Assembly (NCBI GenBank): GCA_045661325.1 | Contig: JAZRFK010000093.1 | Location: 3,585-67,584, forward strand | Source of the DNA: Eubacteriales bacterium | GTDB taxonomy: Bacteria; Bacillota; Clostridia; Oscillospirales; CAG-272 | Direction of reading: 5' to 3' | Length of the DNA stretch: 64,000 nt | Shown here: positions 1 through 64,000 of the stretch, piece by piece | Layout of the letters: each line of letters begins with the position of its first letter | Position numbering within the stretch: position 1 is the first letter of the stretch | Notes under the pieces: model-generated | What the model saw: only the letters and a program-made list of their open reading frames with translations | Told to the model about the DNA's origin: nothing | Databases searched by the model: none | Translations under genes and position numbers: made by a program

Positions 1-23
1 GCCGTATATGCCGACCTTCATTT

Positions 24-314
24 TCATGGCAGTTCTATCCTCTTTTTGCGCTCCGATTCACGATACAGGACAAATTTTGTGCCAAGCACGGAAACAACCT
101 CTGCCCCCGTTTTTTCGGCGATTTCGGCAGCGGCCTCCTTGGCGCTATACCCACTGTTTTCCAAAACGCGCACCTTCATCAGCTCGCGCGCCTCCAAGCA
201 GTTATCAATCTGGTGGCAAAGCTCCTCGGTAATGCCGCCCTTGCCAATTTGGAACACGGCGTCCAACGTATTTGCCATGGAGCGCAGAAACGCTCTTTCT
301 TTACTGTTTAACAA
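24..314 (-). CDS. yhbY: Ribosome-assembly RNA-binding protein YhbY (CRM domain)
   Basis: 96-aa ORF. The translation shows the YhbY pattern (FQIGKGGITEEL ... MKVRVLEN). It lies on the same strand as, and immediately downstream of, rdgB. Confidence 0.8.
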   Translation of the reverse strand: MLNSKERAFLRSMANTLDAVFQIGKGGITEELCHQIDNCLEARELMKVRVLENSGYSAKEAAAEIAEKTGAEVVSVLGTKFVLYRESERKKRIELP

Positions 315-332
315 TTCGGTATCTCCTTTATA

Positions 333-932
333 TCAGAGCATTTGGGATAATTTCTCGGCCATAAGGCGCAAAGCCTTGCCTCTATGGCTGATGGCGTTCT
401 TTTCATCGGGGGTAATGGAGGCCATCGTTTTTCCGTACTCCTCGGTATAGAAGTAAGGGTCATAGCCAAAGCCGCCCTCCCCTTCTGCCTCAAAGGTGAT
501 TTTTCCTTCGCAGGCACCTCTGACGGTGAAGGCCTCTCCGTTGGGCAAAACGCAGGCAATAGCTGCCACGTATCGCGCCGTTCTTTTTTCAAAGGGAACG
601 CCCTCCAGATTTTTCAAAAGCAGACGATTGTTGGCATCGTCATCCCCGTGCTTGCCGGAATAGCGGGCAGAATACACACCGGGCGCACCGCCAAGAGCGT
701 CCACCTCCAAGCCGGAGTCGTCAGCAATGGAGACGTGCTCTCCATCCGCTACCGCCTTGGCCTTGATTAAGGCATTTTCCTCAAAGGTTTCGCCGTTTTC
801 TTCAATATCGGCCGTAAAGCCAATATCTGCAAGCGTTAAAACGCGGCAATCCGACAGGGCAGGAATTTCAGAAAAAATCTTTTTTACCTCGCGCACCTTG
901 CCGGGATTGGCACTTGCTAAAATAACGTCCAT
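333..932 (-). CDS. rdgB: Non-canonical purine NTP pyrophosphatase (RdgB/HAM1 family, XTP/dITP diphosphatase)
   Basis: 199-aa ORF with N-terminal ILASANPGKVREV and C-terminal GGFGYDPYF ... ISHRGKA motifs, typical of the Ham1/RdgB family. Confidence 0.9.
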   Translation of the reverse strand: MDVILASANPGKVREVKKIFSEIPALSDCRVLTLADIGFTADIEENGETFEENALIKAKAVADGEHVSIADDSGLEVDALGGAPGVYSARYSGKHGDDDANNRLLLKNLEGVPFEKRTARYVAAIACVLPNGEAFTVRGACEGKITFEAEGEGGFGYDPYFYTEEYGKTMASITPDEKNAISHRGKALRLMAEKLSQML

Positions 933-960
933 ATTCTATTCCTTTCAAAAAATCAAAAAG

Positions 961-1872
961 TTACGAATTTTCTCCGAAAAGCGCTTTGATATACTCCTCG
1001 GGAACAAAGGGCTTCATATCGTCGATTTGCTCGCCAACGCCAATGAATTTTACCGGAATATCAAGCTCTCGCTTCACAGAAATGGCGACACCGCCCTTGG
1101 CCGTGCCATCAAGCTTGGTTAAAATCAAGCCCGTGATGTCTGCGGCATTTTTGAACTCCTTGGCCTGCATAATGCCGTTCTGACCCGTTGCGGCGTCAAG
1201 CACCAGAAGGGTCTCAATATCGGCATCTGGCAATTCTCTATGCACCACGCGATTGATTTTGGCCAACTCGTCCATCAGATTTTTCTTATTGTGCAAGCGC
1301 CCTGCCGTATCGATAATCAATACGTCACCGCGGCTTTTTACCGATTGAATGGCGTCATACACCACGGAGGCAGGATCAGCACCCGTTCCCTGCTTGATGA
1401 GGGAAACGCCTGCTCTGTCACACCAGACAGCAAGCTGCTCCACGGCAGCCGCGCGGAAGGTGTCAGCAGCGGCAACCACCACTCTTTTTCCGCGGCTTTT
1501 CAGCTCGGCGGCAATTTTACCGATAGAGGTGGTTTTGCCCACGCCGTTAACACCGATAACGAGAATGACGGCAGGAGTGGTATTCAGATGAAGATGCTCT
1601 GCCTCTCCGACCGTTTCAAGCAAAATCTCTACAAGCAATGCTTTGACAGCCGCAGGCTCCGTCACGCGTTCATCCTTTACGCGCTCACGCAGGGTGTCAA
1701 GCACGTATTCCGTTGTTTCCACCCCGACGTCTGCCGTGATAAGCAGCTCCTCAAGCTCATCGAAGAAATCCTCGTCAATCTTCACGAAACGACGGCAGAT
1801 GTCCTCGATTTTGCCGAAAAAGGCACTTTTCGTTTTTAAAAGGCCCTGCTTTAATTTTTCAAAAAAGCTCAT
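961..1872 (-). CDS. ftsY: Signal recognition particle receptor FtsY
   Basis: 303 aa. SRP-GTPase motifs GVNGVGKTTSIGK (G1), DTAGR (G3) and TKLDGTAKGG (G4). Its start overlaps the smc stop by 4 bp. Confidence 0.95.
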   Translation of the reverse strand: MSFFEKLKQGLLKTKSAFFGKIEDICRRFVKIDEDFFDELEELLITADVGVETTEYVLDTLRERVKDERVTEPAAVKALLVEILLETVGEAEHLHLNTTPAVILVIGVNGVGKTTSIGKIAAELKSRGKRVVVAAADTFRAAAVEQLAVWCDRAGVSLIKQGTGADPASVVYDAIQSVKSRGDVLIIDTAGRLHNKKNLMDELAKINRVVHRELPDADIETLLVLDAATGQNGIMQAKEFKNAADITGLILTKLDGTAKGGVAISVKRELDIPVKFIGVGEQIDDMKPFVPEEYIKALFGENS

Positions 1873-4800
1873 GACAAAAGCTCCTTTTGTTTGCTTTCAA
1901 TTTCCGAAACGTCCAAAAGCAATGCTCTGGAAATACCGCGCTCGGGCATGGTGATACCGTAAAGGCGGTCACCAATTTCCATCGTTCCGCGTCGGTGCGT
2001 AATCAAAACGAACTGCGATTCACCCGAAAGCTTGGTTACGTATGCGCCAAAGCGGTCAACGTTTACCTCGTCCAAGGCAGCCTCAATCTCGTCAAAGATA
2101 CAGAAGGGCGAGGGATTGGCCTTTAAGATAGCAAAAATCAACGCAATGGCAACGAAGGTCTGCTCACCGCCGGAAAGCAAGGAAAGGCTCTTGATAATCT
2201 TTCCGGGAGGCGCCGCCTTAATTTCAATGCCGCTCGTCAGAACATCCTCGGGATTGGTGAGGGAAAGCTCTGCTTCACCGCCGCCGAACAGCTCACTAAA
2301 CACAACACCGAAATTCTCATTGATGTCATTGAAGGTGTTGGTGAAGCTGACACGCATCTCCTCCTCAACCTTTTTGAGAATATCCAAAAGCTCTGTCTTG
2401 GCCTTTTCCAAGTCCTCTAACTGATGCTTCAGGCTTTCGTGACGCGCGCCGACCTCGGCGTACTCCTCAATGGCGCCTGTATTGACGCTGCCAAGCTCAC
2501 GAATCTTGGACTTGCAGGAGGATTGCACAGCGGCAACCTCTGCTCTGTTCTCGGTCGTAACGGCGGGATACGAGAGGGCAACTGCTTCCTCGTAGGTAAT
2601 CTGATATTCGTCAAAAAGCTTGGTTTCCAAGCGCTCGTTTTCTTCTCTGAAGCGATTCAAGGCAAGCTCTGCGCGGTTGTAGTGCGCGCTAAGACGCTCT
2701 TTTTCCTCGTTGGCCTCTCTGATTTTTTCACGAAGCTCACCGTCACGGCGATTGAACTCGTCCTCATCCTTTTGGCTACCGAGTCTTTGTGCTTCAAGGT
2801 CACCCAAAAGCGCGGTTACCTCTTTGACCTGCTCGCGATTGGCAAGGTTGCTTTCCTCCATTGCCTTGGCGCGCGAGAGATAATCCTCTATGCGAAGAGA
2901 AATGCTTTCTCTTTCTCTTTCGTGCGCCTCCTTGGTGCTTGCACCCAAGGCCAAGGCGTTTTCGGCGTTTTCCTTATCCTTTTCCAAGGATGCAAACCGA
3001 ACGCGCAGCTCGGTAATTTCGTTATCCTTCTCCTCCTTGGTATCCAAGAAGGCGTGACGCTCTGCCTCCTGCGTGCTACGCAGAGTGCGAATTTCCTCGA
3101 TTTTTCCGAGAACGCCTGCCAGCTCTGCCTCGAAGCGAAGAATATCAGAATCAAATTTTCCACCGCTTTCGGAAAGCCCGTTATAATCCTCACGCAGCTT
3201 TTCAAGCAGGGTGTCATTACCCTCTGCGGCGGCCTTTACGCGCTCATACTCGGAAAGCTGGGCGCGGGACATATTGTAAAGCAGCTCCTTGGCCTGAGAA
3301 AGCTCAGCCGATTTTGCCTGCATCAAGAGAATATCGTTTTCGATTTTCTTGATTTTTTCTGCAAAATCCGACACTTTCTTCTCGGCAGAAGTCATTTCCT
3401 TTTGCAGTCCCTCAATTTCCGTTCCGCGAGACAGAATACCGCTGTCACGTTTCAGGGAGCCACCCGTGAAGGCGGCACCGACGTTGATAATTTGACCGTC
3501 GAGCGTGACAATACGCACCTTATAGCGAAGTCGCTTTGCGGCCTCCGTGGCCGTATCAATGTCCTCGAAAACAACCGTTCGGAGCAGCAAATGCTCAATC
3601 AAATTGCGATATTCCGCATCAAAGGAAACGAGCTCATCTGCCCGTCCGACATAGCCGCGGAAGCCTGCGGCATCCCGAATTTCATCGGTAACACCGCCCG
3701 CCTTAACGGCGTTCAAGGGATAGAAGGTTGCGCGGCCCGCGCCTGCCTGCTTCAAGGCGTAAATAGCGGATTTTGCCGTTTCCTCGTTTTCAACGGCAAT
3801 GTTCTGCATATTTTGGCCGAGAGCAGTTTCAATCGCGGTAACGTACTCCTTCTCTACCGTTATCAGCTGAGAGATAGGGCCGTATATTTTGCCCTTGAAT
3901 TGCGCTTTATTTTGTGCATAGGCCTGCATAATGAAGCGAACGCTGTGCTGATAGCCCTCGAAATGCTCCTCCATTCTCTGCAAGGCTTCGATACGCTGCT
4001 CCAAGCCGCTCTTCTTGGCAGCGGCATCGTTCAAGAGCCGTTTTTGCTCGTCCTTTTCCTCTTGCAAGGAGGCAAGTCTCTCATTAACCTCCACGAGCGA
4101 ATCCTCAGCAGAGGCGATTTTTGCGCGATAGGAGGCGGTGTTTTTATCGCAACGCTCCAAATCAGCGGCAAGAACAGTACCTTTTTCCTCCAAGGCGGCA
4201 ATTTCGCGCAAAAGCTCCTCGCCCTTGCCCTTGCCTTCCTCCTTGGCCTTGCGGCTTACGTCAAGGCGAACGCGGATATCCATTGCCTCGGCGTTCAAGG
4301 CCTCAATTTCCTTTAATTCCTTCTCCAAGGCCTCCTCCAACGCCTTGGCGGCGCGAAGTGCCTCTTCTCTTGCGGCCAAAAGCACGAGCTGCTCGTCCTT
4401 AAAATCGGCCTCCTGCTGTGCAAGGGCAACGAGGGTGGCCTCTGCTTCTGCCTTTCCCTCTGCTAAATGCGCGTCCTCTTGGTCAAGCTTTTCAAACTGG
4501 CGGCGGCTTTCCTCGGCCAAATCCTGCATATGACGGATTTCACCCAAGGCCACCGAATAATCACGCTCCAGGGCGGAAAGTCGCTTGTTTGCCTCCGAAA
4601 TCTCGTGCACCAGGCGCTCGGACTCCAAGCGCGATCCCGTCAGCTTTTCGCGAATATGGTCATCCTGCTGCTCCAAGGATTCAATAGACTCTACCACGCG
4701 CTCATATTCAGCACGCGCCAAGGTCAGATTGTTCTCTGCCGTTTGCAAGTCGGTTTTGATTTTTTTGGTATCAAACAACCAAAGCGAAACGTCTGCTTCC

Positions 4801-5474
4801 TTTTTGCGCTCCAAAAGCTCTCTGTACCGTCTGGCCTTTTCTGCCTCCTTGGAGAGCGGCCCAATGCGCGCGTCAAGCTCGTTATAAATTAAGGTTGCGC
4901 TTTCTACGAAGCCCAAGGTTTCATTAAGCTTCTTTTCGGTTTCTTCTTTTCTCTGACGGAACTTGGAGATACCTGCGGCCTCCTCGAAGATATGGCGCCT
5001 GTCCTCGCTCTTTTTGGAGAGAATTTCTGCGATTTTACCCTGTCCGATGATAGAGTATCCTTCTCTGCCGATACCCGTATTCATAAACAGCTCGTAAATA
5101 TCGCGCAGGCGGCAATTCTTGCGGTTTATCATATATTCACTGTCACCCGAACGGTAATAGCGTCTGGTGACGGTAATTTCGTCATAGGGAGAGTCAATAC
5201 GGCGGCCACCTTCGCTATTGTCAAAGGTTACAGAGACCTCGGCAAAGCTCATAGGCTTTCTGGTGTCCGTGCCACCGAAAATAACGTCCTCCATTTTGGT
5301 TCCGCGGATGTTGCGGCTGGAAAGCTCACCCAAAACCCAACGCATAGCGTCCGAAATGTTGGACTTACCGCTTCCGTTCGGGCCAACGATGATGGTGGTA
5401 CCGCGCTCAAAGGTCAGAACGGTTTTATTGGGAAAGGATTTAAAGCCGTGTAATTCTAAAGATTTTAAGTACAT
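1869..5474 (-). CDS. smc: Chromosome segregation protein SMC
   Basis: 1201 aa. N-terminal Walker A GPNGSGKSN, long coiled-coil arms with a central hinge, and C-terminal LSGGEQTF signature plus Walker B IFDEIEAALD. Confidence 0.97.
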   Translation of the reverse strand: MYLKSLELHGFKSFPNKTVLTFERGTTIIVGPNGSGKSNISDAMRWVLGELSSRNIRGTKMEDVIFGGTDTRKPMSFAEVSVTFDNSEGGRRIDSPYDEITVTRRYYRSGDSEYMINRKNCRLRDIYELFMNTGIGREGYSIIGQGKIAEILSKKSEDRRHIFEEAAGISKFRQRKEETEKKLNETLGFVESATLIYNELDARIGPLSKEAEKARRYRELLERKKEADVSLWLFDTKKIKTDLQTAENNLTLARAEYERVVESIESLEQQDDHIREKLTGSRLESERLVHEISEANKRLSALERDYSVALGEIRHMQDLAEESRRQFEKLDQEDAHLAEGKAEAEATLVALAQQEADFKDEQLVLLAAREEALRAAKALEEALEKELKEIEALNAEAMDIRVRLDVSRKAKEEGKGKGEELLREIAALEEKGTVLAADLERCDKNTASYRAKIASAEDSLVEVNERLASLQEEKDEQKRLLNDAAAKKSGLEQRIEALQRMEEHFEGYQHSVRFIMQAYAQNKAQFKGKIYGPISQLITVEKEYVTAIETALGQNMQNIAVENEETAKSAIYALKQAGAGRATFYPLNAVKAGGVTDEIRDAAGFRGYVGRADELVSFDAEYRNLIEHLLLRTVVFEDIDTATEAAKRLRYKVRIVTLDGQIINVGAAFTGGSLKRDSGILSRGTEIEGLQKEMTSAEKKVSDFAEKIKKIENDILLMQAKSAELSQAKELLYNMSRAQLSEYERVKAAAEGNDTLLEKLREDYNGLSESGGKFDSDILRFEAELAGVLGKIEEIRTLRSTQEAERHAFLDTKEEKDNEITELRVRFASLEKDKENAENALALGASTKEAHERERESISLRIEDYLSRAKAMEESNLANREQVKEVTALLGDLEAQRLGSQKDEDEFNRRDGELREKIREANEEKERLSAHYNRAELALNRFREENERLETKLFDEYQITYEEAVALSYPAVTTENRAEVAAVQSSCKSKIRELGSVNTGAIEEYAEVGARHESLKHQLEDLEKAKTELLDILKKVEEEMRVSFTNTFNDINENFGVVFSELFGGGEAELSLTNPEDVLTSGIEIKAAPPGKIIKSLSLLSGGEQTFVAIALIFAILKANPSPFCIFDEIEAALDEVNVDRFGAYVTKLSGESQFVLITHRRGTMEIGDRLYGITMPERGISRALLLDVSEIESKQKELLS

Positions 5475-5498
5475 ATCTTGCTCCTGTTTTCGTTAATA

Positions 5499-6209
5499 TC
5501 AATCTCCGACGCCAAAAAGAAGCAGCGCTTCCCTTGCGGCCTCCTGCTCTGCCTTGGGCACCGAGGGGCCAATACCGTGACCGATGCAGTTGCTGTTGAG
5601 CATCGCGTCCACCTCAAAGGTTTTACGGTGATCAGGGCCGTATTCCGCCGTTACAACGTACCGCAGCTGCTCCTTACCGTCCTGTTGGACGAGCTGTTGC
5701 AGGCGCGTTTTATAGTCGCCGCCGCGGATTTTTCCGCACATTTCAATTTCCTCCTTCATCAAGGAAAGGAGAAAGGGGGTTAAAAAATCAAGCTTCTTGC
5801 CGTTATCCAAATAAATCGCGGCAAGCACAGCCTCAAATACGTCTGCCAGAATAGGAGAATGGCGGCGGCCGTTATTGGCCTCCTCGCCCTTGCCCAACAG
5901 CAAGAACTCGCCCAGATGCAGCTTAACGGCAAGACGGGCAAGCGTGTCCTCGCAAACAAGATGCTGACGGTACTTGGTCAGATTTCCCTCGTCTGCCTCG
6001 GGAAAGCGCGCGTAGAGATAATCGCTGATAATCAGCTGCAAAACCGCGTCTCCCAAAAATTCGATACGCTGATAGTTATCAATTTTATCGCTTTTTTTGT
6101 ATTCATTGGCGTAAGAGGTATGCACCAGGGCCGTTTTTAACAAGGAAATGTCAGAAAACGTATACCCCGTATACTGCGATAGCTCTTGCAAATTTCTTCC
6201 TTCTGCCAT
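5499..6209 (-). CDS. rnc: Ribonuclease III
   Basis: 236 aa. RNase III signature QRIEFLGDAVL and a C-terminal dsRBD. Canonical position upstream of smc-ftsY. Confidence 0.95.
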   Translation of the reverse strand: MAEGRNLQELSQYTGYTFSDISLLKTALVHTSYANEYKKSDKIDNYQRIEFLGDAVLQLIISDYLYARFPEADEGNLTKYRQHLVCEDTLARLAVKLHLGEFLLLGKGEEANNGRRHSPILADVFEAVLAAIYLDNGKKLDFLTPFLLSLMKEEIEMCGKIRGGDYKTRLQQLVQQDGKEQLRYVVTAEYGPDHRKTFEVDAMLNSNCIGHGIGPSVPKAEQEAAREALLLFGVGD

Positions 6210-6250
6210 AACGTTTACTCTTTCAATGCTTATGTAGTGGTTTCTTCCGC

Positions 6251-7264
6251 TTATGTAGTGGTTTCTTCCTTCTTTTTTGCAAAAAGCGGAAGCTTTTCTT
6301 CGATTTTCGGATTGATTTCTGCGCGAACGAACTGCATTGCCTGTCTTACGGCGTTCTTAATGGCACGGGCATCCGAATTGCCGTGGGCCTTTATAACAGG
6401 CTTTGCCATACCGAGAATAGGCGCACCGCCGTGCTCGGAGGTATCAAAATTCTTTTTCAGGGCGCCCATACGGGATTTCATCAAAAGACCGCCAAGCTTA
6501 CCAACGGCGTCCTTGTAGAACATCTCCTTGATGGCCTTTAAAATAAACTTGCTCGTGCCTTCAACCGTTTTTAAGAGAATATTGCCTGTGAAGCCATCTG
6601 CTACCAAAACGTCGCAGACGTCAAACGGAAGGGTCTTGGGCTCTACGTTGCCCACGAAGGAAAGGGGGGAATCGGACAAGGCACGGTAGGCCTCCTGCTG
6701 AAAGGCAAGGCCCTTTTGCTCCTCCGTTCCGTTATTCAAAAGCCCCACGCGAGCGGTATTGAGCCCATACATATTTTGCATATACACGGATCCCATCATA
6801 CCGAAAATAATGGCGTTATGAGGCGTTATTTCAAGGTTAGCGCCCGAATCCAAAAGCAAAACGGGGCAAGCAAAGGGCAAAAGCGTTGCAATACCCGGAC
6901 GCTCTATTCCCTTGATGCGCCGAACGAGAAGGGTTGCGCCTGCCAAAAGCGCGCCTGTGTTTCCTGCGCTGACAAAGGCATCCGCCTCACTGGAAGCAAG
7001 ATAACGAAGGCCAACGGACATCGAGGAGTCCTTCTTGGCGCGAACAACGGAAAGCGCCTCGTCCTCCATTGTAAGCACGGAGGCGGCAGGGAGAATCTCA
7101 AGCATTGAAATATCAAGGCCGTTATCCTTGGCCGTTTTTTCGATGATCTCGGGATTGCCAACCGCAACAACCGTAACGGAAAGCTCACGGGCCGCCATTA
7201 CGGCACCCTCTAACATAGCCAAGGGGGCGTTGTCGCCTCCCATAACGTCCAAAGCAATTTTCAT
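6251..7264 (-). CDS. plsX: Phosphate acyltransferase PlsX
   Basis: 337 aa. N-terminal MKIALDVMGGDNAP and full-length PlsX-like sequence. Confidence 0.95.
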   Translation of the reverse strand: MKIALDVMGGDNAPLAMLEGAVMAARELSVTVVAVGNPEIIEKTAKDNGLDISMLEILPAASVLTMEDEALSVVRAKKDSSMSVGLRYLASSEADAFVSAGNTGALLAGATLLVRRIKGIERPGIATLLPFACPVLLLDSGANLEITPHNAIIFGMMGSVYMQNMYGLNTARVGLLNNGTEEQKGLAFQQEAYRALSDSPLSFVGNVEPKTLPFDVCDVLVADGFTGNILLKTVEGTSKFILKAIKEMFYKDAVGKLGGLLMKSRMGALKKNFDTSEHGGAPILGMAKPVIKAHGNSDARAIKNAVRQAMQFVRAEINPKIEEKLPLFAKKKEETTT

Positions 7265-7299
7265 AGGTTATTCCTTTCGCCGTTTTAATGAAACGGAGC

Positions 7300-8646
7300 T
7301 TAATCTAGATAAAGAGAATCCTTTAATTCTTCTATGAGTGCTACGGCCCTTGCGGCATAGGCGTCATTTCTCGCCTTTTTTCCGCCCTTAACGCGTGCTT
7401 CAAGGGGAGCAACAATACCGAAATTGGCATTCATTGGTTGGAAATTGGCAGCGTTTCCGTTGCCAACGTGATTGGCAAGGGCGCCCGTCATACATTTAGC
7501 CGAAAAGACAACAGGCTCCTTCCCCTTCGCAAGCCTTGCGGCATTGATGCCCGCGACAAGACCCGAGGAGGTTGACTCCACATACCCCTCAACACCCGTC
7601 ATCTGTCCTGCAAAAAAGAGGGTTGGTCTTTCCACCATTGCGTAGGTGTCGGAAAGAATACCGGGAGAATGGATATAGGTATTGCGGTGCATCACACCGT
7701 AACGGAGAAATTCAGCGTTTTGAAGACCGGGAATCATACGGAACACCCGTCTTTGCTCAGGAAAGGTCAGGTGGGTCTGGAAGCCCACCAGATTATACAT
7801 CGTTCCCTCCTTGTTTTCACGGCGCAGCTGCACGATGGCGTAAGCCTCCTTGTCCGTATCGGGCAAGGGCAGGCCGACAGGCTTCATCGGGCCGAACAAG
7901 AGGGTTTGCTCACCGCGACTTGCCATTACCTCAACGGGCATACATCCCTCGAAAACGGTCAAATCCTTCTCAAATTCGTGCATTTTCGCGGTTTCTGCGG
8001 TTATAAGCGCCTGATAAAAGGCGTCATATTCCTCCTTGTTCATCGGACAGTTCAGGTAGTCGCTGCTATCGCCCTTTCCGTAACGCGAGGCAAAAAAGGC
8101 AACGGAATAGTCGATGCTTTGCGCGTCAACGATAGGGGCGGCCGCATCGTAAAAATACAAGGATTTTCCGCCAAGCATATTAAAAATTTCGGCAGAAAGC
8201 TTTTCGGAGGTCAAAGGCCCCGTGGCAACCACGGTAATCTCATCTCCCTCCAAGGAGGTGATTTCCTCACCCTCGTACACCGTAATGAGAGGATGATTCT
8301 TGATTTTTTCGGTGATATAGGCGGAAAACCGTTCTCTGTCCACCGCCAAGGCGCTGCCTGCGGGCACGCGGGTTTCCTCCGCCGCCTCCATAATCAAGGA
8401 GCCGAGTATACGAAGCTCCTGCTTTAAAAGGCCGACGGCGTTATAGATTTCATCCGAACGCAAGGAATTGGAGCAAACGAGCTCCGCAAAGCCGTCCGCG
8501 CGATGCGCGGGGGTGCGGCTTTTGGGCTTCATTTCGTAAAGCGAAACCGAAACACCGCATTTTGCTGCCTGCCAAGCCGCTTCACAGCCGGCAAGTCCTG
8601 CGCCGATAATACGGATATGAGGACGCACTTCATTCATTTCGCTCAT
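7300..8646 (-). CDS. trmFO: Methylenetetrahydrofolate--tRNA-(uracil-5-)-methyltransferase TrmFO (Gid)
   Basis: 448 aa. FAD-binding [13 protein letters not shown]-terminus. Follows topA, as in the Bacillus dprA-topA-gid cluster. Confidence 0.93.
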
Positions 8647-8683
8647 ACTTTTCCCTTTCCTTCTCTACGGTGAGTATTTGAAA

Positions 8684-10996
8684 TTAGTCGTTTTGCTCGG
8701 CCAGCTCCACCGTTCTTTTATATTCGCAGCTCTTGTTGCGGCAATATAAAAGCTTCTTTCCCTTGCGAAGCAGGAGCATATCCTGACACTCGGGGCACTT
8801 TTCCTCGGTCGGCAGATCCCAAGAGGAGAACTGACATTCGGGATAGCGCTCACAGCTGTAAAAGGTCAAGCGGTTTTTGCCGTGCTTAATAATGATGGGG
8901 GACTGACAATCGGGGCAAAGAACGGAAAGCTTTTCCGTCTTTTGCTTGGTATAGCTGCATTTGGGGTAATTGGCACAAGCATAGAAGCTTCCGTAGCGGC
9001 CACGCCGCAAAACAACCTCGCCACCGCATTCGGGACAAGCAAACTCTGCCTTTTCGGGCGCTTCCTTTTCCTTGTTGACGGGATTTCCGTCCTTATCAAT
9101 GGTTTTGGTGTTGTGACATTCGGGATAATTCTGGCAGGCCAGGAATTTTCCGAAGCGGCCAAGCTTGTATACCATAGGATTGCCGCATTTTTCGCAGGTA
9201 AAGGGCGAAACGTCCGGAGGAATTTCTACACTTTCCTTGTCAATCTTTTCCTGCGCCACCTGCAAGGAGACGGCAAAATCGCGATAGAAGGCGGAAAGAA
9301 CGGACTCAAGCTCGACCTTTCCCTGCTCGATTTCATCAAGCCTGGTTTCCATAGCGGCGGTGAAATCATAGTCCACAATATCGGGGAAATTCTCCTTCAT
9401 CAAGCGGTTGGTAACCTCACCCAAGGGAGTCGGCAACAAATTCTTACCCTCACGCTTGACGTATCCACGGGTTAAAATGGTTGTGATAATGGCAGTATAG
9501 GTGCTGGGGCGGCCGATGCCGTTTTCCTCCAAGAACTTGATAAGGGAGGCCTCGGTATAGCGCAAGGGCGGCTCGGTAAAATGCTGGACGGGCGAGATGC
9601 TTTGCATCGAAAGAACATCTCCCTGTGCAAGCAGAGGCAAACCGGTGAGGGTTTCCTCCTCATCCTTCTCCTCAGCCTCTGCGTTATCGTATACCACCGT
9701 ATAGCCACGGAAGCGAAGCTGCTGACCGCTGGTCTTAAACTGATAGCCACCCGAAACGAAGGTAACAGAAACCGCATCGTAAATCGCGGCAGACATCTGG
9801 CTGGCAATAAATCTTTCCCAAATGAGCTTGTAAAGGCGGTATTGATCAGGCGAGAGATATTTACGCACGGAGGCGGGAGTCAAGGACACATTGGCAGGAC
9901 GAATGGCCTCGTGCGCGTCCTGTGCGACGGAGGAGGTCTTGTAGACTCTGGGGGTCTTGGGAACGTAGTCCTTTCCGTATTCGGCCTCAATGTAAGCCAA
10001 TGCCGTTTCCTGCACGGCAGAGGAAATACGCAAGGAGTCCGTTCTCATATAGGTAATCAAACCCTGTACGCCGCCGTTTTCACTTCCCAAATGAACACCC
10101 TCATAGAGCTCCTGGGCAATTTTCATCGTTCTTTGCGAGCGGAAATTCAGCTTATGGTACGCCTCCTGCTGCAAGGTGGAGGTGATGAAGGGCGGGCTCG
10201 GCTGTCTGAGCTTTTGCGTTTTTACAACGGTATCGGCAACGAAGCTTTTTCCCGTAACCGCACCAACCACGGCTGCGGCCTCGGCCTGCGTGGAAAGACG
10301 GATTTTCTTGTCGCCACTACCGAAAAAGCGAGTTTCAACCGATTCGCCGCCTTGGTTTTCCAGAACGGCAGAAATCGTCCAATATTCGCTGGGCACGAAT
10401 GCGCGAATTTCCTCTTCTCTTTCCGTGATAATTCTCGTGGCAACGGATTGCACACGGCCCGCAGAAAGACCGCTCTTTACCTTTTTCCAAAGCAGAGGGC
10501 TCAATTTGTAGCCCACAATTCTGTCAAGGATGCGGCGCGCCTGCTGCGCGTCAACGAGGTTGCCGTCAATTTTTCTGGGAGTCTTGATGGAGGCCTTAAC
10601 AGCCTGCTTGGTAATTTCATTGAAGGTTACACGGCAAGCGCTTTGCTCGTCAATATTCAGCTCTGCCGCGATATGCCAAGAGATTGCCTCTCCCTCACGG
10701 TCAGGGTCCGTTGCGAGCAAAACGCGGGAGGCACCCTTGGCCTCCTTACGCAAGGCCTTAATTACATCACCCTTGCCGCGAATGTTGATATAATGCGGCG
10801 CGAAATGGTTTTCAATATCAACGCCGAGCGCACTTTTGGGCAGATCGCGAATGTGACCCACAGAGGCCACGACCTTGTATCCCGTTCCCAGATAGCCCTT
10901 AATGGTTGCCGCCTTGGAGGGAGACTCCACGATAACGAGGGTGGGCTTCTTTTTGGTTGCTTTGCTTGCAGTTTTTCCCATATTTTTAATTGGCAT
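8684..10996 (-). CDS. topA: DNA topoisomerase I
   Basis: 770 aa. Toprim LVIVESPSKA, catalytic-Tyr region YMRTDS, and four C-terminal CxxC...CxxC zinc ribbons. Confidence 0.97.
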   Translation of the reverse strand: MPIKNMGKTASKATKKKPTLVIVESPSKAATIKGYLGTGYKVVASVGHIRDLPKSALGVDIENHFAPHYINIRGKGDVIKALRKEAKGASRVLLATDPDREGEAISWHIAAELNIDEQSACRVTFNEITKQAVKASIKTPRKIDGNLVDAQQARRILDRIVGYKLSPLLWKKVKSGLSAGRVQSVATRIITEREEEIRAFVPSEYWTISAVLENQGGESVETRFFGSGDKKIRLSTQAEAAAVVGAVTGKSFVADTVVKTQKLRQPSPPFITSTLQQEAYHKLNFRSQRTMKIAQELYEGVHLGSENGGVQGLITYMRTDSLRISSAVQETALAYIEAEYGKDYVPKTPRVYKTSSVAQDAHEAIRPANVSLTPASVRKYLSPDQYRLYKLIWERFIASQMSAAIYDAVSVTFVSGGYQFKTSGQQLRFRGYTVVYDNAEAEEKDEEETLTGLPLLAQGDVLSMQSISPVQHFTEPPLRYTEASLIKFLEENGIGRPSTYTAIITTILTRGYVKREGKNLLPTPLGEVTNRLMKENFPDIVDYDFTAAMETRLDEIEQGKVELESVLSAFYRDFAVSLQVAQEKIDKESVEIPPDVSPFTCEKCGNPMVYKLGRFGKFLACQNYPECHNTKTIDKDGNPVNKEKEAPEKAEFACPECGGEVVLRRGRYGSFYACANYPKCSYTKQKTEKLSVLCPDCQSPIIIKHGKNRLTFYSCERYPECQFSSWDLPTEEKCPECQDMLLLRKGKKLLYCRNKSCEYKRTVELAEQND

Positions 10997-11026
10997 TACG
11001 CCATCCTTTCTTGCTTATATCGTTAT

Positions 11027-12379
11027 TTATCGGTTACGCATGTAAATGCCGCCTGAGCTTGTCGAAACGTAACCGCATATTTCCATATTGATGAGTGCCG
11101 AAATCAAATCGGCGGCGGATAAATCATCTACCCGTATATCGTCGGGAAGGCTACCTTCACTTTCGATAGCCAAATAGATTTTTTGCTCCGTTTCCGACAT
11201 CTCTGTCCAGAATGACGGAGGCGAGTTTTCTGCCGAAGAGGAAGCGCCCTTGCTCTCTGCTTCGGCACTTTTCACTCTTCGCTTGCCCGCAATGCCTTCC
11301 TTTACGGTATGGACGGCCCGTTTGACCGCCGAAACAGCCCCTTGTGCCAAGGAGGAGAGAGAAAGATATTCCTCATCCTCGTTAGTAGGTCGGTAGGCAG
11401 ACGAAGGATTGCGCGCGTAAATACCGTATCTTGCCGTGAGAACGGAAAGCTCGGTTTTTCTTCCGTCCGTCAAATGAAAGCCATTCAGATACGGCAGATA
11501 TTTTTCCTTGTAGACATCATAAATATCGTCAGAGCAGGTGATGGGAGTCGCGCCGTTTTTCAAAAGCAAAAGCGGCCCTTCACTTCCCTTGTCCCTGACG
11601 TTACCGGGAACCGCAAAGACACGCTTGCCTTGACACTTGGCGTTTTCTGCCGTTATTAAGGCGCCGCTTTTGAGATCGCCCTCCACCACGATAACCGCCT
11701 CGGATATACCGCTGATAATGCGGTTGCGAGCAGGAAAATGGAAGGCGAGCGGCTTCTCATAGGGCGGATACTCGGTGATAACCAAGCCACCCATACGCAG
11801 AATTTCCGCATACAGCAGACGATGCTCGGGCGGATAAATACAGTCGATGCCCGATCCTAAAACGGCCACGGTCGTGCCACCTGACTCCAAGGTTGCAGCG
11901 GCGGCGACACCGTCAATGCCCAAGGCCATACCGCTGACGGTAACAGCGCCCATTTTGCCTAAATCAAAGGCGATTTCACAAGCGGTTTCCGCGCAGACGC
12001 GGCTCATCATTCTGGTGCCGACGATGGCGAAGAAGGGCAAGGTATTAAAATCGGGAAGCCGACCTCTGTAATAGAGAACCAAGGGCGGTGCATCAATCTT
12101 CCGCAAGGAGATGGGGTATTCCCCGTCCTCATAGGTTAAAACGCCAACGCCCTGCGCGTCACAGTAGTCAAGGTCACGCCGTATGGCGTCCATTCCCTTA
12201 TCACAAAGACGCGCCTTTTCTCTTTTGCTTAAAAACGGGCAGGATAAAATTTCCTCCTCACCTGCTTCGTACACCGCCTTGGCAGTTCCGAATTTTTCAA
12301 GTAAGGGAGACACAGTCTTGGACGGAATACCGAGCGCATTTGCCAACCACATACAGTAACGAGCCTTTTCGCCCAGCAT
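11027..12379 (-). CDS. dprA: DNA processing/protecting protein DprA (Smf), long form with C-terminal winged-helix extension
   Basis: 450 aa. Rossmann-like core with GMALGIDG ... GSGIDCIYPPEH ... FPARNRIISG. Position upstream of topA. Confidence 0.9.
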   Translation of the reverse strand: MLGEKARYCMWLANALGIPSKTVSPLLEKFGTAKAVYEAGEEEILSCPFLSKREKARLCDKGMDAIRRDLDYCDAQGVGVLTYEDGEYPISLRKIDAPPLVLYYRGRLPDFNTLPFFAIVGTRMMSRVCAETACEIAFDLGKMGAVTVSGMALGIDGVAAAATLESGGTTVAVLGSGIDCIYPPEHRLLYAEILRMGGLVITEYPPYEKPLAFHFPARNRIISGISEAVIVVEGDLKSGALITAENAKCQGKRVFAVPGNVRDKGSEGPLLLLKNGATPITCSDDIYDVYKEKYLPYLNGFHLTDGRKTELSVLTARYGIYARNPSSAYRPTNEDEEYLSLSSLAQGAVSAVKRAVHTVKEGIAGKRRVKSAEAESKGASSSAENSPPSFWTEMSETEQKIYLAIESEGSLPDDIRVDDLSAADLISALINMEICGYVSTSSGGIYMRNR

Positions 12380-12412
12380 TATCCTTCCTCCTTGTGTAAA
12401 TTTTCTCTGCCT

Positions 12413-13240
12413 TTATAAAAGAGCGCTTCTGTGCTGCTCCCAAAGCAGAATGGAAGCGGCCACGGAGGCGTTGAGTGATTCCGTTTTTTCCGAGATGGGA
12501 ATATAGACGCTGTCGGTACAAGCCTCAGAAACCGAGGGCCGTATTCCGTGCCCTTCGTTTCCAATAACGAAAACGTCAAAAAGCGTGGGCTTTGCCTTGA
12601 AAAGCGGCATAGCACCCGGGCGCAGCTCGGCGGCAAAAACGCGCCTTCCTGCCTCCCTTAAAACCGAAATGCTTCCCTCCAAGTCCTTCACGCGCAAAAA
12701 GCGAAGCTTGAAGATGCCCCCCATTGCGCCGCGCAGGGTTTTGGGATTCGTTAAATCGGCCGTATCGTCAGAGAGCAAAACGGTATGAATGGAGAAAGCG
12801 GTCGCGCTTCGAATCACAGCCCCAAGATTTCCGGGGTCACGCACCCCGTCCAAAATCAGAAGAGGCTCATCCTTTAAAATACTCTCCTTATTTATTTTAA
12901 TACAAGTTTGAAAAAAGTCAAGATCTTTTATGACGGTTATGATGCCTTGCGGCGCTTTTTCGGCAGAAACTTTTTCAAAGCAGGGGGTGGTTAGCACAAA
13001 AACGCCCATTTTTTCAAAGCGCTCTTTGCCAAGCCGTTCTTCCACGAGAGGCAAAAGAAAATCCTTCTTTTCCTCCCAAATGAAAACGTCCGTAATTTCT
13101 AAGCCGGAAAGAACCGCCTCCTCAAAAAGCTTCACGCCGTCAAGCGTGAAGGAGGAAAGCTTTTCTCTGTACTTTTTCTCTTGCAAGGAGGCACAGCGCA
13201 TGACCTGCGGATTGCTCCTTGAAGTAATAAAAGAAACCAT
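12413..13240 (-). CDS. TrmH/SpoU-family RNA 2'-O-methyltransferase
   Basis: SpoU motifs DGVRDPGNLGAIIR-like (DGVRDPGNLGAVIRS) and IGNEGHGI. I chose the ATG at 13240 (GGAG 8 nt upstream) rather than the longer ORF start at 13324. Confidence 0.85.
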   Translation of the reverse strand: MVSFITSRSNPQVMRCASLQEKKYREKLSSFTLDGVKLFEEAVLSGLEITDVFIWEEKKDFLLPLVEERLGKERFEKMGVFVLTTPCFEKVSAEKAPQGIITVIKDLDFFQTCIKINKESILKDEPLLILDGVRDPGNLGAVIRSATAFSIHTVLLSDDTADLTNPKTLRGAMGGIFKLRFLRVKDLEGSISVLREAGRRVFAAELRPGAMPLFKAKPTLFDVFVIGNEGHGIRPSVSEACTDSVYIPISEKTESLNASVAASILLWEQHRSALL

Positions 13241-13359
13241 TTTCGGCTCCTTTCTCGTCTCTTTTTCTTGAAAATTTGTCCTTACATTATTGAAAACGGG
13301 GCGTTGCGTAAAATTACGCAACACCCCACAGCCGATGACACATCGGCTCGTTATTCAAA

Positions 13360-13713
13360 TTAAAGAGCAGCCTTTGCGCGCTCTGCCAAGGAAGCAAATG
13401 CCTCTTTGTCGGAAACGGCGATCTCGGCAAGCATCTTTCTGTTCAGGTCAATGCCGGCCTTCTTCAAACCGTGCATCATGGTGGAATAGTTCATTCCGCA
13501 AACCTTTGCCTGTGCAGAAATACGGGCGATCCAGAGAGAACGGAACTCTCTCTTCTTCATCTTACGACCTGCGAAAGCATAGTTGCCGCTCTTCATGACG
13601 GCTTGCTTCGCCATCTTAAAGTGCTTGCTCTTTGCACCCCAGTATCCCTTTGCAGCCTTTAATACACTCTTTCTTCTCTTGCGCGTCATCATTGCGCCTT
13701 TTACTCTTGCCAT
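13360..13713 (-). CDS. rplT: 50S ribosomal protein L20
   Basis: 117 aa starting [26 protein letters not shown], the canonical L20 N-terminus. Part of the infC-rpmI-rplT operon order. Confidence 0.97.
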
Positions 13714-13743
13714 TTTAATTCATCCTCCTCATTCTTCTCTCGC

Positions 13744-13938
13744 TTACTTAATGATAAGCGTTCTGTAAATCGGTGCCATTGCTTCACTCATGGTTGCGCC
13801 CTTGCGAAGATCTCTCTTGCGCTTGGGGGTCTTCAAGCCGAGGTTGTGGCGACGGCCGCAATGATTCATCTTAACTTTGCCGCTTGCGGTAAGGGAAAAT
13901 CTCTTTGCCGAAGCTTTATGCGTCTTAATTTTTGCCAT
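13744..13938 (-). CDS. rpmI: 50S ribosomal protein L35
   Basis: 64 aa starting MAKIKTHKASAKRF. Lies between infC and rplT. Confidence 0.97.
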   Translation of the reverse strand: MAKIKTHKASAKRFSLTASGKVKMNHCGRRHNLGLKTPKRKRDLRKGATMSEAMAPIYRTLIIK

Positions 13939-13980
13939 TTTTGTACTCTCCTTTTTATTGTGGGCGGATAAATCCGCTAA

Positions 13981-14517
13981 TTAACCGTTGTTTTTGACAG
14001 GGGCATTTTTAATGGGCGTCAGCACGATGGACATATAGCGTCCCTCGGTTACGGCACCCTTTTCAGCAACACCGTACTCGGCGCAGGCCTCTTGGAACTT
14101 CTGAATGACCTCACGGCCAAGCTCCATATGCGTCATTTCTCTTCCGCGGAAGCGAACGACCGCCTTTACCTTATCACCGTCGCTCAAAAAGCGCTTTGCG
14201 TGATTGACACGAGTCTCAAAATCATGAACATCAATACGACAAGAAAGCTGTACTTCCTTCAGCTTGGAGACCTGCTGCTTCTTGCGGGCTTCCTTTTCCT
14301 TCTTGTCTCTTTCAAAACGAAACTTTCCGTAATCCATTGCGCGACATACGGGAGGCGTTGCGTTGGCCGCCATCAGCACCAAATCCAAATCTCTGGAATA
14401 GGCGTAATCCTTTGCTTCAGCCAAGGGCATAATGCCAAGCTGCTCGCCATCAGGGCCGACAAGACGAACCTCTTTCGCTTTAATTTCGTCGTTAATTAAT
14501 TGTTCCTTCGTGCTAAT
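13981..14517 (-). CDS. infC: Translation initiation factor IF-3, predicted ATT start
   Basis: The conserved IF-3 sequence begins at ISTKEQLINDEIKAKEVRLVGPDGEQLG. An ATT codon at 14515-14517 lies 7 nt downstream of GGAGGTG (14525-14531). The longer 249-aa ORF has a non-IF3-like N-terminus. Confidence 0.9.
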   Translation of the reverse strand: MSTKEQLINDEIKAKEVRLVGPDGEQLGIMPLAEAKDYAYSRDLDLVLMAANATPPVCRAMDYGKFRFERDKKEKEARKKQQVSKLKEVQLSCRIDVHDFETRVNHAKRFLSDGDKVKAVVRFRGREMTHMELGREVIQKFQEACAEYGVAEKGAVTEGRYMSIVLTPIKNAPVKNNG

Positions 14518-14531
14518 CGTTATGCACCTCC

Positions 14532-14672
14532 AAAAATGAAATAAAAAATACACGCAGAGTCTACCCGCGTGCATCCATTCTTCGCCTAAGGAAAAATATG
14601 GTGACCGTACGCGCTTACTCGCGGCACGGTGAGTGCGGTTAGCAACTGCTTTGATGAGATTGCTCTCATGTA
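14532..14672 (-). promoter_or_regulatory. infC-rpmI-rplT leader, probable L20-responsive leader with intrinsic attenuator (hairpin 14551-14571 plus U-run)
   Basis: A ~140-nt untranslated leader lies between the predicted promoter and the infC SD. It contains CACGCGGGTAGACTCTGCGTG followed by UAUUUUUUAU on the minus strand. The L20-leader assignment rests on position and analogy, not on a model score. Confidence 0.45.
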
Positions 14673-14679
14673 CTTTGCA

Positions 14680-14708
14680 AGTATAACACAGTTTTTTTGT
14701 TTTGTCAA
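14680..14708 (-). promoter_or_regulatory. Sigma-A-type promoter of the infC operon (TTGACA-17-TATACT, TGn-extended)
   Basis: The minus strand reads TTGACA (14708-14703), a 17-nt spacer ending TGT, then TATACT (14685-14680). Confidence 0.5.
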
Positions 14709-14940
14709 GTGTTTTTTTCCTCTTTTTCATTTCTTTTTATATTTTTCCTGTTTTCTGCATTTTTGCGTGCGTTCTTGCCGAAAAATCGAAAAAAATGCGA
14801 ACTTTTTTCAAAATTTTTATACTTTTTTATATTTTAGTATAGCAATTTACTGAAATATGTGATAGAATGGAGTGAAAATGGGTTTTTGTTGCCTCGCGAC
14901 AAGAACTACTGATAAAATGAAACGCTAAAGGAACTGAAAA

Positions 14941-17343
14941 ATGCCAAAAACCATTGAAGAAGCAAAGGAAATATATTTACCCGTCATCCCCGTGCGGGGA
15001 ACGGTCGCCTTCCCGGGCGTTCAAATCAGCCTTGAGCTGATGCGCGACTTCTCTGTTAACGCTTTCGCGGCCGCCAATAAATACAGCGGCAGGGTTTGCC
15101 TTCTGACACAGAAGGACCCCGAAATTGATATTCCCACCGAAAAGGATTTTTATCACGTGGGAACCGTTTGCCAGATAAAGCGCGTCAATCGCGCCGAAAA
15201 CGGCAATCTGAACGCCGTTTTTGAGGGCTTCTGCCGCGCCAAAATCTCCGAAATCAAGAAGGACGAGAACGGCTTTCACGCCACCGTTATCTGCAAATCC
15301 ATTCATTCGGAGGAAGAGGCTGACATTGTCACGGAGGAGAAAATCAACGCCGTCATTGAGACGGTGGAAAGAATGAAGAACATTCATCCGCTTTTGACGG
15401 ATGAGATTCTTCGCGCCGCCCGCGGCATCAAGACCCCCGGTCTTTTCTGCGATTTTATCGCCTCCGCTTCCCTTTTGAACTACAAAAACAAGCAACGCAT
15501 CCTTGAAATTTTCCATCCCATTCTGCGCTTGGACAGACTCTCCGCTCTCGTGGAGGAGGAAACCGAGCTTCTTTTGACGGAGTACGCCATTCACTCGCAG
15601 GTGAAGGAGCGGATTGACGAGCATCAGAGAGAATATTTCCTCCGTGAGCAGATGAAGGTCATCCAGGAAGAGCTGGGAGACAACGACAACGAATTTGACG
15701 AATACAAAAGAAAAATTGACGAGCTTTGTGCCTCCGATGAAGTGAAGACCAAGCTTTATAAGGAGCTTTCCCGTTTAGAGAAGGTTCCCTTCGGCTCTGC
15801 TGAGGGCTCTGTCATTCGCTCGTATCTCGACGTCTGTCTTGACGTTCCGTGGGGCAAGGTGACGGAGGCAATTCCTGACGTCAAAAGTGCCGAAAAAATC
15901 CTGGAGGCCGACCACTACGGACTTGACAAAATCAAAGAGCGCATTCTGGAGATGGTTGCCGTCAAGCAGCTTTGCCCTGACGTGAAAAACCAAATCATTT
16001 GCCTCGTTGGCCCTCCCGGCGTTGGAAAAACCTCTGTCGCGGCCTCGGTTGCCCGCGCCTTGAAGCGCAAATACGCGCGCATTTCTCTTGGCGGCGTGCA
16101 CGATGAGGCTGACATTCGCGGCCATCGCAAGACGTATGTGGGCGCGATGCCCGGTCGTATCGTGGAGGCTATCACGAGCGCCGAGGTTATCAATCCCGTT
16201 ATCGTTTTAGACGAAATCGATAAGCTCGGAAAGAGCTTGCACGGCGACCCCTCCTCTGCACTTTTGGAGGTTTTGGATCCCGAGCAGAACCGCTATTTCC
16301 GCGATCACTTTTTGGAGCTTCCTCTTGATTTGTCCGACTGCCTGTTTATCGCAACGGCCAACACCTATGAGGGCATTCCCGAGCCCTTGCTCGACCGAAT
16401 GGAGATTATGGAGCTTTCCGCCTACACGGCCAACGAAAAGCACGCCATTGCCAAAAAGCATTTGATCCCCAAGCAATTAAAGCGCTACGGTATGAAGCGC
16501 TCGACCATTCGCTTTACAGATGCCGCCATCACGGAGCTGATTGCCTTCTATACGCGCGAGGCGGGTGTTCGTAACCTTGAAAGAGAAATCTCCTCTCTTT
16601 GTCGCAAGGGCGCCAAGAAAATGATTGACGAGGCGTGCTCTCGCGTTGTTATCACCCCCAAGCTCATCAACGAAATGCTCGGCAAACGGCGCTTTGTTGA
16701 GGAAAAGCTTGAAAAAACCAATCCCGTGGGTATTGTAAACGGACTTGCCTATACGCGCGTTGGCGGTGACTTGTTGAAGGTTGAGGTCAACGTAATGTCG
16801 GGCAGCGGCAAGCTGGAGCTGACGGGTCGACTTGGCGAGGTTATGCAGGAATCTGCTAAAATTGCCCTGAGCTATATCCGTGTCAGAGCCAAGGCCTTCG
16901 GTATTGACGAGGACTTTTACGAGACCAAGGACATTCATATTCACTTCCCCGAGGGTGCCATTCCCAAGGACGGCCCCAGCGCGGGTGTTGCCATGACCTG
17001 CGCGCTTGCCAGCGCATTATCGGGCGCGCCCACAAGACGCGACGTTGCCATGACGGGCGAAATCACCCTGCGCGGCAAGGTGCTTCCCATTGGCGGCTTG
17101 AAGGAAAAGACAATGGCCGCTTACACGGCGGGCATTCGCGCAGTGCTCATTCCGCGCGAAAACGAAAAGGATTTGGCAGACATTGACCGCGAAGCACGCG
17201 AGGGCTTGGAATTTATCCTTTGCGACACCGTGGATGACGCATTCCGTGCCGTTTTACTTGACTCCTCAAGTGCAGAAGAAAGGGCCTTTTCCCTCCCTGC
17301 GATTTCCAACTACGACCGCTGCGATATGAACAGCGTTACCTAA
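14941..17343 (+). CDS. lon: ATP-dependent Lon protease (LonA)
   Basis: 800 aa. LON N-domain, AAA+ Walker [10 protein letters not shown], Walker B VLDEIDK, and protease Ser motif KDGPSAG. Confidence 0.97.
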
Positions 17344-17365
17344 TGAACGAAGAAAGAGATAAGCT

Positions 17366-17971
17366 ATGAAAACCAACTTATCCAACGTCAGCTTAAAGCT
17401 TTCCGTCGGAAGAGCCAACCAATTCCCAAGAGATGCGCGCGTGCAGATTGCCGTTTCAGGAAAATCGAACGTCGGCAAAAGCTCTCTTATCAACACCGTT
17501 TTGGGACGCAAGGCGGTAGCAAGAGTGTCCTCTGCCCCCGGAAAAACCGTTACGGTTAATTTCTACGACGTGGACGGTAAATTTTACCTCGTTGACCTGC
17601 CCGGTTACGGCTACGCCAAGCGCTCTGTTGAGACGAAAAGCGCTTTTTCGCAGTTAACCAACGATTATTTCGTCAACAATCCCGCAAAGAATCAACCTCG
17701 TTTATCCTTACAGCTCTTTGACATTCGCACAGGCCCCTCCGAAGATGACGTTATGATGATTAACTTTTTAATTGAAATGGAGCTTCCCTTTGCTGTCATT
17801 GCCACCAAGGCAGACAAGCTGAGCAAAACGGCGCTCGCCGAGCGGCTTTTGGAGCTTCACGAGGGCCTTTTTGCCAATACGGGCATCACCGTTATCCCCT
17901 TTTCCTCCGTTTCGGGTATGGGAAAGGAGGAGGTGCGCTCCCTGCTGTATCAGGCACTTTCAAGCAAATAA
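17366..17971 (+). CDS. engB: Ribosome biogenesis GTP-binding protein EngB/YsxC
   Basis: 201 aa. G1 GKSNVGKSSLIN, DLPGYG and ATKADK motifs. Canonical position after lon. Confidence 0.93.
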   Translation: MKTNLSNVSLKLSVGRANQFPRDARVQIAVSGKSNVGKSSLINTVLGRKAVARVSSAPGKTVTVNFYDVDGKFYLVDLPGYGYAKRSVETKSAFSQLTNDYFVNNPAKNQPRLSLQLFDIRTGPSEDDVMMINFLIEMELPFAVIATKADKLSKTALAERLLELHEGLFANTGITVIPFSSVSGMGKEEVRSLLYQALSSK

Positions 17972-17998
17972 AAAGGTTTTATAAAAAGAGGTTTTCAC

Positions 17999-18667
17999 AT
18001 GAGCTGGCTTTCGGAAATCCTGTTAACCCTACCTGCCGTTCTTTTGGCACTGATGGCACACGAGCTTTCACACGGCTTTATGGCCTACAAGCTTGGTGAC
18101 CCCACCGCCAAAATGATGGGGCGTTTGTCTCTCAATCCCTTGAAGCATTTAGACCCCATCGGCGCCGTTTGTATGGTTTTATTTCATTTCGGTTGGGCCA
18201 AGCCCGTTCCTATTAACGCGCGCTACTTCCGCAATCCCAAGCGTGATACGGCGCTGACGGCACTGGCCGGGCCAATAGCCAACCTTTGCCTTGCCTTTTT
18301 AGCCGTTCCCTGCTATCTTGGCCTTTGGAATCTGTATTACTCTCTTGCCGTAATTCCGGGCACAAGCGCATTTCTTTTAACCGTTATTGAGTATTTCTTC
18401 TATTTCTTTATTTTGCTGCATCAGGTCAACGTCGGGCTTGCGCTTTTCAACCTTATTCCTATTCCGCCGCTTGACGGTTCGCGCGTGCTCCTATCCTTTC
18501 TCCCAACGCGCTATTATTTCTCTTTTATGCGCTATGAAAGGATGATTGCCTTGGCATTGATGATTTTTCTTTTGCTTGGCAACCGCTTTGGCTTTTTATC
18601 CACCTTCGCCTCCTACTTCACCGTTGGGATGGAGGCCATTTGGCAGCTTATCCCCATTTTTCGTTAA
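17999..18667 (+). CDS. Site-2 protease family (M50) membrane zinc metalloprotease
   Basis: 222 aa and polytopic. HELSHG (HExxH) in TM1 and a later LIPIPPLDG motif. Confidence 0.85.
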   Translation: MSWLSEILLTLPAVLLALMAHELSHGFMAYKLGDPTAKMMGRLSLNPLKHLDPIGAVCMVLFHFGWAKPVPINARYFRNPKRDTALTALAGPIANLCLAFLAVPCYLGLWNLYYSLAVIPGTSAFLLTVIEYFFYFFILLHQVNVGLALFNLIPIPPLDGSRVLLSFLPTRYYFSFMRYERMIALALMIFLLLGNRFGFLSTFASYFTVGMEAIWQLIPIFR

Positions 18668-18684
18668 TGAAAGGACGTTAAACC

Positions 18685-19476
18685 TTGGCAGACGAGATTA
18701 TCACCTACCGAATCAACGATTTTGAAGGCCCGCTCGACCTTTTGCTGACGTTGATTGAAAAAAACAAAATGGATATCACCGACATTCAGATATCCAGCAT
18801 TTTCGACCAGTATATGCAATATATCGAGGATGCGCGGCGCTTGGATTTAGGCATTGCCTGCGAATTTATCGTAATGGCAAGCACCTTGATGCTGATTAAG
18901 AGCAAAATGCTCCTTCCGCGCGATCCCGAACGCGATGAGGACCCCAGAAAAGAGCTGGCAGATGCCCTTTTGATATACCAGAAGGCCAAGGCGGATGCCG
19001 AGGAGCTTCGCCCCTTGTACGCCGAATTTTCAGGGCGACTTGCCAAGGACAACGATGAAATTCCGCCCGAAAAGGGCTTTCCTCTCGGCTTATCCCCCGC
19101 CCTGCTTTCCAAGGCGTTCTACACCATGCTCAACCGCTTGAAGCAGTCGGAGCTTGCGCCGACCGAAATGATAAACCCCTTAATCAAGCGGCGCATCGTT
19201 TCGGTAGAAGAAACCATCGAGACGGTGCTGCGAAAGCTGCAAAATGACAAAGAGGTGTCCTTCTTCTACCTAACCGCAGATGCCGAGGACAAAACGGAAT
19301 TAATTGCCACCTTTATGGGTATACTCGAGCTGATTAAGATACGCCGTATCCTTATCTGCTCTGACGAAAACGAAGAGTTTTCCATTACCACGAAATTTTG
19401 CTTGAACGAGGATTACGTCCCCGAGGATACCGAAGGGGCTGAGCTTACCACAACGAAGGAGACTGTCACCCAATGA
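18685..19476 (+). CDS. scpA: Segregation and condensation protein A (kleisin)
   Basis: 263 aa with a TTG start. FEGPLDLLLTLIEKNKMDI is the characteristic ScpA N-terminus. Overlaps scpB by 4 bp. Confidence 0.92.
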   Translation: MADEIITYRINDFEGPLDLLLTLIEKNKMDITDIQISSIFDQYMQYIEDARRLDLGIACEFIVMASTLMLIKSKMLLPRDPERDEDPRKELADALLIYQKAKADAEELRPLYAEFSGRLAKDNDEIPPEKGFPLGLSPALLSKAFYTMLNRLKQSELAPTEMINPLIKRRIVSVEETIETVLRKLQNDKEVSFFYLTADAEDKTELIATFMGILELIKIRRILICSDENEEFSITTKFCLNEDYVPEDTEGAELTTTKETVTQ

Positions 19477-20183
19477 ACGAGAACGAAACCCTTTTTGAAA
19501 CAGAAGCGCCGCAGGCGCAGGAGTCCACGCTTCCCAGAACGGACGATGCTGCCGAAAATTTTGAGGCGATTTTGGAGGCCGTGCTTTTTGCCGCAGGACA
19601 TCCCGTTTCCTATATGCAGCTTTCCTCCTTGTTTGGAATGGCGCCCGCCTATATTTCCGAGCGCGTGCATCAGTACGCCGATGAATATAATGCGGCTCTT
19701 GAAAACCGCGGCATTCTGATGCTCGCCTTTGACGATGCCTGCCAGCTTTGCACGAAAGAGCAATTTCTCCCTTACATCCGAGAGGCGCTCGGCATCCGCA
19801 GAAGCGGCACGCTTTCCAATTCCTCCATTGAGGTTTTGGCGGTGATAGCCTACAACCAACCCGTTACCCGTGCTTACATAGACGCCGTACGCGGTGTTGA
19901 CAGCGCATACGCCGTCTCTTCCCTGCTTGAACGCGGCCTTATCCATTCTATCGGCCGTTTGGACGCTCCCGGTCGCCCTATGCTGTACGGCACGACGGAC
20001 GATTTTCTGCGTTGCTTCGGCCTTTCGTCCTTGACGGAGCTTCCCGGCGTTTCTACGGCCGAGGCGGACGAGCTTTTTGAGCGCTTGAAGAAAAAGGTAA
20101 ACGCCTTTGATGCAGTTGCCGAAAACCAGATTTCCATTATGGACGTGATGGACGAGGATGCAAAGGATAAGCCCCAAGAATAA
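19473..20183 (+). CDS. scpB: Segregation and condensation protein B
   Basis: 236 aa. ILEAVLFAAGHPVS and LAVIAYNQPVTRAYIDAVRGV motifs typical of ScpB. Confidence 0.92.
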   Translation: MNENETLFETEAPQAQESTLPRTDDAAENFEAILEAVLFAAGHPVSYMQLSSLFGMAPAYISERVHQYADEYNAALENRGILMLAFDDACQLCTKEQFLPYIREALGIRRSGTLSNSSIEVLAVIAYNQPVTRAYIDAVRGVDSAYAVSSLLERGLIHSIGRLDAPGRPMLYGTTDDFLRCFGLSSLTELPGVSTAEADELFERLKKKVNAFDAVAENQISIMDVMDEDAKDKPQE

Positions 20184-20218
20184 AAAAACAAAAATGAGAA
20201 GCAGAAAGGAGAACACGA

Positions 20219-20836
20219 ATGCCGACCTGGTTATATATTCTTTTGGCGATTCTCCTTCTTCTTGTCTTTTTGCTGTCCTTCCCCTTTTTTTGTCGCATTA
20301 CCTACAAGGAAACGCTGACGGTACATTTGGAGGTTTTATTTTTCCGCATCCGTCTTTATCCCCAAAGGCCTAAAAAACGGCCTTCGGCAACCAAAAAGCA
20401 AAAAAAGGAAAAGAAGAAGAAAAGCGCAGGACAAAAAGCGCCTCTTCCTTCTGATTCACCTTTGCAGCAGCTCAGCGTTCTTTTGTCCATTTTGAAGGAT
20501 AATTTTCCCCGACTTCTCTCGGTTGCCACTTTGCGCTTAAAGCGATTGCATATGACGGTGGCCTCCGAGGATGCGGCCAAAACGGCCATTTTATACGGCG
20601 AAACCGCATTGGCACTATCGGCCTTTTTAGAGCTTTTGCGAGGCTTTTGCAAATTCAGAGAGGACAAGGGTGCCGTTTCCTTAAAGCCCGACTTTTTAGG
20701 AAGCAAGTCCTCCTTTGACGCCGTTTTGCTTTTGTCCACTAACGTTTTCAGAGTTGCCTCCCTTGGTCTTCGCTTATGCTTCGGCTTTTTAAAGAAGAAG
20801 CAAGCGCGGAAAGCAAGCACGGCGTCTACAAACTAA
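20219..20836 (+). CDS. DUF2953-like sporulation membrane protein (YtfI-like)
   Basis: 205 aa with an N-terminal TM segment and a Lys-rich linker. It sits immediately upstream of the ytfJ homologue, as in Bacillus ytfI-ytfJ. Assignment is mainly by context. Confidence 0.55.
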   Translation: MPTWLYILLAILLLLVFLLSFPFFCRITYKETLTVHLEVLFFRIRLYPQRPKKRPSATKKQKKEKKKKSAGQKAPLPSDSPLQQLSVLLSILKDNFPRLLSVATLRLKRLHMTVASEDAAKTAILYGETALALSAFLELLRGFCKFREDKGAVSLKPDFLGSKSSFDAVLLLSTNVFRVASLGLRLCFGFLKKKQARKASTASTN

Positions 20837-20877
20837 CGAACACCGATAAAAACCATTCCGAAAGGAGAAAATATACT

Positions 20878-21318
20878 ATGGCAGAAAACAAACTGAACGA
20901 GATGATAGGTGAATCCTTGGAAAAGGTGAAGGAGCTTGCAGGAACCGAGACGGTTATCGGCGAGCCTATCTACACCCAAAACGGAACTGTCATCATTCCC
21001 GTTTCCAAGGTTTCAATGGGATTTGCAACGGGCAGCTTTGATTACGACACGACCGCAAACGAAAATCCGAAAAAGAAAACGCGCTTCGGCGGCGGCGGCG
21101 GTACGGGCGTAACGGTGACACCTATTGCCTTTTTGGTTATCACCGCTGACGGAAAAATTGAGCTTGTTCCCATCACTACCGCGCAAAACGCGGATTCCAT
21201 TGACAAGATTTCCGCGCTTATCGAGCGCTCCCCTGACATTTTGCAGCGCTTGAAGGAGGTTCTCTTCTCCAAGAAGAAGAAAAACGCCGAGCCGCAAGAG
21301 GAAGCCTCTGCCGAATAA
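20878..21318 (+). CDS. ytfJ: Sporulation protein YtfJ (GerW family)
   Basis: ATG at 20878 follows AAAGGAGA. The sequence ETVIGEPIYTQNGTVIIPVSKVSMGFATG ... FGGGGGTGVTVTPIAFLVI is typical of YtfJ/GerW. Confidence 0.85.
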   Translation: MAENKLNEMIGESLEKVKELAGTETVIGEPIYTQNGTVIIPVSKVSMGFATGSFDYDTTANENPKKKTRFGGGGGTGVTVTPIAFLVITADGKIELVPITTAQNADSIDKISALIERSPDILQRLKEVLFSKKKKNAEPQEEASAE

Positions 21319-21451
21319 ATTTCCCTTTCTTTTTGCTTTTTTCCAATCATAAATCCAAACAAGAGCTTTATGCCAAATCTGCCTTTTTTTAAAGCGGATA
21401 GGCATTCGTCTTTCGCATATATTAACTGTGAATACAAAAAAGGCGGTTGAT

Positions 21452-22546
21452 ATGAAAACAAGGCGAATTTTCTCTGTTTTGCTTATGATTGCGGGGCTAT
21501 TCTCGCTTTTTTCCTTCCCGGCGTCTGCCTCCGTTTCTGCCGCATCCGCCATTTTGTACGAGCCGAGCACCAAGACGGTTTTGTACGAAAAGGATGCAGA
21601 CACACGGCGGCCTATGGCCAGCACGACCAAAATTGTCACCGCCTTGGCGGCTATTGAGGTTTTGTCTCCCGAAACGCTGATAAGCGTACCCAAGGAGGCG
21701 GTTGGCGTTGAGGGCACCTCCACGTATTTGGAGGAGGGCGAGATTTTAAGCTTCGAAAACCTTCTTTATGCCCTTCTTTTACAAAGCGCAAACGATGCGG
21801 CCGTTACCATTGCCATTGCGTGCGACGGGAGCATTGAAGCCTTCGCAGACAGAATGAACGCCATAGCCGAGCGCTTGGGGCTGCAAAACACCCATTTCAC
21901 CAACCCCCACGGTCTTCCTGACGAGGCGCATTACACAACGGCAAGGGACTTGGCCGTTTTAACGGCAGAGGCCCTGCAAAGCCCTTTAATTCGTACCGTT
22001 GTGTCCACCCAGAAAAAAGCCTTTTCCTCTTCCCTGCGCCCCCGTGTTTTAACCAACCACAACAAGCTTTTGCGCCTGTATGACAACGCTATCGGCGTTA
22101 AAACGGGCTTTACAAAGGCCGCAGGCCGTTGCCTCGTAGGTGCCGCCGCGATAGGCGGTATGACGCTGATTTCGGTCACGCTTAACGCCTCGGACGATTG
22201 GAACGACCATCTTTATCTTTTCGAAAAGGGCTTTTCGGAATATCACAGCAACACCATTCTACGATGCGGAGAAATTTCCTGGCGCTTACCCGTTCTGAAC
22301 GGCGAGGCTCCCTTCGTGGATATTACGAATAACAATGCCTTTTCCCGTATCGAAAAGCGAGGCTACGGCAACTACACGGTCTCTCTTGACATCAGCACCA
22401 TACCCGTTGCTCCTATATCCCGCGGCGACATTTTGGGCTATGTCTGTATCTACAAGGACGGAAAAGAGGTTGCACGCTTGCCCCTTACCGCCGAATACGC
22501 TGTTCCCAAGGCGAACGTATCCAAAAAGCGTTTTCATTTATTTTGA
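21452..22546 (+). CDS. D-alanyl-D-alanine carboxypeptidase (S11 penicillin-binding protein, DacB-like)
   Basis: Signal peptide, then SxxK (ASTTK), SxN (SAND) and KTG (KTGFT) motifs. The ATG at 21452 is preferred over the GTG at 21428. Confidence 0.9.
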   Translation: MKTRRIFSVLLMIAGLFSLFSFPASASVSAASAILYEPSTKTVLYEKDADTRRPMASTTKIVTALAAIEVLSPETLISVPKEAVGVEGTSTYLEEGEILSFENLLYALLLQSANDAAVTIAIACDGSIEAFADRMNAIAERLGLQNTHFTNPHGLPDEAHYTTARDLAVLTAEALQSPLIRTVVSTQKKAFSSSLRPRVLTNHNKLLRLYDNAIGVKTGFTKAAGRCLVGAAAIGGMTLISVTLNASDDWNDHLYLFEKGFSEYHSNTILRCGEISWRLPVLNGEAPFVDITNNNAFSRIEKRGYGNYTVSLDISTIPVAPISRGDILGYVCIYKDGKEVARLPLTAEYAVPKANVSKKRFHLF

Positions 22547-22582
22547 TTATCATTCTCTCTTATTCAGATAAAGGATTTTACA

Positions 22583-23311
22583 ATGGAAAAAATCAGACTT
22601 CAAAAATTTTTCACCGACTGTGGCGTATTATCCCGCAGAAAAGCCGAGGAGGAGATCGCACAAGGACGCGTAAAGGTGAACGGTCACGTTGCTTCCCTTG
22701 GCGACAAAATCGACCCCAAGAACGACTCTGTGCTATGGAACGATGAGCCCGTATACGCCAAAAGCGACGAGCATCATTATATTCTTTTGCACAAGCCCCG
22801 TGGCTATATCACCAGCACCTCTGACCCGCAAAACCGCAAATGCGTTTTGGAGCTGTTAGAGGGTCACCACGGCCGCGTTTACCCTGTTGGTCGCTTGGAC
22901 TATAATTCCGAGGGTCTTTTGATTTTAACGGACGATGGCGAACTGGCCAACCGCCTGATGCATCCCAAGCATCACATTGAAAAGGTGTATCGCGTAAAGG
23001 TGGCAGGAAGCGTCAGCGACGAGCAGCTGGACCGACTGCTTTCTCCCATGACGCTGGACGGATATAAGCTTTTGCCCGTCAAGGTGGAAATCACCTCTGT
23101 TGATGAAACGGGTACCGTTTTAAAAATGACCTTAAAGGAAGGCAGAAACCGCCAGGTGCGCCGTATGTGTCAGGAGGTCGGCTTAACGGTCAAGCGGCTT
23201 TGCCGCGTTGCCATTGGCACCATTAAGCTCAACAACCTTCCTGTTGGAAAATGGCGCTATTTTGAGCCCTCCGAGGTTGAATACTTATATAAGGCAAGTC
23301 AATCCAAATAA
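22583..23311 (+). CDS. Pseudouridine synthase, RsuA/RluB family
   Basis: 242 aa. N-terminal S4 domain (RLQKFFTDCGVLSRRKAEE) and catalytic GRLDYNSEGLL motif. Confidence 0.9.
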   Translation: MEKIRLQKFFTDCGVLSRRKAEEEIAQGRVKVNGHVASLGDKIDPKNDSVLWNDEPVYAKSDEHHYILLHKPRGYITSTSDPQNRKCVLELLEGHHGRVYPVGRLDYNSEGLLILTDDGELANRLMHPKHHIEKVYRVKVAGSVSDEQLDRLLSPMTLDGYKLLPVKVEITSVDETGTVLKMTLKEGRNRQVRRMCQEVGLTVKRLCRVAIGTIKLNNLPVGKWRYFEPSEVEYLYKASQSK

Positions 23312-23322
23312 ACGGACAATAG

Positions 23323-23353
23323 AAAAAGCCGCAGAAGCTTCTGCGGCTTTTTT
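23323..23353. terminator. Bidirectional intrinsic terminator between convergent rluB-like and mutS2 genes
   Basis: AAAAAGCCGCAGAAGCTTCTGCGGCTTTTTT is a perfect GC-rich palindrome flanked by an A-run and a T-run. Confidence 0.85.
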
Positions 23354-23362
23354 GTTTTAGGT

Positions 23363-25765
23363 TTATTTCAGCGTAACCACCGTCACGCCTGCGTCTCCCT
23401 CGCCGTAAACGCCGAGGCGATAGGAGTCTACACGCTTGTCTGCGCGAAGACGGCTGTGTAAGGCGGCGCGCAGCGCGCCCGTTCCCTTTCCGTGTATAAT
23501 GCGAACGGAGGCAACGCCTGCAAGACAGGCGTCATCCAAATACTTATCTACGGCGAACCAGCCCTCGTCTCCCGTCATACCGCGCACGTCAAGCTCAACC
23601 TTGAACTGCATGGCAATTTGTGTTTTAACCGAGGAAACGGCCGCCTTTTGCTTTTTCTTTTCGGCCTTGGGCTTACCCAAAAGACGCAGATTGGAAACAT
23701 TGGTTTTGGCAGTCAGAATACCGGCCTTAACCGTCAGATTGCCTGCCCCATCGGGTAGGGTTACAACAGTTCCCTCCTGGCCGAAGGAAACGAGATACAC
23801 AAGGTCTCCAATTTCCAAGGGCCTTGGCAGAACGTAATCATCCTCCAAGCTGACGTCCTTGTATTCAAAGGCGGCATACGCTTCGTCAGAGGCCTTCATC
23901 TGTGCGCGGATGCTTTGACGCGCCTCCGAAAGCTCCGCCGCAAAGCGACGGCTTTCCTGCTTTTTCTTGACGTCCTCCAACTGCTTCAATACAAATTCCG
24001 AGGTTGCTCTGGCGCTATCCAAAAGCTGACGGGCTCTTTCTAAGGAACGCTTGATTTCATCCTCGGCGGCTTTGGTTCTTTCCTTTAACTCGGCCTCGGC
24101 CTTTTTGGACTGCGCTTGGTAGGCGGCACGCATTTCCTCAGCCTCGTTTTTCGCCCTTTCCATCAAAATGCGGTCTCTTTCCAAGGCGGCAATAACGCGC
24201 TCAAAGCGCTGACTGTCCTCGCTGACGAGCGCCTTGGCGCGCGAAACAACGGCTTCGTCCAAGCCCAAGCGCTCCGAAATGGCGAAGGCATTGGATTTTC
24301 CCGGTGCGCCCACTATCAAGCGATAGGTAGGCCGCAGAGTTGCTACGTCAAACTCGCAGCCCGCATTTTGCACGCCCTCGGTTTCAAGGGCGTAGGTTTT
24401 CAGCTCTGTATAGTGCGTAGTGGCAGCAACGAGTGCGCCCTTTGCTCTGACAGCCTCTAAAATGGCCGTAGCCAAGGCGGCACCCTCTGTGGGATCCGTT
24501 CCTGATCCAAGCTCGTCAAACAACACGAGCGAGGCCTCGTCTGCCTCCGCTAAGATGTCCACAATTTGCGTCATATGTGCCGAGAAGGTGGACAGCGATT
24601 GCTCAATGCTCTGCTCGTCACCAATATCGGCCAAAATATGCGAAAAGACGCCGAAATGCGAATCGCTATCCGCAGGGATCTGAAGCCCTGCCTGCACCAT
24701 CATAGAAAACAGACCGAGCGTTTTGAGGGTAACGGTTTTACCGCCTGTATTGGGGCCCGTTATCACCATCGTGTCAAAATCAACGCCCAGAGAAAGAGAT
24801 ACAGGAACAACCGTTTCCTTTTTCAAGAGCGGATGACGCGCATTTTTCAGTATAATAACAGGCTTTTTTTCCAAAATGGGCGCGGTGGCGTTCATTTTTT
24901 CGGCCAAGAGCGCCAAGGAAAAATAAAAGGCCAGCTCTGTAATGGTGCGGTAGTTTTGAAAAATCGTTCCCGAATAAGAGGCACATTCTGCCGAAAGCTC
25001 AAAGAGGATACGCAGAATTTCCTGCTCTTCCTTGGCGGTCAGCTCACGGATTTCATTGTTTGCCTCCACAACGCCCATAGGCTCGATAAAGAGCGTGGCA
25101 CCAGAGGAGGAGGTATCGTGCAAAAGACCCTTAATTTCGTTGCGATATTCTGCCTTGACAGGCACAACATATCTTCCGTCACGCACCGTGACGATGTTTT
25201 CCTGCAAATATTTGGATCGCGGGCCACCGATAAAGTTTTGCAGCGTTTCGCGCACGCGATTGCTTGCTGCCCGCATTTTTCTTCGTATATCGGCTAAAAG
25301 AGGGCTTGCCTCATCCGCAATCATTTCCTCGGAAATAATGATTCTTCTGATTTTTTCTTCTAAATTTCTATTGGGAATAAGACGGGCAAAGATTTCATCC
25401 AAGACCGTTTCAAAGAGGCGATTTCCTTCGGCATAATCCTTTAAGCCCCTCGCGGCAAAGAAAATGGCGGCAACCTGCAAAAGCTCCTTCATCGTCAAGG
25501 TCGAGCCCTTCTCTGCGCGCCCTATCGCCTCGCAAATATCCACAACGCCCGAAAAGGCAGGATATCCCTTTTGAAAGGCGAGACGCTTGGCGTCCTCAGT
25601 CCTCTTTTGGCGAAGCACTACGGTATCGTAGTCATCGCTCGGCTGAAGGGCAAGCGCCTTCTGCTTTGCGCCGTCCGTAAAGGCAAGCTCAGCCAGCTGC
25701 TCTATCATTTTATTAAATTCCAATATTTCCGCAGTGCGATGCGTAAAGGGCATAACGAACTCCAT
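23363..25765 (-). CDS. mutS2: Endonuclease MutS2 (MutS domain V plus C-terminal Smr)
   Basis: 800 aa. Walker A GPNTGGKT, DELGSGTDP, and C-terminal Smr LDVRGMTGDE ... IIHGKGTGALR. The exact start (M1 or M5) is uncertain. Confidence 0.95.
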   Translation of the reverse strand: MEFVMPFTHRTAEILEFNKMIEQLAELAFTDGAKQKALALQPSDDYDTVVLRQKRTEDAKRLAFQKGYPAFSGVVDICEAIGRAEKGSTLTMKELLQVAAIFFAARGLKDYAEGNRLFETVLDEIFARLIPNRNLEEKIRRIIISEEMIADEASPLLADIRRKMRAASNRVRETLQNFIGGPRSKYLQENIVTVRDGRYVVPVKAEYRNEIKGLLHDTSSSGATLFIEPMGVVEANNEIRELTAKEEQEILRILFELSAECASYSGTIFQNYRTITELAFYFSLALLAEKMNATAPILEKKPVIILKNARHPLLKKETVVPVSLSLGVDFDTMVITGPNTGGKTVTLKTLGLFSMMVQAGLQIPADSDSHFGVFSHILADIGDEQSIEQSLSTFSAHMTQIVDILAEADEASLVLFDELGSGTDPTEGAALATAILEAVRAKGALVAATTHYTELKTYALETEGVQNAGCEFDVATLRPTYRLIVGAPGKSNAFAISERLGLDEAVVSRAKALVSEDSQRFERVIAALERDRILMERAKNEAEEMRAAYQAQSKKAEAELKERTKAAEDEIKRSLERARQLLDSARATSEFVLKQLEDVKKKQESRRFAAELSEARQSIRAQMKASDEAYAAFEYKDVSLEDDYVLPRPLEIGDLVYLVSFGQEGTVVTLPDGAGNLTVKAGILTAKTNVSNLRLLGKPKAEKKKQKAAVSSVKTQIAMQFKVELDVRGMTGDEGWFAVDKYLDDACLAGVASVRIIHGKGTGALRAALHSRLRADKRVDSYRLGVYGEGDAGVTVVTLK

Positions 25766-25789
25766 TCCGCCTCTATGGCGAGCATTCCA

Positions 25790-26581
25790 TCAGCTATTGA
25801 CGATGGTTTTATAAAAATCCAAGGTTTTAAACCCTGTTTCCAACTGATTCAAAAGATAAATTTCCGCTACGGCAGAAAAATTTTTCTGCTCCTCCTCATC
25901 ATCCAGACGAAAGGAGAGAATTTTCTCCAAGGGGCATTCTATGGCATAATAAAGCGCGGCACGCGCACCGGGGCGCAAAAGGCAGGAAATGGCGTTATGC
26001 GCGGGGTCAAGCTCCTCCTCCTTTTGCTCGGCTGTTTGCAGATTGCGGCACTTTTCGCAAATGACGATGCCGTTCATCACATCAAGCACCACGTCTTCCC
26101 CCTCCTCGCCGCAGCGCTCACAAGCGTTTAGACTCGGCATAAAGCCGAGAATGGCGGCGGCACGGATTTCAAAGCTCCCCTTGATTTGCCATAAGGGATA
26201 GCTTCCACGCGAGGCGGCGTAAAGGGCATTGAGCGTTAAACGCAGAAGGGGCACGTCGGGCATATTTTCAGTGCCAACGTGACTGACAACCTCACATATG
26301 TAGCCAGCCAAGGCCATTCGCTCAATATCCACGCGCAAGTCAAAAAAGCTTTCAATCAGCTCTACCTCGCGCACGGTGTATCTGTCCTTATTCTTGAAAA
26401 GAATGTATTGGCTGTAACAAAACTGCTCCGCAGCAATCAGCGTTCTGCTTTTCAGGGTGCGACTTCCGTTGGCCATAGCGGTAATCAAGCCGAAATCCTC
26501 GGTCAAGATGGTTAAAATGCGATCCTTTTCGCCATAGTTCACCACACGAACCACAAGACCTCGCGTTTTTACCAGCGCCAT
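25790..26581 (-). CDS. recO: DNA repair protein RecO
   Basis: RecO-like OB fold N-terminus (KTRGLVVRVVNYGEKDRIL) and CxxC...CxxC zinc motif. The ATG at 26581 follows GGGGAGGA. Canonical era-recO order. Confidence 0.9.
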   Translation of the reverse strand: MALVKTRGLVVRVVNYGEKDRILTILTEDFGLITAMANGSRTLKSRTLIAAEQFCYSQYILFKNKDRYTVREVELIESFFDLRVDIERMALAGYICEVVSHVGTENMPDVPLLRLTLNALYAASRGSYPLWQIKGSFEIRAAAILGFMPSLNACERCGEEGEDVVLDVMNGIVICEKCRNLQTAEQKEEELDPAHNAISCLLRPGARAALYYAIECPLEKILSFRLDDEEEQKNFSAVAEIYLLNQLETGFKTLDFYKTIVNS

Positions 26582-26602
26582 AGGTTGTCCTCCCCTCAAA
26601 AA

Positions 26603-27496
26603 TTATTGCAAATCCTTTTTATCGTAGCCGAAATTAGAAAGCTGCACGGCGCTGTCTCGCCAATTTTCCTTCACCTTTACCCAAAGGTCAAGAAAAACCT
26701 TGATGCCAAAAAAGTTCTCCAAATCCTCGCGCGCATAGGTTCCGATGGTTTTCAGCATACTGCCCTGCTTGCCGAGAATAATGCGCTTGTGAGAATCTCT
26801 TTCGCAAAAAATTTCCGCGCGAATCTTCAAAAGCTTGGGCTTTTCCTCGAAGGCCTCAATAACCACGGCCGTACCGTGCGGAATTTCATCACTCAAAAGG
26901 CGAAGCATTTTTTCTCTGATGATTTCGGCGGCTATCTGGCGCTCAGGCTGATCAGTCACGATTTCATCCGAGAAGAACCACTCGCTTTCGGTTAAATATT
27001 TCTCACATTCCTCCAAAAGCGCAGGAACGTTCTTACCCGATTTCGCCACAGTGGGAACAACGGCGTCAAAATCGTAAGCCTTGGCATAGGCCGCAATGGT
27101 CTTTGCCGTATTTTCGGCCGTTGTGGCGTCAATTTTGTTAATCACCAGGATGGCGGGCAATTTCTGCGACTTGATTTTTTCAATCATAGAGGCTTCAATA
27201 TCCCCAACCTCTTCTCTGGGCTCTACCACCAGTATAACGGCATCTGCCTCACCGATGGCATTATTGGTAGCACTAACCATATAGTCGCCAAGGCGGGTTC
27301 TCGGACGATGCATACCGGGGGTATCCAAGAAAACGAACTGATTTTCTCCCACGGTGTGAATACCCGTGATGCGATTTCTCGTGGTCTGCGGGCGCTTGGA
27401 AACGATGGCAACCTTCTCGCCCAAAATCTTATTCAAAAGAGTTGATTTTCCAACGTTGGGTCTACCAACGATAGCAATAAACGCGGTTTTTTTCAT
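26603..27496 (-). CDS. era: GTPase Era
   Basis: 297 aa. GRPNVGKSTLLN, DTPG and NKID motifs, plus a C-terminal KH domain. Confidence 0.96.
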   Translation of the reverse strand: MKKTAFIAIVGRPNVGKSTLLNKILGEKVAIVSKRPQTTRNRITGIHTVGENQFVFLDTPGMHRPRTRLGDYMVSATNNAIGEADAVILVVEPREEVGDIEASMIEKIKSQKLPAILVINKIDATTAENTAKTIAAYAKAYDFDAVVPTVAKSGKNVPALLEECEKYLTESEWFFSDEIVTDQPERQIAAEIIREKMLRLLSDEIPHGTAVVIEAFEEKPKLLKIRAEIFCERDSHKRIILGKQGSMLKTIGTYAREDLENFFGIKVFLDLWVKVKENWRDSAVQLSNFGYDKKDLQ

Positions 27497-27514
27497 ACTG
27501 TCCTTCGTCTTTCT

Positions 27515-28030
27515 TTATTCGTTTACTTCGTCGGGAAAAACAAGCCACTCCATAATGGCTCTCTGACGGGCGCATTGCGCCTCCTCGTCTTCATTGGAGC
27601 GCTCGTGGTCGTAGCCGAGAAGATGCAAAACGGAATGCACCGTCAAAAAGGCAACCTCGTGCAAAAAGCTATGACCAAGCTCCTCGGCCTGCGCCGCGGC
27701 TCTTTCCAAGGAAAGAACCATATCACCAAGCTCGATACTTTCCCCTGCATTGCCCTTCAATTCGGCAATCTCCTCTTCGGTATAGATGGGAAAGGACAAA
27801 ACGTCCGTCGCTGCGTCCTTCTCGCGATAGGCCTTATTCAAGGCACGGATATGGTCTGCGCCGCACAAAATAACGGAAAGCTCTGCATCAGCATCGAACT
27901 TTTCGGAAAACAGCGTTGCACGGACGGCCTCACGAATGACCTTCTTAATAGAGTAGGTGTTCTGGGAATAGGCCTTGTCTGCCGAGAAATATATTTTTAA
28001 TTTTGGAATATTGGGCGTATAATGCTTCAT
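27515..28030 (-). CDS. ybeY: rRNA maturation endoribonuclease YbeY
   Basis: 171 aa with the HSVLHLLGYDH metal-binding motif. Lies between phoH and era. Confidence 0.93.
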   Translation of the reverse strand: MKHYTPNIPKLKIYFSADKAYSQNTYSIKKVIREAVRATLFSEKFDADAELSVILCGADHIRALNKAYREKDAATDVLSFPIYTEEEIAELKGNAGESIELGDMVLSLERAAAQAEELGHSFLHEVAFLTVHSVLHLLGYDHERSNEDEEAQCARQRAIMEWLVFPDEVNE

Positions 28031-28045
28031 TGCTTGTCCATCCTT

Positions 28046-29023
28046 TTATGATTTTTTATTGTCCTGCTTCTGATAAGCGGCGATAATTTTCTGCACCAAC
28101 CGATGCCGCACAACGTCACGGCTTGTGAAGGTATGAACGGTGATTCCCTCAATATCCTTTAATATTTTTGTGGCAATCACGAGGCCGCTTTTCTGGTTAT
28201 CAGGAAGGTCAGTCTGAGAGGGGTCACCCGTGATAACCGCCTTGGAATCACTGCCCAGGCGCGTTAAAAACATTTTCATTTGCTCGTTTGTGGTATTTTG
28301 CGCCTCGTCAAGTATAATAAACGAGTTGTCAAGCGTTCTGCCGCGCATATAAGCCAGCGGCGCAATTTCTATCATATTCTTTTCCACGTAATGCTGATAG
28401 TTTTCGGGGCCGAGCATCTCATAAAGCGCGTCATACAAGGGGCGCAGATAGGGATCAATTTTGCTTTGCAAGTCGCCCGGCAAAAAGCCGAGGCGCTCCC
28501 CTGCCTCCACGGCAGGTCTCGTTAAAACGATTCTGCCAACCTCTTTTTTTCGCAGGGCATCCACCGCCATAGCCACGGCCAAAAAGGTTTTACCCGTGCC
28601 CGCAGGGCCAACACCGAAAACAACGGTATTTTTCCGTATAGCCTCCACGTATTGCTTCTGCCCAAGCGTTTTGGGCTTGACGGGCTTTCCGCGGCTCGTG
28701 ATACAAACGGCATCTGCCCCAAAGGATTCAAGCGCGTCCAAAGCACCGTCCTCAGCAAGCCCGATAGCATAATGTAACACCTGCTCGGTAACCGCATCGC
28801 CGCGCAAAACAACCTGCTTCAAGTATTGCAAAATGCTCTCTGCCTTTCGCAAGGCCTCATCGTCGCTCCCCTCTATCAATACGGTATCCTCCAAGGAAGC
28901 CGACTCTGCTTCGTTCGAAAGACGGACACCCAGCGCCTCCTCCAAGGCAAAGGCGTTTATATTGCATATACCGAAAACCGAGGCCGTCACATCCGGCGTT
29001 CCGATTTTAACAAACCTTTTCAT
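28046..29023 (-). CDS. phoH: PhoH-like ATPase
   Basis: 325 aa. Walker A GPAGTGKTFLA and ILDEAQN Walker B. Canonical yqfD-phoH-ybeY order. Confidence 0.93.
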   Translation of the reverse strand: MKRFVKIGTPDVTASVFGICNINAFALEEALGVRLSNEAESASLEDTVLIEGSDDEALRKAESILQYLKQVVLRGDAVTEQVLHYAIGLAEDGALDALESFGADAVCITSRGKPVKPKTLGQKQYVEAIRKNTVVFGVGPAGTGKTFLAVAMAVDALRKKEVGRIVLTRPAVEAGERLGFLPGDLQSKIDPYLRPLYDALYEMLGPENYQHYVEKNMIEIAPLAYMRGRTLDNSFIILDEAQNTTNEQMKMFLTRLGSDSKAVITGDPSQTDLPDNQKSGLVIATKILKDIEGITVHTFTSRDVVRHRLVQKIIAAYQKQDNKKS

Positions 29024-29055
29024 TTCATGTACTGCCTTCTACGGCCCTTTCTTTT

Positions 29056-30240
29056 TTAATCTACGGAAAAGGGCAATACCTGTGCGATATTACAGGTATA
29101 GCTCACCCTGCCGTGCAAATAGACGCCTTGCTCCGTTGCCGTTGCCGTCACGCTTTTGGATAGCAGACTTCCCTCTTCAAGCAGCGACGAAAGCTTATTC
29201 TTTAAAAGGGCATAGGCAAGCCGCAGAGCCTCCTCGTGAGACAAAACGCATCGCTCCTCCACCGTATTCACGCGCAAAACTCTCGTAAGTGAAACAGGCA
29301 AGCGCCTTCCATCAGAAAAGCAAACGGAATTCTCTTTTATTATTGTACCATAACTTTCCGGAATTTTACCACTATTTATTGAAATATTTATTGTTTTTCC
29401 AAAAAAATTTATCATATACCGCTCCAAAAGCGTTTCTTTTTGGACACTTCTTGTCTGTTCGTACGGCACGAAGACAGAAAACTCCTCTTCTCTTCGCCCC
29501 ATAACAACGGCCTCGGCGCAAATAAAGGTTTCATCCGTTTCTCCCTTTAACAAGCCGCTAACCAGCAAATCGCCCTTTTTAACCGACTGCCCCTTCTTGA
29601 CAACGGCCGTTCCGCGCGTTACCAAAAGTGCCTCAATGACGCCATCTTCCTTGGCCACGATATTGGCATACTGCGGCGTTTCCTCCTCCTTGAAGCTATC
29701 CGCCTCCAAAATTTTCACCTGCAAGACCGTTCCCGTTCTGTATATACCCATCCAAGCAATTTCGGGATTTTCCAGCCGATACCGATTACAAATTTCTTCA
29801 AAATCCATAAATGGAATAAAGCTTCCCACAGAAACGCCCATTTCTGACAGGTCGGATTTAATATCGGCGGCAAGTATACTCTCGGTTCCCTCCACGTGCA
29901 CCTCCCAAACCACCGCCGTACCAAAAAAGAGGATAGCGGCAAAAAGAAGCGCACCAATTACAACGCCGACGCGCAGCTTATACCGCGCAAGCTTTGCGGG
30001 AAGACCGCCCCGACGAAGAGTGAACGCTACGCCCTTTTCGCGCAAGGCGCTCTCCCAGTCGCCAACATTTCTTCTTGGAACGACAAGCACCTCCTCGGCC
30101 TGTGAAACAACGGGCAGATGCTTTTGGAGAATAATATTCAGAATAACCGCGTGTTCTCTCGCGTCAAAAAGAAACGTCGCGTAGCCAAAAAGCCGAAACC
30201 AAGAGGATATTCTTATCCTCCGCTTTTGTTTTTTTCGCAT
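29056..30240 (-). CDS. yqfD: Sporulation protein YqfD (stage IV)
   Basis: 394 aa with a central TM segment. Full-length resemblance to YqfD, and position downstream of yqfC. Confidence 0.85.
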   Translation of the reverse strand: MRKKQKRRIRISSWFRLFGYATFLFDAREHAVILNIILQKHLPVVSQAEEVLVVPRRNVGDWESALREKGVAFTLRRGGLPAKLARYKLRVGVVIGALLFAAILFFGTAVVWEVHVEGTESILAADIKSDLSEMGVSVGSFIPFMDFEEICNRYRLENPEIAWMGIYRTGTVLQVKILEADSFKEEETPQYANIVAKEDGVIEALLVTRGTAVVKKGQSVKKGDLLVSGLLKGETDETFICAEAVVMGRREEEFSVFVPYEQTRSVQKETLLERYMINFFGKTINISINSGKIPESYGTIIKENSVCFSDGRRLPVSLTRVLRVNTVEERCVLSHEEALRLAYALLKNKLSSLLEEGSLLSKSVTATATEQGVYLHGRVSYTCNIAQVLPFSVD

Positions 30241-30254
30241 ATACGCCTTCTCCT

Positions 30255-30533
30255 TTACTCTTCTGCGCCATCAAGTCGCGCGAACGAAATGCCATCTATT
30301 TTCCCCGTGATTTCAAGGGCGCCGCCCGCATAGGCAACGGTCGTGAGCCCATCGCCGACAAAAATCATTTTTTCGCGCGATGCCAAAAGCTCGACTCTCT
30401 CGATGCGACAAACGGTTATTTTTCTGACCCCCTCCACCAGAATACGCATGCCCTCCTTTTCGAAGGAAAGCTCCAAGCGATGCTGCGAAAGGATAGAAAT
30501 CGGTGAGGAAACTTTCTTTTTTCTTTCCTTCAT
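30255..30533 (-). CDS. yqfC: Sporulation protein YqfC (YabP family)
   Basis: About 92 aa from the ATG at 30533 (AGAGGGG upstream). YabP-like beta-rich sequence, immediately upstream of yqfD. Confidence 0.8.
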   Translation of the reverse strand: MKERKKKVSSPISILSQHRLELSFEKEGMRILVEGVRKITVCRIERVELLASREKMIFVGDGLTTVAYAGGALEITGKIDGISFARLDGAEE

Positions 30534-30649
30534 AATGCCCCTCTTTATATCATAAAAATAAGTAACGCTGCCTCGGTTCAACAAGACCGAGCCACGCGTT
30601 TTTTGAGCGAAAAGCTTTCGCTCTATTCTATGACGAGGAAAAGAGCTTC

Positions 30650-31582
30650 ATGCGTGCAGAAACAAAACACAAGCTAAAAGGGGCCTTTTGGCAGGGCGCC
30701 CTCGGCTTTCTCGTGCTTTGGGCCTTTAAAAATGCCGCGCTTTTGCAAAGCAGCACGAGGCTTGCCCTTTCGGTTTGCCTAAATTCCTTGATTCCCTCCC
30801 TGTTTCCTTTTTTTATCCTTTCTGATCTTCTTTCACAAACCCAAGAGGGCAAAGCGCTTTTAGGGCTTTTGTCACGGCCGATTGCATTTTTACTAAACAT
30901 CAGCCCCTCAGGCGCCGGTGCCTACCTCAGCGGCCTGCTTTTAGGGTTTCCGCTGGGTGTCAAACAGCTTTCGGAGGGATATAGGGCGGGCCTCATTGAA
31001 AAAAGCGAAGCGGAGCGACTTTTGCTTATTTCAAACAACACGGGGCCTGCTTTCGTGATAGGATGCCTTGGCGGCCTTCTCGGCTCCCTTAAACTCGGAG
31101 TGCTTTTGTATCTAATACAGCTTTTTGTTTCCCTTTTTCTCGGAATTCTTTTGCGTTGCCTTCCAAAAGAAAAAAGGCCGCAAGATATAGGAGCGCCGCT
31201 CTTATCGCCCCCTAAACCTCTCGCCTTCTCCCTGGTTGAAAGTATACCGAGAGCCGCGCTTCAAATGCTTTCCGTTTGCGGCTACGTCCTCTTTTTTTCT
31301 GCCCTTTCCTCGCTTCTCTTTCCCATATTCGTTCATCCCTTCATAAAGGCTCTCTTCCTTTCCGTTTTTGAAATCGGAACGGCAAGCGCCTATATCACCG
31401 GCGCGCTTGCCACATTTCGCATACCCTTCTGTGCCTTTGCCGTTTGCTTCTCAAGCATATCCGTTTATTTCCAAGGAAAAGAAATATGGAAAAAAGCAGG
31501 GCTTTCTGCGCCCAAATATTTACTGTTCAAGCTTTGCTCCGGCGCGCTCGCTTTTCTCTTAACCCTTCCTTTTGCTAATTGA
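30650..31582 (+). CDS. ylbJ: Sporulation integral membrane protein YlbJ (nucleoside-recognition/Gate-domain family)
   Basis: 310 aa and polytopic. N-terminal region AALLQSSTRLALSVCLNSLIPSLFPFFILSDLL resembles YlbJ. Confidence 0.75.
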   Translation: MRAETKHKLKGAFWQGALGFLVLWAFKNAALLQSSTRLALSVCLNSLIPSLFPFFILSDLLSQTQEGKALLGLLSRPIAFLLNISPSGAGAYLSGLLLGFPLGVKQLSEGYRAGLIEKSEAERLLLISNNTGPAFVIGCLGGLLGSLKLGVLLYLIQLFVSLFLGILLRCLPKEKRPQDIGAPLLSPPKPLAFSLVESIPRAALQMLSVCGYVLFFSALSSLLFPIFVHPFIKALFLSVFEIGTASAYITGALATFRIPFCAFAVCFSSISVYFQGKEIWKKAGLSAPKYLLFKLCSGALAFLLTLPFAN

Positions 31583-31607
31583 CATCGCTCTTTGTCTGTG
31601 TTATAAT
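31579..31607 (+). promoter_or_regulatory. Consensus sigma-A promoter (TTGACA-17-TATAAT, TGn-extended) overlapping the ylbJ stop
   Basis: TTGACA at 31579-31584, an exactly 17-nt spacer ending TGT, then TATAAT at 31602-31607. Confidence 0.65.
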
Positions 31608-31630
31608 ATCCACAGGCGGCAAGGCCGATG
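31602..31630 (+). repeat. Copy 1 of a 29-bp perfect direct repeat TATAATATCCACAGGCGGCAAGGCCGATG
   Basis: An identical 29-mer recurs at 31684-31712. It contains a -10 hexamer plus the mini-hairpin CGGC-AAG-GCCG. Confidence 0.9.
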
Positions 31631-31683
31631 TTAGCGAACAAGGTTCGCGCACCGAAATCGAAGATTTCGCGGCTTTTGAATGA

Positions 31684-31712
31684 TATAATATCCACAGGCG
31701 GCAAGGCCGATG
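31684..31712 (+). repeat. Copy 2 of the 29-bp direct repeat (TGnTATAAT extended -10, no good -35)
   Basis: Identical to 31602-31630 and preceded by TGA. It lies 36 nt upstream of the ATG of the small Cys-rich ORF. Confidence 0.9.
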
Positions 31713-31747
31713 AATGAGTGAAAAAATGAAATGAGGAGGTAAAGCCC

Positions 31748-31957
31748 ATGCGCCAAAAGAACGATAAGATTGAAAAAGCATGTATGTATTGTGAAAAAAG
31801 CGTCTCTACCGAGAAAGACGGAGAGTTATCCGTTCACTGTGACATAAAGGGCGAGGTTTCGCCGCTCGGCTGCTGCTTCCGCTTTCGGTATGACCCCTTA
31901 AAGCGCCGCGCGGAAAGAATGCCTGCCCCTCTTCCCTTTACAGAGGAGCCGGTATAA
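31748..31957 (+). CDS. Small Cys-rich protein, putative zinc-binding, function unknown
   Basis: 69-aa ORF with a strong SD (GAGGAGG 7 nt upstream). Cys/His pattern CxxC ... HC ... CC. Followed by a strong terminator. Confidence 0.6.
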   Translation: MRQKNDKIEKACMYCEKSVSTEKDGELSVHCDIKGEVSPLGCCFRFRYDPLKRRAERMPAPLPFTEEPV

Positions 31958-31990
31958 AGCATATAGCATCTTCTGCACTTTTATATGATG

Positions 31991-32033
31991 AAAAAAGAGA
32001 GCAAAACGGTTTATCCGTTTTGCTCTCTTTTAA
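31991..32033. terminator. Bidirectional intrinsic terminator
   Basis: AAAAAAGAGAGCAAAACGG-TTTAT-CCGTTTTGCTCTCTTTT lies between convergent genes. Confidence 0.85.
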
Positions 32034-32043
32034 TTGTACTTGT

Positions 32044-33720
32044 TTATTCGCCTTTTCTGTAATCAGACAAAGCCATATTGATGGAATCGTAGTAAATCAA
32101 ATCAACGTCCATCAGTCTTTCAAAAAGCAATGCGTTGGCCTTGATGGTTTCGTCAGCACTGTCGGTATCCATCATTTCCTCGCGAATGTCAGCGAGCTTC
32201 TCGCGGAATTCTGCGACGGAGGCGGAAGCCAAAAGCGTGTCTCTGTACTGACGGGAAAGCGCGTCAACCGCTGCCATAGCCTCAGCATCAATGAGCGCGT
32301 AATACTTGCTCCAGGTGGAGTCAAACAGCTCGGCTCTCAAAGCCTCGTTGTGTTTGCCCATCAGCTCGCCGTTATTGGCGGTCTGGCCGTAATCGGCGCA
32401 GGGGTTGGCAAAGAATTGCAGGTTACCAACCAAGTGATTCGGGTCAAGTCTGTAATCGCTGCTGACACGGAAGGAAACAACGCCATCAGCGTTCTTGGTG
32501 TAGTTGGTGTTGACACCGTAAAGCAGGATGTTGAGAAGCTCAGAGCTCGTCATAAGCTCCTGAATGATCTCAACAGAGCGGGCAACGTTCACCGTGTAAG
32601 AGGAAACGGCCAGCATTCCGTTAAAGATGTCATCAGGGTCAATACGGGGCAGATCCAAAATGCAGTAGTAGTAATCGTCATTCTTGGTGCTCAGTGCGAA
32701 GTCACCGTCAACAATACCGACGATAAATTCATCTGCATCGCCATTGCCGAAATAGTGATTGTTCTTGGCGTTTACTACCATTTCAAGATAACGGCAGTAA
32801 TCGTCCTCCATCAAAAGATTGGTGAAGTTCAAAGCGTTCTTACCGGCAGCCGTAGGCGAGAAGGTGGCGCCGAGGATGGAATAACCGTTATCCGCAGAAA
32901 TCGAAAGCGCGTTGGCATAGGAGAAGGTCTCCTCTGCGTTAAAAATGGGTGAGAAGGTTTCGTTACCCTCAGTCAACTCATTCTTCCAATCCTCCATCGT
33001 CTTATCGGAGTTTTGGATATTCAGGAAGATGCTGTACGCATCAGCCACGCTATCAATGTTCTTGTAATTGATATGAAGCTCGTCAACAACCTTCTTGTTC
33101 AGAGCAAGATAGGTATAATCACCAACCGTGCTATGAGCGGGAATACCGTAAATCTTACCGTCAACGGTGATTTGGTTGAGCACGCTACTCAAAATGGTGG
33201 GCATAATGCGCTGGTACACGTTTTCGAGCTGCGTATTGAGCGACTGAATCCACTCATTCTCTATGTAACGGTGATACATATCCTCGTCGCAAATCAAAAC
33301 GAGGTCAAACTGCGTGGACTTCACGGAAGGATACTTGGGAACGGTCATTCCGTATTCATCCTTCTCTACCGTTTCCGTATTCGTTTGAGAGTTGGATGCG
33401 TTGCCAGAGCCAGAGCTAACACCTGCTCTTTCGTCCTCGATGCGTGCCATTTCCGCATCCATCATAGCCTCATATTCTTCTGCGGTGCAGTAAAAGAACT
33501 CAATTGCGGTAGAATATTTTTGCTTGCAAACCTCGTTAAACGCAGTCTGCATCGCCTTCAAACCGTCAGCAGTCGTGATATCATCAACGATAATAGCACA
33601 CTTCAAAGTCAACAGTACTCTTTCAGTGGCATCGGTATTCGTCTTGCCATTTCCGCCGCAGGACGTAAAGCAAAGAAGAAGCATAACGAGCACCAAAAGC
33701 AAGGATAAGACCTTTTTCAT
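32044..33720 (-). CDS. Extracellular solute-binding-like lipoprotein
   Basis: ATG at 33720 follows GAGGAGG. Lipoprotein signal MKKVLSLLLVLVMLLLCFTSC. A large secreted domain resembles ABC-type sugar-binding lipoproteins. No adjacent permease genes. Confidence 0.65.
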   Translation of the reverse strand: MKKVLSLLLVLVMLLLCFTSCGGNGKTNTDATERVLLTLKCAIIVDDITTADGLKAMQTAFNEVCKQKYSTAIEFFYCTAEEYEAMMDAEMARIEDERAGVSSGSGNASNSQTNTETVEKDEYGMTVPKYPSVKSTQFDLVLICDEDMYHRYIENEWIQSLNTQLENVYQRIMPTILSSVLNQITVDGKIYGIPAHSTVGDYTYLALNKKVVDELHINYKNIDSVADAYSIFLNIQNSDKTMEDWKNELTEGNETFSPIFNAEETFSYANALSISADNGYSILGATFSPTAAGKNALNFTNLLMEDDYCRYLEMVVNAKNNHYFGNGDADEFIVGIVDGDFALSTKNDDYYYCILDLPRIDPDDIFNGMLAVSSYTVNVARSVEIIQELMTSSELLNILLYGVNTNYTKNADGVVSFRVSSDYRLDPNHLVGNLQFFANPCADYGQTANNGELMGKHNEALRAELFDSTWSKYYALIDAEAMAAVDALSRQYRDTLLASASVAEFREKLADIREEMMDTDSADETIKANALLFERLMDVDLIYYDSINMALSDYRKGE

Positions 33721-33846
33721 GAAAACCTCCTCATTATTGCGCCGAAGCTTGCGCATACATCTTAATTATTATAACCGATGACGAGAGAAAAGTCAAGTCA
33801 TAATTTCCATAAAAGCGACATCTTTTGCCACGTTTTGAAAAATTCA

Positions 33847-34884
33847 TCAACTGTTCAAATAATCTCTCAAAAGCTTGCTTCTTCCGGGATGACGAAGCTT
33901 ACGCAGGGCCTTTGCCTCAATCTGACGAATACGCTCACGGGTAATCTTAAAGCATTCGCCAACCTCCTCCAAGGTATGCGGATGACCGTCCGAGAGGCCG
34001 AAGCGCAGACGGATGACCTCCTCCTCACGAGGCGTCAGGGTGTGCAAAACGTTGGCAAGCTGCTCTTGCAGCATCGTGCGAGACGCATTTTCCGCAGGCG
34101 TGGGGGTTTCGGTGTCCTCCACAAAGTCGCCAAGGTGAGAATCCTCCTCCTCGCCGACAGGGGTTCCCAAGGAAACGGGATCCTGCGCTATCTTCATAAT
34201 CTCGCGCACTCTTTCCGGGGGCATACCCAGACGCTCTGCAATCTCCTCCGTGGTAGGCTCTCTTCCAAACTCCTGCAAGAGCTGCTTGGAGGTTCTGGAC
34301 ACCTTATGAATGGTTTCTACCATATGCACGGGAATACGAATGGTGCGCGCCTGATCGGCAATGGCTCTCGTAATAGACTGGCGAATCCACCAGGTTGCAT
34401 AGGTGGAAAATTTATAGCCCTTGCGATAATCGAACTTCTCCACAGCCTTCATCAAGCCAAGGTTGCCCTCCTGAATCAAATCAAGGAAGTGCATACCCTT
34501 GTCCACATGGCGCTTAGCGATAGAAACAACCAAGCGAAGATTGGCCTCTACCAGCTCGTCCTTGGCCGCCTGATTGCCAAGAGAAATCTGCTCGGCAAGA
34601 TATCTTTCTCTTTCGGTTGACAAAAGCGGAATTTTTCCGATTTCCTTCAAGTACATACGGACGGGGTCGTCCATCGAAAGCCCCTCTTGATTTAAAATCT
34701 CGTCAACGCTTTCCAAGACCTCCGTCTCGCTGCCGTCAAGCCCATCGGGTGCATCGCCCTGCTCCAAGGCCTCCCCGTCTTTTTCCATCTGCTCGAAATC
34801 AATGTCGATATCGGCCAGAACATTCATCATTCCGCTTCCGTTGCTCTGTTCAAGCAATTCGTTTAAATCCTTGGGTTCTCTCAT
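33847..34884 (-). CDS. rpoD: RNA polymerase primary sigma factor (SigA/RpoD)
   Basis: 345 aa. Region 2 [14 protein letters not shown] and region 4.2 [19 protein letters not shown]. Canonical dnaG-rpoD order. Confidence 0.96.
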
Positions 34885-34951
34885 TTTAGAATTCCTTTCT
34901 TTCTGCTGTCAAGAATAGAATAACTGTTTCTTAAAGCTCGTATTCGAAAAA

Positions 34952-36715
34952 TTATTGCTCTTCGCGCTTTTTTTCCAAAAAGCCGAGAAAATCGCTGACA
35001 GTTCCGCCACTTCCCTTGCCGCGCTCCTCTGCAACGGCGGCTTTGAGGCTATCGACGCAATCCGTAAAAACAGCCTCGTCATTTAAGGAGAGCTGCATAC
35101 GGGCAACGCGCATTTTGGTGATTCTGCCAACCTCATCTGCCGTAAAGGACTCGTCAAGCCTGTCTGCCGTAAAGCCGCCCTCTGCTTCCGCCGTAACGAT
35201 AAAGCGAAAGACTCTTTTACCAAGGTCGGTGAAAAAATCCTCTTCGGTCAGAATGGGCTTTTCGCCCAAAAGCCTTGCACGATAGGCGGGATATAGCTGC
35301 AAAAGACCCAGAACGGCCTCCTCCGCCTTTGCGGCACGAGGCGCTTTACTGTAATCGGGGTTCACCCTGTCCAAAACGCCCGAAAGCGTTTGACGGGCCT
35401 CGGTTTTGGTTTGCTGTCGCGCTTCTCTGCGAAGGCGCGCAAGCCTTTGCTTTACCTCCCCTTCGACGCCGCCGTAGGCCACGTCTAATCTCTTTGCGGC
35501 CTCCTTTATGTAAATCTCCCGCTCCACCGATGAGGGAACGGTCGCAATAAAGGCACAAAGCTCATGTAAGGCCTCAATCTTCTGCTGGGAAATGGAAAGC
35601 TCATATTTAGCCGTTATTTTATCGTAGTAAAAATCGAATTTGGTTTTGCTTTGGTCAAGCACGCTCTTGAAGCGCTCAACCCCGTATTTACGGATATACT
35701 CGTCAGGGTCCTTGGCATCGGGAATTTTTAAGACCGTTGCCGTCAAGCCGACCGCTTCCAAAAGGCGCAAGGCCTTATCCGCCGCCTTTTGACCTGCCTC
35801 GTCGCTATCATAGGAAATAACGACGCGCTTGGTATACCGCGCCATCAAGCGCGCCTGCTCGGAGGTAATGGCAGTACCAAGTGTGGCCACGGCATAGGGA
35901 AAGCCCGCCGCGTGCAAGGCGATAACATCCATATACCCCTCGCAGAGAATCAAGCGCTCTGCCGAGCTTTTTCGGGAGAAATTCAAAGCAAAAAGGTTTC
36001 TGCTCTTCTTGAAAACGGGGGTATCGGAGGAGTTTTTATACTTGGGCTTACTATCGTCCATCACGCGACCGCCAAAGGCGATAACGTTTTCCTGCACGTC
36101 AATAATGGGAAACATGACCCTGTTACGAAAGGCAGGATAGAGATTTCCCTTCTCGTTTTTGTGACACAAATAGCCTGTTACCAGCTCTTCATCGGTAAAC
36201 CCGGCCTTTTTCATATAATTAACGAAGGAAAAATCGTTCGGCGCATACCCAAGTCCGAAGTGCTTGATGGTTGCCGAGGAAAGCCTACGCTCCTCGGTAA
36301 AATAGGCAAGCGCCGCCTTGGCATCGGGATGCTCCGCATAAAGCGCGTTATGAAAGAAGCGCGCCGCGATTTTATTCATTTGGAGATAACGGTTTCTGTC
36401 CACACGGGGCTGCGCGTCTTCCTTTTCCTCCCGAATCGTGATGCCTGCGCGATTGGCCAAAAAGGTCACCGCGTCCGAAAAATCAAGATTTTCGATTTTA
36501 CGGACAAAGGTAATGGCATTTCCGCCAACACCGCAGCCAAAGCAATAGAAGGAATTATCGGCAGGAAAAACCGTAAAGGAGGGAGAACGCTCGCTATGAA
36601 AGGGGCAAAGCCCCGACATATTACTGCCCGCGCGCTTCAAGGAAACGTAAGAGGAAACCAAGCTTACCATATCGGTTCTGGCAAGAATTTCATCTATCGT
36701 TTGGCGTTCAATCAT
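34952..36715 (-). CDS. dnaG: DNA primase DnaG
   Basis: 587 aa. Zinc finger CPFHSERSPSFTV...CFGCG and Toprim EGYMDV ... DSDEAGQKA. Confidence 0.96.
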   Translation of the reverse strand: MIERQTIDEILARTDMVSLVSSYVSLKRAGSNMSGLCPFHSERSPSFTVFPADNSFYCFGCGVGGNAITFVRKIENLDFSDAVTFLANRAGITIREEKEDAQPRVDRNRYLQMNKIAARFFHNALYAEHPDAKAALAYFTEERRLSSATIKHFGLGYAPNDFSFVNYMKKAGFTDEELVTGYLCHKNEKGNLYPAFRNRVMFPIIDVQENVIAFGGRVMDDSKPKYKNSSDTPVFKKSRNLFALNFSRKSSAERLILCEGYMDVIALHAAGFPYAVATLGTAITSEQARLMARYTKRVVISYDSDEAGQKAADKALRLLEAVGLTATVLKIPDAKDPDEYIRKYGVERFKSVLDQSKTKFDFYYDKITAKYELSISQQKIEALHELCAFIATVPSSVEREIYIKEAAKRLDVAYGGVEGEVKQRLARLRREARQQTKTEARQTLSGVLDRVNPDYSKAPRAAKAEEAVLGLLQLYPAYRARLLGEKPILTEEDFFTDLGKRVFRFIVTAEAEGGFTADRLDESFTADEVGRITKMRVARMQLSLNDEAVFTDCVDSLKAAVAEERGKGSGGTVSDFLGFLEKKREEQ

Positions 36716-37721
36716 GTACCTTTCCTTTCCAGACCTGTGGGATATAAAGACGGCGGTATGTATCGATGGCGTATCTGTCTGTCATTCCTGCGATATAGTC
36801 GCAAACCATTCTCTTGACGCCCTCCTTCTCACATTGCTCGTGATAGAAGCGCGGCATTTCGTAGGGATGCTTTTCGAAATACTCAAAAAGGCGGCAAAGA
36901 AGCTCGTGCGCCTTTTTTTCCTCCGTCTTGGCGGGAGAATTATGATAAACGTGATCCATCAGGAATTGGCGCATTTCCATCATCGCATCGCCAACCTCTG
37001 CCGTCATACCGATGGAATTCTTTTCCATACTCGCCTCAATAACGGCGCCAACCATAGCGTCAACCCTGTCGCTATACGACTGGCCGAACACATCCAAAAG
37101 CGGCTTGGGCAAATCATTTTTGGAAAGAATGCCTGCAAAAAAGGCATCGTCAAGATCGTGATTGATGTAGGCGATACGGTCGGCGTATTTTACGACGACA
37201 CCCTCCAGGGTGCAAGCCATATTCTTACCTGTATGGTTGAGAATACCGTCACGCACCTCGTAGGTCAGGTTGAGCCCCTCCCCATCGTGCTCCAAAAAAT
37301 CCACCACACGCAAGGATTGCTTATAGTGCGCGAAATCGGGGGAAAAGCACTCACGCATAGCCTCTTCGCCCTGATGGCCGAAGGGGGTATGCCCCAAATC
37401 GTGCCCCATTGCGATGGCCTCCGTCAAGTCCTCGTTCAGCCGCAGAGCCCTTGCGATGCTGCGCGCAATCTGCGTTACCTCCAAGGTATGCGTCATACGT
37501 GTTCTGAACTGCTCGTCCTCAGGTGCAAAAAACACCTGCGTTTTGTGCATCAATCTGCGAAAGGATTTGCAATGAATGATACGGTCCCTGTCTCGCTGAA
37601 AGTCCGTGCGATAGGGACAAGAGTCACTCATTTTCAAGCGACCTCTGGTTTTAGAGCTTGGAAAAGCGTAGACAGAAAGCATTTCCTCTTCCCGTTTTTG
37701 AAACAATTCCGCTGTTTTCAT
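36708..37721 (-). CDS. dGTPase-like HD-domain phosphohydrolase
   Basis: 337 aa. HD motif region RMTHTLEV ... GHDLGHTPFGH. Overlaps the dnaG start by 8 bp. Confidence 0.88.
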   Translation of the reverse strand: MKTAELFQKREEEMLSVYAFPSSKTRGRLKMSDSCPYRTDFQRDRDRIIHCKSFRRLMHKTQVFFAPEDEQFRTRMTHTLEVTQIARSIARALRLNEDLTEAIAMGHDLGHTPFGHQGEEAMRECFSPDFAHYKQSLRVVDFLEHDGEGLNLTYEVRDGILNHTGKNMACTLEGVVVKYADRIAYINHDLDDAFFAGILSKNDLPKPLLDVFGQSYSDRVDAMVGAVIEASMEKNSIGMTAEVGDAMMEMRQFLMDHVYHNSPAKTEEKKAHELLCRLFEYFEKHPYEMPRFYHEQCEKEGVKRMVCDYIAGMTDRYAIDTYRRLYIPQVWKGKVHD

Positions 37722-37807
37722 CCTGCACCTCCTTTTTTGCTTTCAATAAATAAATACGAAAAAATTTTCGAAATTACTTTTTTTATCAAAAAATATTCTT
37801 TTTTTCT

Positions 37808-38428
37808 TTATTCCGCGGAAAAAACGCTCTTTCCCTCGCGAATATCCGCCCTTCCCGCCGTTTTATCGCGCAAAAATACGATAGCGGCATCATAGAGGGC
37901 AACAGGTACGGCAAGGGTAAGCAGAACATCCTCTGAAAAGGCGATGTTCTTGACCTTGATTTCCATTTTTTCAAGCTCGGTGCAGACACGCTGATAGTCG
38001 GGATAACGCAAGGAAACGTCAAAGACCATCTGCTCACGGTAAACGGCAACGCCTGCCTCCTTAATGGCACCGACAGCCGCCGCGGTATAGGCACGAACGA
38101 GCCCACCTGCGCCCAAAAGCACACCGCCGAAATAGCGCGTTACCACCAAAACGGTATCCGTCAAGTCGCTTTTCCGAATGGCATCTAACACAGGAAGGCC
38201 TGCGCTTCCCTGCGGCTCTCGGTCATCGCTATAACGGTTTTTAGCGTTTTCGCGCAGCAAATACGCGTACACGTTATGTCTGGCATCCGCGTACTGCTTA
38301 CGCATAGACTCCACGAAGGCCCAAGCCTCCTCCTCGGTAGAAGCAGGTGCCACATGGCCGATGAAAACGGATTTCTTTTCCTCATAGATAAACTCGGCGG
38401 CCCGCGCCACCGTTTTGTATTCCTTCAT
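37808..38428 (-). CDS. YigZ/IMPACT-family protein (UPF0029)
   Basis: 206 aa. KKSVFIGHV ... ARHNVYAY ... DDREPQGSAG ... VVVTRYFGGVLLG is characteristic of the family. Confidence 0.85.
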   Translation of the reverse strand: MKEYKTVARAAEFIYEEKKSVFIGHVAPASTEEEAWAFVESMRKQYADARHNVYAYLLRENAKNRYSDDREPQGSAGLPVLDAIRKSDLTDTVLVVTRYFGGVLLGAGGLVRAYTAAAVGAIKEAGVAVYREQMVFDVSLRYPDYQRVCTELEKMEIKVKNIAFSEDVLLTLAVPVALYDAAIVFLRDKTAGRADIREGKSVFSAE

Positions 38429-38449
38429 ACCTGCTCCCTTCTGCTAAAT

Positions 38450-39742
38450 TTATTGCGCCCCGTCTGCTTCAAGATACGCGCGGTACATACCGAGCGCCTT
38501 GGCATCCACCGTGGCCAAAACACGTATATGGGTTTCCTCATAGGAAACCTCCTTGACGGTGGCGTGACGGTAAACGCCGTCAAGCTCCTTTGCCTTGTCA
38601 TAGGGTATCAAAAGCGTTACGTCTCGCTTACCCTCCTTCAAAAGCGCCGCCAGTCTTTCTAAAAAATCGTCAACGCCTTTTCCTGTTTTCGCAGAGATAT
38701 ATACGGCGTCTTTGTCGAAGGTAAGAAAGGTTGCATCGGCTACCGCGTCACATTTATTATACACAACGAGGGTTGGCTTTCCCTCAACCCCAAGCCCCTT
38801 TAACGTATCAAAGGTAACGTCAAGATGCTCGGTACACTCCTCGTCCGACATATCGGCAACGATAACCAAGGCATCGGCATAGCGCGCCTCGTCAAGCGTT
38901 GAACGGAAGGCCTCCACCAAGTGATGCGGCAGCTTGCGAATAAGGCCAACGGTATCGGTTAAAAGAATATCCTCACCGGACGGAAGGGTTAGCTTTCTCG
39001 TGGTAGGATCAAGGGTTGCAAAAAGCTTGTCCTCCGACAAAACGCCAGCGTCCGTCAAAAGATTCAAAAGCGTTGATTTTCCCGCATTCGTATAGCCAAC
39101 AATGGCAACCTTCGCCATTCCCGTTTTATCGCGCGCCGCCCTAAGCGTCGCTCTGTTTTTCTCCATTTCGGCAAGGGAGCGTTCAAGCGCCGTTATTCTG
39201 CGATGAATGTGCCGCCTGTCCTCCTCAAGCTTGGATTCACCCGGGCCTCTGGTGCCAACCGTACCGCCTTGACGGGATAGCTCCTTACCGTGTCCTGTCA
39301 AGCGAGGCGCCGTGTATTTCAGCTGGGCAAGCTCAACTTGAAGCTTTCCTTCGCCCGTTTTGGCATGCAGAGCAAAAATATCGAGTATCAGCATACTGCG
39401 GTCAATCACAAGGACGTCCTTCATGCCATCCTCTAAATTGCGTATCTGCGAGGGAGAAAGCTCGGTGTCAAAAACAACCAAGGAAATATCGTTTCCTTGG
39501 CAAAAATCCGCGATTTCCGCAAGCTTGCCGCTGCCTATCAGCGTGGCAGGATCAAAGGTGCTTTTAACCTGCAAAACACGGGAAACGGCAGTTGCCCCCG
39601 CAGTTTCCACGAGGCGCTCAAGCTCGTCAAGGCTCTTTTCACAGGCAGGTACCTCAGCGGATTTGCGCGCAAGGGAAACCAAGAGCGCCCGAGGAGGCAT
39701 ATTTCCTTCCATGGTCTTTCTCCTTTCATTCGTTCTGTCCAA
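38450..39742 (-). CDS. hflX: GTPase HflX
   Basis: 430 aa. HflX N-domain, G1 GYTNAGKSTLLN, DTVG and NKCD motifs. Confidence 0.94.
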   Translation of the reverse strand: MDRTNERRKTMEGNMPPRALLVSLARKSAEVPACEKSLDELERLVETAGATAVSRVLQVKSTFDPATLIGSGKLAEIADFCQGNDISLVVFDTELSPSQIRNLEDGMKDVLVIDRSMLILDIFALHAKTGEGKLQVELAQLKYTAPRLTGHGKELSRQGGTVGTRGPGESKLEEDRRHIHRRITALERSLAEMEKNRATLRAARDKTGMAKVAIVGYTNAGKSTLLNLLTDAGVLSEDKLFATLDPTTRKLTLPSGEDILLTDTVGLIRKLPHHLVEAFRSTLDEARYADALVIVADMSDEECTEHLDVTFDTLKGLGVEGKPTLVVYNKCDAVADATFLTFDKDAVYISAKTGKGVDDFLERLAALLKEGKRDVTLLIPYDKAKELDGVYRHATVKEVSYEETHIRVLATVDAKALGMYRAYLEADGAQ

Positions 39743-39743
39743 T

Positions 39744-39778
39744 TAAAACAAAATGGTGTGCGGATAACCGCACACCAT
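39744..39778 (-). terminator. Intrinsic terminator after rpmE
   Basis: The minus strand reads ATGGTGTGCGG-TTAT-CCGCACACCAT followed by TTTGTTTT. Confidence 0.8.
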
Positions 39779-39791
39779 CAATCTCCGAAAA

Positions 39792-40004
39792 TTACTTTCC
39801 GGCAGCAAGACGCTTCTTGAACTTATCAACGCGTCCACCGGCATCAACAAACTTCTGCTTTCCAGTGTAAAAAGGATGGCACTTAGAGCAAATTTCAACG
39901 TTCAAATCGCCAACAACAGAGTGAGTTTCAACCGTTGCACCGCAAGCACAACGAATGACTGCGGCCTTGTATTCGGGATGAATTCCTTGTTTCATAATTT
40001 TCAC
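39792..40004 (-). CDS. rpmE: 50S ribosomal protein L31
   Basis: 70 aa starting [10 protein letters not shown], with CxxC ... CxxxH Zn-type motifs. Confidence 0.96.
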
Positions 40005-40104
40005 CTCTTCCTAAATCAATACAATTCAACTTATTATAACATAAAATTTTGTTTTTGCAATAGTTTTTTGAAAAAAATTTGAATTTTATTAAATTTTTAT
40101 TTTT

Positions 40105-40686
40105 TTAACCCTTGAGCAGCTCTGCGGAAACGATTTGCTCGCGCTTAATTTCCCAAACCGTTGCCTGAATATAGCTTTTAGACACGGCAAGCGCCTTATC
40201 CGCATACGGCATAAACATCCGCTCCCAGCTTGCATCCTTTATAAGAGCCAATAGATGCTGTGCTTCCTTTTCGCTTCCCTTTTCCTGCTGCCAATTCAGA
40301 TATGCCTCTAACTCCGCATCGCGAAGCATTGGCAAGGAATGCAAGGCGTAAGCCTCATACAAATTAAAATCGGAAAGCAAAACCGATTTTCCGGGTACGC
40401 GGAAGGTAATGAGCATTTGCTCTCCATACTCCTCATACAGCCTTGGCTTCATCGGGGCGCGGCGATTGGCGTATTTGTACCAGGCCCAGATGGGATAAAC
40501 GCACCCCTTCGGCGCCTCTTTGATATAGCGGCGCATTCGCTCGGTTATATAAGCGTATGGCTCTTCAAAAATCTCCTTATAACGAGCGGCCATCGTATAA
40601 GAAGCCTCGTTCTCTCCTATACGCAGGACACCGTTTTTCATCATAGCCTCGTAGGCTTGCTTGGTTTGAACGGTAAAGAGCTGCAT
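40105..40686 (-). CDS. DUF3841-family protein
   Basis: About 193 aa. The pattern VYPIWAWYKY and overall sequence resemble DUF3841. Its ATG overlaps the upstream stop (TGATG). Confidence 0.6.
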   Translation of the reverse strand: MQLFTVQTKQAYEAMMKNGVLRIGENEASYTMAARYKEIFEEPYAYITERMRRYIKEAPKGCVYPIWAWYKYANRRAPMKPRLYEEYGEQMLITFRVPGKSVLLSDFNLYEAYALHSLPMLRDAELEAYLNWQQEKGSEKEAQHLLALIKDASWERMFMPYADKALAVSKSYIQATVWEIKREQIVSAELLKG

Positions 40687-41036
40687 CAAAGCATTCCTAC
40701 AATCGTTATATTTTTATTTTGCTTTCCCAAATCCTCGTCATTGGCTTCCTCGGGAAACTGATTGAGAAGATACTCGGTGATATTATCGCTTTCCTTGAAT
40801 TTTTCGCCCGCAATCAAGAAGTTTACCTTTCCTTCCCTTTTACGCTGACGGATAAGACGGCGCAAAAGAAGGCTGACGCGATCGCTATTATGTAAAAACT
40901 TTATCAGCTTTTCCCTCTTTACATAGGCGGTGGCAAGCGTGAAATCCGCTTCCAGCACCGCAGACTTGGGGGTTGGATAATCTCGCAAATCCTTGATATA
41001 CAAATGCAAGCCCTCCTTTTTATTGTTTTTTATCAA
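40686..41036 (-). CDS. Hypothetical protein (116 aa, TTG start overlapping upstream stop)
   Basis: The ORF fills the gap between the dehydrogenase and the DUF3841 gene exactly, with overlapping stop/start codons at both ends. No SD and no recognisable motif. Confidence 0.45.
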   Translation of the reverse strand: MIKNNKKEGLHLYIKDLRDYPTPKSAVLEADFTLATAYVKREKLIKFLHNSDRVSLLLRRLIRQRKREGKVNFLIAGEKFKESDNITEYLLNQFPEEANDEDLGKQNKNITIVGML

Positions 41037-42010
41037 TCGACGCGGAAGCGGCGCTCGCCGCGCAAAAAAGCGGCAATGTTTTCGGCCATTTCCTCCATAC
41101 AGCGCCGACGCGCCTCATAAGCACCCCAAGCCATATGGGGCGTTAAGATAACGTTTGGCAAGGCAAAGAGCGCCTCGAAGGGATGCCCCTTACGCATCGG
41201 CTCTCCGTCATACACGTCACAGCCGAAGCCACCGATTTGTCCCGTTAAGACAGCCTTGGCAACGGCGGCCTCGTCCGTCACGGCGCCGCGCGCCACGTTA
41301 ATCAGAATAACGTCCTTCTTCATTAAGGCAAGATGCGCTTCGTCCACCATATGCCTTGTTTTCTCGGTCAAAGGCACGTGAAGCGAAAGAACGTCCGATT
41401 CCCGACAAAGCGTTTCGAAGGAAACGGTGGGGTAATCCTCATCCTGCTTTTGTCTGGTTACCAAAACACGACACCCGAAGGCCTCGGCAACACGAGCAAC
41501 CTGCTTTCCGATATTTCCACCGCCCAAGATTCCCCAGGTTTTTCCCTTTAATTCGCGATAAACGGGGGTGACGCGGTTGGCATCCTTGCCACCTGCATAG
41601 GCGCCCGACTTGGTATACGCGTCATACTCGGGCAAATGATTCATAAGAGAAAGCGCCATAGAGACGGTGATTTGGGCCACGCTTGCCGTGGAATACCCTA
41701 CCACGTTGCAAACGGCAATCCCCTGACGGCGGCAATAGTCAATATCAATATTATCGTAGCCGGTAGCGGCAACGCAGATCAAGCGCACGTTTTTTCCCGC
41801 TTTCAGCGTTTCCTCATTACACCGTACCTTATTTAAAATCAGAACCTCCGCATCCTGAATATGTGCCTCCATTTCCTCAAAAGAGGTGGTAGGATAAACG
41901 GCAACCTCTCCAAATGCGGAAAAGAGAGACAAATCCATATCGCTTCCCAGCGTTGCGGCATCCAAAACGGAAATTTTCATACTGTTATCCTTATGTTTTA
42001 CTTTTTCCAA
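41033..42010 (-). CDS. D-isomer-specific 2-hydroxyacid dehydrogenase (glycerate/hydroxypyruvate reductase-like)
   Basis: 325 aa. NAD-binding GILGGGNIGKQVA and catalytic R...E...H arrangement (NVARG ... TPHMAW). Confidence 0.88.
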   Translation of the reverse strand: MEKVKHKDNSMKISVLDAATLGSDMDLSLFSAFGEVAVYPTTSFEEMEAHIQDAEVLILNKVRCNEETLKAGKNVRLICVAATGYDNIDIDYCRRQGIAVCNVVGYSTASVAQITVSMALSLMNHLPEYDAYTKSGAYAGGKDANRVTPVYRELKGKTWGILGGGNIGKQVARVAEAFGCRVLVTRQKQDEDYPTVSFETLCRESDVLSLHVPLTEKTRHMVDEAHLALMKKDVILINVARGAVTDEAAVAKAVLTGQIGGFGCDVYDGEPMRKGHPFEALFALPNVILTPHMAWGAYEARRRCMEEMAENIAAFLRGERRFRVD

Positions 42011-43284
42011 GAATATACGTCGCCCGCCGCTTGCAAGGAGGAGGCAAAGAAGAGCGCCATCACCTTTTCAAGATAGGCAGTATCAAGGGCTCCTGCCGTT
42101 TCAACCGCAGAGTGCATCGCCAGCTGGGCAAGGCCGATATCAATGCTGTAAACGGAAACGTGCACGTCAGAGATGGCGCCCAAGGTCGATCCGCCGGGCA
42201 AATCGGGGCGGTTGGTATACATCTGTATAGGAACGCCTGCTTCCTTACACAAGAGAGAAAAAAGCGCCTCGGAAAGCCCGTCCGTTGTGTAACGCCGCAA
42301 GGCGTTTCTCTTTATAACTACCCCGCCGTTCAGCTGACAGGTAAAGCCGTTTTTATCGGAAAGCTCGGGATGATTCGGGTGAAGCCCGTGCGCGTTATCG
42401 GCGCTGACGAAGAAGCTTCTCGCACAAAGCGCGGCGTATGAAAGCCCGAAGGCATCGGCAATGCGCTCCATCGTTCCCGAAAGAAGATTGGAGTCTGCGC
42501 CCTGCATCGAACGACTGCCGACCTCCTCGTTATCAAAGAGAGCAAGAAGAGGAATAGCGCTACCGTTTTCGTTGGCCGCAACAAAGCCCTTTAAAAGCGC
42601 GTATACGCATTGCAGGTCATCGAGTCTTGGCGATGCGATAAAGGCACCGTTCTCGCCAAAGCAAAGCGCCTTTGCCACGGGATAGAGATACAAATCGTGC
42701 CCTAAAATATCGGCAGAGGAAACGCCAAGCCTGCGCGCGATTTTTTCTTCGATGCACAGTCCATTCGTTCCATCCGAAAACGGAACCAAGTCCACCGCCA
42801 AATTCTCGGCGGCATCCTTCATCAAATGCGCGGCAACGGAGGGGATAATAGCAACAGGCTCCTCCAAATCAACCGTCACAGAATGGACGGTATCTCCTTT
42901 TTTTACAAGAACGCGGCCTGCCACCGAGAGAGGCCTATCCATCCAAGCGCTGTTTTTCGCACCACCGTAACGCTCAACGGAAAGTCGGGTAAAGGCAGGC
43001 GAAGTAAAAGTTTTTTTATACTTAAACGAGGGAGAATCCGTATGTGCGGCGGCAATCTGAAAGCCCGTGGGTACGTTTTTGGGAATACGGAAGGCAAGCA
43101 AGGAGGATCCATTTCTCGTCAAATAGTATTTACCGCCCCCTTGAAGCTGCCAGGTCTCGCTCTCCTTTAAAGCCACGAAGCCCTCAGCACGCAAAAAGCT
43201 TTCTGCCTCCTTGACTGCGTGATAAGCGGAGACCGAGGCATCCAAAAAAGAAGCGAGCGCCGTTTCTCTATTCATCATACCCAT
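41998..43284 (-). CDS. M18-family aminopeptidase
   Basis: 428 aa. AAHTDSP, DNEEVGS and LAMHS motifs typical of M18/aspartyl aminopeptidase-like enzymes. Confidence 0.88.
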   Translation of the reverse strand: MGMMNRETALASFLDASVSAYHAVKEAESFLRAEGFVALKESETWQLQGGGKYYLTRNGSSLLAFRIPKNVPTGFQIAAAHTDSPSFKYKKTFTSPAFTRLSVERYGGAKNSAWMDRPLSVAGRVLVKKGDTVHSVTVDLEEPVAIIPSVAAHLMKDAAENLAVDLVPFSDGTNGLCIEEKIARRLGVSSADILGHDLYLYPVAKALCFGENGAFIASPRLDDLQCVYALLKGFVAANENGSAIPLLALFDNEEVGSRSMQGADSNLLSGTMERIADAFGLSYAALCARSFFVSADNAHGLHPNHPELSDKNGFTCQLNGGVVIKRNALRRYTTDGLSEALFSLLCKEAGVPIQMYTNRPDLPGGSTLGAISDVHVSVYSIDIGLAQLAMHSAVETAGALDTAYLEKVMALFFASSLQAAGDVYSWKK

Positions 43285-43307
43285 TCTTCCCTTCTATAAA
43301 TTCTGGT

Positions 43308-43340
43308 AAAAAAGCCGCAGTTTAAAACTGCGGCTTTTCT
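43308..43340. terminator. Intrinsic terminator hairpin downstream of tRNA-Lys
   Basis: AAAAAAGCCGCAG-TTTAAAA-CTGCGGCTTTT, with A- and T-runs on both sides. Confidence 0.75.
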
Positions 43341-43342
43341 TG

Positions 43343-43418
43343 TGGTGCTCCTGCGGGGATTCGAACTCCGGACACCTTGATTAAAAGTCAAGTGCTCTGC
43401 CGACTGAGCTACAGGGGC
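43343..43418 (-). tRNA. tRNA-Lys (anticodon UUU), CCA encoded
   Basis: The minus strand reads GCCCCTGTAGCTCAGTCGGCAGAGCACTTGACTTTTAATCAAGGTGTCCGGAGTTCGAATCCCCGCAGGAGCACCA. It folds as a cloverleaf with anticodon loop CTTTTAA. Hand-folding shows two A-C mismatches. Confidence 0.85.
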
Positions 43419-43542
43419 TTGTGTATCGGACAGACCTGATACCCGTATATATTACCACATTCTATTTTATTTGTCAAGACAAAATCGGAATTTTTTTCTT
43501 TTTTGCTTCTTTTATAGACCTTTACTTAAAATAGGGTGCTAT

Positions 43543-44823
43543 TTATGGCAAAAATGCAGAAGAATGCTTGCCATACACGCCGTAAAAGCCCAGCTCGCGC
43601 TCAATGCGCGACAAGCGGTTATATTTGGCAACGCGCTCGGAGCGGCAGGGCGCGCCCGTCTTGATAAAGCCTGCCGAGGTGGCCACGGCCAAGTCGGCAA
43701 TATAGCTATCCTCGGTTTCTCCCGAACGGTGAGAAAGAATGTGACGATAGCCACCCTCCTTCGCCATTGCAATCACATCCAGGGTTTCGCTAACCGTGCC
43801 GATTTGATTGGGCTTAATTAAAATGGCGTTGGCACACTCTTTATGCTTTCCTATTTGCAGGCGTACGGGGTTGGTAACAAAGAGGTCGTCTCCCACAAGA
43901 CATACCGCATCTCCGATTTCCTCTGTCAGAAGCCGCCAGGAATCCCAGTCATCATCTCCTAAGGGATCCTCGACCGAAAAGATGGGATAGGAAGAGGTCC
44001 AGCCCTCGACACGATTGACAAGCTCCTCGCCCGACAAACGCTCGCCTGCCTTTTTCAAGGTATAGCCATCGCCGTCCTGCCACTCGGATGCGGCAATATC
44101 GAGCGATATTTTTACCTCTTTTTCGGAATACCCCGCCTTCTCTATGGCTTCCGTTATCCAATTCATCGCCTCCTCGGGAGAGGAAAGCTCGGGTGCGTAG
44201 CCCCCCTCGTCACCGACACCGACGGAATAGCCCGCGCTTTTCAGCATTGCGCCCAGAAGATGATAAATTTCCGCCCCCATACGCAAGCCCTCGGCATAGC
44301 TTTCCGCGCCAAGCGGTACTATCATAAATTCCTGCACGTCCAAAGGATTTGCCGCGTGTGCACCGCCATTGATGATGTTCATCATCGGAACGGGCATTCT
44401 GCCAACAGAAATGCCGCCGAGATATCGCCATAATGGCATACGGTAATGGGCGGCGGCGGCACGGGAGGCCGCCATAGAAACGGCAAGCAGCGCGTTGGCA
44501 CCCATGTTTTCCTTTTGCGTGCCTCCGTCAAGCTCCAAAAGGGCCTTATCCAGCTTCCATTGCTCTGTGCCATTCATACCGCACAGCGCCTTGGCAATTT
44601 CCTCGTTTACGTTTCGCACCGCGCGCAAAACGCCCTTACCACCATATCGCGCTTCCTTGTCGCGCAGCTCGTAGGCCTCATATTTCCCCGTTGAAGCGCC
44701 CGAAGGAGAGGCCGCTACTCCCTTGCTTCCGTCTGCCAGGATAACCTCTGCCTCAACGGTGGGGTTGCCTCTGGAATCCAAAATTTCATATGCCGAAACC
44801 GACACGATTTTGCTTTGCTCCAT
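43543..44823 (-). CDS. eno: Enolase
   Basis: 426 aa. ILDSRGNPTVE N-terminus and SHRSGETEDSYIADLAVA active-site region. Confidence 0.97.
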   Translation of the reverse strand: MEQSKIVSVSAYEILDSRGNPTVEAEVILADGSKGVAASPSGASTGKYEAYELRDKEARYGGKGVLRAVRNVNEEIAKALCGMNGTEQWKLDKALLELDGGTQKENMGANALLAVSMAASRAAAAHYRMPLWRYLGGISVGRMPVPMMNIINGGAHAANPLDVQEFMIVPLGAESYAEGLRMGAEIYHLLGAMLKSAGYSVGVGDEGGYAPELSSPEEAMNWITEAIEKAGYSEKEVKISLDIAASEWQDGDGYTLKKAGERLSGEELVNRVEGWTSSYPIFSVEDPLGDDDWDSWRLLTEEIGDAVCLVGDDLFVTNPVRLQIGKHKECANAILIKPNQIGTVSETLDVIAMAKEGGYRHILSHRSGETEDSYIADLAVATSAGFIKTGAPCRSERVAKYNRLSRIERELGFYGVYGKHSSAFLP

Positions 44824-44938
44824 ATTTTCCCTTTCTTTCCTTTTTTCTTTTATCTTATTTTGTTCTCATTTCGCAAGAAATATTCATAAGATATTAGAAA
44901 GGCATTTTGTTGGTAAAAAACCGAAAGAGAGAAAATAT

Positions 44939-45886
44939 ATGCTAATACATACCGTCACCCAAAACGAATCGATTGAGAGCATTGCCGCCCGTTATCACAT
45001 CTCTGTGGCAAAGCTCATTGAGGATAACGGCTTATCTGCACCGTACAGCTTAATAGAGGGGCAAACGCTATGTATCCCCATCCCTGCCCTGTTTCACACC
45101 GTTTTCGGTGGAGAAAGAGAGCAAGAAATTGCAAGCGAGCATCAAACCAACGTTGACTCGCTCCTGCAATTAAATCCTGCCTTCTGCCAGGCAGGTGCGC
45201 TGTATCCCGGGCAAATTTTGCGCGTTTCAAGCGAAACGAGAATGCCTGCGACCGTTTTCGGCTTTATCAAAAGACCCCTTCCCATGCCCGAGCTTTCGGC
45301 CCTTCTGCCCTACCTTACCTTTCTCGTTATTTCACCCGCTATTCGAAGCGAGGCGATAGCGCGGTATGTCAAGGAAGCAAAAAGAAGAGGGGTTTCGACT
45401 CTTTACGAGGGAAAATCGTACGGTGCGCTTTCCACCCTCTTTGACGGTCTTTTCTTTTCGGAGGAAGAGGGGTATCATCTCACGTTAAAGGGAGGGCGAG
45501 AGGACACGCACCTCTTTCTCGGCGAGCGAAAGGAGGCAAAAGACGGATGTCTGCTTTCTCTTTCTCGCCCCTTGCTTCTTAACGGCGAGGAGGTATCTCC
45601 TTCCTTGCTTCCCCGCCTTTTGAGCCTATTGAAGCGAGAGGGGGGCAAAATTGAACGCGATGAAAACGGAAACGCCGTTTTTTCGCACGTCGAGCGCCGA
45701 CACGGAAAGGCAGAGACAATACGTGTTGCCTTTTGCGATGCAAAAAAAGAAAAAGCCCTGCTCGAAAAAAATTCACGAGAGGGCTTTCATTCCTTTATTA
45801 TAGGGGATACAGCAGAGTGGAACACACAAAGCAGACTGGTTTTTGCATCCCTGTTTTCACCCGTTAAGCTGAAAAAATCGGAGTGA
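44939..45886 (+). CDS. Two-LysM-domain protein with degenerate glycoside-hydrolase-18-like C-terminal region (SleL/YaaH-like)
   Basis: Two LysM repeats from the ATG at 44939 (HTVTQNESIESIAARYHISVAKLIEDNGL... and ...EIASEHQTNVDSLLQLNP...GQILRV). The C-terminal assignment is tentative. Confidence 0.6.
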   Translation: MLIHTVTQNESIESIAARYHISVAKLIEDNGLSAPYSLIEGQTLCIPIPALFHTVFGGEREQEIASEHQTNVDSLLQLNPAFCQAGALYPGQILRVSSETRMPATVFGFIKRPLPMPELSALLPYLTFLVISPAIRSEAIARYVKEAKRRGVSTLYEGKSYGALSTLFDGLFFSEEEGYHLTLKGGREDTHLFLGERKEAKDGCLLSLSRPLLLNGEEVSPSLLPRLLSLLKREGGKIERDENGNAVFSHVERRHGKAETIRVAFCDAKKEKALLEKNSREGFHSFIIGDTAEWNTQSRLVFASLFSPVKLKKSE

Positions 45887-46648
45887 ATTTTCAAGCAAAA
45901 TGGCGGCACAGGCCTCATCGTCCATCTGCCAGGTCTCTGCAAGTGCCGCTACGGTGCAGGGCAAGAGACCCGAATGATTGATTTTTCCGCGATGCGGATG
46001 AGGGGCAAGATAGGGGCAATCGGTTTCTACCATCACCGCATCCTTGGGAAGCGCTCCTGCAACCTCCTTCACGTGCCGTGCGTTTTTAAAGCTGACCGTG
46101 CCTGAAAAGGAGATGGTATAACCCAAGCTGACCAGCTCCTCGGCCATAGGAATACTTCCGCTGTAACTATGAAAGACGCCGCGCACACGAGGAAAGCGGC
46201 GCACCATTTCCAAACAGTCCATATGGGCTTCCCTATCGTGAATGATAACGGGAAGGCCCAAGGTCTCCGCCAAGCCCATCTGCCGATAAAAGCACTCCTG
46301 CTGCAAGGCCTTATCAAAGGGGAGAAAATGGTAATCAAGGCCGATTTCTCCCACCGCTAAAAGCTTGCTTTCAGCAGACGTAAAAAGCGAGGCTATGGCG
46401 GCAATTTCATCGATAGGAGAAGCAACATCTCCCGCATCACTCGGATGCAATCCTGCCGCCGCATACATTTTTTCGTGGCGCATTGCCTGGGCAATCGCGG
46501 CCTTTGAGGTTTTCAAGGAGGTACCGACGTTAACAACGCCCGCAAGCTCTCCTTTGAAAAGCTCGTCCAAATAGGCCTCTATATCGCCTTCCCACTCGTC
46601 TTTGAAGCGAGAATCCCAATAATGCGCGTGTGTATCAAAATATCGCAT
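45857..46648 (-). CDS. tatD: TatD-family metal-dependent hydrolase
   Basis: 263 aa. FDTHAHY N-terminus, plus IGLDYH and HDREAH motifs. Follows metG, as in many Firmicutes. Confidence 0.92.
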   Translation of the reverse strand: MRYFDTHAHYWDSRFKDEWEGDIEAYLDELFKGELAGVVNVGTSLKTSKAAIAQAMRHEKMYAAAGLHPSDAGDVASPIDEIAAIASLFTSAESKLLAVGEIGLDYHFLPFDKALQQECFYRQMGLAETLGLPVIIHDREAHMDCLEMVRRFPRVRGVFHSYSGSIPMAEELVSLGYTISFSGTVSFKNARHVKEVAGALPKDAVMVETDCPYLAPHPHRGKINHSGLLPCTVAALAETWQMDDEACAAILLENSLRFFQLNG

Positions 46649-48612
46649 TAATGGACGCGCTCACCGTTGGGCGTTTCGGGATCCAGGAATACAACGCGCA
46701 CGTTTTCCTCGCCGGATGCCAAAAGCATACCGTTGCTTTCGATGCCGCAAAGGGTTGCGGGAGCAAGATTGGCAACAACGATAACCTTTTTGCCAATCAG
46801 CGCCTCGGGCTCGTAGAACTTGGCGATGCCCGAAACTATCTGGCGCTTTTCGTAGCCCAAATCCACCTGAAGCTTCAAAAGCTTCTTGGCCTTGGGTACC
46901 TTTTCGCAGGCGAGAATCTGCGCCGTGCGAAGCTCAACGGCGGCAAAGCCGTCAATCTTGATTTCTGCCTCGTGCTCAATGGCAGGGGCCTCTTCCTTGG
47001 CTTCTGCCTTGGCGGCGGCCTCTTCCTTTGCCTTTAAGGCATCAAAGAACTGCTTTTCATCAATACGCGCGAAGAGGACAACCCCCTCGCCCAGCTGCTT
47101 GCCATTTTCCAAAGCGCCAAAGGCGGATACCGTTTCATAGGCGGTAGCAGAGGTGGCAAGAAGCGAGAAAATCTTTTCGGCGGTTTGCGGAATAAAGGGC
47201 GTCAAGAGGACAGCGGCACCGCGAATGCACTCCAAAAGATTATACAGAACCGTGCCAAGACGATCCTTTTTGCTCTCATCCTTTGCCAAGAGCCAAGGCG
47301 TTGTTTCATCAATATACTTGTTGGCGCGGCGCAGCATTTCAAAGATGGCGGAAAGGGCATCTGCCACATGGAAGCTTTCCATATTCTGACGGGAGAGGGT
47401 TACAGCCTTAGCAAAGGCCTCCTTGAGCTCCTCGTCAAGCGCTTCGGGAGCGGTGGGCGCAGGGATAATGCCGCCAAAATACTTGGTGGTCATTGCGTGC
47501 GTACGGCTCACGAGGTTTCCGAGATTGTTGGCCAAATCCGTGTTATAGCGATTGATAACGTTCTCGTAGGTAATCGATCCGTCAGCATTATAGGGCATTT
47601 CGGAGAGGGCGTAATAACGCACGCCGTCCACGCCAAAGTACTCTGCCATTTCATCGGCATAAATGACGTTTCCGCGGGATTTGGACATCTTGTCCACGCC
47701 CGAATTAAACCAAGGATGACCGAACACCTTTTTGGGCAGAGGCTGACCGAGCGCCATCAGGAGAATGGGCCAATAAATCGTGTGGAAGCGCAGAATATCC
47801 TTACCGATAATATGAACATCGGCAGGCCAGCAGGACTGATAAAGAGCGGGCTGCTCCTTCAAATCGGGATCAAAGCCAAGGGCGGTGATATAGTTGGAGA
47901 GCGCGTCTATCCAAACGTAAATAACGTGTCTGTCATCAAAGGTAACGGGAATTCCCCATTTAAACGAGCTGCGCGAAACGCAGAGATCCTGCAAGCCCGC
48001 CTTCAAGAAATTGTTTACCATTTCCTTTTTGCGAGATTCGGGCTCAATGAATTCAGGATGGGCTTCAATATATTCAATGAGTCTCGGCGCATACTTGCTC
48101 ATAGCGAAGAAGTAGGCCTCCTCCTTGGTTCTTTCCAAGGGTCTGCCGCAGTCAGGGCAAACGCCACCCTCTGCCTGAATGTCGGTAAAAAAGGATTCAC
48201 AGGGGGTGCAATACCAGCCCTCATATGCGCCCTTATAAATATCTCCCTGCTCATAAAGCTTGCGGAAGATGTGCTGCACGCTTTCCACGTGATAAGGGTC
48301 CGTTGTGCGAATAAACTTATCGTAGGAGGCACCCATCAAGTCCCAGATGCGCTTGATTTCGCCGGAAACACCGTCCACGTATGCCTGCGGCGTGATGCCC
48401 GCCTCCTTGGCCAAGTTTTCAATCTTCTGACCGTGCTCGTCCGTACCCGTCAAAAAGAATACGTCCTTGCCCATCTGGCGCTGAAAGCGCGCCATAGCGT
48501 CCGACATAATAATCTCGTACGTGTTTCCGAAATGAGGCTTTCGGGAGCTGTATGCGATAGCCGTGGTAATAAAGTATTTTTCCTTTTTCGTGCATTCATT
48601 GCATTGACACAT
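46648..48612 (-). CDS. metG: Methionine--tRNA ligase with C-terminal tRNA-binding (Trbp111/EMAP-like) domain
   Basis: 654 aa. HIGH-type PHFGNTYE and KMSKS (DKMSKSRGN) motifs, a CxxC zinc knuckle, and a C-terminal OB tRNA-binding domain. Confidence 0.97.
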   Translation of the reverse strand: MCQCNECTKKEKYFITTAIAYSSRKPHFGNTYEIIMSDAMARFQRQMGKDVFFLTGTDEHGQKIENLAKEAGITPQAYVDGVSGEIKRIWDLMGASYDKFIRTTDPYHVESVQHIFRKLYEQGDIYKGAYEGWYCTPCESFFTDIQAEGGVCPDCGRPLERTKEEAYFFAMSKYAPRLIEYIEAHPEFIEPESRKKEMVNNFLKAGLQDLCVSRSSFKWGIPVTFDDRHVIYVWIDALSNYITALGFDPDLKEQPALYQSCWPADVHIIGKDILRFHTIYWPILLMALGQPLPKKVFGHPWFNSGVDKMSKSRGNVIYADEMAEYFGVDGVRYYALSEMPYNADGSITYENVINRYNTDLANNLGNLVSRTHAMTTKYFGGIIPAPTAPEALDEELKEAFAKAVTLSRQNMESFHVADALSAIFEMLRRANKYIDETTPWLLAKDESKKDRLGTVLYNLLECIRGAAVLLTPFIPQTAEKIFSLLATSATAYETVSAFGALENGKQLGEGVVLFARIDEKQFFDALKAKEEAAAKAEAKEEAPAIEHEAEIKIDGFAAVELRTAQILACEKVPKAKKLLKLQVDLGYEKRQIVSGIAKFYEPEALIGKKVIVVANLAPATLCGIESNGMLLASGEENVRVVFLDPETPNGERVH

Positions 48613-48636
48613 ATTAGAATTCCTCCAAGCAGAAAA

Positions 48637-49437
48637 TTATTCGTTTAATATAGCAGTGATAAGAGCGGCGCGCGCCAGCAAATAGCGCGGCAGAAAGAAC
48701 AAAAGCGGAGCGCCCAAAAAGAGCGCGGACAAGATAAAGAGAGGCAAATAACGCAAAAAGAGGCCAAGCACCCGCGCGCTATAACGGCGCATACGGTTTG
48801 CCGATTCGTAACAAAGGGAAAGATAGGAAGGAAGGCCAAGCTCGCCTGCCGCCTCTGTTCTCTTCTTCGTTAAAAGCGCGTTAAACAAAAGCTTGTCCTT
48901 CCCCAAGTGCAAAAAGAAAAGGAGAAGAAAGACGAGAAACAGCACGGTGAGAGCAAGTAAAAGCGCGCCGTAGGGGGCCTTTGCAGTCATCGCCGCCCCA
49001 AAACCGAAATAGGCAACAAAAAGGCTGAAAAGAGACCACAAAATCAAGCGAAGAACGCGGCCACTCCCGCGCAAAAGGGCGAAGCGAAAAAGCTTTTTGT
49101 CAACAAGGAAGGAAAAGAGCGCAAAATAATCTGCTTTTTCCTCCCAAAGCGCCACGCTGCAAAAGGACAAAATCCCCTCCCAGAAGGGCGCAAGCAGCAA
49201 AAGAGAAAGCGAAATGGCGAGAATGGCCGCCAAAAGCCAAAGCAGCAGCTCTCCCTGTAAGACGGGGGAAAGAAAGATTATGGCGCTAAGCCCACCCATT
49301 GCGATAGCGAAGAAGCCAAGAAAAGAGAGAAAAAACGAAAGAAGCGCAAAAAAGAGCGCGCGCGAAACGGTCCTTTCCCGACGCAATGCACGGGAAGCCG
49401 AGGTTGTATTTTTAATGGATAAAGACGGTTTTGTCAT
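48637..49437 (-). CDS. Polytopic membrane protein, function unknown
   Basis: 266 aa with about 6 hydrophobic segments. Only 24 bp upstream of metG on the same strand. Confidence 0.55.
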   Translation of the reverse strand: MTKPSLSIKNTTSASRALRRERTVSRALFFALLSFFLSFLGFFAIAMGGLSAIIFLSPVLQGELLLWLLAAILAISLSLLLLAPFWEGILSFCSVALWEEKADYFALFSFLVDKKLFRFALLRGSGRVLRLILWSLFSLFVAYFGFGAAMTAKAPYGALLLALTVLFLVFLLLFFLHLGKDKLLFNALLTKKRTEAAGELGLPSYLSLCYESANRMRRYSARVLGLFLRYLPLFILSALFLGAPLLFFLPRYLLARAALITAILNE

Positions 49438-49678
49438 GGTAAAATCCTCCTTTTTGAGAGGATTATTTTACCGTTTCTGCCTTTTTATACAGACGAAGAA
49501 TTTTTCTTTTTGTGTGTTCTTCCCTTCCGTTTGAAAGAACAGGCCTTTCGTTTTTTCCAAAAATAGACATATTTTTTACAGTATACCACAAATTTTACGG
49601 AAAAGCAATATAAGAATGATGTTTTTGCGTGCTTTTTGCGTTGATTTATACTGTTTTTCTATTAAAGCGCCCTTGATG

Positions 49679-50392
49679 TTAATAGCAAACCTCCATTTCC
49701 TTTCGCAAGCGCCCAATGATTTTTTTCTCCAAGCGCGAGATATAGGATTGCGATATGTGAAGAATATCGGCAACCTCCTTTTGCGTCAGCTCCGCGCCGC
49801 CGCCAAGGCCAAAACGAAGCTCTATTATCTCTCTTTCGCGTGCTGAAAGCGAAGAAACGAGCGCGCGAAGCGCGCGCTTTTCCTCTTCCTCCTCCATCAA
49901 GCGCCCGACCGTGTCGCCATCGCTGCTCAAAACATCCGAGAGCAAAAGCTCGTTTCCATCCCAATCGACGTTCAAGGGCTCATCAATGGAGACCTCGCGT
50001 CTGCGACAGGCGTTTTTGCGAACGAACATCAAAATTTCGTTTTCAATACAGCGCGAAGCGTAGGTGGCAAGCTTGATATTGCGGCCGGGATGAAAGGTAT
50101 CAATGGCCTTCATCAGCCCAACCGTACCAATAGAAATCAGCTCCTCGATACCTGCGCCTACGCCCTCGAATTTTTTGGATATGTAAACCACCAAGCGCAA
50201 ATTATGCTCCACCAGATACGCGCGCATTTCCTCGCTTTTTTCGGCGGCGGCCAAGGCCTCCGCCTCCTCCTCGGCAGAAAGGGGGCGCGGCAAAACATCT
50301 GCACCGTTTATGTAATAGACCTCTTCCCCACCAAAAAGGCGGCCAAGAAAAAAAACGATGCGTTGCTTCAAGGCGTTTAAAAGGTTTTTCAT
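49679..50392 (-). CDS. sigE: Sporulation sigma factor SigE (pro-sigma-E)
   Basis: Sigma-70 regions 2 and 4 ([10 protein letters not shown]; [15 protein letters not shown]), with an N-terminal pro-sequence. Lies directly downstream of spoIIGA. The ATG at 50392 was chosen. Confidence 0.88.
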
Positions 50393-50420
50393 AGCATATC
50401 CTCTTGCTTTCTTTGCATAT

Positions 50421-51305
50421 TTACGAATGGGGCAAGCGCGCTTCAAAACGGCTCAAAAGTGCGGTAGGCAAAAGACCGTCGCGGCCGCCAAAATGGTTTT
50501 TTTCTACGGAAAAAAGCGCTATTTGCGCCTCACATTCTCTTTTCTCCTTGCCCACCTGCACGTACAGCCTATCGGGACGCACGCTAAGCAAAAGGCTGCG
50601 GCTTCCCAAGCCTTTTGCAGGCAAAAGGCGGCATTTTCTCGCGATTGTGGGGTTTGTTGGCATCGAGGTTTTTGGCGCGCGGGCGCACATCACTATCTCT
50701 GCGGGCAGAATGGGAGCAACGCTATCCAAGCGCAAAACAACGGCAGGCCGCCCCGAAATCGGATCCTTCAAAAGACAGCCGCTATCAACCAAGACGGGAA
50801 CGAGCACCGTTTTGCCAAACATTTCCACAACCACCGTTGCGTTTTTCTCCCGTGGGATATTGGCAAAAAAACGAATTGCCAGGCTCACGATACCAAAAGC
50901 CAGAAAGCCGAGGATCAAAACGACATCCGAAACGCTCATCGCTTCGCTCTCGCGCACCTCGAAGATGCCCTCCAAAAAGGTAAAAAAGACGGAGATAATA
51001 CCGCCGAAAAGCATTGAAAAAAGCATAAAGAGCAAAACGGCAAGCAAAAAGCTTCTGATGCTTCCAAGTCCGCGAAAGGCAATGGCAGAAAGCAAGAGTG
51101 CAACAACAGGCGAGAGCAAAAGGCTCAGCCAAGACGGAAAGGTATACACCACAGCCAATACCGCATAAATACCGCCAAGCAAGGAGGCGAGCAAAAAAAG
51201 CGCAAGTCTTTTTTTCATATGTAAAAAGGTTCCTGTTACGTAAAGCACCAGAAAATCCATCGCAAAGTTAACGAAAAAAAGCGTATCAATATATAAAACC
51301 TGCAT
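50421..51305 (-). CDS. spoIIGA: Sigma-E processing peptidase SpoIIGA
   Basis: 294 aa. Five N-terminal TM segments and a C-terminal aspartic protease region ([17 protein letters not shown]). Confidence 0.88.
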
Positions 51306-51333
51306 TTTCTATCTCCTTTCCATCGTCTCCTTC

Positions 51334-51366
51334 ATCATACCACGAAGGGATTTATAATTCTGTCGA
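51334..51366 (-). promoter_or_regulatory. Putative spoIIG-type promoter: TCGACA (0A-box-like) - 21 nt - TGgTATGAT
   Basis: The minus strand reads AATCGACA GAATTATAAATCCCTTCGTGG TATGAT. The overlong spacer and a Spo0A-box-like TCGACA resemble the B. subtilis spoIIG promoter architecture. Confidence 0.35.
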
Positions 51367-51462
51367 TTTGAGAAGATCGATTTTTTGTTTTTTTCCTTGC
51401 CTTTTATTCTAAACCGTGCTATAATGAATATACTTTTAGATTGCGTAGGAAGGCAGCATCGT

Positions 51463-52263
51463 ATGAAACCCATTTCTCAAAAAAAATTGTTCCTTCTGGA
51501 TATGGATGGAACCATTTACCTTGACAAAACACTTTTTCCCGATACTATTCCCTTTTTGAACGCCATTAAGGAGGGCGGAGCCAAGCCCTTATACCTGACC
51601 AACAACTCCTCCAAAAGCGTCACCGCTTATATCGATAAGCTTCGCTCTATGGGGATCGAGGCCACGGCAGACAATTTTTTGACCTCCACGGACGCAACCG
51701 TGCGCTATTTAAAGAACCATTATGACGGTAAAAAGCTGTACGCCTTTGGAACCCGTTCCTTTTGCGAGCAATTAACGGAAAGCGGCATTATCATCACCAC
51801 AAAGTTAGAAGACGATATTGCGGCCATCGTTATGGGCAACGATACCGAGCTGACCTTTCAAAAATTGGAGGACGCCTGCATTCTTTTAAATCGCGGCGTG
51901 GACTATATTGCCACCAACCCCGATTTCGTTTGCCCCACCTGGTACGGCTCTGTGCCTGACTGTGGCTCTATTGCCCAGATTTTGCACACCGCCACGGGCA
52001 GAATGCCCCTCTTCATCGGCAAGCCCCAGCCCGAAATGATTTATTTTGCCTTGGAAAAGGAGGGCTTGGAGAAGGATGACGCCGTGATGATTGGCGACCG
52101 CGTCTACACCGACATTGCCGCAGGCGTGAACGCAGGCATCGACACCATTTTCGTCCTCTCGGGCGAAGGCACCGTGGCCGACGCGGAAGCCTCCGCAACC
52201 AAGCCTACCTACATTATGAAAGACATTGGCGAGGTTCGCCGCGCGTTTTTGAATGAGGAATAA
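51463..52263 (+). CDS. HAD-IIA family hydrolase (NagD-like sugar phosphatase)
   Basis: ATG at 51463 follows AGGAAGG. Motif I is LLDMDGTIY, and motif IV region is IGDRVYTDIAAG. Confidence 0.88.
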   Translation: MKPISQKKLFLLDMDGTIYLDKTLFPDTIPFLNAIKEGGAKPLYLTNNSSKSVTAYIDKLRSMGIEATADNFLTSTDATVRYLKNHYDGKKLYAFGTRSFCEQLTESGIIITTKLEDDIAAIVMGNDTELTFQKLEDACILLNRGVDYIATNPDFVCPTWYGSVPDCGSIAQILHTATGRMPLFIGKPQPEMIYFALEKEGLEKDDAVMIGDRVYTDIAAGVNAGIDTIFVLSGEGTVADAEASATKPTYIMKDIGEVRRAFLNEE

Positions 52264-52323
52264 AAAGAAAAAGCGCATTCCTTGAAAAACGGATGCGCTT
52301 TTTTTAAAAAAATCAAAAAACGG

Positions 52324-52352
52324 TAGACATTTTTGAAATTTTGTGCTAATAT
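52324..52352 (+). promoter_or_regulatory. Putative promoter of tRNA-Leu (TAGACA-17-TAATAT, TGn-extended)
   Basis: The hexamers were read directly, with 17-nt spacing. The -10 lies about 27 nt upstream of the mature tRNA 5' end. Confidence 0.4.
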
Positions 52353-52378
52353 AGTGTCGTTGCCTATTAGCAACACCT

Positions 52379-52460
52379 GCGGGTATGGTGGAACGGCAGA
52401 CACGCTGGTCTTAGGAACCAGTTCGTAAGAGTGTGGGTTCAAATCCCACTACCCGCACCA
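52379..52460 (+). tRNA. tRNA-Leu (anticodon UAG), CCA encoded
   Basis: GCGGGTA...TACCCGCACCA forms a perfect acceptor stem. Anticodon stem-loop is CTGGT-CTTAGGA-ACCAG, T arm is GTGGG-TTCAAAT-CCCAC, and there is a long variable region. Confidence 0.9.
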
Positions 52461-52461
52461 G

Positions 52462-52498
52462 AAAAAAGGAACTTTTGTCTACCAAAAGTTCCTTTTTT
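52462..52498 (+). terminator. Terminator-like hairpin after tRNA-Leu (also the first, variable hairpin of ladder element A)
   Basis: AAAAAA-GGAACTTTTG-TCTAC-CAAAAGTTCC-TTTTTT. Confidence 0.8.
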
Positions 52499-52504
52499 GT
52501 TTAT

Positions 52505-52683
52505 CCAAGCCGCAGGCTTGGTATATCATCGACGCGCGAAGCGCGGTGCATATCATCAGCCCCTTTGGGGCTGTATCTCATCACGCGACAGCGTGTATTT
52601 TCCTGCGGCTTGATGATATACAATGCTTCGCATTGATGATATACCGCAACAAGTTGCGGATGATATCCACGCGTTACGGCGTG
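52505..52683 (+). repeat. Hairpin-ladder element, copy A (7 short hairpins separated by 3 GTATATCATC-type and 3 GATGATATAC-type linkers)
   Basis: Read directly from the sequence (see findings for the coordinates of each module). A second copy lies at 53670-53869. Confidence 0.9.
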
Positions 52684-52710
52684 ATTTGGAAGGGAGATTG
52701 CGGAAAATAC

Positions 52711-52739
52711 TTGAAGTGCTTTGCAAAATATGATATAAT
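52711..52739 (+). promoter_or_regulatory. Cassette-1 promoter (TTGAAG-17-TATAAT, TGa-extended)
   Basis: The hexamers have exact 17-nt spacing. The AAGGAG SD at 52748-52753 and the ATG at 52761 follow. Confidence 0.55.
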
Positions 52740-52760
52740 ACCATTCAAAGGAGTGATATT

Positions 52761-53108
52761 ATGGCTAAAAACTATTTATTGATATATTCGGAGCGGCTTG
52801 CGACCGATATCGAATTACTTTGTCAAAATATAAAAGCCACCTCCAACACTCTTTTCCAAATTCGCAAGAGTTCAAGTAGTGTGTACGCAAATATTCGTGA
52901 AGCCAATTACGGACAGAGCAAAGCAGATATGCTTTCGAAATTTGAAATAGCTCTTAAAGAATGTAGTGAAACAGAAGGTTGGTTACAGTTGTTATTTAAT
53001 ATGAATGCCATACATGAAGAAACCTATAAAAATTATCGAAATCTTTGCGGTCGTATCAGACGAATGTTGATTGCGAGTTGTAAAACATTAAAGGAGGATC
53101 TTAAATGA
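52761..53108 (+). CDS. Four-helix-bundle protein (23S rRNA intervening-sequence protein / Avd-like family)
   Basis: 115 aa. The core SSSSVYANIREANYGQSKADMLSKFEIALKECSETEGWLQLL matches the family pattern (SxxSIxANIxEAxGxxSxxDFxxxLxIAxxExxETxxWLxLL). Confidence 0.85.
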   Translation: MAKNYLLIYSERLATDIELLCQNIKATSNTLFQIRKSSSSVYANIREANYGQSKADMLSKFEIALKECSETEGWLQLLFNMNAIHEETYKNYRNLCGRIRRMLIASCKTLKEDLK

Positions 53109-53554
53109 AATTTCGCAGAAACGTCAAAGAAGAAAAGTTTTCCTGTGGAGTAGCAATAGGTGGTCTTGTGTTACTTGCCATACTTTTTGTTATTTTCGTC
53201 ACAACACGCGACAATGCTTTATTGAATTTGATTGTTCCTGCCATACTGATTCCGCCGCTTTCCTTTTTTATAAGCATTTCAATGAAAAAGCAATTTGTCG
53301 AATTTAAGGAAGACAAAATCATTTTGATAAACGGAAACGGACGAGATATTACGATAGATATATCTGAAATTGAAGCAATAATGATACCGTCTGCTACAGC
53401 ACTGAAAAGTAAAATACAGGATAATCCCATTATTCTTAAAAGGCGAGTAATCAAAAACATAATCTCATATAGCATTGAAATTGAAGAATATATAAAGAAA
53501 AATCTAAAAATTGACATAGTCTATTACGACAAATATAGTAGGGCTATAAAATAA
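53105..53554 (+). CDS. Two-TM membrane protein with cytoplasmic beta-rich domain (possibly bacterial PH/DUF304-like)
   Basis: 149 aa. ATGA start/stop overlap with the upstream gene. Two hydrophobic helices are followed by a ~90-aa domain. The bPH assignment rests on architecture only. Confidence 0.6.
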   Translation: MKFRRNVKEEKFSCGVAIGGLVLLAILFVIFVTTRDNALLNLIVPAILIPPLSFFISISMKKQFVEFKEDKIILINGNGRDITIDISEIEAIMIPSATALKSKIQDNPIILKRRVIKNIISYSIEIEEYIKKNLKIDIVYYDKYSRAIK

Positions 53555-53623
53555 TCATTTTTATAGTTGACCTTTTCTTCGCTTTTACCTCGATTTTTGT
53601 CCTTTTATTACGTTTAAGGCAAC

Positions 53624-53663
53624 AAAAAGAGAACATTTGTCAACCGACAAATGTTCTCTTTTT
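53624..53663 (+). terminator. Terminator-like hairpin after cassette 1 (variable first hairpin of ladder element B)
   Basis: AAAAA-GAGAACATTTGTC-AACC-GACAAATGTTCTC-TTTTT. Confidence 0.8.
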
Positions 53664-53669
53664 GTTTAT

Positions 53670-53869
53670 CCAAGCCGCAGGCTTGGTATATCATTGAATG
53701 TATAACGCGCCTGTGGGGAGATATACTTTCGTATATCATCAAGGGCGGCGAGCCGCCCTTGTATCTCATCACGCGACAGCGTGTATTTTCCTGCGGCTTG
53801 ATGATATCCAGCCCTACGGGCTGATGATATACCGCAACAAGTTGCGGATGATATACAAGGCTTTGCCTT
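53670..53869 (+). repeat. Hairpin-ladder element, copy B
   Basis: Same module order and linkers as copy A. Three blocks are identical to A, and four hairpin positions are replaced by unrelated palindromes. Confidence 0.9.
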
Positions 53870-53896
53870 GATTTATTGCCTAAAGTGTGATATAAT
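53868..53896 (+). promoter_or_regulatory. Cassette-2 promoter (TTGATT-17-TATAAT, TGa-extended)
   Basis: The hexamers have exact 17-nt spacing. It sits at the same position relative to the ladder element as the cassette-1 promoter. Confidence 0.55.
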
Positions 53897-53936
53897 TAAC
53901 ACACCGATAAATAAGAATTTGACGGAGGCAGTTACT

Positions 53937-54530
53937 ATGGATGTAATCGATCATTATGATCTGTTGATAGAAGAACAAAACGATCCCTTCCGTGATCCCC
54001 CCGTTTTACAAGAATATATGAGCAAATGGGATGGCGAACCGTTTTTGGAAGCGTTGGAGCTTTCCAAAGATAAGTCAGTTTTGGAAATCGGTATTGGCAC
54101 AGGAAGAATCGCCGTTAAGGTTACTCCGTGCTGCTTAAAGATGACAGGCATTGATATTTCTCCCAAAACCACCCAGCGAGCAAAAGATAATCTAAATGAA
54201 TACAGCAATATTTCCTTCATATGTGGCGATTTTAATGTTCACGAATTTGACGAAACATTCGATGTTATATATTCGTCCCTCACAATGATGCACTTCGAAA
54301 ACAAGGAAGCTGTCATCAACAAGGTTGACAAATTGTTAAATGATAACGGCATCTTTTGCTTATCCATTGATAAAAACCAAAGTGAATATATTGATATGGG
54401 AACTCGCAAAATCAAGGTGTATCCCGATACTCTCGATAATATAACATTGATTATCGAAGAAACCGCAATGTCGGTTGTAAATGTAATTGAAACCGATAAC
54501 GCATACATTATTGTAAGCAGAAAACAATAA
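53937..54530 (+). CDS. Class I SAM-dependent methyltransferase (small-molecule/Methyltransf_11/25-like)
   Basis: ATG at 53937 follows GACGGAGG. Motif I is VLEIGIGTGRIA, and post-I is the acidic GID. No DPPY/NPPY or cytosine-C5 motifs were seen. Confidence 0.8.
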   Translation: MDVIDHYDLLIEEQNDPFRDPPVLQEYMSKWDGEPFLEALELSKDKSVLEIGIGTGRIAVKVTPCCLKMTGIDISPKTTQRAKDNLNEYSNISFICGDFNVHEFDETFDVIYSSLTMMHFENKEAVINKVDKLLNDNGIFCLSIDKNQSEYIDMGTRKIKVYPDTLDNITLIIEETAMSVVNVIETDNAYIIVSRKQ

Positions 54531-54560
54531 ATCAAATTCCAATTTATCGAGTGGCACACT

Positions 54561-54615
54561 TGGTGTACTTTTAGTCGTTCTTACCCCACTTTACGCACCT
54601 TTTGGTCGTTCTTTT
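54561..54615 (+). repeat. Direct repeat C1 (~55 bp), left boundary of cassette 3
   Basis: TGGTGTACTTTTAGTCGTTCTTACCCCACTTTACGCACCTTTTGGTCGTTCTTTT. It aligns without gaps to 57064-57118, with 6 mismatches. Confidence 0.85.
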
Positions 54616-54733
54616 CATATTTTCGGCACAATTTAGGGAAAATCAAAGCAAAATACAGGTAAATTAGGCGCTGCAGCGGTCGCAAGGACTGTCGCAGCGT
54701 TGTTTTTATGCCCGCAGCAGCGTAAAAATGGGC

Positions 54734-54753
54734 TGTACTTTTTGTCGTTCTTT
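54734..54753 (+). repeat. Partial third copy of the C-repeat 5' part (TGTACTTTTTGTCGTTCTTT)
   Basis: Matches C1 positions 54564-54583, apart from 54576 and the final base. Confidence 0.7.
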
Positions 54754-54833
54754 GCTCAAATAAAGAACAGCAAAAACATTGCGTCATGAGAGAGTTGAAC
54801 CAAAATGCTTGTAAACCTTTTCACCGTTTCCTA

Positions 54834-54862
54834 TTTACAAAAGTAAGGTATTATGCTATACT
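54834..54862 (+). promoter_or_regulatory. Cassette-3 promoter (TTTACA-17-TATACT, TGc-extended)
   Basis: The hexamers have 17-nt spacing. The GAGGAAGGA SD and the ATG at 54908 lie downstream. Confidence 0.45.
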
Positions 54863-54907
54863 TATTCTGTATAAGTATAAATATAGTGAGGAAGGATAAC
54901 CGTTGCT

Positions 54908-56737
54908 ATGAACATAAAAAATATCAATGTTAACAAATACCCGATTTCGCAAATGTTAGACCCCGAGTCGAAAATTGTCTTTGAAATTCCGAAATACCAG
55001 CGTGAGTACATCTGGGGTGCACATCAATGGGAACAGCTGTTTGATGACCTCTCGGAAAACAACAACGGTTACTTTTTAGGATCGATAATTTGTATAAATA
55101 CGACTGTCGATTCAATCAATTCTCCGAAGTTTGAAGTCGTTGACGGACAACAGCGTCTCACAACGATCAGCATTTTTATGACTGCGCTTTATTCCGAACT
55201 TTTTAAGCTGTACGATCAATTAGACGAAGACCAGCAGGCAGATGTCCTTCAAATCAAGCGCAGACTGGTATTGAAAAAGACTGAGTCTGGAATTCGTATC
55301 ATACCGCAGGTGCAGAACAGTAACTTCGACGATTATATGGGATTGCTTGCCGAAAACAAACTAATTGCACCGAGAAGCATGCCAAAATTCGCAGGCAATA
55401 GAAGAATTGTTAAAGCGTACTGGTATTTCAAAAAGCGCATTGAAGCAGAAATTGCGGAAAGCGACGATGCAGTTGCAAAGCTGTTCGATATATTGGATAA
55501 GGTAAATTCGGCTATTCTGGTAATGATTGATGTATCGAATCATGCGGACGCATATACCCTTTTCGAATCGCTCAATAATCGTGGAACACCGCTTACGGCA
55601 GTTGACCTCATCAAAAATCTGCTTCTGTCGAAGCTCGATGTCAATGACAGCGAAAACCTCGATTACTATTTTACCCGTTGGACTGAAGTGATAGATTATA
55701 TCGGGGACGATTACTCGGTACAAGAGCGTTTCTTTCGACAAAACTACAATGCGTTTAGAAGCGCAATAAACGCACCTTTTATTAAGGATAAGGACGATCG
55801 TAAGTATCCGCTCGGACCTCTCGCAACACGGTCGACAATGCTCGATATTTACGAACGCATGGTAGTACGTAATCCAAAAGAATTTTTGGAAGTTATACTG
55901 GAACATGCAAGAATTTATTCGGGCATTATACTTCGCAACACCGAGGGTTTAGATCCTGTATTAAAGGAACGCTACCTTGATTTACAAAGAGCACAAGGTG
56001 CGCCGTCATATCTGCTTTTGATGTACCTTACAAAGAACAGTAAAACTTTAGGACTCACAGAAACGGATATGGTCGCAATAAGCGGTTTGCTGGTTCGTTT
56101 CTTCGTGCGCCGAAACTTAACAGACACGCCTCCTACTAGAGACTTAACCCGTTTGTTCATGCTGTTTATCGAAGAATTTGAACAGAACGGATACACCGGC
56201 ACAGATATTTACAATGCGCTTCGTGAAAAGCTTATCAGCTGCACAGCCAGCGATGAACTGTTTGAAGAAAAGCTTCGCGGGTCTGTTTACGCAGAAAACT
56301 TCGGCGTAACGCGTTTTGTGCTTTGTGCCTTGGCGAAAAAAGGCATGACAGTAGAGACGCAGGTGGACCTTTGGCGCATGAATAACAACAACCAGTATGT
56401 CTGGACGATTGAGCACATTTTCCCGCAGGGACAAAACATCCCAGATCATTGGGTAGATATGATAGCAGATGGTGATTCAGACAAAGCAAAGGAAATTCAA
56501 ACGCTTTATGTACACACATTCGGCAACCTCACGATCACAGGATACAACAGCACTTTAAGTAATAGGCCATTCGAAGATAAAAAGAATCATAAAGATTCCA
56601 ACGGCAATTACATTGGTTATAGAAACGGGTTGAATTTGAACGCCGATGTTTGCGACAAGGAAGCATGGACGCTCGATATTATCAAAGCGCGTACAGATAG
56701 ACTCGTAAAAGAAATTTTGGCTGAATTTCAGCTATAA
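54908..56737 (+). CDS. DUF262/DUF1524 two-domain nuclease (GmrSD-like type IV restriction family)
   Basis: 609 aa. N-terminal ParB-like DUF262 domain with the VVDGQQRLTT motif. C-terminal His-Me finger DUF1524 with WTIEHIFPQ ... HTFGNLT. Confidence 0.88.
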   Translation: MNIKNINVNKYPISQMLDPESKIVFEIPKYQREYIWGAHQWEQLFDDLSENNNGYFLGSIICINTTVDSINSPKFEVVDGQQRLTTISIFMTALYSELFKLYDQLDEDQQADVLQIKRRLVLKKTESGIRIIPQVQNSNFDDYMGLLAENKLIAPRSMPKFAGNRRIVKAYWYFKKRIEAEIAESDDAVAKLFDILDKVNSAILVMIDVSNHADAYTLFESLNNRGTPLTAVDLIKNLLLSKLDVNDSENLDYYFTRWTEVIDYIGDDYSVQERFFRQNYNAFRSAINAPFIKDKDDRKYPLGPLATRSTMLDIYERMVVRNPKEFLEVILEHARIYSGIILRNTEGLDPVLKERYLDLQRAQGAPSYLLLMYLTKNSKTLGLTETDMVAISGLLVRFFVRRNLTDTPPTRDLTRLFMLFIEEFEQNGYTGTDIYNALREKLISCTASDELFEEKLRGSVYAENFGVTRFVLCALAKKGMTVETQVDLWRMNNNNQYVWTIEHIFPQGQNIPDHWVDMIADGDSDKAKEIQTLYVHTFGNLTITGYNSTLSNRPFEDKKNHKDSNGNYIGYRNGLNLNADVCDKEAWTLDIIKARTDRLVKEILAEFQL

Positions 56738-56742
56738 AGAGA

Positions 56743-57063
56743 ATGAACATGGCAAATAGTTCAGTAATAAGGATATTGAAGCTGTACAAATTACTTCGCC
56801 AGGAAACCAACGAACAACACCCCCTGCTTGCCACTACGGTTTGTCAGCGTTTAGTTGAACAAGGTATTCCCTGCGACCGCAGGACATTAACACGAAATGC
56901 CAGAACGCTTAACGATTACGGTTACGAAGTAATGGACAGATTGGTTGGGCATGAAAAAGCTTACGCTGATATAAAATCGCAGCTGGTGGAATTGCTTGCA
57001 AAGCTGGCAGCGCTCATCAGCGAGAAGAAGCACATGTTCGGCGGCGGATACGCGTTCTTCTAA
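56743..57063 (+). CDS. HTH regulator fragment (N-terminal wHTH of the WYL/BrxR-like class, no WYL domain)
   Basis: 106 aa. IRILKLYKLLRQETNEQHPLLATTVCQRLVEQGIPCDRRTLTRNARTLNDYGYEV resembles the HTH_11-type N-terminus of WYL regulators. The ORF stops exactly at repeat C2. Confidence 0.55.
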   Translation: MNMANSSVIRILKLYKLLRQETNEQHPLLATTVCQRLVEQGIPCDRRTLTRNARTLNDYGYEVMDRLVGHEKAYADIKSQLVELLAKLAALISEKKHMFGGGYAFF

Positions 57064-57118
57064 TGGTGTACTTTGGGTCGTTCTTCCCCCACCTTACGCA
57101 CCGTTTGGTCGCTCTTTC
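57064..57118 (+). repeat. Direct repeat C2, right boundary of cassette 3
   Basis: TGGTGTACTTTGGGTCGTTCTTCCCCCACCTTACGCACCGTTTGGTCGCTCTTTC, the partner of 54561-54615. Confidence 0.85.
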
Positions 57119-57383
57119 GCAAACAGTAAAAATCCAAACCCAAAGCCGATAGGCGAAGGGGTCTGATTTTTTGTGTTCGGACTACTCTACTCTCATGGCA
57201 ACGCCCGCTGTTTCCTCTATGGGCTCGCCAATGCACGATATACCGCCATCGCGGTCTTTAACGACAGCTTTAAGCCTATAAAAGCACTACAAGAGAACAA
57301 GAATTTTTCTTACCTTTTGGCAAGAAAAGCCCGATTGCAGACCTTGCTATCTAAAAACGCAAAGCCATACAATCGGGCTTATT

Positions 57384-58715
57384 TTATTCGGTTTTCTCTG
57401 CCGTCACTTCTGCTTCCTTGGTCTTTTTCTCGGGAATGAGGAAGATAAATACGAGGGAGCTGACAAGCAGCAGCATCGGATAGAACATATAGGGAATCAC
57501 GTCAAAGGCGCTGACACCCTTTGCCACAGACAAGGCAACGAGCATTTGGGCACCGTAAGGCAGAATACCCTGAAAAATGCAGGAGAAGGTATCAAGAATA
57601 GAGGCGGTTTTCTTAGGAGAAACCCCGTAATCCTTTGCCATTTCAGAGGCAATGGGGTTTGCCATAACGATAGCAACGGTGTTGTTGGCGGTGGCAACGT
57701 CCATCGCGCCAACCAAAAGGCCCATACCAAGCTGACCGCCACGCTTGCCCTTGAATACGCGGCGAATGAAGGAAAGCAATGCGTCAAAGCCGCCGTTATA
57801 ACGAATCAGCTCACAAAGGGCCGAAACGAGAATGGCAACCATCGAGGTTTCGAGCATTCCGGAAACGCCTGTGCCCATGCTCGCAAGGAGTGCAGGAAAG
57901 GTATAGGCGCCCGTTGCCAGCATAATAACCACGCCCGACAAAATGCCTATCATCAGCGTGATAAACACGTTGATGCCGACAATACCGCCCACCAGCACCA
58001 GAATATAAGGGATGATTTCAATCAAATTGTAGCTCTTGGCGGGGATTTCACCAATTTCCGTATTGAGCGAGAAAATCAAAATCAAGACGATAGTGGCGAT
58101 AGCCGCAGGCAACACAACGGAGAAATTGGTTTTAAATTTATCCTTCATAGCGCACCCTTGTCCGTTACAGGCGGCAATGGTTGTGTCAGAAACGAAGGAA
58201 AGGTTATCACCAAACATAGCGCCACCCATAACGGTACCTACGCACAGAGCCAAGGGAAAGCCCGATGCGGCAGAAATGGTGACGGCGATGGGGGTTATAA
58301 GCGTAATAGTGCCAACCGAGGTGCCCATAGCGGTAGAAACGAAGCAGCTGACCAAAAACAGCACCAAAACGGCAAGCTGAGGCGGCAGAATGGAAAGAAC
58401 GAAATAGGCAACGCTTTCCGCACTGTTTCTTCCAACGGTGCCAACGAAGATGCCGGCCAAAAGGAAGATGAGAAGCATGGTGACGATGTTTTTATCGCCG
58501 ATGCCCTTTCCCATCAAAGCAAATTTTTCCTCAAGACTGATGCCCTTCGTTTGCATAATAGCCACCAGAATGGCGACCAAGAACATTACGATAATGGGCA
58601 CCTGATAAAAGCCCTGATAAATTTTCAAAACGTATTCAAACACGATTCCCAGCGTCAGATACAACACCAGAAACACGCCGACGGGCAAAAGCGCCCAAGC
58701 ATTTCCTTTTTTCAT
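57384..58715 (-). CDS. Na+/H+ antiporter NhaC family
   Basis: About 443 aa from the ATG at 58715 (AAAGGATGG SD). Polytopic, with NhaC-like sequence throughout. Confidence 0.85.
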   Translation of the reverse strand: MKKGNAWALLPVGVFLVLYLTLGIVFEYVLKIYQGFYQVPIIVMFLVAILVAIMQTKGISLEEKFALMGKGIGDKNIVTMLLIFLLAGIFVGTVGRNSAESVAYFVLSILPPQLAVLVLFLVSCFVSTAMGTSVGTITLITPIAVTISAASGFPLALCVGTVMGGAMFGDNLSFVSDTTIAACNGQGCAMKDKFKTNFSVVLPAAIATIVLILIFSLNTEIGEIPAKSYNLIEIIPYILVLVGGIVGINVFITLMIGILSGVVIMLATGAYTFPALLASMGTGVSGMLETSMVAILVSALCELIRYNGGFDALLSFIRRVFKGKRGGQLGMGLLVGAMDVATANNTVAIVMANPIASEMAKDYGVSPKKTASILDTFSCIFQGILPYGAQMLVALSVAKGVSAFDVIPYMFYPMLLLVSSLVFIFLIPEKKTKEAEVTAEKTE

Positions 58716-58879
58716 AAAGCCATCCTTTTCTGTAAAAATATTCATACCGTTGCTTATTATACACTATCCCGACCTTACTGTCAAGTTTTCCCTCAAATCT
58801 TTCTTTTGTATTGATTTTTTTATTTCACTATGTTAAAATAAGTGCGTAATTCCTTTTGCCACCTTGAAAGGAGATAAAA

Positions 58880-60574
58880 ATGAAACTTTACGATATGCAT
58901 ATTCATGCCTTTCATACGGAAGTTAATCCGGAAAGGCTTTTGCGCGAAATGGAGGCAGCGGGCATTTACGGCGGTTGCGTTTTTTCCAACTGGCCGCTTC
59001 GCGCCAACGCCGCTCTCGGAACAGATTTTAAAACGCGCTTAGATGAAGTATTGTCTTGGACGAAGGGATACGAGGACAGACTCTTCCCTGTTCTTTGGAT
59101 TCATCCTTACGAGGAAAATATTATTGAGAACGTTCACTTGGCGGTAGAGGCCGGGATTTCTGCTTTCAAGATTATTTGCACGGACTTTTACGTTTACGAA
59201 GAAAAATGTCTTGCGGTTTTGAGAGAAATCGCTTCTCTTGGAAAGCCCGTTTTTTTCCATTCCGGCATTTTGTGGGACGGACAGGTTTCCTCTCAATACA
59301 ACCGCCCGTTAAACTGGGAGGCGCTGCTTGACATTAAGGGCCTGCGCTTTTCTATGGGGCATTGCTCTTGGCCCTGGATTGACGAATGCATTGCCATGTA
59401 CGGCAAGTTTATGAATGCCAAAACGGTGCGCGCAGATATGGCCGAAATGTTTTTTGACATTACTCCCGGCACGCCCGAAATTTACAGACGCGAGCTTTTA
59501 ACCAAGCTTTATACCATTGGCTACGACGTTGGCAGCAATATAATGTTTGGAACCGATTCCTCTGCCCATACCTATTCTCCCGATTGGCCTTCCAAGTGGT
59601 TGAAGCTTGACGGAGAAATTATGGACGATCTCGGTGTTAGCCGAGAAAACCGCCAAAGACTCTATTGCGAAAACCTGTTGCGCTTTCTTGGCAAAAACGA
59701 GGCAACGGCTGCTCATCTTGCCCCCACGCCCGACGATGATAACCGCTGGTCTGCCCAAAACCCTGCGGTAACGGGAATTATCCGCAAATGGTACGAGGCG
59801 CTTCACTTCCCGAAGCAGTATGACGCGCCGTTTTATGAGGCACTTGCCAAAATCCCCGTAACCGACACGGTTACCACCTTCTCTCCCTCTTATAACACGG
59901 ACAACGGCCTTCGCAATCTTCTCAACGTTTTGTATTTGTGTGAAGAGACCAAAAAGGAATACGAAAAGCGCCATATCCCCGAAAGCATCCTGATGGAAAC
60001 GCTGAGCGACATCGTTATCTGGACGAACACGTGGAGCAACTTGAAGGGGGGCTTGTATCTTGGCGAGCTTGGTTGGCTACAATATCATTTAAGAGCCTCC
60101 CTCTTCCGCCTTGGCCGCCTGCAATTCTGTATGGGCAAGGCCGAGCACGATATTCCAGAGGCCAATTTGAAGGAGGGCGACCCTGTTATCGAGGTGCATA
60201 TTCCCGAGGGTAAGGGAATGTCACGAGAGGCCTGCGCTGCCGCCTTTGCCGAGGCAAAGAAATTCTTTGCCACCTATTTCCCTGAGTACGAATACCGCGG
60301 CGTGACCTGTCACTCCTGGCTTTTGGATCCGACCCTTGACCAGATTTTGAAGCCTGAAAGCAACATTCTTGCCTTTCAATCCTTCTTCAAGGTGGTAAAA
60401 ACAGACCCTGCGATTTCTATTTTGCGCTATACGCTTCGCTGGGATGCAAGCCTTGAAAACTACAAGCAAATCCCCGCCACCTCCTCCTTGGCAGAAAGAG
60501 CCAAGGATCGCATACAGCGCGGCGGAACCTTTTATATAGCCCTTGGCTATATTCCTCTTGAAGAATTCCAATAA
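58880..60574 (+). CDS. Fusion protein: N-terminal amidohydrolase (TIM-barrel metal hydrolase) plus C-terminal acyltransferase-like domain
   Basis: 564 aa. DMHIHAF at the N-terminus and a later GHCSWPW/ FGTDS pattern are typical of amidohydrolase_2-like enzymes. The C-terminal ~280 aa resemble stand-alone 'acyltransferase domain-containing' proteins. This is a tentative recollection, not a search result. Confidence 0.6.
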   Translation: MKLYDMHIHAFHTEVNPERLLREMEAAGIYGGCVFSNWPLRANAALGTDFKTRLDEVLSWTKGYEDRLFPVLWIHPYEENIIENVHLAVEAGISAFKIICTDFYVYEEKCLAVLREIASLGKPVFFHSGILWDGQVSSQYNRPLNWEALLDIKGLRFSMGHCSWPWIDECIAMYGKFMNAKTVRADMAEMFFDITPGTPEIYRRELLTKLYTIGYDVGSNIMFGTDSSAHTYSPDWPSKWLKLDGEIMDDLGVSRENRQRLYCENLLRFLGKNEATAAHLAPTPDDDNRWSAQNPAVTGIIRKWYEALHFPKQYDAPFYEALAKIPVTDTVTTFSPSYNTDNGLRNLLNVLYLCEETKKEYEKRHIPESILMETLSDIVIWTNTWSNLKGGLYLGELGWLQYHLRASLFRLGRLQFCMGKAEHDIPEANLKEGDPVIEVHIPEGKGMSREACAAAFAEAKKFFATYFPEYEYRGVTCHSWLLDPTLDQILKPESNILAFQSFFKVVKTDPAISILRYTLRWDASLENYKQIPATSSLAERAKDRIQRGGTFYIALGYIPLEEFQ

Positions 60575-60623
60575 ACCGAAAAGGAGCTCGCCAAATTGCG
60601 AGCGCCTTTTATTTTCGGACTGA

Positions 60624-61115
60624 TTATTTTACGATTAAGAACTTTTCCTCTTCCTTGAAATCAACCACGGTGCAATCGTTCATATACGTGCATTCGGGAA
60701 GGATAATCATTGCGGCAAGCTCGGGAGCATTGGCGGGAAGGGGTGCCAAATGCCAGACGCAAGCGTTCATTTTTACCAGGGTGTGCTTGGGCACGAGGAA
60801 GGCCTTAGTATACTCGGGCAGAGGCTTGCCTGCGGAGGGAGGCGCAACGTGCAAAATCATATCATCATTCAAGGGCAGAATCATTTCCGAGGTGGTGGTG
60901 TGATACTCGGCCTGGGTGATGAGCATTTCGGCAGGCTTCTTTACCAGAATGGGAGAGAAGGCCACGTTGTGTCCCTGATAAGCGGTTACTCTGTCAGGGA
61001 AAAAGCGATGGAGCTCGCCTGCGAGGGCGTATCCGTCCGGGTTCTCCATATCATAGTAGCTGCCAAAGGGGGCAAAGGCTTCTTTGGTTAAGGGTTGTAC
61101 TTGGATAGTCTTCAT
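60624..61115 (-). CDS. Ureidoglycolate lyase/AllA-like cupin protein
   Basis: 163 aa. The N-terminal QPLTKEAFAPFG pattern and beta-rich fold resemble the ureidoglycolate hydrolase family. Confidence 0.6.
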   Translation of the reverse strand: MKTIQVQPLTKEAFAPFGSYYDMENPDGYALAGELHRFFPDRVTAYQGHNVAFSPILVKKPAEMLITQAEYHTTTSEMILPLNDDMILHVAPPSAGKPLPEYTKAFLVPKHTLVKMNACVWHLAPLPANAPELAAMIILPECTYMNDCTVVDFKEEEKFLIVK

Positions 61116-61138
61116 AGTTTTCTCCTTATGTATCGCGG

Positions 61139-61318
61139 CTATTTGCCGCTAATTTGATCTTTTTCCTTCTTTTCCTCTTGCTTTTCTTCAAGAGGAAAGC
61201 AGGGCGAGGCGCCCATATAGCGCATTAAAGCAGAAAAGGTTTCCTGCGAGACGCGCATATTATAATAACGGTTTTCCGATCGCGTATTTTCATAGACTTC
61301 GCTTTCCGTTTTTTTCAT
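61139..61318 (-). CDS. Small hypothetical protein
   Basis: The ATG at 61318, with AAAGGA upstream, is preferred to the TTG at 61366. No recognisable motif. Acidic/Lys-rich tail. Confidence 0.35.
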   Translation of the reverse strand: MKKTESEVYENTRSENRYYNMRVSQETFSALMRYMGASPCFPLEEKQEEKKEKDQISGK

Positions 61319-61402
61319 ATCTCTTTTCCTTTCGGCAGGTATATCCGTATATACAGTATCGGCCAAGGAAAAGAAAATTAGAAGCGGAAAATTACGGCAG
61401 CA

Positions 61403-62770
61403 TCACGGAAGACGCAAGCCCTTTGGATAATGGTTCTTGGCAACACCGTTGACAACCTTGATGCCGCCAAGGGCGCATCCCTCCACGAGAACGGCCGCGT
61501 AGCCGTTCGGCAGACTGGTTAAAAAGGTTTCGCCGCGCAGGTATTTATAGAGGCGCTCGTCCTGCAAGGTCATTTCCTCCTTGCGATAAAAGCGGTCGCC
61601 GAAGGCGGAAAAGAGACGGTGCGAGGGCTCTATTCTTCCCTTTTTAAAGATGCCAACGGCAACACCTGCCATGCAAAGCCCCTTGTCAAGAAGCGGAAAA
61701 TCCTTACGGACCAGAACAGCAAGTTCGCCCATTTTTCTGATTTCATATGCCTCGGGATAAGGCAAGAGGTCAGAAAGAAGGTCAAGAGCGAGACGGGCCT
61801 CCTCCTTGGAAAGAGGGTGCGGCACTTCTTTGAACGTGATGGCAGGGCTCACCCCTTCGTTTTTCCTTTGCAAGAGGCACAAGAACTGCCCCTCCCCATC
61901 AGAAAGGTGCGGATAAAAGCGACGCGCCAAGGGCAAGGCCTCGGGAAAGGCGGCGCCCTCAAAGGCAACACCGTCTGCCGTAACGGAAGAGACGGCGGCA
62001 TTTACGGGAAGCACGGAAAAATCGGGATGCTCCTTCAAAAACGCGTCCACCGTCCTCTCATTTTCCTCCAAGGAAAAGGTGCAGGTGGAATAAAGAAGGT
62101 AGCCTCCGTCCTTTACCATTTGCGCGGCGGCACGCAGGATATAGGCCTGTCGCTCGGCGCAGGCGAGAACCTCGTTTTCGCTCCACTCCTCTTGGGCGTA
62201 GGCGTACTTTCTGAACATTCCCTCACCCGAGCAGGGCGCGTCTACCAAAACCAAATCGAAGTAGGCAGGATAACTTTTGGCAAGATCAGCGGTATCAAGC
62301 GAGGTAACGCAAACGTTTTTCGCGCCCATACGCTCGACGTTTTCCATCAAGGCACGGCAACGCGAGGGGGTGTACTCGTTCGAAAGCAAAAAGCCCTCCT
62401 CGCCGATATAAGAAGACGCTTGAAGGCTTTTTCCGCCGGGAGCGGCGCAAAGATCGGCCACGCGCCAGCCCTTCTGTATAGGAAGGGCGTGCAACGTTGC
62501 CATAGCACCCGGGTCCTGCACGTAAAAGGCGCCCGCGTGATGCAGGGGGTGATTGCCGATTTTTTCGGCCTCAAATATGAATGCATCCTTCGTATAGGAA
62601 AGGGGCTTTAAGGAAAAGGGAGCGAGACGGGAGAAGGCCTCAACACTGATTTTATCGGTATTGACGCGCAAGGCCCGAACGGCGTCCTCCTTTGCCATTG
62701 CGGCCATAAAGGCATCGTAATCGCTACCTAAAAGCGCCTGCATACGAAGACAAAAGCTTTGCGGAAGCAT
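61403..62770 (-). CDS. rRNA cytosine-C5 methyltransferase, RsmB/RsmF (NOL1/NOP2/Sun) family
   Basis: 455 aa. DLCAAPGGKS (SAM motif I), DAPCSGEGMFRK (motif IV) and YSTCT (motif VI), plus a C-terminal PUA-like extension as in RsmF. Confidence 0.9.
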   Translation of the reverse strand: MLPQSFCLRMQALLGSDYDAFMAAMAKEDAVRALRVNTDKISVEAFSRLAPFSLKPLSYTKDAFIFEAEKIGNHPLHHAGAFYVQDPGAMATLHALPIQKGWRVADLCAAPGGKSLQASSYIGEEGFLLSNEYTPSRCRALMENVERMGAKNVCVTSLDTADLAKSYPAYFDLVLVDAPCSGEGMFRKYAYAQEEWSENEVLACAERQAYILRAAAQMVKDGGYLLYSTCTFSLEENERTVDAFLKEHPDFSVLPVNAAVSSVTADGVAFEGAAFPEALPLARRFYPHLSDGEGQFLCLLQRKNEGVSPAITFKEVPHPLSKEEARLALDLLSDLLPYPEAYEIRKMGELAVLVRKDFPLLDKGLCMAGVAVGIFKKGRIEPSHRLFSAFGDRFYRKEEMTLQDERLYKYLRGETFLTSLPNGYAAVLVEGCALGGIKVVNGVAKNHYPKGLRLP

Positions 62771-62774
62771 TTTT

Positions 62775-63650
62775 TTATTGTCCTCTGCGCTGGGAGAACA
62801 GCCAGTTGAATATCTCTATCTTACTTGCCGTATACAGCCAAGCGTTGTGATACAAATCAGGCACCGACTCAAAGGTGATTTTGGTGCCGCCTGCGGCCTT
62901 GATGGCATTCACCATAAGGGGCGTGCCCTTGGCATAGGGAACGGTGGTATCCAGCTCTCCGTGAACGCAATAAATGGGAAGGTTGACAAGACGGGAGGCC
63001 TCGGTGGAATCTCCCGCGCCGCAAAGCGCAACCGCGCCTGCGAAAATGTCGGTATGGCGCAAAATCAAATCCCAGGTGCCGTAGCCGCCCATAGACTCGC
63101 CCATGACGTAGTATCTGTCCTCGTTGGTGCTGTATTCGGCCTTGATTTCCTCCAAAAGCTCCACAACAAGCTTCAAGGGAACGGACTCCTCAACCTCGCT
63201 CAAGCGCCAGTCGCCCTCTGTCCAGGGAGTGTCAACCCATTTGGTATCATTGGGGTTGCTTTTATCGCCGGGGCATTGAGGCACAATAACGATAGAATGG
63301 TACAGGGGGCTGTTCACATCGTTAAAGGGAATTTGGAAATTGTTTTTCAGGTGGGTTTCATTGTCGTTTCCGCGGCCACCTGCGCCGTGCAAAAAGAGGA
63401 ATACGGGATAAGCCGTATCGTCCTTGTTTTCCTCATAATCGGCGGGTATGTAATAACGGTACATCAGGGGAATATCATAGTTATCGGAATAGTAAATTCC
63501 GTACTCCAAATCCTCCATAACGTCAATCGGCTCTGCAACCGGCGTCACCACAGGATCGTTTTTCTTGGGCGGGTTGCCCCCACCACCATTACACGCAGTA
63601 AGCAACAAAAGGATAGCTGCCAAAAGCGCGGCCAAAACTCTCTTTTTCAT
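62775..63650 (-). CDS. Secreted alpha/beta-hydrolase lipoprotein (esterase/carboxylesterase-like)
   Basis: Lipoprotein signal MKKRVLAALLAAILLLLTAC, nucleophile elbow GESMGG, and C-terminal HGELD...H catalytic residues. Confidence 0.8.
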   Translation of the reverse strand: MKKRVLAALLAAILLLLTACNGGGGNPPKKNDPVVTPVAEPIDVMEDLEYGIYYSDNYDIPLMYRYYIPADYEENKDDTAYPVFLFLHGAGGRGNDNETHLKNNFQIPFNDVNSPLYHSIVIVPQCPGDKSNPNDTKWVDTPWTEGDWRLSEVEESVPLKLVVELLEEIKAEYSTNEDRYYVMGESMGGYGTWDLILRHTDIFAGAVALCGAGDSTEASRLVNLPIYCVHGELDTTVPYAKGTPLMVNAIKAAGGTKITFESVPDLYHNAWLYTASKIEIFNWLFSQRRGQ

Positions 63651-63701
63651 AACCGTTCCTTCTTTTTACGTATCTGTCAAAAGGGTATGCTTGCTTTGTA
63701 C

Positions 63702-64000
63702 TCAATCTGCTCTTCTCTGCTGATAGAGCCAATCGATTAAGCCTTCCTTTTCGGCGGCGTAATTCCAGCAGTTGTGGTCACAGTTGGGAACCTCATCGTA
63801 CTGAATGAGAGTACCTCCTGCCGCCTTAATAGCCTCCACCATAGCACGGGTGCCCTCAACGGGAACGACACTATCCTTATCGCCGTGGAACGCGTAGATA
63901 GGCAGATTTACCAAGCGAGAAGCCGCCGTGGAATCTCCTGCGCCGCAAATAGGCACAGCGCCCGCAAACATATCGGTGTTACGCATAATGATATCCCAGG
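63702..64000 (-). CDS. Paralogous alpha/beta-hydrolase, C-terminal part only (gene runs off the window)
   Basis: The translation WDIIMRNTDMFAGAVPICGAGDSTAASRLVNLPIYAFHGDKD... parallels WDLILRHTDIFAGAVALCGAGDSTEASRLVNLPIYCVHGELD... of the neighbouring gene. Confidence 0.8.
   Translation of the reverse strand, partial: WDIIMRNTDMFAGAVPICGAGDSTAASRLVNLPIYAFHGDKDSVVPVEGTRAMVEAIKAAGGTLIQYDEVPNCDHNCWNYAAEKEGLIDWLYQQRRAD

Follow-up and report, generated by a model that had tools for sequence, protein, structure and literature searches.

The window, i.e. the whole stretch of 64,000 nucleotides that was analysed, carries an array of small gene cassettes that starts directly 3' of the CCA of a tRNA-Leu(tag) gene (Table 1), in a region with a GC content of 33-45% (52.5-57 kb) compared with mostly 47-53% in the flanks. 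The order terminator, ladder, promoter and gene occurs twice in this array, as described in the initial annotation: two ladders of ~190 bp, in which GC-rich hairpins separate short motifs, each lie between a perfect A-run/hairpin/T-run terminator and a TGnTATAAT promoter, and the terminator arms of 16 and 21 nt are both 100% complementary. With up to one mismatch allowed, the window has 31 matches to a 9-mer where 6.8 +/- 2.7 are expected; 12 of these matches fall inside the two ladders and 1 in promoter A. Both strands of the ladders fold far better than shuffled sequences (z = -4.1 to -6.8). Copy B has no recognizable CCA end before it, and no direct repeat of the 3' part of the tRNA was found in the window.

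Table 1. Features of the tRNA-Leu(tag) cassette array (positions are those of the window)
Feature	Position	Strand	Basis and details
tRNA-Leu(tag), anchor	52379-52460	+	ARAGORN; Rfam tRNA 60.6 bits
Terminator A, bidirectional A-run/hairpin/T-run, apex TTTGTCTACCAAAA	52462-52498	.	Perfect inverted repeat; arms 52462-52477 and 52483-52498
Ladder copy A	52503-52687	+	ATCC first, H0 (52505-52521), three GTATATCATC-type linkers with hairpins, centre hairpin (52583-52596), segment X' (52602-52612; complementary to H0 5' arm and loop), three GATGATATAC-type linkers with hairpins, GATT last; TATATCATC-type motifs at 52522, 52549, 52574, then GATGATATA-type at 52612, 52635, 52659
Conserved spacer, TGGAAGGGAGATTGCGGAAAATAC-like	52688-52710	+	Alignment; present in four-helix-bundle type cassettes
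Outward promoter A, TTGAAG-17-TATAAT, TG upstream	52711-52739	+	Predicted; kept in all four-helix-bundle cassettes
Cargo 1a, four-helix-bundle protein, Avd-like	52761-53108	+	PF05635 / TIGR02436
Cargo 1b, ORF2, 149 aa, overlaps cargo 1a	53105-53554	+	Two hydrophobic segments (by eye)
Degenerate cassette-end element, last bases AAGGCA, abuts next A-run	53570-53621	+	Repeat family; matches L264 cassette ends
Terminator B, A-run/hairpin/T-run, apex TTTGTCAACCGACAAA	53621-53666	.	Perfect inverted repeat; arms 53621-53641 and 53646-53666
Ladder copy B	53668-53873	+	H0 53670-53686, last hairpin 53857-53869; TATATCATC-type motifs at 53687, 53732, 53762, then GATGATATA-type at 53800, 53823, 53847; atypical ~36-nt segment (53696-53731), no clean hairpin, between first two left motifs
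Outward promoter B, TTGATT-17-TATAAT, TG upstream	53868-53896	+	Predicted; -35 formed by arm of last hairpin and GATT
Cargo 2, class I SAM-dependent methyltransferase	53937-54530	+	Family match
Cassette-end element, two direct CTTTTRGTCGTTCTT half-sites	54562-54618	+	Same element closes four-helix-bundle cassettes in L240-L249
Promoter-like site before cargo 3	54834-54862	+	Sequence match
Cargo 3, GmrSD-type type IV restriction enzyme (54908-56737) and 106-aa ORF (56743-57063)	54908-57063	+	
Cassette-end element closing low-GC island	57064-57121	+	

Some parts of the initial annotation need amending. Both promoters indeed have the TGnTATAAT element with 17-nt spacing, but they do not stand at a fixed position after the last hairpin, as the -35 of copy B overlaps this hairpin whereas that of copy A lies 28 nt further on, past an extra conserved segment of ~27 nt. 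The payloads were correctly described with respect to the PF05635 four-helix-bundle protein and the SAM methyltransferase, while the 'membrane protein' amounts to two hydrophobic segments in ORF2, which matched no Pfam family. Exact-protein look-ups of the four-helix-bundle protein and of the HAD protein of the window found neither on record.

The cassette grammar proves to be recurrent. The ladder family was found in ~75 species-level MAGs of Oscillospirales; it comprises 79 oriented copies, and its 74 sources are almost all MAGs of Clostridia, Acutalibacteraceae or Oscillospiraceae from uncultured gut bacteria. The canonical ladder has seven short perfect hairpins, spaced by three GTATATCATC and then three inverted GATGATATAC, with symmetric ends (ATC-hairpin-GTATATCATC ... 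GATGATATAC-hairpin-GAT); the three left motifs are present in 56 of 76 copies and the three right motifs in 60 of 76. Motifs of the left half are 19-31 nt or more apart and are thus not helically phased. Tandem copies also occur in L008, L021, L065, L069, L076, L102, L263 and L264, the last two of which carry arrays of at least three cassettes with the same grammar. No fixed short duplication of the MITE type flanks the ladder, and at least three other hairpin or inverted-repeat families (sister families) fill the same slot. Assemblies break at the ladder, which suggests a multi-copy element.

Searches for a known counterpart gave none. With Rfam, at gathering and permissive thresholds, only two tRNAs passed and the ladders gave nothing better than E = 6; BLAST of ladder A against plasmid and phage collections returned no match, a scan of viral sequences for the triple motif yielded 119 loci, none a true ladder, and a metagenome scan for the 3' half of tRNA-Leu(tag) gave zero matches. 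Literature searches found no account of the element. K-turn/C-box motifs, DNA uptake sequences, rolling-circle nick sites and dif sites were considered on sequence alone and dropped, as none found support. The ladder is a real DNA repeat element that has apparently not been described hitherto.

The position of the ladder relative to stable-RNA genes is well defined. A tRNA 3' end (CCA) on the same strand lies 33-45 nt upstream in 41 of the 79 copies, representing 23 anticodons; ~19 further copies follow pseudo ...CCA ends (judged by eye), and those in L012 and L068 follow tmRNA, such that most copies without an intact tRNA upstream follow tmRNA or a decayed tRNA 3' end. This start right after a real or decayed tRNA or tmRNA CCA end is the strongest association found, and the initial annotation does not mention it. 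The hairpin family of terminator A is also met at other tRNAs and in other species. Ladders stand behind the same tRNA in several species, e.g. tRNA-Arg(ccg) in L040, L044, L085 and L099, and orthologous tRNA loci carry different H0 types. The encoded CCA itself was rejected as a sign of an RNA-mediated event, since 85 of 86 tRNA genes in these taxa encode it, with or without a ladder.

On the downstream side, a strong promoter-like site is found in 36 of 71 copies compared with 1 of 71 shuffled controls, and in 19 of the 36 the last ladder unit supplies the -35 (TTGATT). Two classes of promoter offset exist across the family, at ~11-13 nt and ~39-42 nt past the last motif. The first downstream gene is co-directional with the ladder in 28 of 30 cases; a terminator always precedes the ladder, and the promoter, where one is seen, points the same way. 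The flanking signals have the features of an intrinsic terminator (a GC-containing stem with a T-run) followed by a predicted sigma-A promoter (TTGACA-17-TATAAT-like hexamers).

The composition of the hairpins bears on whether they function as DNA or RNA. Their stems contain 1529 Watson-Crick pairs against 13 G-T and 6 A-C, with G-T making up 0.8% of stem pairs, and the outer pairs are 86-97% Watson-Crick compared with 42-59% for shuffled partners, among the 35-54 distinct sequences of each hairpin position. The 5' arm and loop of H0 covary with the centre segment in at least eight types, with a mean complementary run of 10.5 nt against 6.2 for shuffled partners. The loops belong to the class GNA/GNNA, on opposite strands in the two halves of the ladder: those of the left half are GAA, GTCA, GCA and GTTA on the + strand, and those of the right half (TTC, TGC and TTGC) read GAA, GCA and GCAA on the - strand. 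These mirrored loops and the near absence of G-T pairs point to DNA and not RNA, and the ladder therefore probably acts as a DNA element rather than as an RNA leader, a preference already expressed in the initial annotation and further upheld by the upstream terminator and the perfect palindromes. The perfection of the stems could also stem from templated repair and not from function. Long-range rungs between the left and right linkers, which had been proposed, were rejected, as such pairing would often produce C-A or C-T mismatches and covariation was seen in none of the pairing registers.

Among the genes downstream of ladders, only that of the PF05635 four-helix-bundle protein is recurrent, and in every context that was looked up it is followed by an overlapping ORF2. 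A module of ~1.03 kb (terminator, ladder, promoter, four-helix-bundle gene and ORF2) exists in copies that are 95-98% identical and start at CCA, and close relatives of it sit behind tRNA-Leu, -Tyr and -Arg. The module itself, with the exact protein P0048, was found behind tRNA-Ala, -Gln and -Trp and behind a pseudo 3' end, the genes on either side being unrelated. Identity to the four-helix-bundle protein of the window is 88-94% in more than 120 clusters of such proteins, whereas the adjacent housekeeping HAD protein falls to 65-81%. Conversely, the tRNA-Leu(tag) locus of a related species (L257) has the same terminator, a hybrid reduced ladder and a promoter, followed by an Mrr restriction gene and not by the genes of the window. 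The payloads therefore differ between relatives and are not the fixed set that the initial annotation had named as speaking against its own reading. The cassettes are thus exchanged: near-identical ones occur at different tRNAs, and relatives carry different cargo at the same tRNA. Where near-identical cassettes occupy different tRNAs, their mosaic breakpoints lie within the ladder, the tRNA-proximal half of which depends on the locus, whereas its distal half is constant. This indicates that recombination also takes place inside the array and agrees with the mosaic copies that had been noted in the window.

Some of the cassettes have recognizable boundaries. In L257 a 20-nt repeat of the tRNA 3' end marks the far side of the Mrr cassette. 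L018, L040, L090 and L250 likewise repeat the 3' part of the tRNA, from the T-loop onward, and L076 has a shorter repeat. Such repeats number six on the same strand compared with one on the control strand. The distal direct repeat typical of tRNA-targeting integrative elements is hence seen in a subset of loci (L018, L040, L090, L250 and L257). The segments between the tRNA repeats are 0.8-2.2 kb long with no recombinase within them, and the near-identical cassettes of L240-L249 have no direct repeat of the tRNA end. Arrayed cargo includes defence and immunity-like genes. Most ladders precede ordinary, apparently core genes (ksgA, HAD hydrolases, transporters) with no detectable direct repeat, so many ladder copies may be fixed host elements.

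The 45 ORFs of the 64-kb window include no integrase or transposase, and the 149 ORFs that lie up to 5 kb downstream of ladders show neither enrichment of any integrase or transposase family nor a Y1 transposase family. As there is no recombinase in cis, the role as a recombination or capture site that the initial annotation attached to its DNA-level reading can only be inferred. In three loci (L263, L064 and L286) a ladder-type array and a four-helix-bundle gene are directly preceded by large serine recombinase genes, either one or two in tandem, and in L266 a tRNA 3' end is ~200 nt from a large serine recombinase gene. In the subfamily concerned, the recombinase gene has GGTTCGG...CCA at its end. 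The 80 loci homologous to the candidate recombinase contained 0 ladders and a single distant four-helix-bundle gene, and just 5 of them had tRNAs. The link of the large serine recombinase to ladder cassettes is weak.

The reading we prefer, and regard as probably though by no means certainly correct, is that the ladder is a DNA-level repeat that forms the head module of small self-contained cassettes, which pile up beside tRNA and tmRNA genes in gut Oscillospirales. A cassette would comprise, after a real or decayed tRNA 3' end with CCA, a bidirectional terminator from the very next base, a hairpin array (the ladder or a sister family), an outward sigma-A promoter and one to three cargo genes. 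Transcription coming from the stable-RNA operon, which is strongly expressed, would be stopped by the predicted terminator and restarted for the cargo by the predicted promoter, so that with its own terminator and promoter a cassette would work wherever it landed. New cassettes would be added at the tRNA 3' end or immediately beyond it, displacing older ones outward, through a recombinase acting in trans, for which the large serine recombinase is the only candidate seen. The hairpins may fold in single-stranded DNA, where each unit (a GNA-loop hairpin with GTATATCATC) would be read on its own strand by a putative protein. A more specific version makes the array a tRNA-anchored counterpart of integrons in gut Clostridia, in which recombination takes place at the junction of a tRNA-like CCA end and the A-run of a terminator. 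A large serine recombinase provided in trans would capture, stack and shuffle the self-expressing cassettes, and the ladder folded in single-stranded DNA would be the recognition or assembly module, possibly bound by the Avd-like protein that often accompanies it; we consider this distinctly unlikely as a whole.

Immobile DNA could account for part of the data. The ladder might be a REP/BIME-like host palindromic array that stands behind stable-RNA terminators and acts as a local insulator (a backup read-through barrier, a supercoiling sink or a gyrase site) coupled to a promoter, with no active mobility and with cassettes duplicated and exchanged through ordinary homologous recombination of scattered copies. 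Its invariable place between terminator and co-directional promoter, the mostly ordinary and diverse downstream genes with no recombinase nearby and the use of the same tRNA, e.g. tRNA-Arg(ccg), in several species would all agree with this; the mosaic copies are compatible with gene conversion, and the occupation of the slot by at least three other hairpin or inverted-repeat families suggests that the structure is of greater importance than any particular site. We nevertheless judge it rather unlikely, because in six loci (L018, L040, L076, L090, L250 and L257) the ladder and its cargo are bracketed together by tRNA 3'-end repeats, so that the ladder arrived with the insert, and because conservation of the 10-mer far exceeds a purely structural need, orthologous tRNA loci differ in H0 type and the four-helix-bundle cassette is much more conserved than the adjoining housekeeping genes.

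A structured non-coding RNA, either a 3' trailer made by read-through from the tRNA operon or an antisense small RNA ending at the bidirectional terminator, would be consistent with the folding of both strands and with the covariation of the hairpins and of H0 with the centre. It is made very improbable by the perfect intrinsic terminator ahead of the ladder on the + strand, by the scarcity of G-T pairs and by a loop bias that is mirrored on opposite strands, beyond the reach of any single transcript; moreover, many loops (GTCA, GTTA, GATA) depart from GNRA, there is no covariation between left and right linkers, no Rfam family was matched and no conserved inward-facing promoter was noted by eye on the - strand. 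An integron-type platform, with the ladder as attC/attI folded from one strand and an integron-like tyrosine integrase, would explain tandem arrays of small cargo genes that include defence and immunity-like functions, inter-cassette sites that form hairpins and tRNA 3'-end repeats that begin in the T-loop, reportedly the classic crossover point of tRNA-targeting tyrosine integrases. However, no tyrosine recombinase adjoins any array, every cassette has a promoter and a terminator, and the site is a multi-hairpin array instead of one imperfect hairpin with R and L boxes; integrons are not known from Firmicutes, and we hold this explanation to be extremely improbable.

If the cassette reading is correct, an extensive and for the most part uncultured branch of the gut Firmicutes owns a standard plug-in module, made of a terminator, a hairpin array and a promoter, with which small defence, immunity and four-helix-bundle genes can be stacked and swapped beside tRNAs. 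In proteobacteria this niche belongs to integrons, and in Bacteroidales to rAID-1 arrays. The cassette reading would also give the enigmatic PF05635 proteins a concrete genomic context, account for the assembly breaks at ladder loci and provide a compact natural part, insulator and promoter in one, with which Clostridia could be engineered. The strand-mirrored GNA-loop hairpins, as judged from their sequences, may be an unusually clean signature of DNA hairpins that function in vivo.

Several known systems share individual features with these cassettes. REP/BIME elements and REPINs are proteobacterial, are mobilized by RAYT transposases and have a GTAG-type tetranucleotide. Like them, the ladder is an intergenic cluster of short palindromic units in alternating orientation (three units and three inverted) just after terminators and gene 3' ends, and both are thought to be recognized as hairpins in single-stranded DNA. 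REP sequences conserve the palindrome itself, whereas the ladder conserves its 10-nt linker and varies its stems (35-54 sequences per position), and it further differs in its fixed 3+3 layout, its tRNA CCA anchor at 33-45 nt and its built-in outward promoter; there is no sequence similarity and no RAYT gene was seen. CIMEs are integrase-less derivatives of tRNA-integrated islands that have grown by tandem accretion. Ladder cassettes and these islands both insert at tRNA or tmRNA 3' ends and stack in tandem beside one tRNA, and in L018, L040, L090, L250 and L257 the T-loop-to-CCA segment is directly repeated at the far end. The ladder units are, however, just 0.4-2.5 kb long without an integrase, their near-identical cargo modules use many tRNAs, and each opens with a standard head that combines terminator, hairpin array and promoter. 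The composite SCC and pseudo-SCC islands occupy the 3' end of rlmH and are moved by the large serine recombinases CcrAB. Both they and the ladder arrays consist of tandem cassettes that adjoin a conserved gene on its 3' side and have short direct repeats as boundaries, with many cassettes lacking a recombinase of their own, but SCC has no hairpin array, the ladder cassettes target a tRNA-like CCA end, and their connection with a recombinase rests on three loci (L263, L064 and L286).

The cargo provides another point of comparison, as the PF05635 family has otherwise been described in elements inserted in stable-RNA genes and as Avd (PMC10053308). The 23S rRNA intervening sequences and the DGR accessory protein Avd thus share a PF05635 protein with the ladder cassettes, but the ladder cargo gene lies downstream of the stable-RNA gene and not inside it as in the intervening sequences, with a promoter of its own, and in contrast to DGR Avd no reverse transcriptase is found near it. 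Finally, integrons and rAID-1, the immunity-gene arrays of Bacteroidales (bioRxiv 10.1101/471110), are, like the ladder arrays, series of small horizontally acquired genes with repetitive spacers, immunity or defence cargo and skewed GC content. No IntI-type recombinase was found among the 45 window and 149 downstream ORFs, and no tyrosine recombinase lies adjacent to the ladder arrays. In place of attC sites with R''/L'' and L'/R' boxes and of promoterless cassettes, these arrays have a seven-hairpin repeat with a conserved 10-mer, are anchored on a tRNA, and provide every cassette with its own terminator and promoter.

Two successive rounds of one arrangement lie past tRNA-Leu(tag), in each of which a terminator, an array of hairpins (the ladder), a promoter and cargo genes follow one another. 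The coordinates and description of the window in the initial annotation hold, but the proposed placement of the promoter at a fixed position just after the last hairpin does not, as the offsets differ between promoters A and B. On the + strand, ladder A opens with ATCC and its first hairpin H0 (CCAAGCCGCAGGCTTGG) and continues with a left half of three units, each a linker (G)TATATCATC and a GC-rich hairpin; then come a centre hairpin, an A/T-rich spacer, the segment CCTGCGGCTTG, and a right half of three GATGATATAC-plus-hairpin units, with GATT closing the array. Within ladder B, a 36-nt segment GAATGTATAACGCGCCTGTGGGGAGATATACTTTC (53696-53731) occupies the space between the first two left motifs without the usual clean hairpin. 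The cargo of promoter A is a PF05635 four-helix-bundle gene and an overlapping 149-aa ORF, for which a family search gave no match, and the SAM methyltransferase gene of the second round is followed further on by a GmrSD-type restriction gene together with a small ORF. GC content is 33-45% across 52.5-57 kb versus mostly 47-53% in the flanks, and the remainder of the window is of core chromosomal character, with genes for topoisomerase I, SMC, MetRS, enolase and sporulation.

Features of the tRNA-Leu(tag) locus in the window
Feature	Position	Strand	Remark
tRNA-Leu(tag)	end at 52460	+	anchor ahead of the array
Terminator A	52462-52498		perfect A-run/hairpin/T-run palindrome; starts two bases past the tRNA-Leu(tag) end
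Ladder A	52503-52687	+	directly after terminator A
Promoter A	52711-52739	+	TTGAAG-17-TATAAT with upstream TG; ahead of PF05635 gene
Terminator B	53621-53666		second round of the same order
Ladder B	53668-53873	+	second round of the same order
Promoter B	53868-53896	+	ahead of SAM methyltransferase gene
Cassette-end element	54562-54618, 54736-54755, 57064-57121; degenerate 53570-53621		about 58 nt, two direct CTTTTRGTCGYTCTT-type half-sites

The ladder belongs to a family. A scan for three spaced GATGATAT motifs, taking one genome per species, matched at least 120 stretches; nearly all of the matches listed come from gut MAGs, ruminant and other, assigned to Clostridia, Acutalibacteraceae, Oscillospiraceae or Christensenellaceae, and a MAG contributes essentially one locus. 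Among these listed matches, a polar signature of T-run, ATCC, H0 and linker defined 79 oriented copies from 74 sources, with a median core length of 167 nt and, as the norm, three left (56/76 copies) and three right (60/76) linkers. Ladder-like sequence was absent from Rfam, PLSDB plasmids, GenBank phages and 119 viral contigs. The same pattern also caught a 24-25 nt tandem repeat, GATGATATCCGCCCCTACAGNNGNG, unrelated to the ladder, at three loci of MAG RUG14839 (L020, L046 and L074; L numbers denote loci retrieved for comparison).

The family is anchored at tRNA 3' ends. A same-strand tRNA with CCA lies 33-45 nt upstream of 41 of the 79 copies, separated from the ladder by the terminator alone; these tRNAs represent 23 anticodons among the matches listed, and in tRNA operons the ladder is always past the last tRNA. 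Two copies are preceded by tmRNA, and of another 31 copies whose upstream sequence is long enough, about 19 have a tRNA-like ...CCA ahead of them. CCA is encoded in 85/86 tRNA genes of these taxa, with or without a ladder downstream. At five loci (L010, L026, L069, L094 and L110) the upstream ...CCA is a 3'-end copy of a tRNA 200-500 nt further upstream. The segments of this length between a tRNA and its own 3'-end copy, present at these five loci and at L097 and L242, have a high purine content and, close to the copy, motifs resembling GAGCGAAGCG; they have the appearance of inserts, minimal or decayed, that belong to a different type of element.

The ladder is polar and carries its own promoter: the first downstream gene is co-directional with it in 28 of 30 cases, and a strong promoter-like site lies within 110 nt of 36/71 copies versus 1/71 shuffled controls, the -35 TTGATT being composed of the last hairpin arm and GATT in 19 of those 36. 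The right-half period of 23-26 nt (52612-52668 and 53800-53856 in the window) approximates the start-to-start distance of -35 and -10 hexamers; at each of its occurrences GATGATATACA is similar to an extended -10 (TGnTATACA) and also to a weak -35 (TATACA), and the real promoter has the appearance of a terminal unit that has been perfected. Terminator hairpins fall into a few families common to several species and different tRNAs, and the terminator is therefore part of the element. Their apex TTTGTC(T/A)ACC(G)ACAAA is conserved in terminators A and B and at L243, L244, L248, L249, L264 and L286, with a lower stem that varies through compensating changes, unusual for a plain terminator; the apex may mark a recognition site.

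The 10-mer linkers are near-invariant, the innermost left copy often being GTATCTCATC, and 35-54 distinct sequences occur at each hairpin position. The outer five pairs of hairpins are 86-97% Watson-Crick versus 42-59% with shuffled partners, and all stems pooled contain 1529 Watson-Crick, 13 G-T and 6 A-C pairs. Left-half loops read GAA, GTCA, GCA, GTTA and GTA on the + strand, and right-half loops TTC, TGC, TTGC and TAC, i.e. GAA, GCA, GCAA and GTA on the - strand; each half thus follows one grammar on its own strand, a GNA/GNNA-loop hairpin and then GTATATCATC. In DNA, GNA triloops with a closing C-G pair have exceptional stability. The near-absence of G-T pairs, the many non-GNRA loops and the strand-mirrored loop bias point to hairpins that would form in single-stranded DNA rather than in a transcript, and a structured RNA is an unlikely identity for the ladder. 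With at least eight covarying types, one long-range pairing is real, that of the H0 5' arm and loop with the central segment (mean complementary run 10.5 nt versus 6.2 +/- 0.3 for shuffled partners).

Two other structures were rejected. Minus-strand RNA folding draws four-way-junction rungs, yet left and right linkers show no covariation in any register and C-A and C-T oppositions are frequent, so the rungs arise from inverted symmetry as a by-product. The left-half motif spacing, which ranges from 19 to 31 nt or more, rules out rigid phasing of the array on double-stranded DNA.

The four-helix-bundle protein is the only recurrent downstream gene (10 copies and the window), starting about 46 nt past the ladder. 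The window's protein has more than 3400 homologues, of which the best 120 clusters are 88-94% identical to it, their contigs being mostly about 1 kb long; the adjacent housekeeping HAD protein has only two matches above 90%, then 65-81%. One exact four-helix-bundle sequence, P0048, is flanked by unrelated genes where it occurs behind tRNA-Ala(ggc), tRNA-Gln(ttg), tRNA-Trp and a pseudo 3' end. Common to these contexts is a module of about 1.03 kb, 95-98% identical, that runs from CCA to about 58 nt past ORF2 (the gene overlapping the 3' end of P0048) and ends distally in the cassette-end element with two CTTTTRGTCGYTCTT half-sites, which also closes the methyltransferase and GmrSD cassettes of the window. 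In P0048-type modules the tRNA-proximal half of the ladder varies, with alternative hairpin alleles, while the distal half, promoter and cargo are constant, so recombination also occurs inside the ladder; such breakpoints in near-identical modules at different tRNAs bear out the recombination within the element suspected in the initial annotation. The cassette-end element also follows ORF2 in L240-L249, L250 and L264, terminates in ...GCA right before the next A-run terminator, and may represent two decayed copies of tRNA 3' ends; across L001-L120 and L240-L265 its recognisable copies are confined to the listed four-helix-bundle contexts and single half-site-like matches in L110 and L257.

Cargo varies between relatives at the tRNA-Leu(tag) locus. 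L257, whose HAD protein is 81% identical, has at tRNA-Leu(tag) the window's terminator, a reduced hybrid ladder and a promoter, with an Mrr type IV restriction gene instead of the window genes and a 20-nt repeat of the tRNA 3' end closing the cassette. Synteny with the window stops just inside the ladder. The hybrid ladder of L257 (8060-8150) joins an H0 of CCATTGCGAAAG type to a centre of CCTGCGGCTTG type, directly documenting recombination between ladder types. In the closest relative (95% HAD identity) the terminator stem differs and the contig ends at that point; breaks within the terminator or H0 also occur in several other contigs, as is typical of a repeated element. In L018, L040, L090 and L250, ladder and cargo lie between T-loop-start copies of the tRNA 3' part, a footprint classically left by tRNA-targeting tyrosine integrases, and a shorter tRNA 3' repeat surrounds two cassettes in L076 (6 tRNA 3'-part repeats on the same strand versus 1 on the control strand). 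Such repeats are absent from the near-identical modules of L240-L249, whose starts coincide exactly with the CCA ends of different intact tRNAs.

Longer arrays extend the pattern. L264 starts with tRNA-Leu/Ser/Ser, a ladder, a four-helix-bundle gene and DUF6678, followed by a second cassette (terminator, AATGATG-type array, promoter, DUF2695) and a third (terminator, AATGATG ladder, promoter, second four-helix-bundle gene), and L263 interleaves two ladder and four-helix-bundle cassettes with barnase/barstar and WapI-type genes, the array of its later cassettes being an AT-rich long inverted repeat. Taken with L257 and the P0048 loci, these arrays define a grammar of real or decayed tRNA 3' end, terminator, array, promoter and small cargo. 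The terminator-promoter slot holds at least four families of hairpin array, the ladder and at least three sisters. The sisters have linkers AATGATG (L242, L244, L246, L248, L249 and L264, after the second terminator; half-orientation opposite to the ladder's) or GATGAAATC (L243, L247), or are the AT-rich long inverted repeat CACTCTTCACT...AGTGAAGAAG (L263 10740-12440, L266 6470-6600 and, past its distal repeat, L040).

The 149 ORFs located up to 5 kb downstream of ladders show no enrichment of any integrase or transposase family, and the 64-kb window contains none; a true integron is an unlikely description of the system. In L263, L064 and L286, one or two large serine recombinase genes lie directly upstream of the array and co-directional with it, followed by a pseudo-CCA end, terminator, ladder-type array and four-helix-bundle gene. 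The last codons of one subfamily (L263 5153-6610, L266, L267, L286, L295 and two tandem genes in L064) form a tRNA-like GGTTCGG...CCA. A stop codon follows this sequence in L267 and L295, whereas in L263 and L266 the A-run terminator and array begin at the next base and the stop codon is removed, which places the divergence point exactly at the CCA/A-run junction. The ladder is absent from 80/80 homologous large serine recombinase loci, and such a recombinase is an unproven candidate for the mover.

Our conclusion is that the ladder is an element of DNA, acting as head module for self-expressing cassettes anchored at tRNAs. Established here are the existence of the family, its anchor and polarity, the promoter built into it, hairpins of DNA type, varying cargo and a spread over several loci. 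Its hairpins would fold in single-stranded DNA and be read together with the 10-mer by a protein, cassettes would enter at or near the tRNA 3' end via a recombinase acting in trans, and cassette exchange could also draw on the array as portable homology. The main rival reading combines a fixed host insulator, REP/BIME in kind, with exchange of cassettes by ordinary homologous recombination; it accounts for the many ladders ahead of core genes and for the interchangeable array families but leaves the repeat-bracketed inserts and the extreme conservation of the 10-mer unexplained. Demonstration of a dedicated recombination system would raise the interest of the ladder cassettes. Full-text literature searches did not find a description of the element, and by that measure the ladder family, its fixed placement past the CCA end and the standard terminator/array/promoter head are new here, while palindromic repeat arrays, tRNA-targeted islands and cassette arrays are kinds of system already known.

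What the first reader, a model, noticed from the sequence alone, without database searches (positions are those of the whole stretch)
52505..52683. Hairpin-ladder element, copy A: an unrecognised, highly ordered structured repeat downstream of tRNA-Leu
Read directly from the sequence, the modules in order are:
- Hairpin HP0: CCAAGCC-GCA-GGCTTGG (52505-52521).
- Linker L1: GTATATCATC (52521-52530).
- Hairpin HP1: CGCGC-GAA-GCGCG (52533-52545).
- Linker L2: GCATATCATC (52548-52557).
- Hairpin HP2: AGCCCC-TTT-GGGGCT (52558-52572).
- Linker L3: GTATCTCATC (52573-52582).
- Hairpin HP3: CACGC-GACA-GCGTG (52582-52595).
- Centre: TATTTTCCTGCGGCTT.
- Linker R1: GATGATATAC (52612-52621).
- Hairpin HP4: AATGC-TTC-GCATT (52622-52634).
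- Linker R2: GATGATATAC (52635-52644).
- Hairpin HP5: CGCAAC-AA-GTTGCG (52645-52658).
- Linker R3: GATGATATCC (52659-52668).
- Hairpin HP6: CACGC-GTTACG-GCGTG (52668-52683).

The three left linkers are reverse complements of the three right linkers. L3/R1, L2/R2 and L1/R3 can therefore form nested 10-bp helices with at most one mismatch each. Each step would carry a local hairpin on both strands, giving a predicted stack of four-way junctions.

Alternatively, the linkers form a 3+3 inverted array of 10-bp protein-binding repeats with ~23-27 bp periodicity.

I cannot match this to CRISPR, attC, REP/BIME, IS ends, retron msr/msd or any riboswitch I know.
Basis: seen in the sequence. Interest (0 to 1): 0.85.

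Follow-up and report, generated by a model that had tools for sequence, protein, structure and literature searches.

The report
Hairpin-ladder repeat behind tRNA genes
This is one copy of a widespread, apparently undescribed family of highly ordered DNA repeats (an invariant 10-base linker alternating with small variable hairpins) that sits just behind tRNA genes in gut Clostridia and marks the places where small accessory gene cassettes are swapped in and out.

Summary
The element is not a local oddity.

- **Architecture:** tRNA (or cassette end), then a bidirectional terminator, HP0, (linker-hairpin)x3, a centre box, (linker-hairpin)x3, and a promoter.
- **Hairpins:** the small hairpins covary strongly.
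- **Strand bias:** loops are strand-biased, GNA/GNNA 74 against TNC/TNNC 4 on the strand reading GTATATCATC. That is the top strand in the left arm and the bottom strand in the right arm.
- **Long-range pairing:** HP0 also covaries with the centre box.
the proposed linker-linker helices (a stack of four-way junctions) show no covariation.
- **Databases:** no Rfam, plasmid, phage or literature match was found.
- **Neighbours:** the only enriched neighbouring gene is a four-helix-bundle protein (PF05635). An identical cassette carrying it lies behind several different tRNAs, and its junctions fall inside the ladder.

Best reading (about 0.4): a REP/BIME-like extragenic repeat that acts in single-stranded form and serves as a recombination platform for cassettes at tRNA 3' ends. 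The trans-acting factor is unknown.

The parts
52379..52460 (+). tRNA-Leu (anticodon TAG). The element begins immediately after its 3' end.
   Evidence: ARAGORN; Rfam RF00005, 60.6 bits.
52462..52499 (.). Bidirectional intrinsic terminator: A-run, stem GGAACTTTTG / loop TCTACC / stem AAAAGTTCC, then T-run. It is part of the repeat unit.
   Evidence: Sequence. Homology between copies A and B starts at the A-run. An identical terminator plus ladder follows different tRNAs in L147, L149, L155 and L156.
52503..52686 (.). Ladder copy A, from ATCC to GAT: HP0, three minus-sense linkers with hairpins, the centre box, then three plus-sense linkers with hairpins.
52505..52521 (+). HP0 hairpin CCAAGCC-GCA-GGCTTGG. 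Its 5' arm plus loop (X box, 52506-52516) is complementary to the centre box.
   Evidence: Helix 1 is 99.6% paired, and 4 of its 7 pairs change on both sides. X:X' data are.
52521..52582 (-). Left arm. Linkers: L1 52521-52530, L2 52548-52557, L3 52573-52582, reading GTATATCATC on the + strand. Hairpins: HP1 52533-52545 and HP2 52558-52572.
   Evidence: Hairpin covariation. The folding strand here is the top strand.
52582..52595 (+). HP3 hairpin CACGC-GACA-GCGTG.
   Evidence: helix 4, 79% paired in the MAFFT register.
52602..52612 (+). Centre box X' (CCTGCGGCTTG), complementary to 52506-52516. This long-range pairing would enclose the left arm.
   Evidence: At least six distinct box families each match their own HP0. 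92.8% of cells are paired. 30 cells change on both sides, against 9.3 +/- 2.2 in shuffles, 0 of 500. The pairing is in the RNA minimum-free-energy fold and the DNA centroid fold.
52612..52683 (+). Right arm. Linkers: R1 52612-52621, R2 52635-52644, R3 52659-52668. Hairpins: HP4 52622-52634, HP5 52645-52658, HP6 52668-52683.
   Evidence: Loops read TNC on the top strand, which is GNA on the bottom strand.
52711..52739 (+). Promoter-like site of cassette 1: TTGAAG, 17 nt, TG-n-TATAAT.
   Evidence: The same flank-plus-promoter module follows the ladder in L044, L109 and L147-L156.
52761..53108 (+). Four-helix-bundle protein gene (PF05635 / TIGR02436), 115 aa. This is the only gene family enriched next to ladders.
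53105..53554 (+). 149-aa partner ORF with hydrophobic stretches and no family match, overlapping the four-helix-bundle stop codon by 4 nt.
   Evidence: A 101-aa partner ORF sits in the same position in L147-L156; homology between the two partners was not tested.
53621..53666 (.). Terminator hairpin of copy B: 21-bp perfect arms with a 4-nt loop.
   Evidence: Inverted repeat I6; alignment with copy A.
53668..53872 (.). Ladder copy B. HP0 53670-53686. Linkers: L1 53686-53695, L2 53731-53740, L3 53761-53770, R1 53800-53809, R2 53823-53832, R3 53847-53856. HP6 53856-53870.
   Evidence: It shares HP0, L3-HP3-centre-R1 and HP5 with copy A, and differs in HP1, HP2, HP4 and HP6.
53868..53896 (+). Promoter-like site of cassette 2: TTGATT, 17 nt, TG-n-TATAAT.
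53937..54530 (+). SAM-dependent methyltransferase gene (cassette 2).

Best explanation
Copy A is one member of a multi-copy, order-wide family of extragenic palindromic repeat clusters. It is a functional analogue of REP/BIME elements. The family lives in the trailer of tRNA genes in Oscillospirales gut Clostridia.

The building block is an invariant roughly 10-nt AT-rich linker followed by a small GC-rich hairpin of free sequence. Three blocks point inward from each side, toward a centre box that pairs with the outermost hairpin. The whole unit sits between a bidirectional terminator and the next promoter.

The hairpins matter in single-stranded nucleic acid, most likely DNA. Each arm is optimised on the strand that runs 5'->3' toward the centre. 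The linkers, displayed between hairpins, are the probable recognition motif of a trans-acting factor that has not been identified.

Because many near-identical modules exist in each genome and across species, the ladder acts as a recombination platform and as portable homology. Through it, small self-contained cassettes (promoter, genes, terminator) are inserted, duplicated and exchanged at tRNA 3' ends. The commonest is the cassette carrying the four-helix-bundle protein and a small partner protein.

**Shown:** the family, its architecture, hairpin and HP0-centre covariation, strand asymmetry, tRNA linkage, cassette linkage, and mosaic junctions.
**Inferred:** the single-stranded DNA state, the trans-acting factor, and recombination as the function.
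For: **Family and architecture**
110 of the 120 loci held carry at least 3 clustered linkers. 86 clusters are 'minus then plus' (45 are exactly 3+3), and only 1 is 'plus then minus'.

**tRNA linkage**
- About 50 elements lie 50-65 nt after a tRNA gene. At least 13 amino-acid types of tRNA are involved, and the HP0 side always faces the tRNA 3' end.

**Hairpins**
- Of 265 unique spacers, 71% have at least 4 perfect pairs counted from both ends, against 0.8% in shuffles.
- On alignment A2, 92.1% of cells are paired. 180 cells change on both sides, against 50.5 +/- 5.3 in shuffles (0 of 500). Slid controls pair at 25-38%.

**Strand choice**
- On the GTATATCATC strand, triloops are GNA 43 against TNC 3, and tetraloops are GNNA 31 against TNNC 1. 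The closing pair is C-G in 87 of 96 triloops. Half of all loops are triloops.
- Single mismatches are G.T-type 20 against A.C-type 5 on that strand.
- By my own knowledge, c(GNA)g triloops are the classic hyperstable DNA mini-hairpin, as in d(GCGAAGC).

**Not duplex binding**
- Spacing is unphased at 19-31 bp, which argues against binding to duplex DNA.

**HP0-centre covariation**
-.

**Recombination platform**
- Tandem cassettes are bounded by directly repeated ladders in the window and in L026, L042, L046, L075, L085, L120 and L151.
- An identical 117-aa four-helix-bundle protein with a 101-aa partner lies behind tRNA-Ala, tRNA-Gln, tRNA-Trp and a tRNA remnant. The left limit of the shared sequence falls at different linkers within the ladder or at the tRNA end.
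- Copies within one genome share different subsets of modules.
- Unit expansions of identical blocks occur, with 12, 9 and 6 units.
- The four-helix-bundle genes sit mostly on 0.5-1.5 kb contigs, which suggests assembly breaks at repeats.
Against: - No enzyme or binding protein was identified. A Pfam scan of 147 neighbouring ORFs shows enrichment only for PF05635 (11) and HTH_3 (7), with no enrichment of any transposase or integrase family.
- No filled-versus-empty pair of orthologous sites was obtained. The metagenome relatives of the flanking gene were too distant and not syntenic.
- Compensatory-looking changes in small palindromes can also arise without selection, by quasi-palindrome template switching.
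- Some unidirectional arrays lie between co-directional genes with no terminator (L067, L038). Those arrays are probably transcribed, which keeps an RNA role open.
- DNA versus RNA is inferred only from loop statistics.
Confidence: 0.4

Rival explanations
1. Structured RNA. The arms are transcribed, the left arm as read-through of the tRNA terminator and the right arm by antisense transcription. They act at the RNA level as fail-safe bidirectional terminators or insulators, as blocks to 3' exonucleases, or as a multi-site sponge for an RNA-binding protein that reads the linkers between hairpins.
For: - The position between a bidirectional terminator and the next promoter is constant.
- The favoured strand of the left arm is the tRNA sense strand. 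It has G-start loops and a G.U-type bias of 8 against 2.
- GNNA tetraloops number 31 of 43.
- Unidirectional arrays lie between co-directional genes with no terminator, so they are probably part of an mRNA (L067, L038).
- The RNA fold gives z = -5.9.
Against: - The two arms are optimised on opposite strands, so no single transcript carries all the favoured hairpins.
- In the intercistronic arrays, the mRNA strand is the disfavoured strand.
- Triloops closed by C-G dominate (96 of 187). This is typical of DNA mini-hairpins rather than of RNA.
- No inward-pointing promoter was found on the right flank of copy A.
- There is no Rfam family match.
- Invariance of the linker across hundreds of species exceeds what a hairpin barrier would need.
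Confidence: 0.2
2. Dedicated site-specific recombination site, working like an integron attC. In single-stranded DNA the left and right linkers pair, as in the first reader's ladder. The hairpins and the conserved L3:R1 mismatch serve as structural marks. A dedicated recombinase encoded elsewhere inserts and excises circular cassettes at tRNA-anchored sites.
For: - Cassettes are bounded by full, directly repeated ladders.
- Copies A and B share an identical 48-nt L3-HP3-centre-R1 segment flanked by unlike hairpins.
- In L151 the cassette is flanked by near-identical HP2-L3-HP3-centre segments.
- The linker helices are thermodynamically favoured.
- A conserved, uncompensated mismatch in 19 of 32 elements could be a structural mark, like the extrahelical bases of attC.
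Against: - The limits of shared sequence among identical cassettes fall at different places in the ladder, not at one crossover point.
- Downstream of the four-helix-bundle cassette there is usually no left arm. The precise 3' boundary is a different module, the 54-nt 'D4' repeat.
- No recombinase gene is enriched near ladders.
- The linker helices show no covariation.
- Most ladders are solitary.
Confidence: 0.15
3. Array of binding sites in duplex DNA: an operator, roadblock or nucleoid-protein site made of 3+3 inverted 10-bp repeats. It would be bound by a dimeric or oligomeric protein, possibly the four-helix-bundle protein or an XRE-type regulator, and would control the downstream promoter or block polymerases.
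For: - The linkers are near-invariant and show position-specific variants.
- The right arm lies about 30-110 bp upstream of the -35 box.
- PF05635 and HTH_3 are the two most frequent neighbouring families.
Against: - Spacing ranges from 19 to 31 bp (median 23) and follows hairpin length, so the sites fall on different faces of the helix.
- Hairpin covariation and strand-asymmetric loops have no role in duplex binding.
- The same array precedes unrelated housekeeping genes.
- The left arm lies downstream of a tRNA gene, not upstream of a promoter.
Confidence: 0.1
4. Miniature non-autonomous transposon (MITE). Its inverted ends each carry three transposase-binding sites, as in Mu-like or Tn7-like elements, and it is targeted to terminators or tRNA 3' flanks.
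For: - The 3+3 inverted arrangement has a fixed inside-out polarity, 87 'minus then plus' junctions against 1 'plus then minus'.
- Both ends carry partial linkers (ATC... and ...GAT).
- The right flank often begins with TT(T), as if the element had inserted into a T-run.
- The location is specific and tRNA-proximal.
Against: - No convincing target-site duplication is seen.
- No transposase was found nearby.
- The terminator travels with the element.
- The hairpins between sites and the HP0-centre pairing remain unexplained.
- The number of units varies from 1 to 12 per arm.
Confidence: 0.08

Closest known systems
REP / BIME / REPIN elements of Proteobacteria (mobilised by RAYT, a Y1 HUH transposase)
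   Same: - Both are extragenic, multi-copy clusters of small palindromes placed just after the 3' ends of genes.
- Units occur in inverted orientation and fold as hairpins in single strands.
- The number of units is variable.
- They persist across a large clade.
- They are hotspots for recombination and insertion, and they break assemblies.
   Different: - The pattern of conservation is inverted. Here the linkers are invariant and the hairpins are free in sequence. REP hairpins are conserved and BIME linkers come in a few types.
- There is no GTAG-type tetranucleotide.
- The layout is strict: three units, a centre, then three units, with a covarying outer-hairpin/centre pairing.
- The element is tied to tRNA trailers and comes with its own terminator.
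- No RAYT-like gene was seen next to any of about 110 loci.
Integron attC sites and cassette arrays
   Same: - Both are structure-defined sites with short conserved inverted boxes and variable paired sequence between them.
- Folding is strand-specific.
- Both bound small accessory cassettes arranged in tandem.
   Different: - The R''/L''/L'/R' core consensus is absent.
- There are three box pairs rather than two.
- The cassettes carry their own promoters and terminators.
- The array is anchored at tRNA genes rather than at attI/intI.
- No integrase was found.
- Junctions are not at a fixed point.
- The two arms favour opposite strands.
Modular repeats of Firmicutes such as pneumococcal BOX elements (boxA-(boxB)n-boxC)
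   Same: Both are modular intergenic repeats in Firmicutes, with a variable number of internal units and predicted stable secondary structure.
   Different: BOX modules are conserved in sequence (boxB is 45 nt). They are not linker-hairpin alternations, are not symmetric, and are not tied to tRNA genes. This comparison rests on memory and was not tested here.
Lambda-type attP sites and tRNA-targeting integrative elements
   Same: Both are sites of roughly 200 bp with 10-bp arm-like repeats in inverted orientation around a centre, lie next to a tRNA gene, and bound inserted DNA.
   Different: - The site does not overlap the tRNA gene, and the same unit follows many different tRNAs.
- Both arms are present at every boundary. 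They are not split into attL and attR.
- No integrase is present.

Membership tests
Any Rfam family (riboswitch, sRNA, retron msr/msd, and others) | Scores at or above the family's gathering threshold with its covariance model | tested here: not met
   Only the two tRNAs pass in the window. At E up to 10, only the terminator hairpin gives sub-threshold noise. Related loci again yield only tRNAs.
REP/BIME/REPIN | Extragenic, multi-copy clusters of short palindromes in inverted orientation | tested here: met
REP/BIME/REPIN | The palindrome itself is the conserved unit, with a conserved 5' tetranucleotide (GTAG type) | tested here: not met
   There are 265 different hairpin sequences between invariant linkers, and no conserved tetranucleotide apart from the linker.
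REP/BIME/REPIN | A cognate RAYT (Y1 HUH transposase) gene, usually flanked by its own repeats | tested here: inconclusive
   No such family is enriched among 147 ORFs next to ladders or in the ORF clustering. Whole genomes could not be searched.
Integron attC | R''(RYYYAAC)/L'' ... L'/R'(GTTRRRY) core sites | tested here: not met
   The sequence shows no such cores. The conserved boxes are GTATATCATC and GATGATATAC.
Integron attC | Pairing of the inverted boxes supported across homologues | tested here: inconclusive
   The boxes are complementary and nearly invariant. No pair changes on both sides, and variants are uncompensated.
Integron attC | Adjacent intI/attI platform with promoterless cassettes | tested here: not met
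   No integrase was found in the neighbourhoods. The cassettes have their own promoter-like sites.
CRISPR array | Direct repeats of 23-50 nt, unique non-palindromic spacers of 26-72 nt, in one orientation | tested here: not met
   The repeat is 10 nt. Spacers are 9-21 nt palindromes. Two opposed orientations are present.
MITE or IS ends | Terminal inverted repeats bounded by a target-site duplication | tested here: inconclusive
   Inverted architecture and partial-linker ends are present. No duplication is recognisable at copies A and B or in 42 printed elements. No empty site was obtained.
Plasmid or phage element (iterons, parC/parS, cos/pac, sso) | Occurrence on plasmids or phages | tested here: not met
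   No blastn match among 72,556 plasmids or 50,697 phage records. The one real viral-contig hit (L006) follows what looks, by eye, like a partial tRNA 3' end, so it was read as host flank.
Intrinsic terminator | GC-rich hairpin followed by a T-run | tested here: met
   This holds only for the hairpin at 52462-52499, which precedes the ladder. HP3 and HP6 of copy B give weak consensus matches. The ladder hairpins are followed by the linker, not by a T-run.

The most novel reading that the evidence does not exclude
The ladders are the recombination sites of a cassette-capture system in Firmicutes that is anchored on tRNA trailers and has not been recognised before. This would be a functional counterpart of integrons in a phylum where, to my knowledge, complete integrons have not been reported. 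In this reading the sites are read as folded single-stranded DNA by a dedicated enzyme still to be found. The hugely abundant PF05635 four-helix-bundle protein, from the family also found inside 23S rRNA intervening sequences and as Avd in diversity-generating retroelements, would be its nucleic-acid-binding accessory factor. That would explain how this enigmatic gene family moves into stable-RNA loci.
Probability: 0.15. Interest if true: 0.9.

Novelty: new variant of a known kind. Interest (0 to 1): 0.7.

Why it matters
If the reading holds, a whole order of abundant gut bacteria carries a repeat system with a very unusual design: invariant linkers, free but covarying hairpins, mirror-image arms each tuned on its own strand, and an outer hairpin that covaries with a centre box. 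The system marks tRNA 3' ends as exchange points for accessory and defence cassettes.

It gives a concrete, testable handle on three questions:
- How small cassettes spread among uncultured Clostridia.
- What the PF05635 four-helix-bundle proteins of rRNA intervening sequences and retroelements do in other contexts.
- Whether stable DNA mini-hairpins are used as signals on bacterial chromosomes.

There are practical consequences too. These repeats appear to break metagenome assemblies. They also create spurious ORFs and false N-terminal extensions in gene calls.

Tried and rejected
- **Rfam:** searched at gathering score and at E up to 10. Nothing but tRNAs and hairpin noise.
- **blastn against plasmids and phages**: no match.
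- **Viral contig scan**: five of six hits are unrelated tandem repeats. One is real, but I read it as host flank.
- **Exact-protein look-ups** of the window's SpoIIGA and four-helix-bundle proteins: not on record.
- **Metagenome search with the HAD hydrolase upstream of tRNA-Leu**, done to find filled and empty sites.
- **All-against-all clustering of ORFs in the loci**: the largest cluster is made of spurious ORFs read through the ladder. No recombinase cluster appeared. The ABC-ATPase cluster is heterogeneous and not orthologous.
- **Literature searches** by motif, by PF05635/TIGR02436 and by keywords: no description of this element. The TAACTGA direct repeats of Beggiatoaceae (PMC4679880) are repeats of a different 7-nt unit and, in the passages retrieved, show no alternation with hairpins, so they are not analogous.
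- **Linkers as promoter -10 or -35 elements:** considered by eye and rejected, because the spacing is wrong and the -7 T is missing.
- **A fixed crossover core:** rejected, because tandem pairs share different subsets of modules.
- **The 54-nt D4 module as a tRNA 3' remnant:** rejected by eye, because no similarity is visible.
- **Error:** helix L1:R3 was entered one column out of register, so that helix's numbers there are void. One search gives the correct columns.
Full report
**1. The observation**

- GATGATATAC with up to one mismatch occurs 13 times in the window against 1.5 expected, and no shuffle reaches 13.
- Twelve occurrences form two clusters, copy A (52521-52668) and copy B (53686-53856). 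Each has three on the minus strand followed by three on the plus strand.
- tRNA-Leu(tag) ends at 52460.
- The region folds far better than shuffles, z = -5.9 with either RNA or DNA parameters.
- Aligning the two copies shows that the repeated unit is longer than reported. It starts at the A-run of the terminator hairpin that follows the tRNA (copy A) or follows the preceding ORF (copy B). It ends at a partial linker, GAT, just before a promoter-like site with an extended -10.

**2. It is a large family**

- Of the 120 loci held, 110 have at least three clustered linkers. Nearly all are labelled Clostridia, Oscillospiraceae, Acutalibacteraceae or Eubacteriales MAGs from animal and human guts.
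- 86 clusters are 'minus then plus'; 45 are exactly 3+3. 32 are unidirectional. Only one 'plus then minus' adjacency exists.
- Spacing within an arm has a median of 23 (5-95%: 20-31). The central gap has a median of 39.
- The window's organism is a spore-forming Clostridium-like bacterium, since it encodes SpoIIGA. Two of its proteins (SpoIIGA and the four-helix-bundle protein) have no exact copy in the protein collection.

**3. Anatomy, from 42 printed elements and the statistics**

The order is: tRNA or cassette end; A-run, terminator hairpin, T-run; ATCC; HP0; three units of GTATATCATC plus hairpin; a centre box; three units of GATGATATAC plus hairpin; GAT; AT-rich DNA with a promoter-like site.
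- The last C of each linker and the first G of the next close the intervening hairpin, so about 8 nt (TATATCAT) would remain unpaired.
- The hairpins vary freely in sequence and length but stay palindromic. Of 265 unique spacers, 71% have at least four perfect pairs from both ends, against 0.8% in shuffles.
- On a 32-sequence alignment, 92.1% of cells pair. 180 cells carry changes on both sides, against 50.5 +/- 5.3 in shuffles (0 of 500). Slid controls pair at 25-38%.

**4. Which strand folds**

- On the strand that reads GTATATCATC, triloops are GNA 43 times and TNC 3 times. Tetraloops are GNNA 31 times and TNNC once. The closing pair is C-G in 87 of 96 triloops. Half of all loops are triloops.
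- Single mismatches inside otherwise perfect stems are G.T-type 20 against A.C-type 5 on that strand. In the left arm alone the count is 8 against 2 on the top strand.
- So the left arm is tuned on the top strand, which is the tRNA sense strand. The right arm is tuned on the bottom strand. Both run 5'->3' toward the centre.
- From established knowledge, c(GNA)g triloops are the hyperstable DNA mini-hairpin motif, as in d(GCGAAGC), whereas natural RNA hairpins favour tetraloops. This is why I lean toward DNA. It is an inference, not a demonstration.

**5. A second long-range feature**

The 5' arm plus loop of HP0 (52506-52516) is complementary to the box just left of R1 (52602-52612).
- At least six distinct box families each match their own HP0: CCTGCGGCTT, CTGTCGGCTT, CTTTCGCAAT, ACTCCGTAAT, TTCGCAAG and CGCTTCGGTT. 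Two different boxes can occur in one genome (L042).
- On the alignment the helix is 92.8% paired. 30 cells change on both sides, against 9.3 +/- 2.2 in shuffles, 0 of 500.
- This pairing would enclose the left arm, and it competes with the HP0 hairpin.
- It appears in the RNA minimum-free-energy fold and in the DNA centroid.

**6.

- RNAalifold predicts L1:R3, L2:R2 and L3:R1, because the linkers are complementary and nearly invariant. But none of the 28 linker pairs has a change on both sides.
- The covariation score equals the shuffled value (valid for two helices; the third was mis-registered by me).
- The frequent position-specific variants are almost never matched in the partner: L3 GTATCTCATC in 20 of 35 and R2 GATGATATGC in 17 of 35.
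- The pairing is therefore possible but unsupported. The opposite-strand tuning of the two arms speaks against a single folded strand.
- Binding to duplex DNA is hard to reconcile with the unphased 19-31 bp spacing.

**7. Context**

- About 50 elements lie 50-65 nt after a tRNA gene. At least 13 amino-acid types of tRNA are involved, always with HP0 toward the tRNA 3' end.
- Other elements follow a terminator at the end of a small cassette, as copy B does.
- Downstream genes are diverse. A Pfam scan of 147 neighbouring ORFs shows only two enriched families: PF05635 (four-helix-bundle, '23S rRNA intervening sequence protein'; 11) and HTH_3 (7). No transposase or integrase family is enriched.
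- The window's 115-aa protein has more than 3,392 clusters of homologues. The top 120 are at least 79% identical, nearly all 88% or more, and sit mostly on 0.5-1.5 kb contigs, as expected if repeats flank the gene.
- One identical 117-aa version with a 101-aa partner ORF is on 19 contigs. It lies directly behind tRNA-Ala, tRNA-Gln, tRNA-Trp and what looks like a tRNA 3' remnant.
- In four of those contexts even the terminator is identical from the base after the tRNA 3' end. In the others the shared sequence begins at different linkers inside the ladder.
- Tandem ladders within one locus share different subsets of modules.
- Arms can expand to 6, 9 or 12 identical units.
- Together this indicates frequent recombination or template switching through the linkers, and movement of cassettes between tRNA loci and between species.

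**8. What it most likely is**

It is a REP/BIME-like extragenic palindromic repeat family with an inverted logic: conserved linkers and free hairpins. It acts in single-stranded form and serves as portable homology, a recombination platform for accessory cassettes at tRNA 3' ends.

In the window it bounds cassette 1 (four-helix-bundle protein plus a 149-aa ORF) and cassette 2 (a methyltransferase). A GmrSD cassette follows, flanked by another repeat. Confidence is about 0.4.

The main rivals are:
- an RNA-level insulator or protein sponge (0.2);
- a dedicated attC-like recombination site (0.15);
- a duplex protein-binding array (0.1);
- a MITE with 3+3 transposase-binding sites (0.08).

The trans-acting factor is unknown. 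No filled-versus-empty pair of sites could be obtained.

**9. Novelty**

There is no Rfam family, no plasmid or phage match, and no hit in the held literature by motif, by family accession or by keywords.

I file it as a new variant of a known kind (extragenic palindromic repeat clusters). It fails the defining sequence features of REP, attC, CRISPR and MITEs. It should be treated as working like a BIME, not as a member of that family.

Noticed in passing
window 54561-54614 and 57064-57117 (partial copy 54734-54752; diverged copy about 53563-53618): A 54-nt module (two roughly 20-nt direct repeats of the form TTTT[AG]GTCG[TC]TCTT, 31 nt apart) lies at the 3' end of cassettes and flanks the GmrSD gene plus a 106-aa ORF as an 89%-identical direct repeat. 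The same module ends the four-helix-bundle cassette in L147-L156, where it forms the precise right-hand limit of the shared sequence. It may be the true cassette-end or attachment signal.
   Followed up: partly
window 52462-52499 and 53621-53666; L147-L156: The terminators in front of the ladders form a family of their own. The apical part is conserved, (T)TTTGTCTACC(G)ACAAA(A). The lower stem differs between copies but stays paired, and A- and T-runs flank it on either side. The identical terminator follows different tRNAs, so it travels with the ladder.
   Followed up: partly
L149-L156 (downstream of the four-helix-bundle cassette), L020, L057, L148 1857-2060: Other tRNA or cassette terminators in the same genomes are followed by different hairpin arrays. 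These use other short linkers (AATGATG, GAAATC, GTGATATT, ATGAAGC) with the same style of small GC hairpins and TTC/TTCG loops. In L148 the terminator is duplicated on either side of a roughly 170-bp hairpin-rich insert.
   Followed up: no
window 52761-53108 and homologues P0001-P0120: Many database versions of the four-helix-bundle protein are 153 or 161 aa instead of 115. I infer that gene callers start the ORF inside the ladder, where the linker translates as DDI, MIY or YHQ. ORFs read through ladders also formed the largest cluster in my own ORF clustering.
   Followed up: partly
window 53937-57063: The island behind tRNA-Leu looks like a small defence and accessory island: a SAM methyltransferase (weak PADLOC mad2 match), a GmrSD-type type IV restriction enzyme (609 aa) and a 106-aa ORF with no family match.
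   Followed up: partly
L006 (viral contig) and L149 about 1950-2000: In two loci the ladder follows what looks, by eye, like only the last roughly 18-35 nt of a tRNA (T arm plus acceptor end). ARAGORN and Rfam do not call it. This would be expected if another element integrated into the tRNA and displaced its original 3' end together with the terminator and ladder.
   Followed up: no
L069 1-390, L038 828-1031, L075 2082-2286, L059 610-761: Some arms are expanded to 6-12 units made of two or three alternating identical hairpin modules, as if by slippage or unequal exchange between linkers. Some arrays are purely unidirectional and lie between co-directional genes without a terminator (L067 after lysS, L038).
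   Followed up: partly
L015 515-960 (contig labelled Bacteroidaceae): A 41%-identical four-helix-bundle gene is followed directly by a partial ladder: an L-like linker, HP3, a centre box and two perfect GATGATATAC linkers. This could be transfer outside Clostridia or a binning error. Part of the locus is masked with N.
   Followed up: no
window 43343-43418 (minus strand): The other tRNA in the window, tRNA-Lys(ttt), has an ordinary terminator and no ladder, so the element is not present at every tRNA.
   Followed up: yes

Follow-up and report, generated by a model that had tools for sequence, protein, structure and literature searches.

Described systems of similar design

The REP sequences of Enterobacteria and Pseudomonas and their BIME composites are intergenic assemblies of palindromic units and conserved linkers, placed at the 3′ ends of transcription units, variable in unit number and believed to work at the DNA level or once single-stranded (PMC2817692). 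The element described here, present in two copies (A and B) in the window, i.e., the whole 64-kb stretch of DNA that was analysed, resembles them in this general design. On the other hand, the element reverses the rule of the REPs, keeping its linkers constant and varying its palindromes; BIME units alternate, whereas those of the element point one way within each half and are mirrored about the centre; its hairpins (13–20 nt) are shorter than a REP unit (20–40 nt), a species-specific conserved palindrome with a 5′ GTAG-type head for which the slots of the element have no counterpart; and the element is tied to a terminator, to tRNA 3′ ends and to a downstream promoter. REP/BIME sequences exceed 100 copies per genome and come with a RAYT gene; of the element, the window has two copies and metagenome contigs have the identical terminator with an array behind at least eight tRNA species, and no Y1 transposase or RAYT gene was seen near the copies. 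The BOX elements (boxA-boxB(n)-boxC) are likewise modular and intergenic, with a variable number of internal units and mutually complementary flanking modules, but have no sequence relation to the element, are built of modules of 45–59 nt that are not single hairpins, are not known to be tied to tRNA ends and have halves without mirrored polarity. In pneumococci, BOX elements can influence neighbouring genes, as the element may also do.

The attC sites of integrons combine short conserved boxes with an interior that varies in sequence but keeps its structure, and mark the boundaries of small, diverse, co-oriented accessory genes in arrays. They had been cited as a parallel in the sequence-only reading, and the analogy holds as far as conserved boxes, variable folded parts and cassette context are concerned. 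Membership does not: attC has inverse core and core sites (RYYYAAC ... GTTRRRY) at the ends of one imperfect inverted repeat, whereas the element has no GTTRRRY core, its stems are perfect and without extrahelical bases, it has many hairpins instead of one, there is neither an intI/attI platform nor an integrase nearby, and the cassettes have promoters and terminators of their own, unlike the promoterless ones of integrons. To our knowledge, integrons are essentially unknown in Firmicutes, to which the hosts of the element belong.

Small clusters of hairpins with c-GNA-g loops (for the motif, see PMC13037366) are found in single-strand initiation signals (the phage G4 origin, ssiA and ssiB of RSF1010) and in the hairpin promoters of phage N4, which work in single-stranded or supercoil-extruded DNA, a state that the element may also adopt. 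Unlike these signals, which belong to phage or plasmid origins and promoters and are recognised by a primase or a virion RNA polymerase, the element is chromosomal, multi-copy and located behind tRNA genes, has no match in phage or plasmid collections and has no primase or Rep gene near it. The ssiA and ssiB signals lie on opposite strands, like the two halves of the element.

The intervening sequences of 23S rRNA lie inside rRNA helices, are cut from the RNA by RNase III and encode the S23p four-helix-bundle protein. The element resembles them as a small unit rich in inverted repeats and inserted at a gene for a stable RNA, with a PF05635 four-helix-bundle protein as the sole conserved gene product; however, it follows a tRNA and a terminator, and most copies are without this gene. 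CRISPR arrays differ in having repeats of at least 23 nt, as opposed to 10 nt here, unique non-palindromic spacers and a leader, and the element has two repeat orientations, palindromic inserts derived from a repertoire and no cas genes. With regard to intrinsic terminators, in which a U-tract follows a GC-rich hairpin, the hairpin upstream of the element is a canonical bidirectional one, whereas within the array only HP3 and HP6 score as terminator-like, the other hairpins being followed by GTATATCATC. As in a MITE, the left and right arrays are inverted and the flanks (TTTAT ... GATTTAT) could be a duplication, but these are low-complexity T-runs and the copies are mosaic.

No record of the family was found in Rfam, in plasmid or phage collections, or in the papers searched (by linker sequence and keywords). 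Blastn with copy A against 72,556 plasmids and 50,697 phages was negative; only the two tRNAs pass in Rfam, the best hit within the element, even at E ≤ 10, being Gut-1 (17 bits versus a gathering score of 50, E = 4); in viral contigs the linker patterns brought up nothing but giant-virus and phage repeats, which were coding or in tandem and in no case hairpin-linked; and exact-protein look-ups of the window's four-helix-bundle, membrane, HAD and NhaC proteins returned nothing on record.

Organization of copies A and B

The start of copy A (52499–52690) is the first base past the CCA end of tRNA-Leu(tag) (52379–52460, + strand; ARAGORN, Rfam), the bidirectional intrinsic terminator A (AAAAAAGGAACTTTTG TCTAC CAAAAGTTCCTTTTTT, 52462–52498, inverted repeat I4), which travels with the element, being placed in front of GTTTATCC and HP0 (together 52499–52521, + strand). 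HP0 is CCAAGCC GCA GGCTTGG (52505–52521), and its 5′ arm and loop constitute X. The left array (52521–52596, +) consists of L1 (52521–52530), HP1 (52531–52547), L2 (52548–52557), HP2 (52558–52572), L3 (52573–52582) and HP3 (52583–52596). The centre (52597–52611, +) comprises a T-rich spacer and X′ (CCTGCGGCTT(G), 52601–52611/12), which is complementary to X, the MFE fold giving an X:X′ long-range pairing, P1. The right array (52612–52690, +) is made of R3 (52612–52621), HP4 (52622–52634), R2 (52635–52644), HP5 (52645–52658), R1 (52659–52668), HP6 (52669–52683) and an ATTTGG tail. Downstream, on the same strand, are the TG-extended promoter of cassette A (TTGAAG-17-TATAAT, 52711–52739), the gene of a four-helix-bundle protein (PF05635/TIGR02436, 52761–53108) and that of a small membrane protein (53105–53554), whose start overlaps the stop of the former (ATGA); this second gene varies from locus to locus.

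Copy B (53667–53872) follows the bidirectional terminator B, with perfect 21-nt arms (53621–53666, inverted repeat I1). Its left part (53667–53784, +) is composed of TAT, HP0 (53670–53686), L1 (GTATATCATT, 53686–53695), a 35-nt degenerate module (53696–53730), L2 (53731–53740), HP2 (53741–53760), L3 (53761–53770) and HP3 (53771–53784), and is followed by the central spacer with X′ (CCTGCGGCTT; 53785–53799, +) and by the right array (53800–53872, +), i.e., R3 (53800–53809), HP4 (53810–53822), R2 (53823–53832), HP5 (53833–53846), R1 (53847–53856), HP6 (53857–53869) and GAT. The end of HP6 and the element tail provide the −35 box (TTGATT) of the cassette B promoter (17-nt spacer, TG-extended TATAAT; 53868–53896, +), which precedes the cargo gene, encoding a SAM-dependent methyltransferase (53937–54530, +). 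Neither this double use of the right end nor the long-range complement CCTGCGGCTTG of HP0 (CCAAGCCGCAGGCTTGG) at the centre had been recognised in the sequence-only reading.

The two copies share identical blocks and differ by whole hairpins. The three blocks said to be identical are found precisely where they had been placed (52494–52529 = 53659–53694, 52573–52619 = 53761–53807 and 52635–52666 = 53823–53854), and HP2 (AGCCCCTTTGGGGCT versus AAGGGCGGCGAGCCGCCCTT) and HP4 (AATGCTTCGCATT versus AGCCCTACGGGCT) differ as described, as do the upstream terminator hairpins, which are perfect in both copies. HP6, also described as a perfect palindrome, is one in copy B (AAGGCTTTGCCTT), whereas in copy A it is a 5-bp stem with a 6-nt loop, and the supposed 36-nt non-hairpin insert (53695–53730) turns out to be a weak hairpin with a similar module in another locus (L194). 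When one mismatch is allowed, the window contains 13 occurrences of the 10-mer GATGATATAC and of its complement, 12 of them inside the two copies, as opposed to 1.5 ± 1.2 in shuffled sequences; both copies also fold better than shuffles, with z-scores of −5.0 and −5.3.

A family of modular elements in gut Clostridia

Copy B belongs to a large family of modular intergenic elements found in gut Clostridia of the Oscillospirales type. A pattern scan found at least 120 loci in Clostridia gut MAGs, and the family statistics are biased towards the canonical-linker class because the pattern by which all loci were gathered demands that linker. Each element measures ~200 bp and strings together small perfect hairpins by means of a constant 10-base linker. 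From left to right, a full unit comprises an A-run, a perfect terminator hairpin, a T-run, TTTATCC, HP0, the left array, an A/T spacer, X′, the right array and (T)TGATT; the left array is a series, usually of three, of GTATATCATC plus a perfect 5–9-bp hairpin, the right array a series, usually also of three, of GATGATATAC plus hairpin, and X′ complements the 5′ arm and loop of HP0. The canonical LLLRRR arrangement is displayed by 68 of the 122 orientable elements among the matches listed. Within these same matches, the boxes GTATATCATC/GATGATATAC are repeated 2–6 times, the unit number ranges from 1 to 6, the left and right counts often being unequal, and strict conservation of the 10-mer extends across Clostridia families, whereas the hairpins vary freely. 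The linkers fall into the classes GTATATCATC/GATGATATAC, GTATGTAATC/GATTACATAC and GTATGGAATC/GATTCCATAC, which change in concert in both halves; the spacing of the linker sites (19 to 45 bp) is not helically phased.

The proposition, formulated on two copies, that structure is conserved and sequence is not applies to 61–67 independent copies, in which each slot holds 34–53 distinct sequences that are 88–99% Watson-Crick paired; these palindromes are 9–30 nt long among the matches listed. Neither outcome that would have contradicted the sequence-only reading occurred, as the slots of the other copies are palindromic too and the copies far exceed two. Tabulation of the alignment slot by slot, which had been recommended, shows that 96.6% of the stem cells are paired, with compensatory (double) changes in 21 of 26 pairs and 315 compensatory cells in all; slid partners give only 31–41% pairing and none of 500 shuffles reached the observed values. 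HP0 covaries (27–30 double changes), and P1 (X:X′) is 98.8% paired with three covarying pairs. In the RNAalifold consensus L1:R1 and L2:R2 are also paired, yielding a ladder of four-way junctions; a strict L:R ladder was, however, rejected, the pairs being invariant or mismatched and the linker 2/9 and 5/6 variants lacking nested covariation, with only the class-level changes concerted.

The stems have no conserved bulges and few wobble pairs, G.T accounting for 3.8% of left-half and 0.8% of right-half pairs versus 8.1% in the tRNA stems of the same loci. In the left half G.T exceeds A.C (29 versus 6), whereas the right half is without strand bias. The polarity of the loops is mirrored, with 50 G..A and 2 T..C loops in the left half as compared with 1 and 67, respectively, in the right half (Fisher 4e-30); C-G-closed triloops comprise 31 G-N-A on the left and 46 of the complementary T-N-C on the right. 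The c-GNA-g motif, defined as GCGNAGC/c-GNA-g (PMC13037366), gives extraordinarily stable DNA mini-hairpins (PMC13037366; PMC3201870). The perfect palindromy could also be a mutational by-product that is not selected.

Exchange of modules

For seven of the 10 modules of the window, exact counterparts exist in other genomes, located in the same half, and the hairpins are therefore shuffled at the linkers and not written de novo. Copies differ from one another by gain, loss, duplication and exchange of whole hairpin-plus-linker units, as illustrated by the tandem duplications of L226, by L263, in which a deletion has occurred between x′ and X′, two direct repeats, and by the hybrid L253, whose HP0 and X′ are mismatched. 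As a pattern, the differences between copies A and B are those of modules from a common repertoire, exchanged, duplicated and deleted at identical 10-bp linkers.

A mechanism writing new palindromes between fixed linkers, one of the two explanations originally offered, is thus not needed. In its favour, the scaffold (terminator, HP0, linkers and centre) can be identical while the hairpins differ completely; yet the hairpins belong to a limited repertoire common to several genomes and form slot- or half-specific families whose members are one or two compensatory changes apart, and no acquisition genes are present, so that a dedicated CRISPR-like acquisition of hairpin “spacers” appears extremely improbable.

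tRNA genes, cassettes and neighbouring genes

Among the matches listed, 52 of 109 copies have a same-strand tRNA gene (26 anticodons) ending 49–64 nt before L1, and approximately half of the copies begin immediately past the tRNA CCA, with more than 20 tRNA species involved; a unit may also follow a preceding cassette. In metagenome contigs the identical 25-nt core of terminator A, followed by the array, is found directly after the CCA of at least eight tRNA species. The order in the arrays is tRNA, element, cargo, element, cargo, all co-oriented, the cargo downstream of the element consisting of variable accessory genes. The element sits between a terminator and a promoter, without any minus-strand promoter, and its end serves as −35 box in 30 of 104 elements among the matches listed, versus 1.9% expected by chance. 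The four-helix-bundle gene, present at ~15–25% of the copies, is the commonest first gene after the element (14 of 91 among the matches listed); an element with variant linkers (L225) is followed by a divergent four-helix-bundle gene, and in cassettes led by this gene the variable point is its stop codon and not the element.

The synteny between the window and L253 (MetRS, sigE, spoIIGA, HAD, tRNA-Leu, terminator) stops at TTTATCC, beyond which element and cargo differ. Between loci in general, the ends of homology are scattered from the terminator to the right array, and a fixed crossover point was rejected on these grounds. A classical tRNA-integrating island was rejected as well, there being no att-type direct repeat because the window contains no second copy of the tRNA-Leu 3′ end, and the same applies to an invertible X–X′ segment, no inverted-state copy being found among ~150 HP0 sites. 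No variant indicative of excision, circle junction or inversion was seen. All-against-all ORF clustering detected no recombinase, transposase or other conserved enzyme gene near the elements in ~140 loci, the clusters being only spurious repeat-spanning ORFs, an ABC transporter and XRE regulators. As to the comparison of strains, the closest relatives by HAD protein (94–95% identity) are on contigs of at most ~2 kb, one of which ends at the terminator while the other is without the tRNA.

Possible functions of the element

The explanation that we prefer, albeit tentatively, is that the element serves accessory-gene cassettes anchored at tRNA genes as a boundary module prone to recombination. 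It would close the upstream transcription unit and carry the promoter of the next one, with cassettes and modules recombining there. The element would act at the level of DNA rather than as an RNA gene. Under supercoiling or in the single-stranded state, c-GNA-g mini-hairpins would form on the GTATATCATC strand, which is the top one on the left and the bottom one on the right, and the 10-mers between them may be recognised by a sequence-specific factor. Selection for hairpin formation would keep the stems strictly Watson-Crick, probably with the help of an intra-palindrome template switching that copies changes from one arm to the other. A role as DNA is favoured because of the position between terminator and promoter, the mirrored halves with c-GNA-g loops on the GTATATCATC strand and the wobble pairs, far rarer than in the neighbouring tRNAs; the evidence thus leans towards DNA rather than RNA, although the left-half bias of G.T over A.C indicates that read-through RNA may fold. 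The boundary module is further backed by the size and architecture of the family, the covariation of hairpins and X:X′, the tRNA adjacency, the shuffling of modules, the end of synteny at TTTATCC, the co-oriented arrays and the concerted linker classes. It assigns no role to the X:X′ pairing and to the conserved 10-mer. Counted against it are the lack of a linked enzyme gene and of excision, circle or inversion variants, the dispersed breakpoints, the variable point at the four-helix-bundle stop codon and the possible by-product nature of the palindromy.

A dedicated site-specific recombination site, a functional analogue of attC of which one strand folds, could also be considered, the L and R linkers being recombinase boxes (paired or repeated half-sites) and the 3-nt linker core a compatibility class, while a recombinase encoded elsewhere moves cassettes behind tRNA genes. 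The anchoring of cassette arrays at tRNA genes, the break of synteny exactly at the element, the identical terminator and element behind many different tRNAs, the three linker classes changing together in L and R, the four-way-junction ladder of RNAalifold (L1:R1, L2:R2) and the Watson-Crick-only stems with DNA mini-hairpin loops all speak in this sense; yet the ~140 loci are without a recombinase gene, the nested L:R pairs lack position-wise covariation (an R3 GATGATATAC commonly faces an L3 GTATCTCATC, and the 2/9 variants are uncorrelated), L and R unit numbers are often unequal, the cassettes have promoters and terminators of their own and the breakpoints are dispersed, so that this explanation remains doubtful. 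A more far-reaching version, in which a hitherto unrecognised cassette system of Firmicutes uses the element as its recombination site or homing end, is unlikely; units of terminator, hairpin-linker array, promoter and gene would be inserted precisely after the tRNA CCA and stacked in arrays, the 3-nt linker core would set the specificity and the often linked four-helix-bundle (Avd/S23p-like) protein would be part of the machinery. If true, such a system would establish a link between these units and the 23S rRNA intervening sequences, so far unexplained, that have the same gene. Rather doubtful, too, is that a sequence-specific protein binds the element as an array, in duplex or locally melted DNA, with six oriented 10-bp sites upstream of and overlapping the promoter and the hairpins as extrudable spacers; such an array could function as operator or silencer, as a centromere-like site or as a priming/loading signal like ssiA/ssiB of RSF1010. 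This would fit a 10-mer strictly conserved across Clostridia families while the hairpins are free to vary, the occurrence of one motif in both orientations with concerted change in the variant classes, the adjoining −35 box, the variant-linker element L225 with its divergent four-helix-bundle gene, and the CCGAAGG-/GCGAAGC-type mini-hairpins known in single-strand initiation signals and phage N4 hairpin promoters (PMC13037366). It is, however, hardly compatible with sites spaced 19 to 45 bp apart and out of helical phase or with plasmid and phage origins devoid of a match, leaves the perfect palindromy of the spacers unaccounted for and finds no candidate binder, the four-helix-bundle gene accompanying only ~15–25% of the copies. 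Moreover, we know of no sequence-specific activity of four-helix-bundle proteins.

A function as RNA could be that of a two-sided fail-safe terminator or insulator, in which polymerase arriving from either side first transcribes 3–4 units of GC hairpin plus GUAUAUCAUC, or that of a structured trailer or non-coding RNA tied to tRNA transcription. The element is always located between transcription units, right after a canonical terminator and often behind highly expressed tRNA genes, its mirrored polarity would suit a bidirectional terminator, HP3 + TATTTT and HP6 + ATTTATT score as terminator-like, G.T exceeds A.C on the top strand of the left half, the folding z is about −5 and hairpin clusters have been proposed as terminators (PMC8355165). 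We nevertheless regard this function as unlikely, given that a strong terminator precedes the element and no promoter drives it, that wobble pairs are 2- to 10-fold rarer than in tRNA stems from the same loci, with no strand bias in the right half, that the linkers differ from U-tracts and a conserved 10-mer would be superfluous in a terminator, that no Rfam family comes at or near its gathering score and that GNA triloops are a stability motif of DNA and not of RNA. Less probable still is a selfish MITE- or BOX-like repeat without host function, mobilised by a transposase in trans and spread to sites behind terminators and tRNA genes, the L/R arrays being its terminal inverted repeats. Although these arrays are inverted like multi-site transposon ends, an identical terminator and element are found behind many tRNAs, truncated or remnant copies exist (L245, L267, L155) and contigs often break at the element (L254–L256), the copies are mosaic instead of near-identical, there is no clear target-site duplication and no linked transposase, and the strong compensatory upkeep of 6–7 hairpins and of X:X′ across distant genera would not be expected in transposon spacer DNA.

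If the boundary-module explanation is true, gut Clostridia possess a widespread, strongly structure-constrained DNA element that marks the plug-in sites of accessory and defence genes behind tRNA genes, offers a sequence handle for such variable loci in metagenomes and represents a natural chromosomal use of stable DNA mini-hairpins; it may also amount to a cassette-exchange system in a phylum essentially without known integrons. Under the same condition, the element would account for the assembly breaks at these sites. Were it no more than a repeat family, uncultured Oscillospirales would still have yielded a BIME/BOX-like element with clean covariation data.

Organization of the element and size of the family

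Direct reading of the stretch 52300–54100, combined with a repeat finder, confirms that a composite element is present in two copies (A, 52499–52690; B, 53667–53872). The three blocks that the sequence-only reading had found to be identical between them (52494–52529 = 53659–53694, 52573–52619 = 53761–53807 and 52635–52666 = 53823–53854) were recovered at the same coordinates, and the hairpins lying between these blocks are indeed wholly different in sequence while still forming stems. Within the 64 kb, GATGATATAC or its complement occurs 13 times with at most one mismatch (1.5 expected from shuffles), 12 of these occurrences being inside copies A and B, and both copies fold much better than shuffled sequences (z about −5 each).

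On the top strand the element consists of an A-run, a perfect terminator hairpin, a T-run, TTTATCC, the first hairpin (HP0), three units of GTATATCATC plus hairpin, a T- or A-rich spacer, a central segment X', three units of GATGATATAC plus hairpin and a final GATT. Two of its properties had been overlooked: the 5' arm and loop (X) of HP0 (CCAAGCCGCAGG), besides having a local partner (x'), are complementary to CCTGCGGCTTG at the element centre, i.e., X', and the right end (…TTGATT) constitutes a −35 box, located in copy B exactly 17 nt upstream of a TG-extended TATAAT. A good −10 box is found 16–18 nt past the terminal TTGATT in 30 of 104 copies versus 1.9% by chance.

In a single scan, a pattern comprising the element centre and two right linkers matched at least 120 loci in species-representative genomes, all family statistics being biased against divergent relatives, such as the second family of L244 described below, by the use of the canonical linker pattern. 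Among the matches listed the hosts are almost all Clostridia, represented by MAGs from the gut of ruminants and humans (Acutalibacteraceae, Oscillospiraceae, Christensenellaceae and “Eubacteriales”). The canonical form with three left (L) and three right (R) 10-base linkers, LLLRRR, accounts for 68 of the 122 oriented elements, the remainder having 1–6 units per side. No match to the element was obtained in Rfam, even at E ≤ 10, or in plasmid and phage collections, and literature searches turned up no report of it. We conclude with high confidence that it represents a new BIME/BOX-like modular family linked to cassette boundaries and to the 3' ends of tRNAs.

The linkers fall into three classes, namely (left/right) GTATATCATC/GATGATATAC, GTATGTAATC/GATTACATAC and GTATGGAATC/GATTCCATAC, the latter two exemplified by L225 and L279 (numbered handles denote loci or contigs from other genomes or metagenomes), and within each class left and right versions are altered in concert in all units. 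A nested, position-by-position pairing of L with R linkers is unsupported by the data. Judging from these sequences, we read the linker as a single oriented motif used both ways rather than as a strict L:R helix; the motif would be read by a trans-acting factor or homogenized by conversion. A degenerate second family of the same design occurs in L244 (3670–3860); its linkers differ (GTGATATTAT and ATAATATCAC on its two sides) and its hairpins, such as TGCAAAGCA and TGCGAAGCA, are very short. Moreover, four loci (L184, L232, L237, L279) carry in the HP0 loop a conserved insertion of ~45 nt (…GTAGGGGTTCCCCGAAGCGAGCTTGCCGAGCTTTGGGGGTTCCCGTAGG…), itself structured.

Conservation of structure and shuffling of modules

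The earlier premise that structure is conserved and sequence is not holds for the family: each hairpin slot is occupied by 34–53 distinct sequences, with 88–99% of the pairs being Watson–Crick as against 55% in shuffled slots. In an alignment of 61 copies, in which pairs were counted in HP3–HP6 and in the long-range X:X' helix, 96.6% of the cells are paired, changes occur on both sides at 21 of 26 pairs and 315 cells are compensatory, values matched by none of 500 shuffles; in slid controls 31–41% of the cells are paired. The X:X' partners, ~100 nt apart, are 98.8% paired with three covarying positions and, since HP0 covaries likewise, X, x' and X' change together.

Exact matches of seven of the ten window modules are present in other genomes, in every case in the same element half (AATGCTTCGCATT, CGCAACAAGTTGCG and AGCCCCTTTGGGGCT in 22, 15 and 12 loci, respectively); kindred modules are one or two compensatory changes apart (e.g., AA-NN-CTTCG-NN-TT) and one module can sit in different slots. 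Furthermore, copies vary by hairpin + linker pairs duplicated in tandem (L226), by loss of units (LRRR, LLRRR), by a deletion between x' and X', which are direct repeats (L263), and by hybrid formation, HP0 and X' of L253 belonging to different classes. The mosaic of copies A and B is thus one of module shuffling at identical 10-bp linkers. The alternative that had been envisaged, a mechanism writing palindromes de novo, is not needed, the swapped hairpins being stock modules, and is hardly credible.

Association with tRNA genes and variable regions

Copy A begins at the first base past the CCA of tRNA-Leu(tag) and copy B is preceded by the terminator of the upstream two-gene cassette. More generally, contig-edge copies being left out, a same-strand tRNA ends 49–64 nt upstream of the first linker in 52 of 109 copies, a distance that places the terminator directly past the CCA; 26 anticodons are represented. 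In a metagenome scan the terminator core of the window was found in 20 contigs, identical right past the CCA of at least eight tRNA species (including Leu, Gln × 2, Trp, Ala, Tyr and Ser) and followed by the array in 15 of the contigs, so that the terminator is part of the repeated unit. On the other hand, the element is not general to the tRNA genes of this genome, since tRNA-Lys(ttt) (43343–43418, minus strand) is followed by an ordinary terminator (AAAAGCCGCAG TTTTAAA CTGCGGCTTTTTT) without hairpin–linker array. Multiple copies form co-oriented arrays (tRNA, element, cargo, element, cargo). In L264 (minus orientation, ~position 158) two divergent elements share one bidirectional terminator with no tRNA between them. 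Terminator families (L135, L139, L161, L166 and window 53621–53666) contain inverted pairs of motifs resembling Spo0A boxes (TGTCGAA/TTCGACA) or SinR sites (GTTCTCT/AGAGAAC), which may be a coincidence.

L253, from a relative with 81% identity in the HAD protein, retains the order MetRS, sigE, spoIIGA, HAD, tRNA-Leu and the same terminator. Similarity stops at TTTATCC, past which the hybrid element, a short one, and a gene of the Mrr type are found. Nearer relatives (HAD 94–95% identity) are represented by short contigs only, one stopping at the terminator, the other without the tRNA. The element marks the point at which the variable region starts. Three metagenome contigs with orthologous HAD and tRNA-Leu (L254, L255, L256) end in or just past the terminator and element, suggesting that the repeat breaks short-read assemblies.

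The island behind tRNA-Leu (52700–57100) has a GC content of 36–43% versus about 50%, and contains no integrase; nor is the tRNA-Leu 3' end directly repeated in the window. Its cargo comprises a four-helix-bundle protein (PF05635/TIGR02436), a small membrane protein, a SAM methyltransferase, a GmrSD/HEC-06-type nuclease (54908–56737) and a 106-aa ORF without family match (56743–57063). Genes downstream of the elements are diverse, the four-helix-bundle gene being first in 14 of 91 cases; its stop codon and the start codon of the gene after it share the overlap ATGA in the window (53105–53108) and in L144, L152, L217, L266, L268 and L271. Homology between loci ends at this stop codon, and the gene that follows differs at almost every locus (membrane proteins, lipoproteins, others). 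Several four-helix-bundle genes beside elements are pseudogenes truncated at the 5' end (L271, L273, L170).

The methyltransferase ORF is bracketed by an inverted repeat of ~20 nt (53906–53925 and 54531–54553; CCGATAAATAAGAATTTGAC ... AAATCAAATTCCAATTTATCGAG), whose 5' copy corresponds to a leader, CGATAAATAAGAATTTG, conserved straight after the −10 box in many other loci (L147, L161, L178, L209, L242, L244, L264, L272, L274); L205 and L220 resemble “empty” versions, without ORF. A second repeat family, found at cassette 3' ends, consists of paired CTTTTnGTCGTTCTT-like units at a distance of 31 nt, contained in ...GTACTTTTAGTCGTTCTTACCCCACTTTACGCACCTTTTGGTCGTTCTTT... (window 53565–53620, 54559–54615, 54738–54753 and 57062–57117; L200, L205, L220, L263 and L253:10300–10360). 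These units are similar to the 3' arm of the element terminators, and in L200 one such repeat directly replaces the terminator ahead of the element.

DNA versus RNA and the possible nature of the element

A strong terminator precedes the array and a promoter follows it, and no minus-strand promoter is predicted. The loops, mostly triloops with a C–G closing pair, have mirror-image polarity in the two halves (G..A 50 and T..C 2 on the left, G..A 1 and T..C 67 on the right; Fisher's test, 4e-30), so that the strand reading GTATATCATC bears c-GNA-g loops in both. The c-GNA-g motif is an extraordinarily stable DNA mini-hairpin that also occurs in single-strand initiation signals and in the hairpin promoters of phage N4 (PMC13037366; PMC3201870).

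Our tentative preference is that the element may act as DNA, as a boundary module that would combine terminator, extrudable hairpin array and promoter, the repeated linkers being the places at which modules and cassettes would recombine. It could instead be a dedicated attC-like recombination site or an array serving protein binding, priming or operator use, both of which are unlikely, or a selfish, MITE-like repeat, which is quite improbable. No enzyme partner was found near the elements, and the collected loci yielded neither an excision product nor an inversion variant, so that any mechanism is one that we infer.

The function of a two-sided terminator or trailer at the RNA level appears doubtful. 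Wobble pairs are scarce in the stems (G·T 0.8% and A·C 1.2% in the right half, 3.8% and 0.8% in the left, compared to 8.1% and 0.5% in tRNA stems of the same loci), a finding more in keeping with a constraint acting on duplex palindromes or DNA hairpins than with an RNA; the G·T bias of the left half, nevertheless, leaves room for some RNA role.
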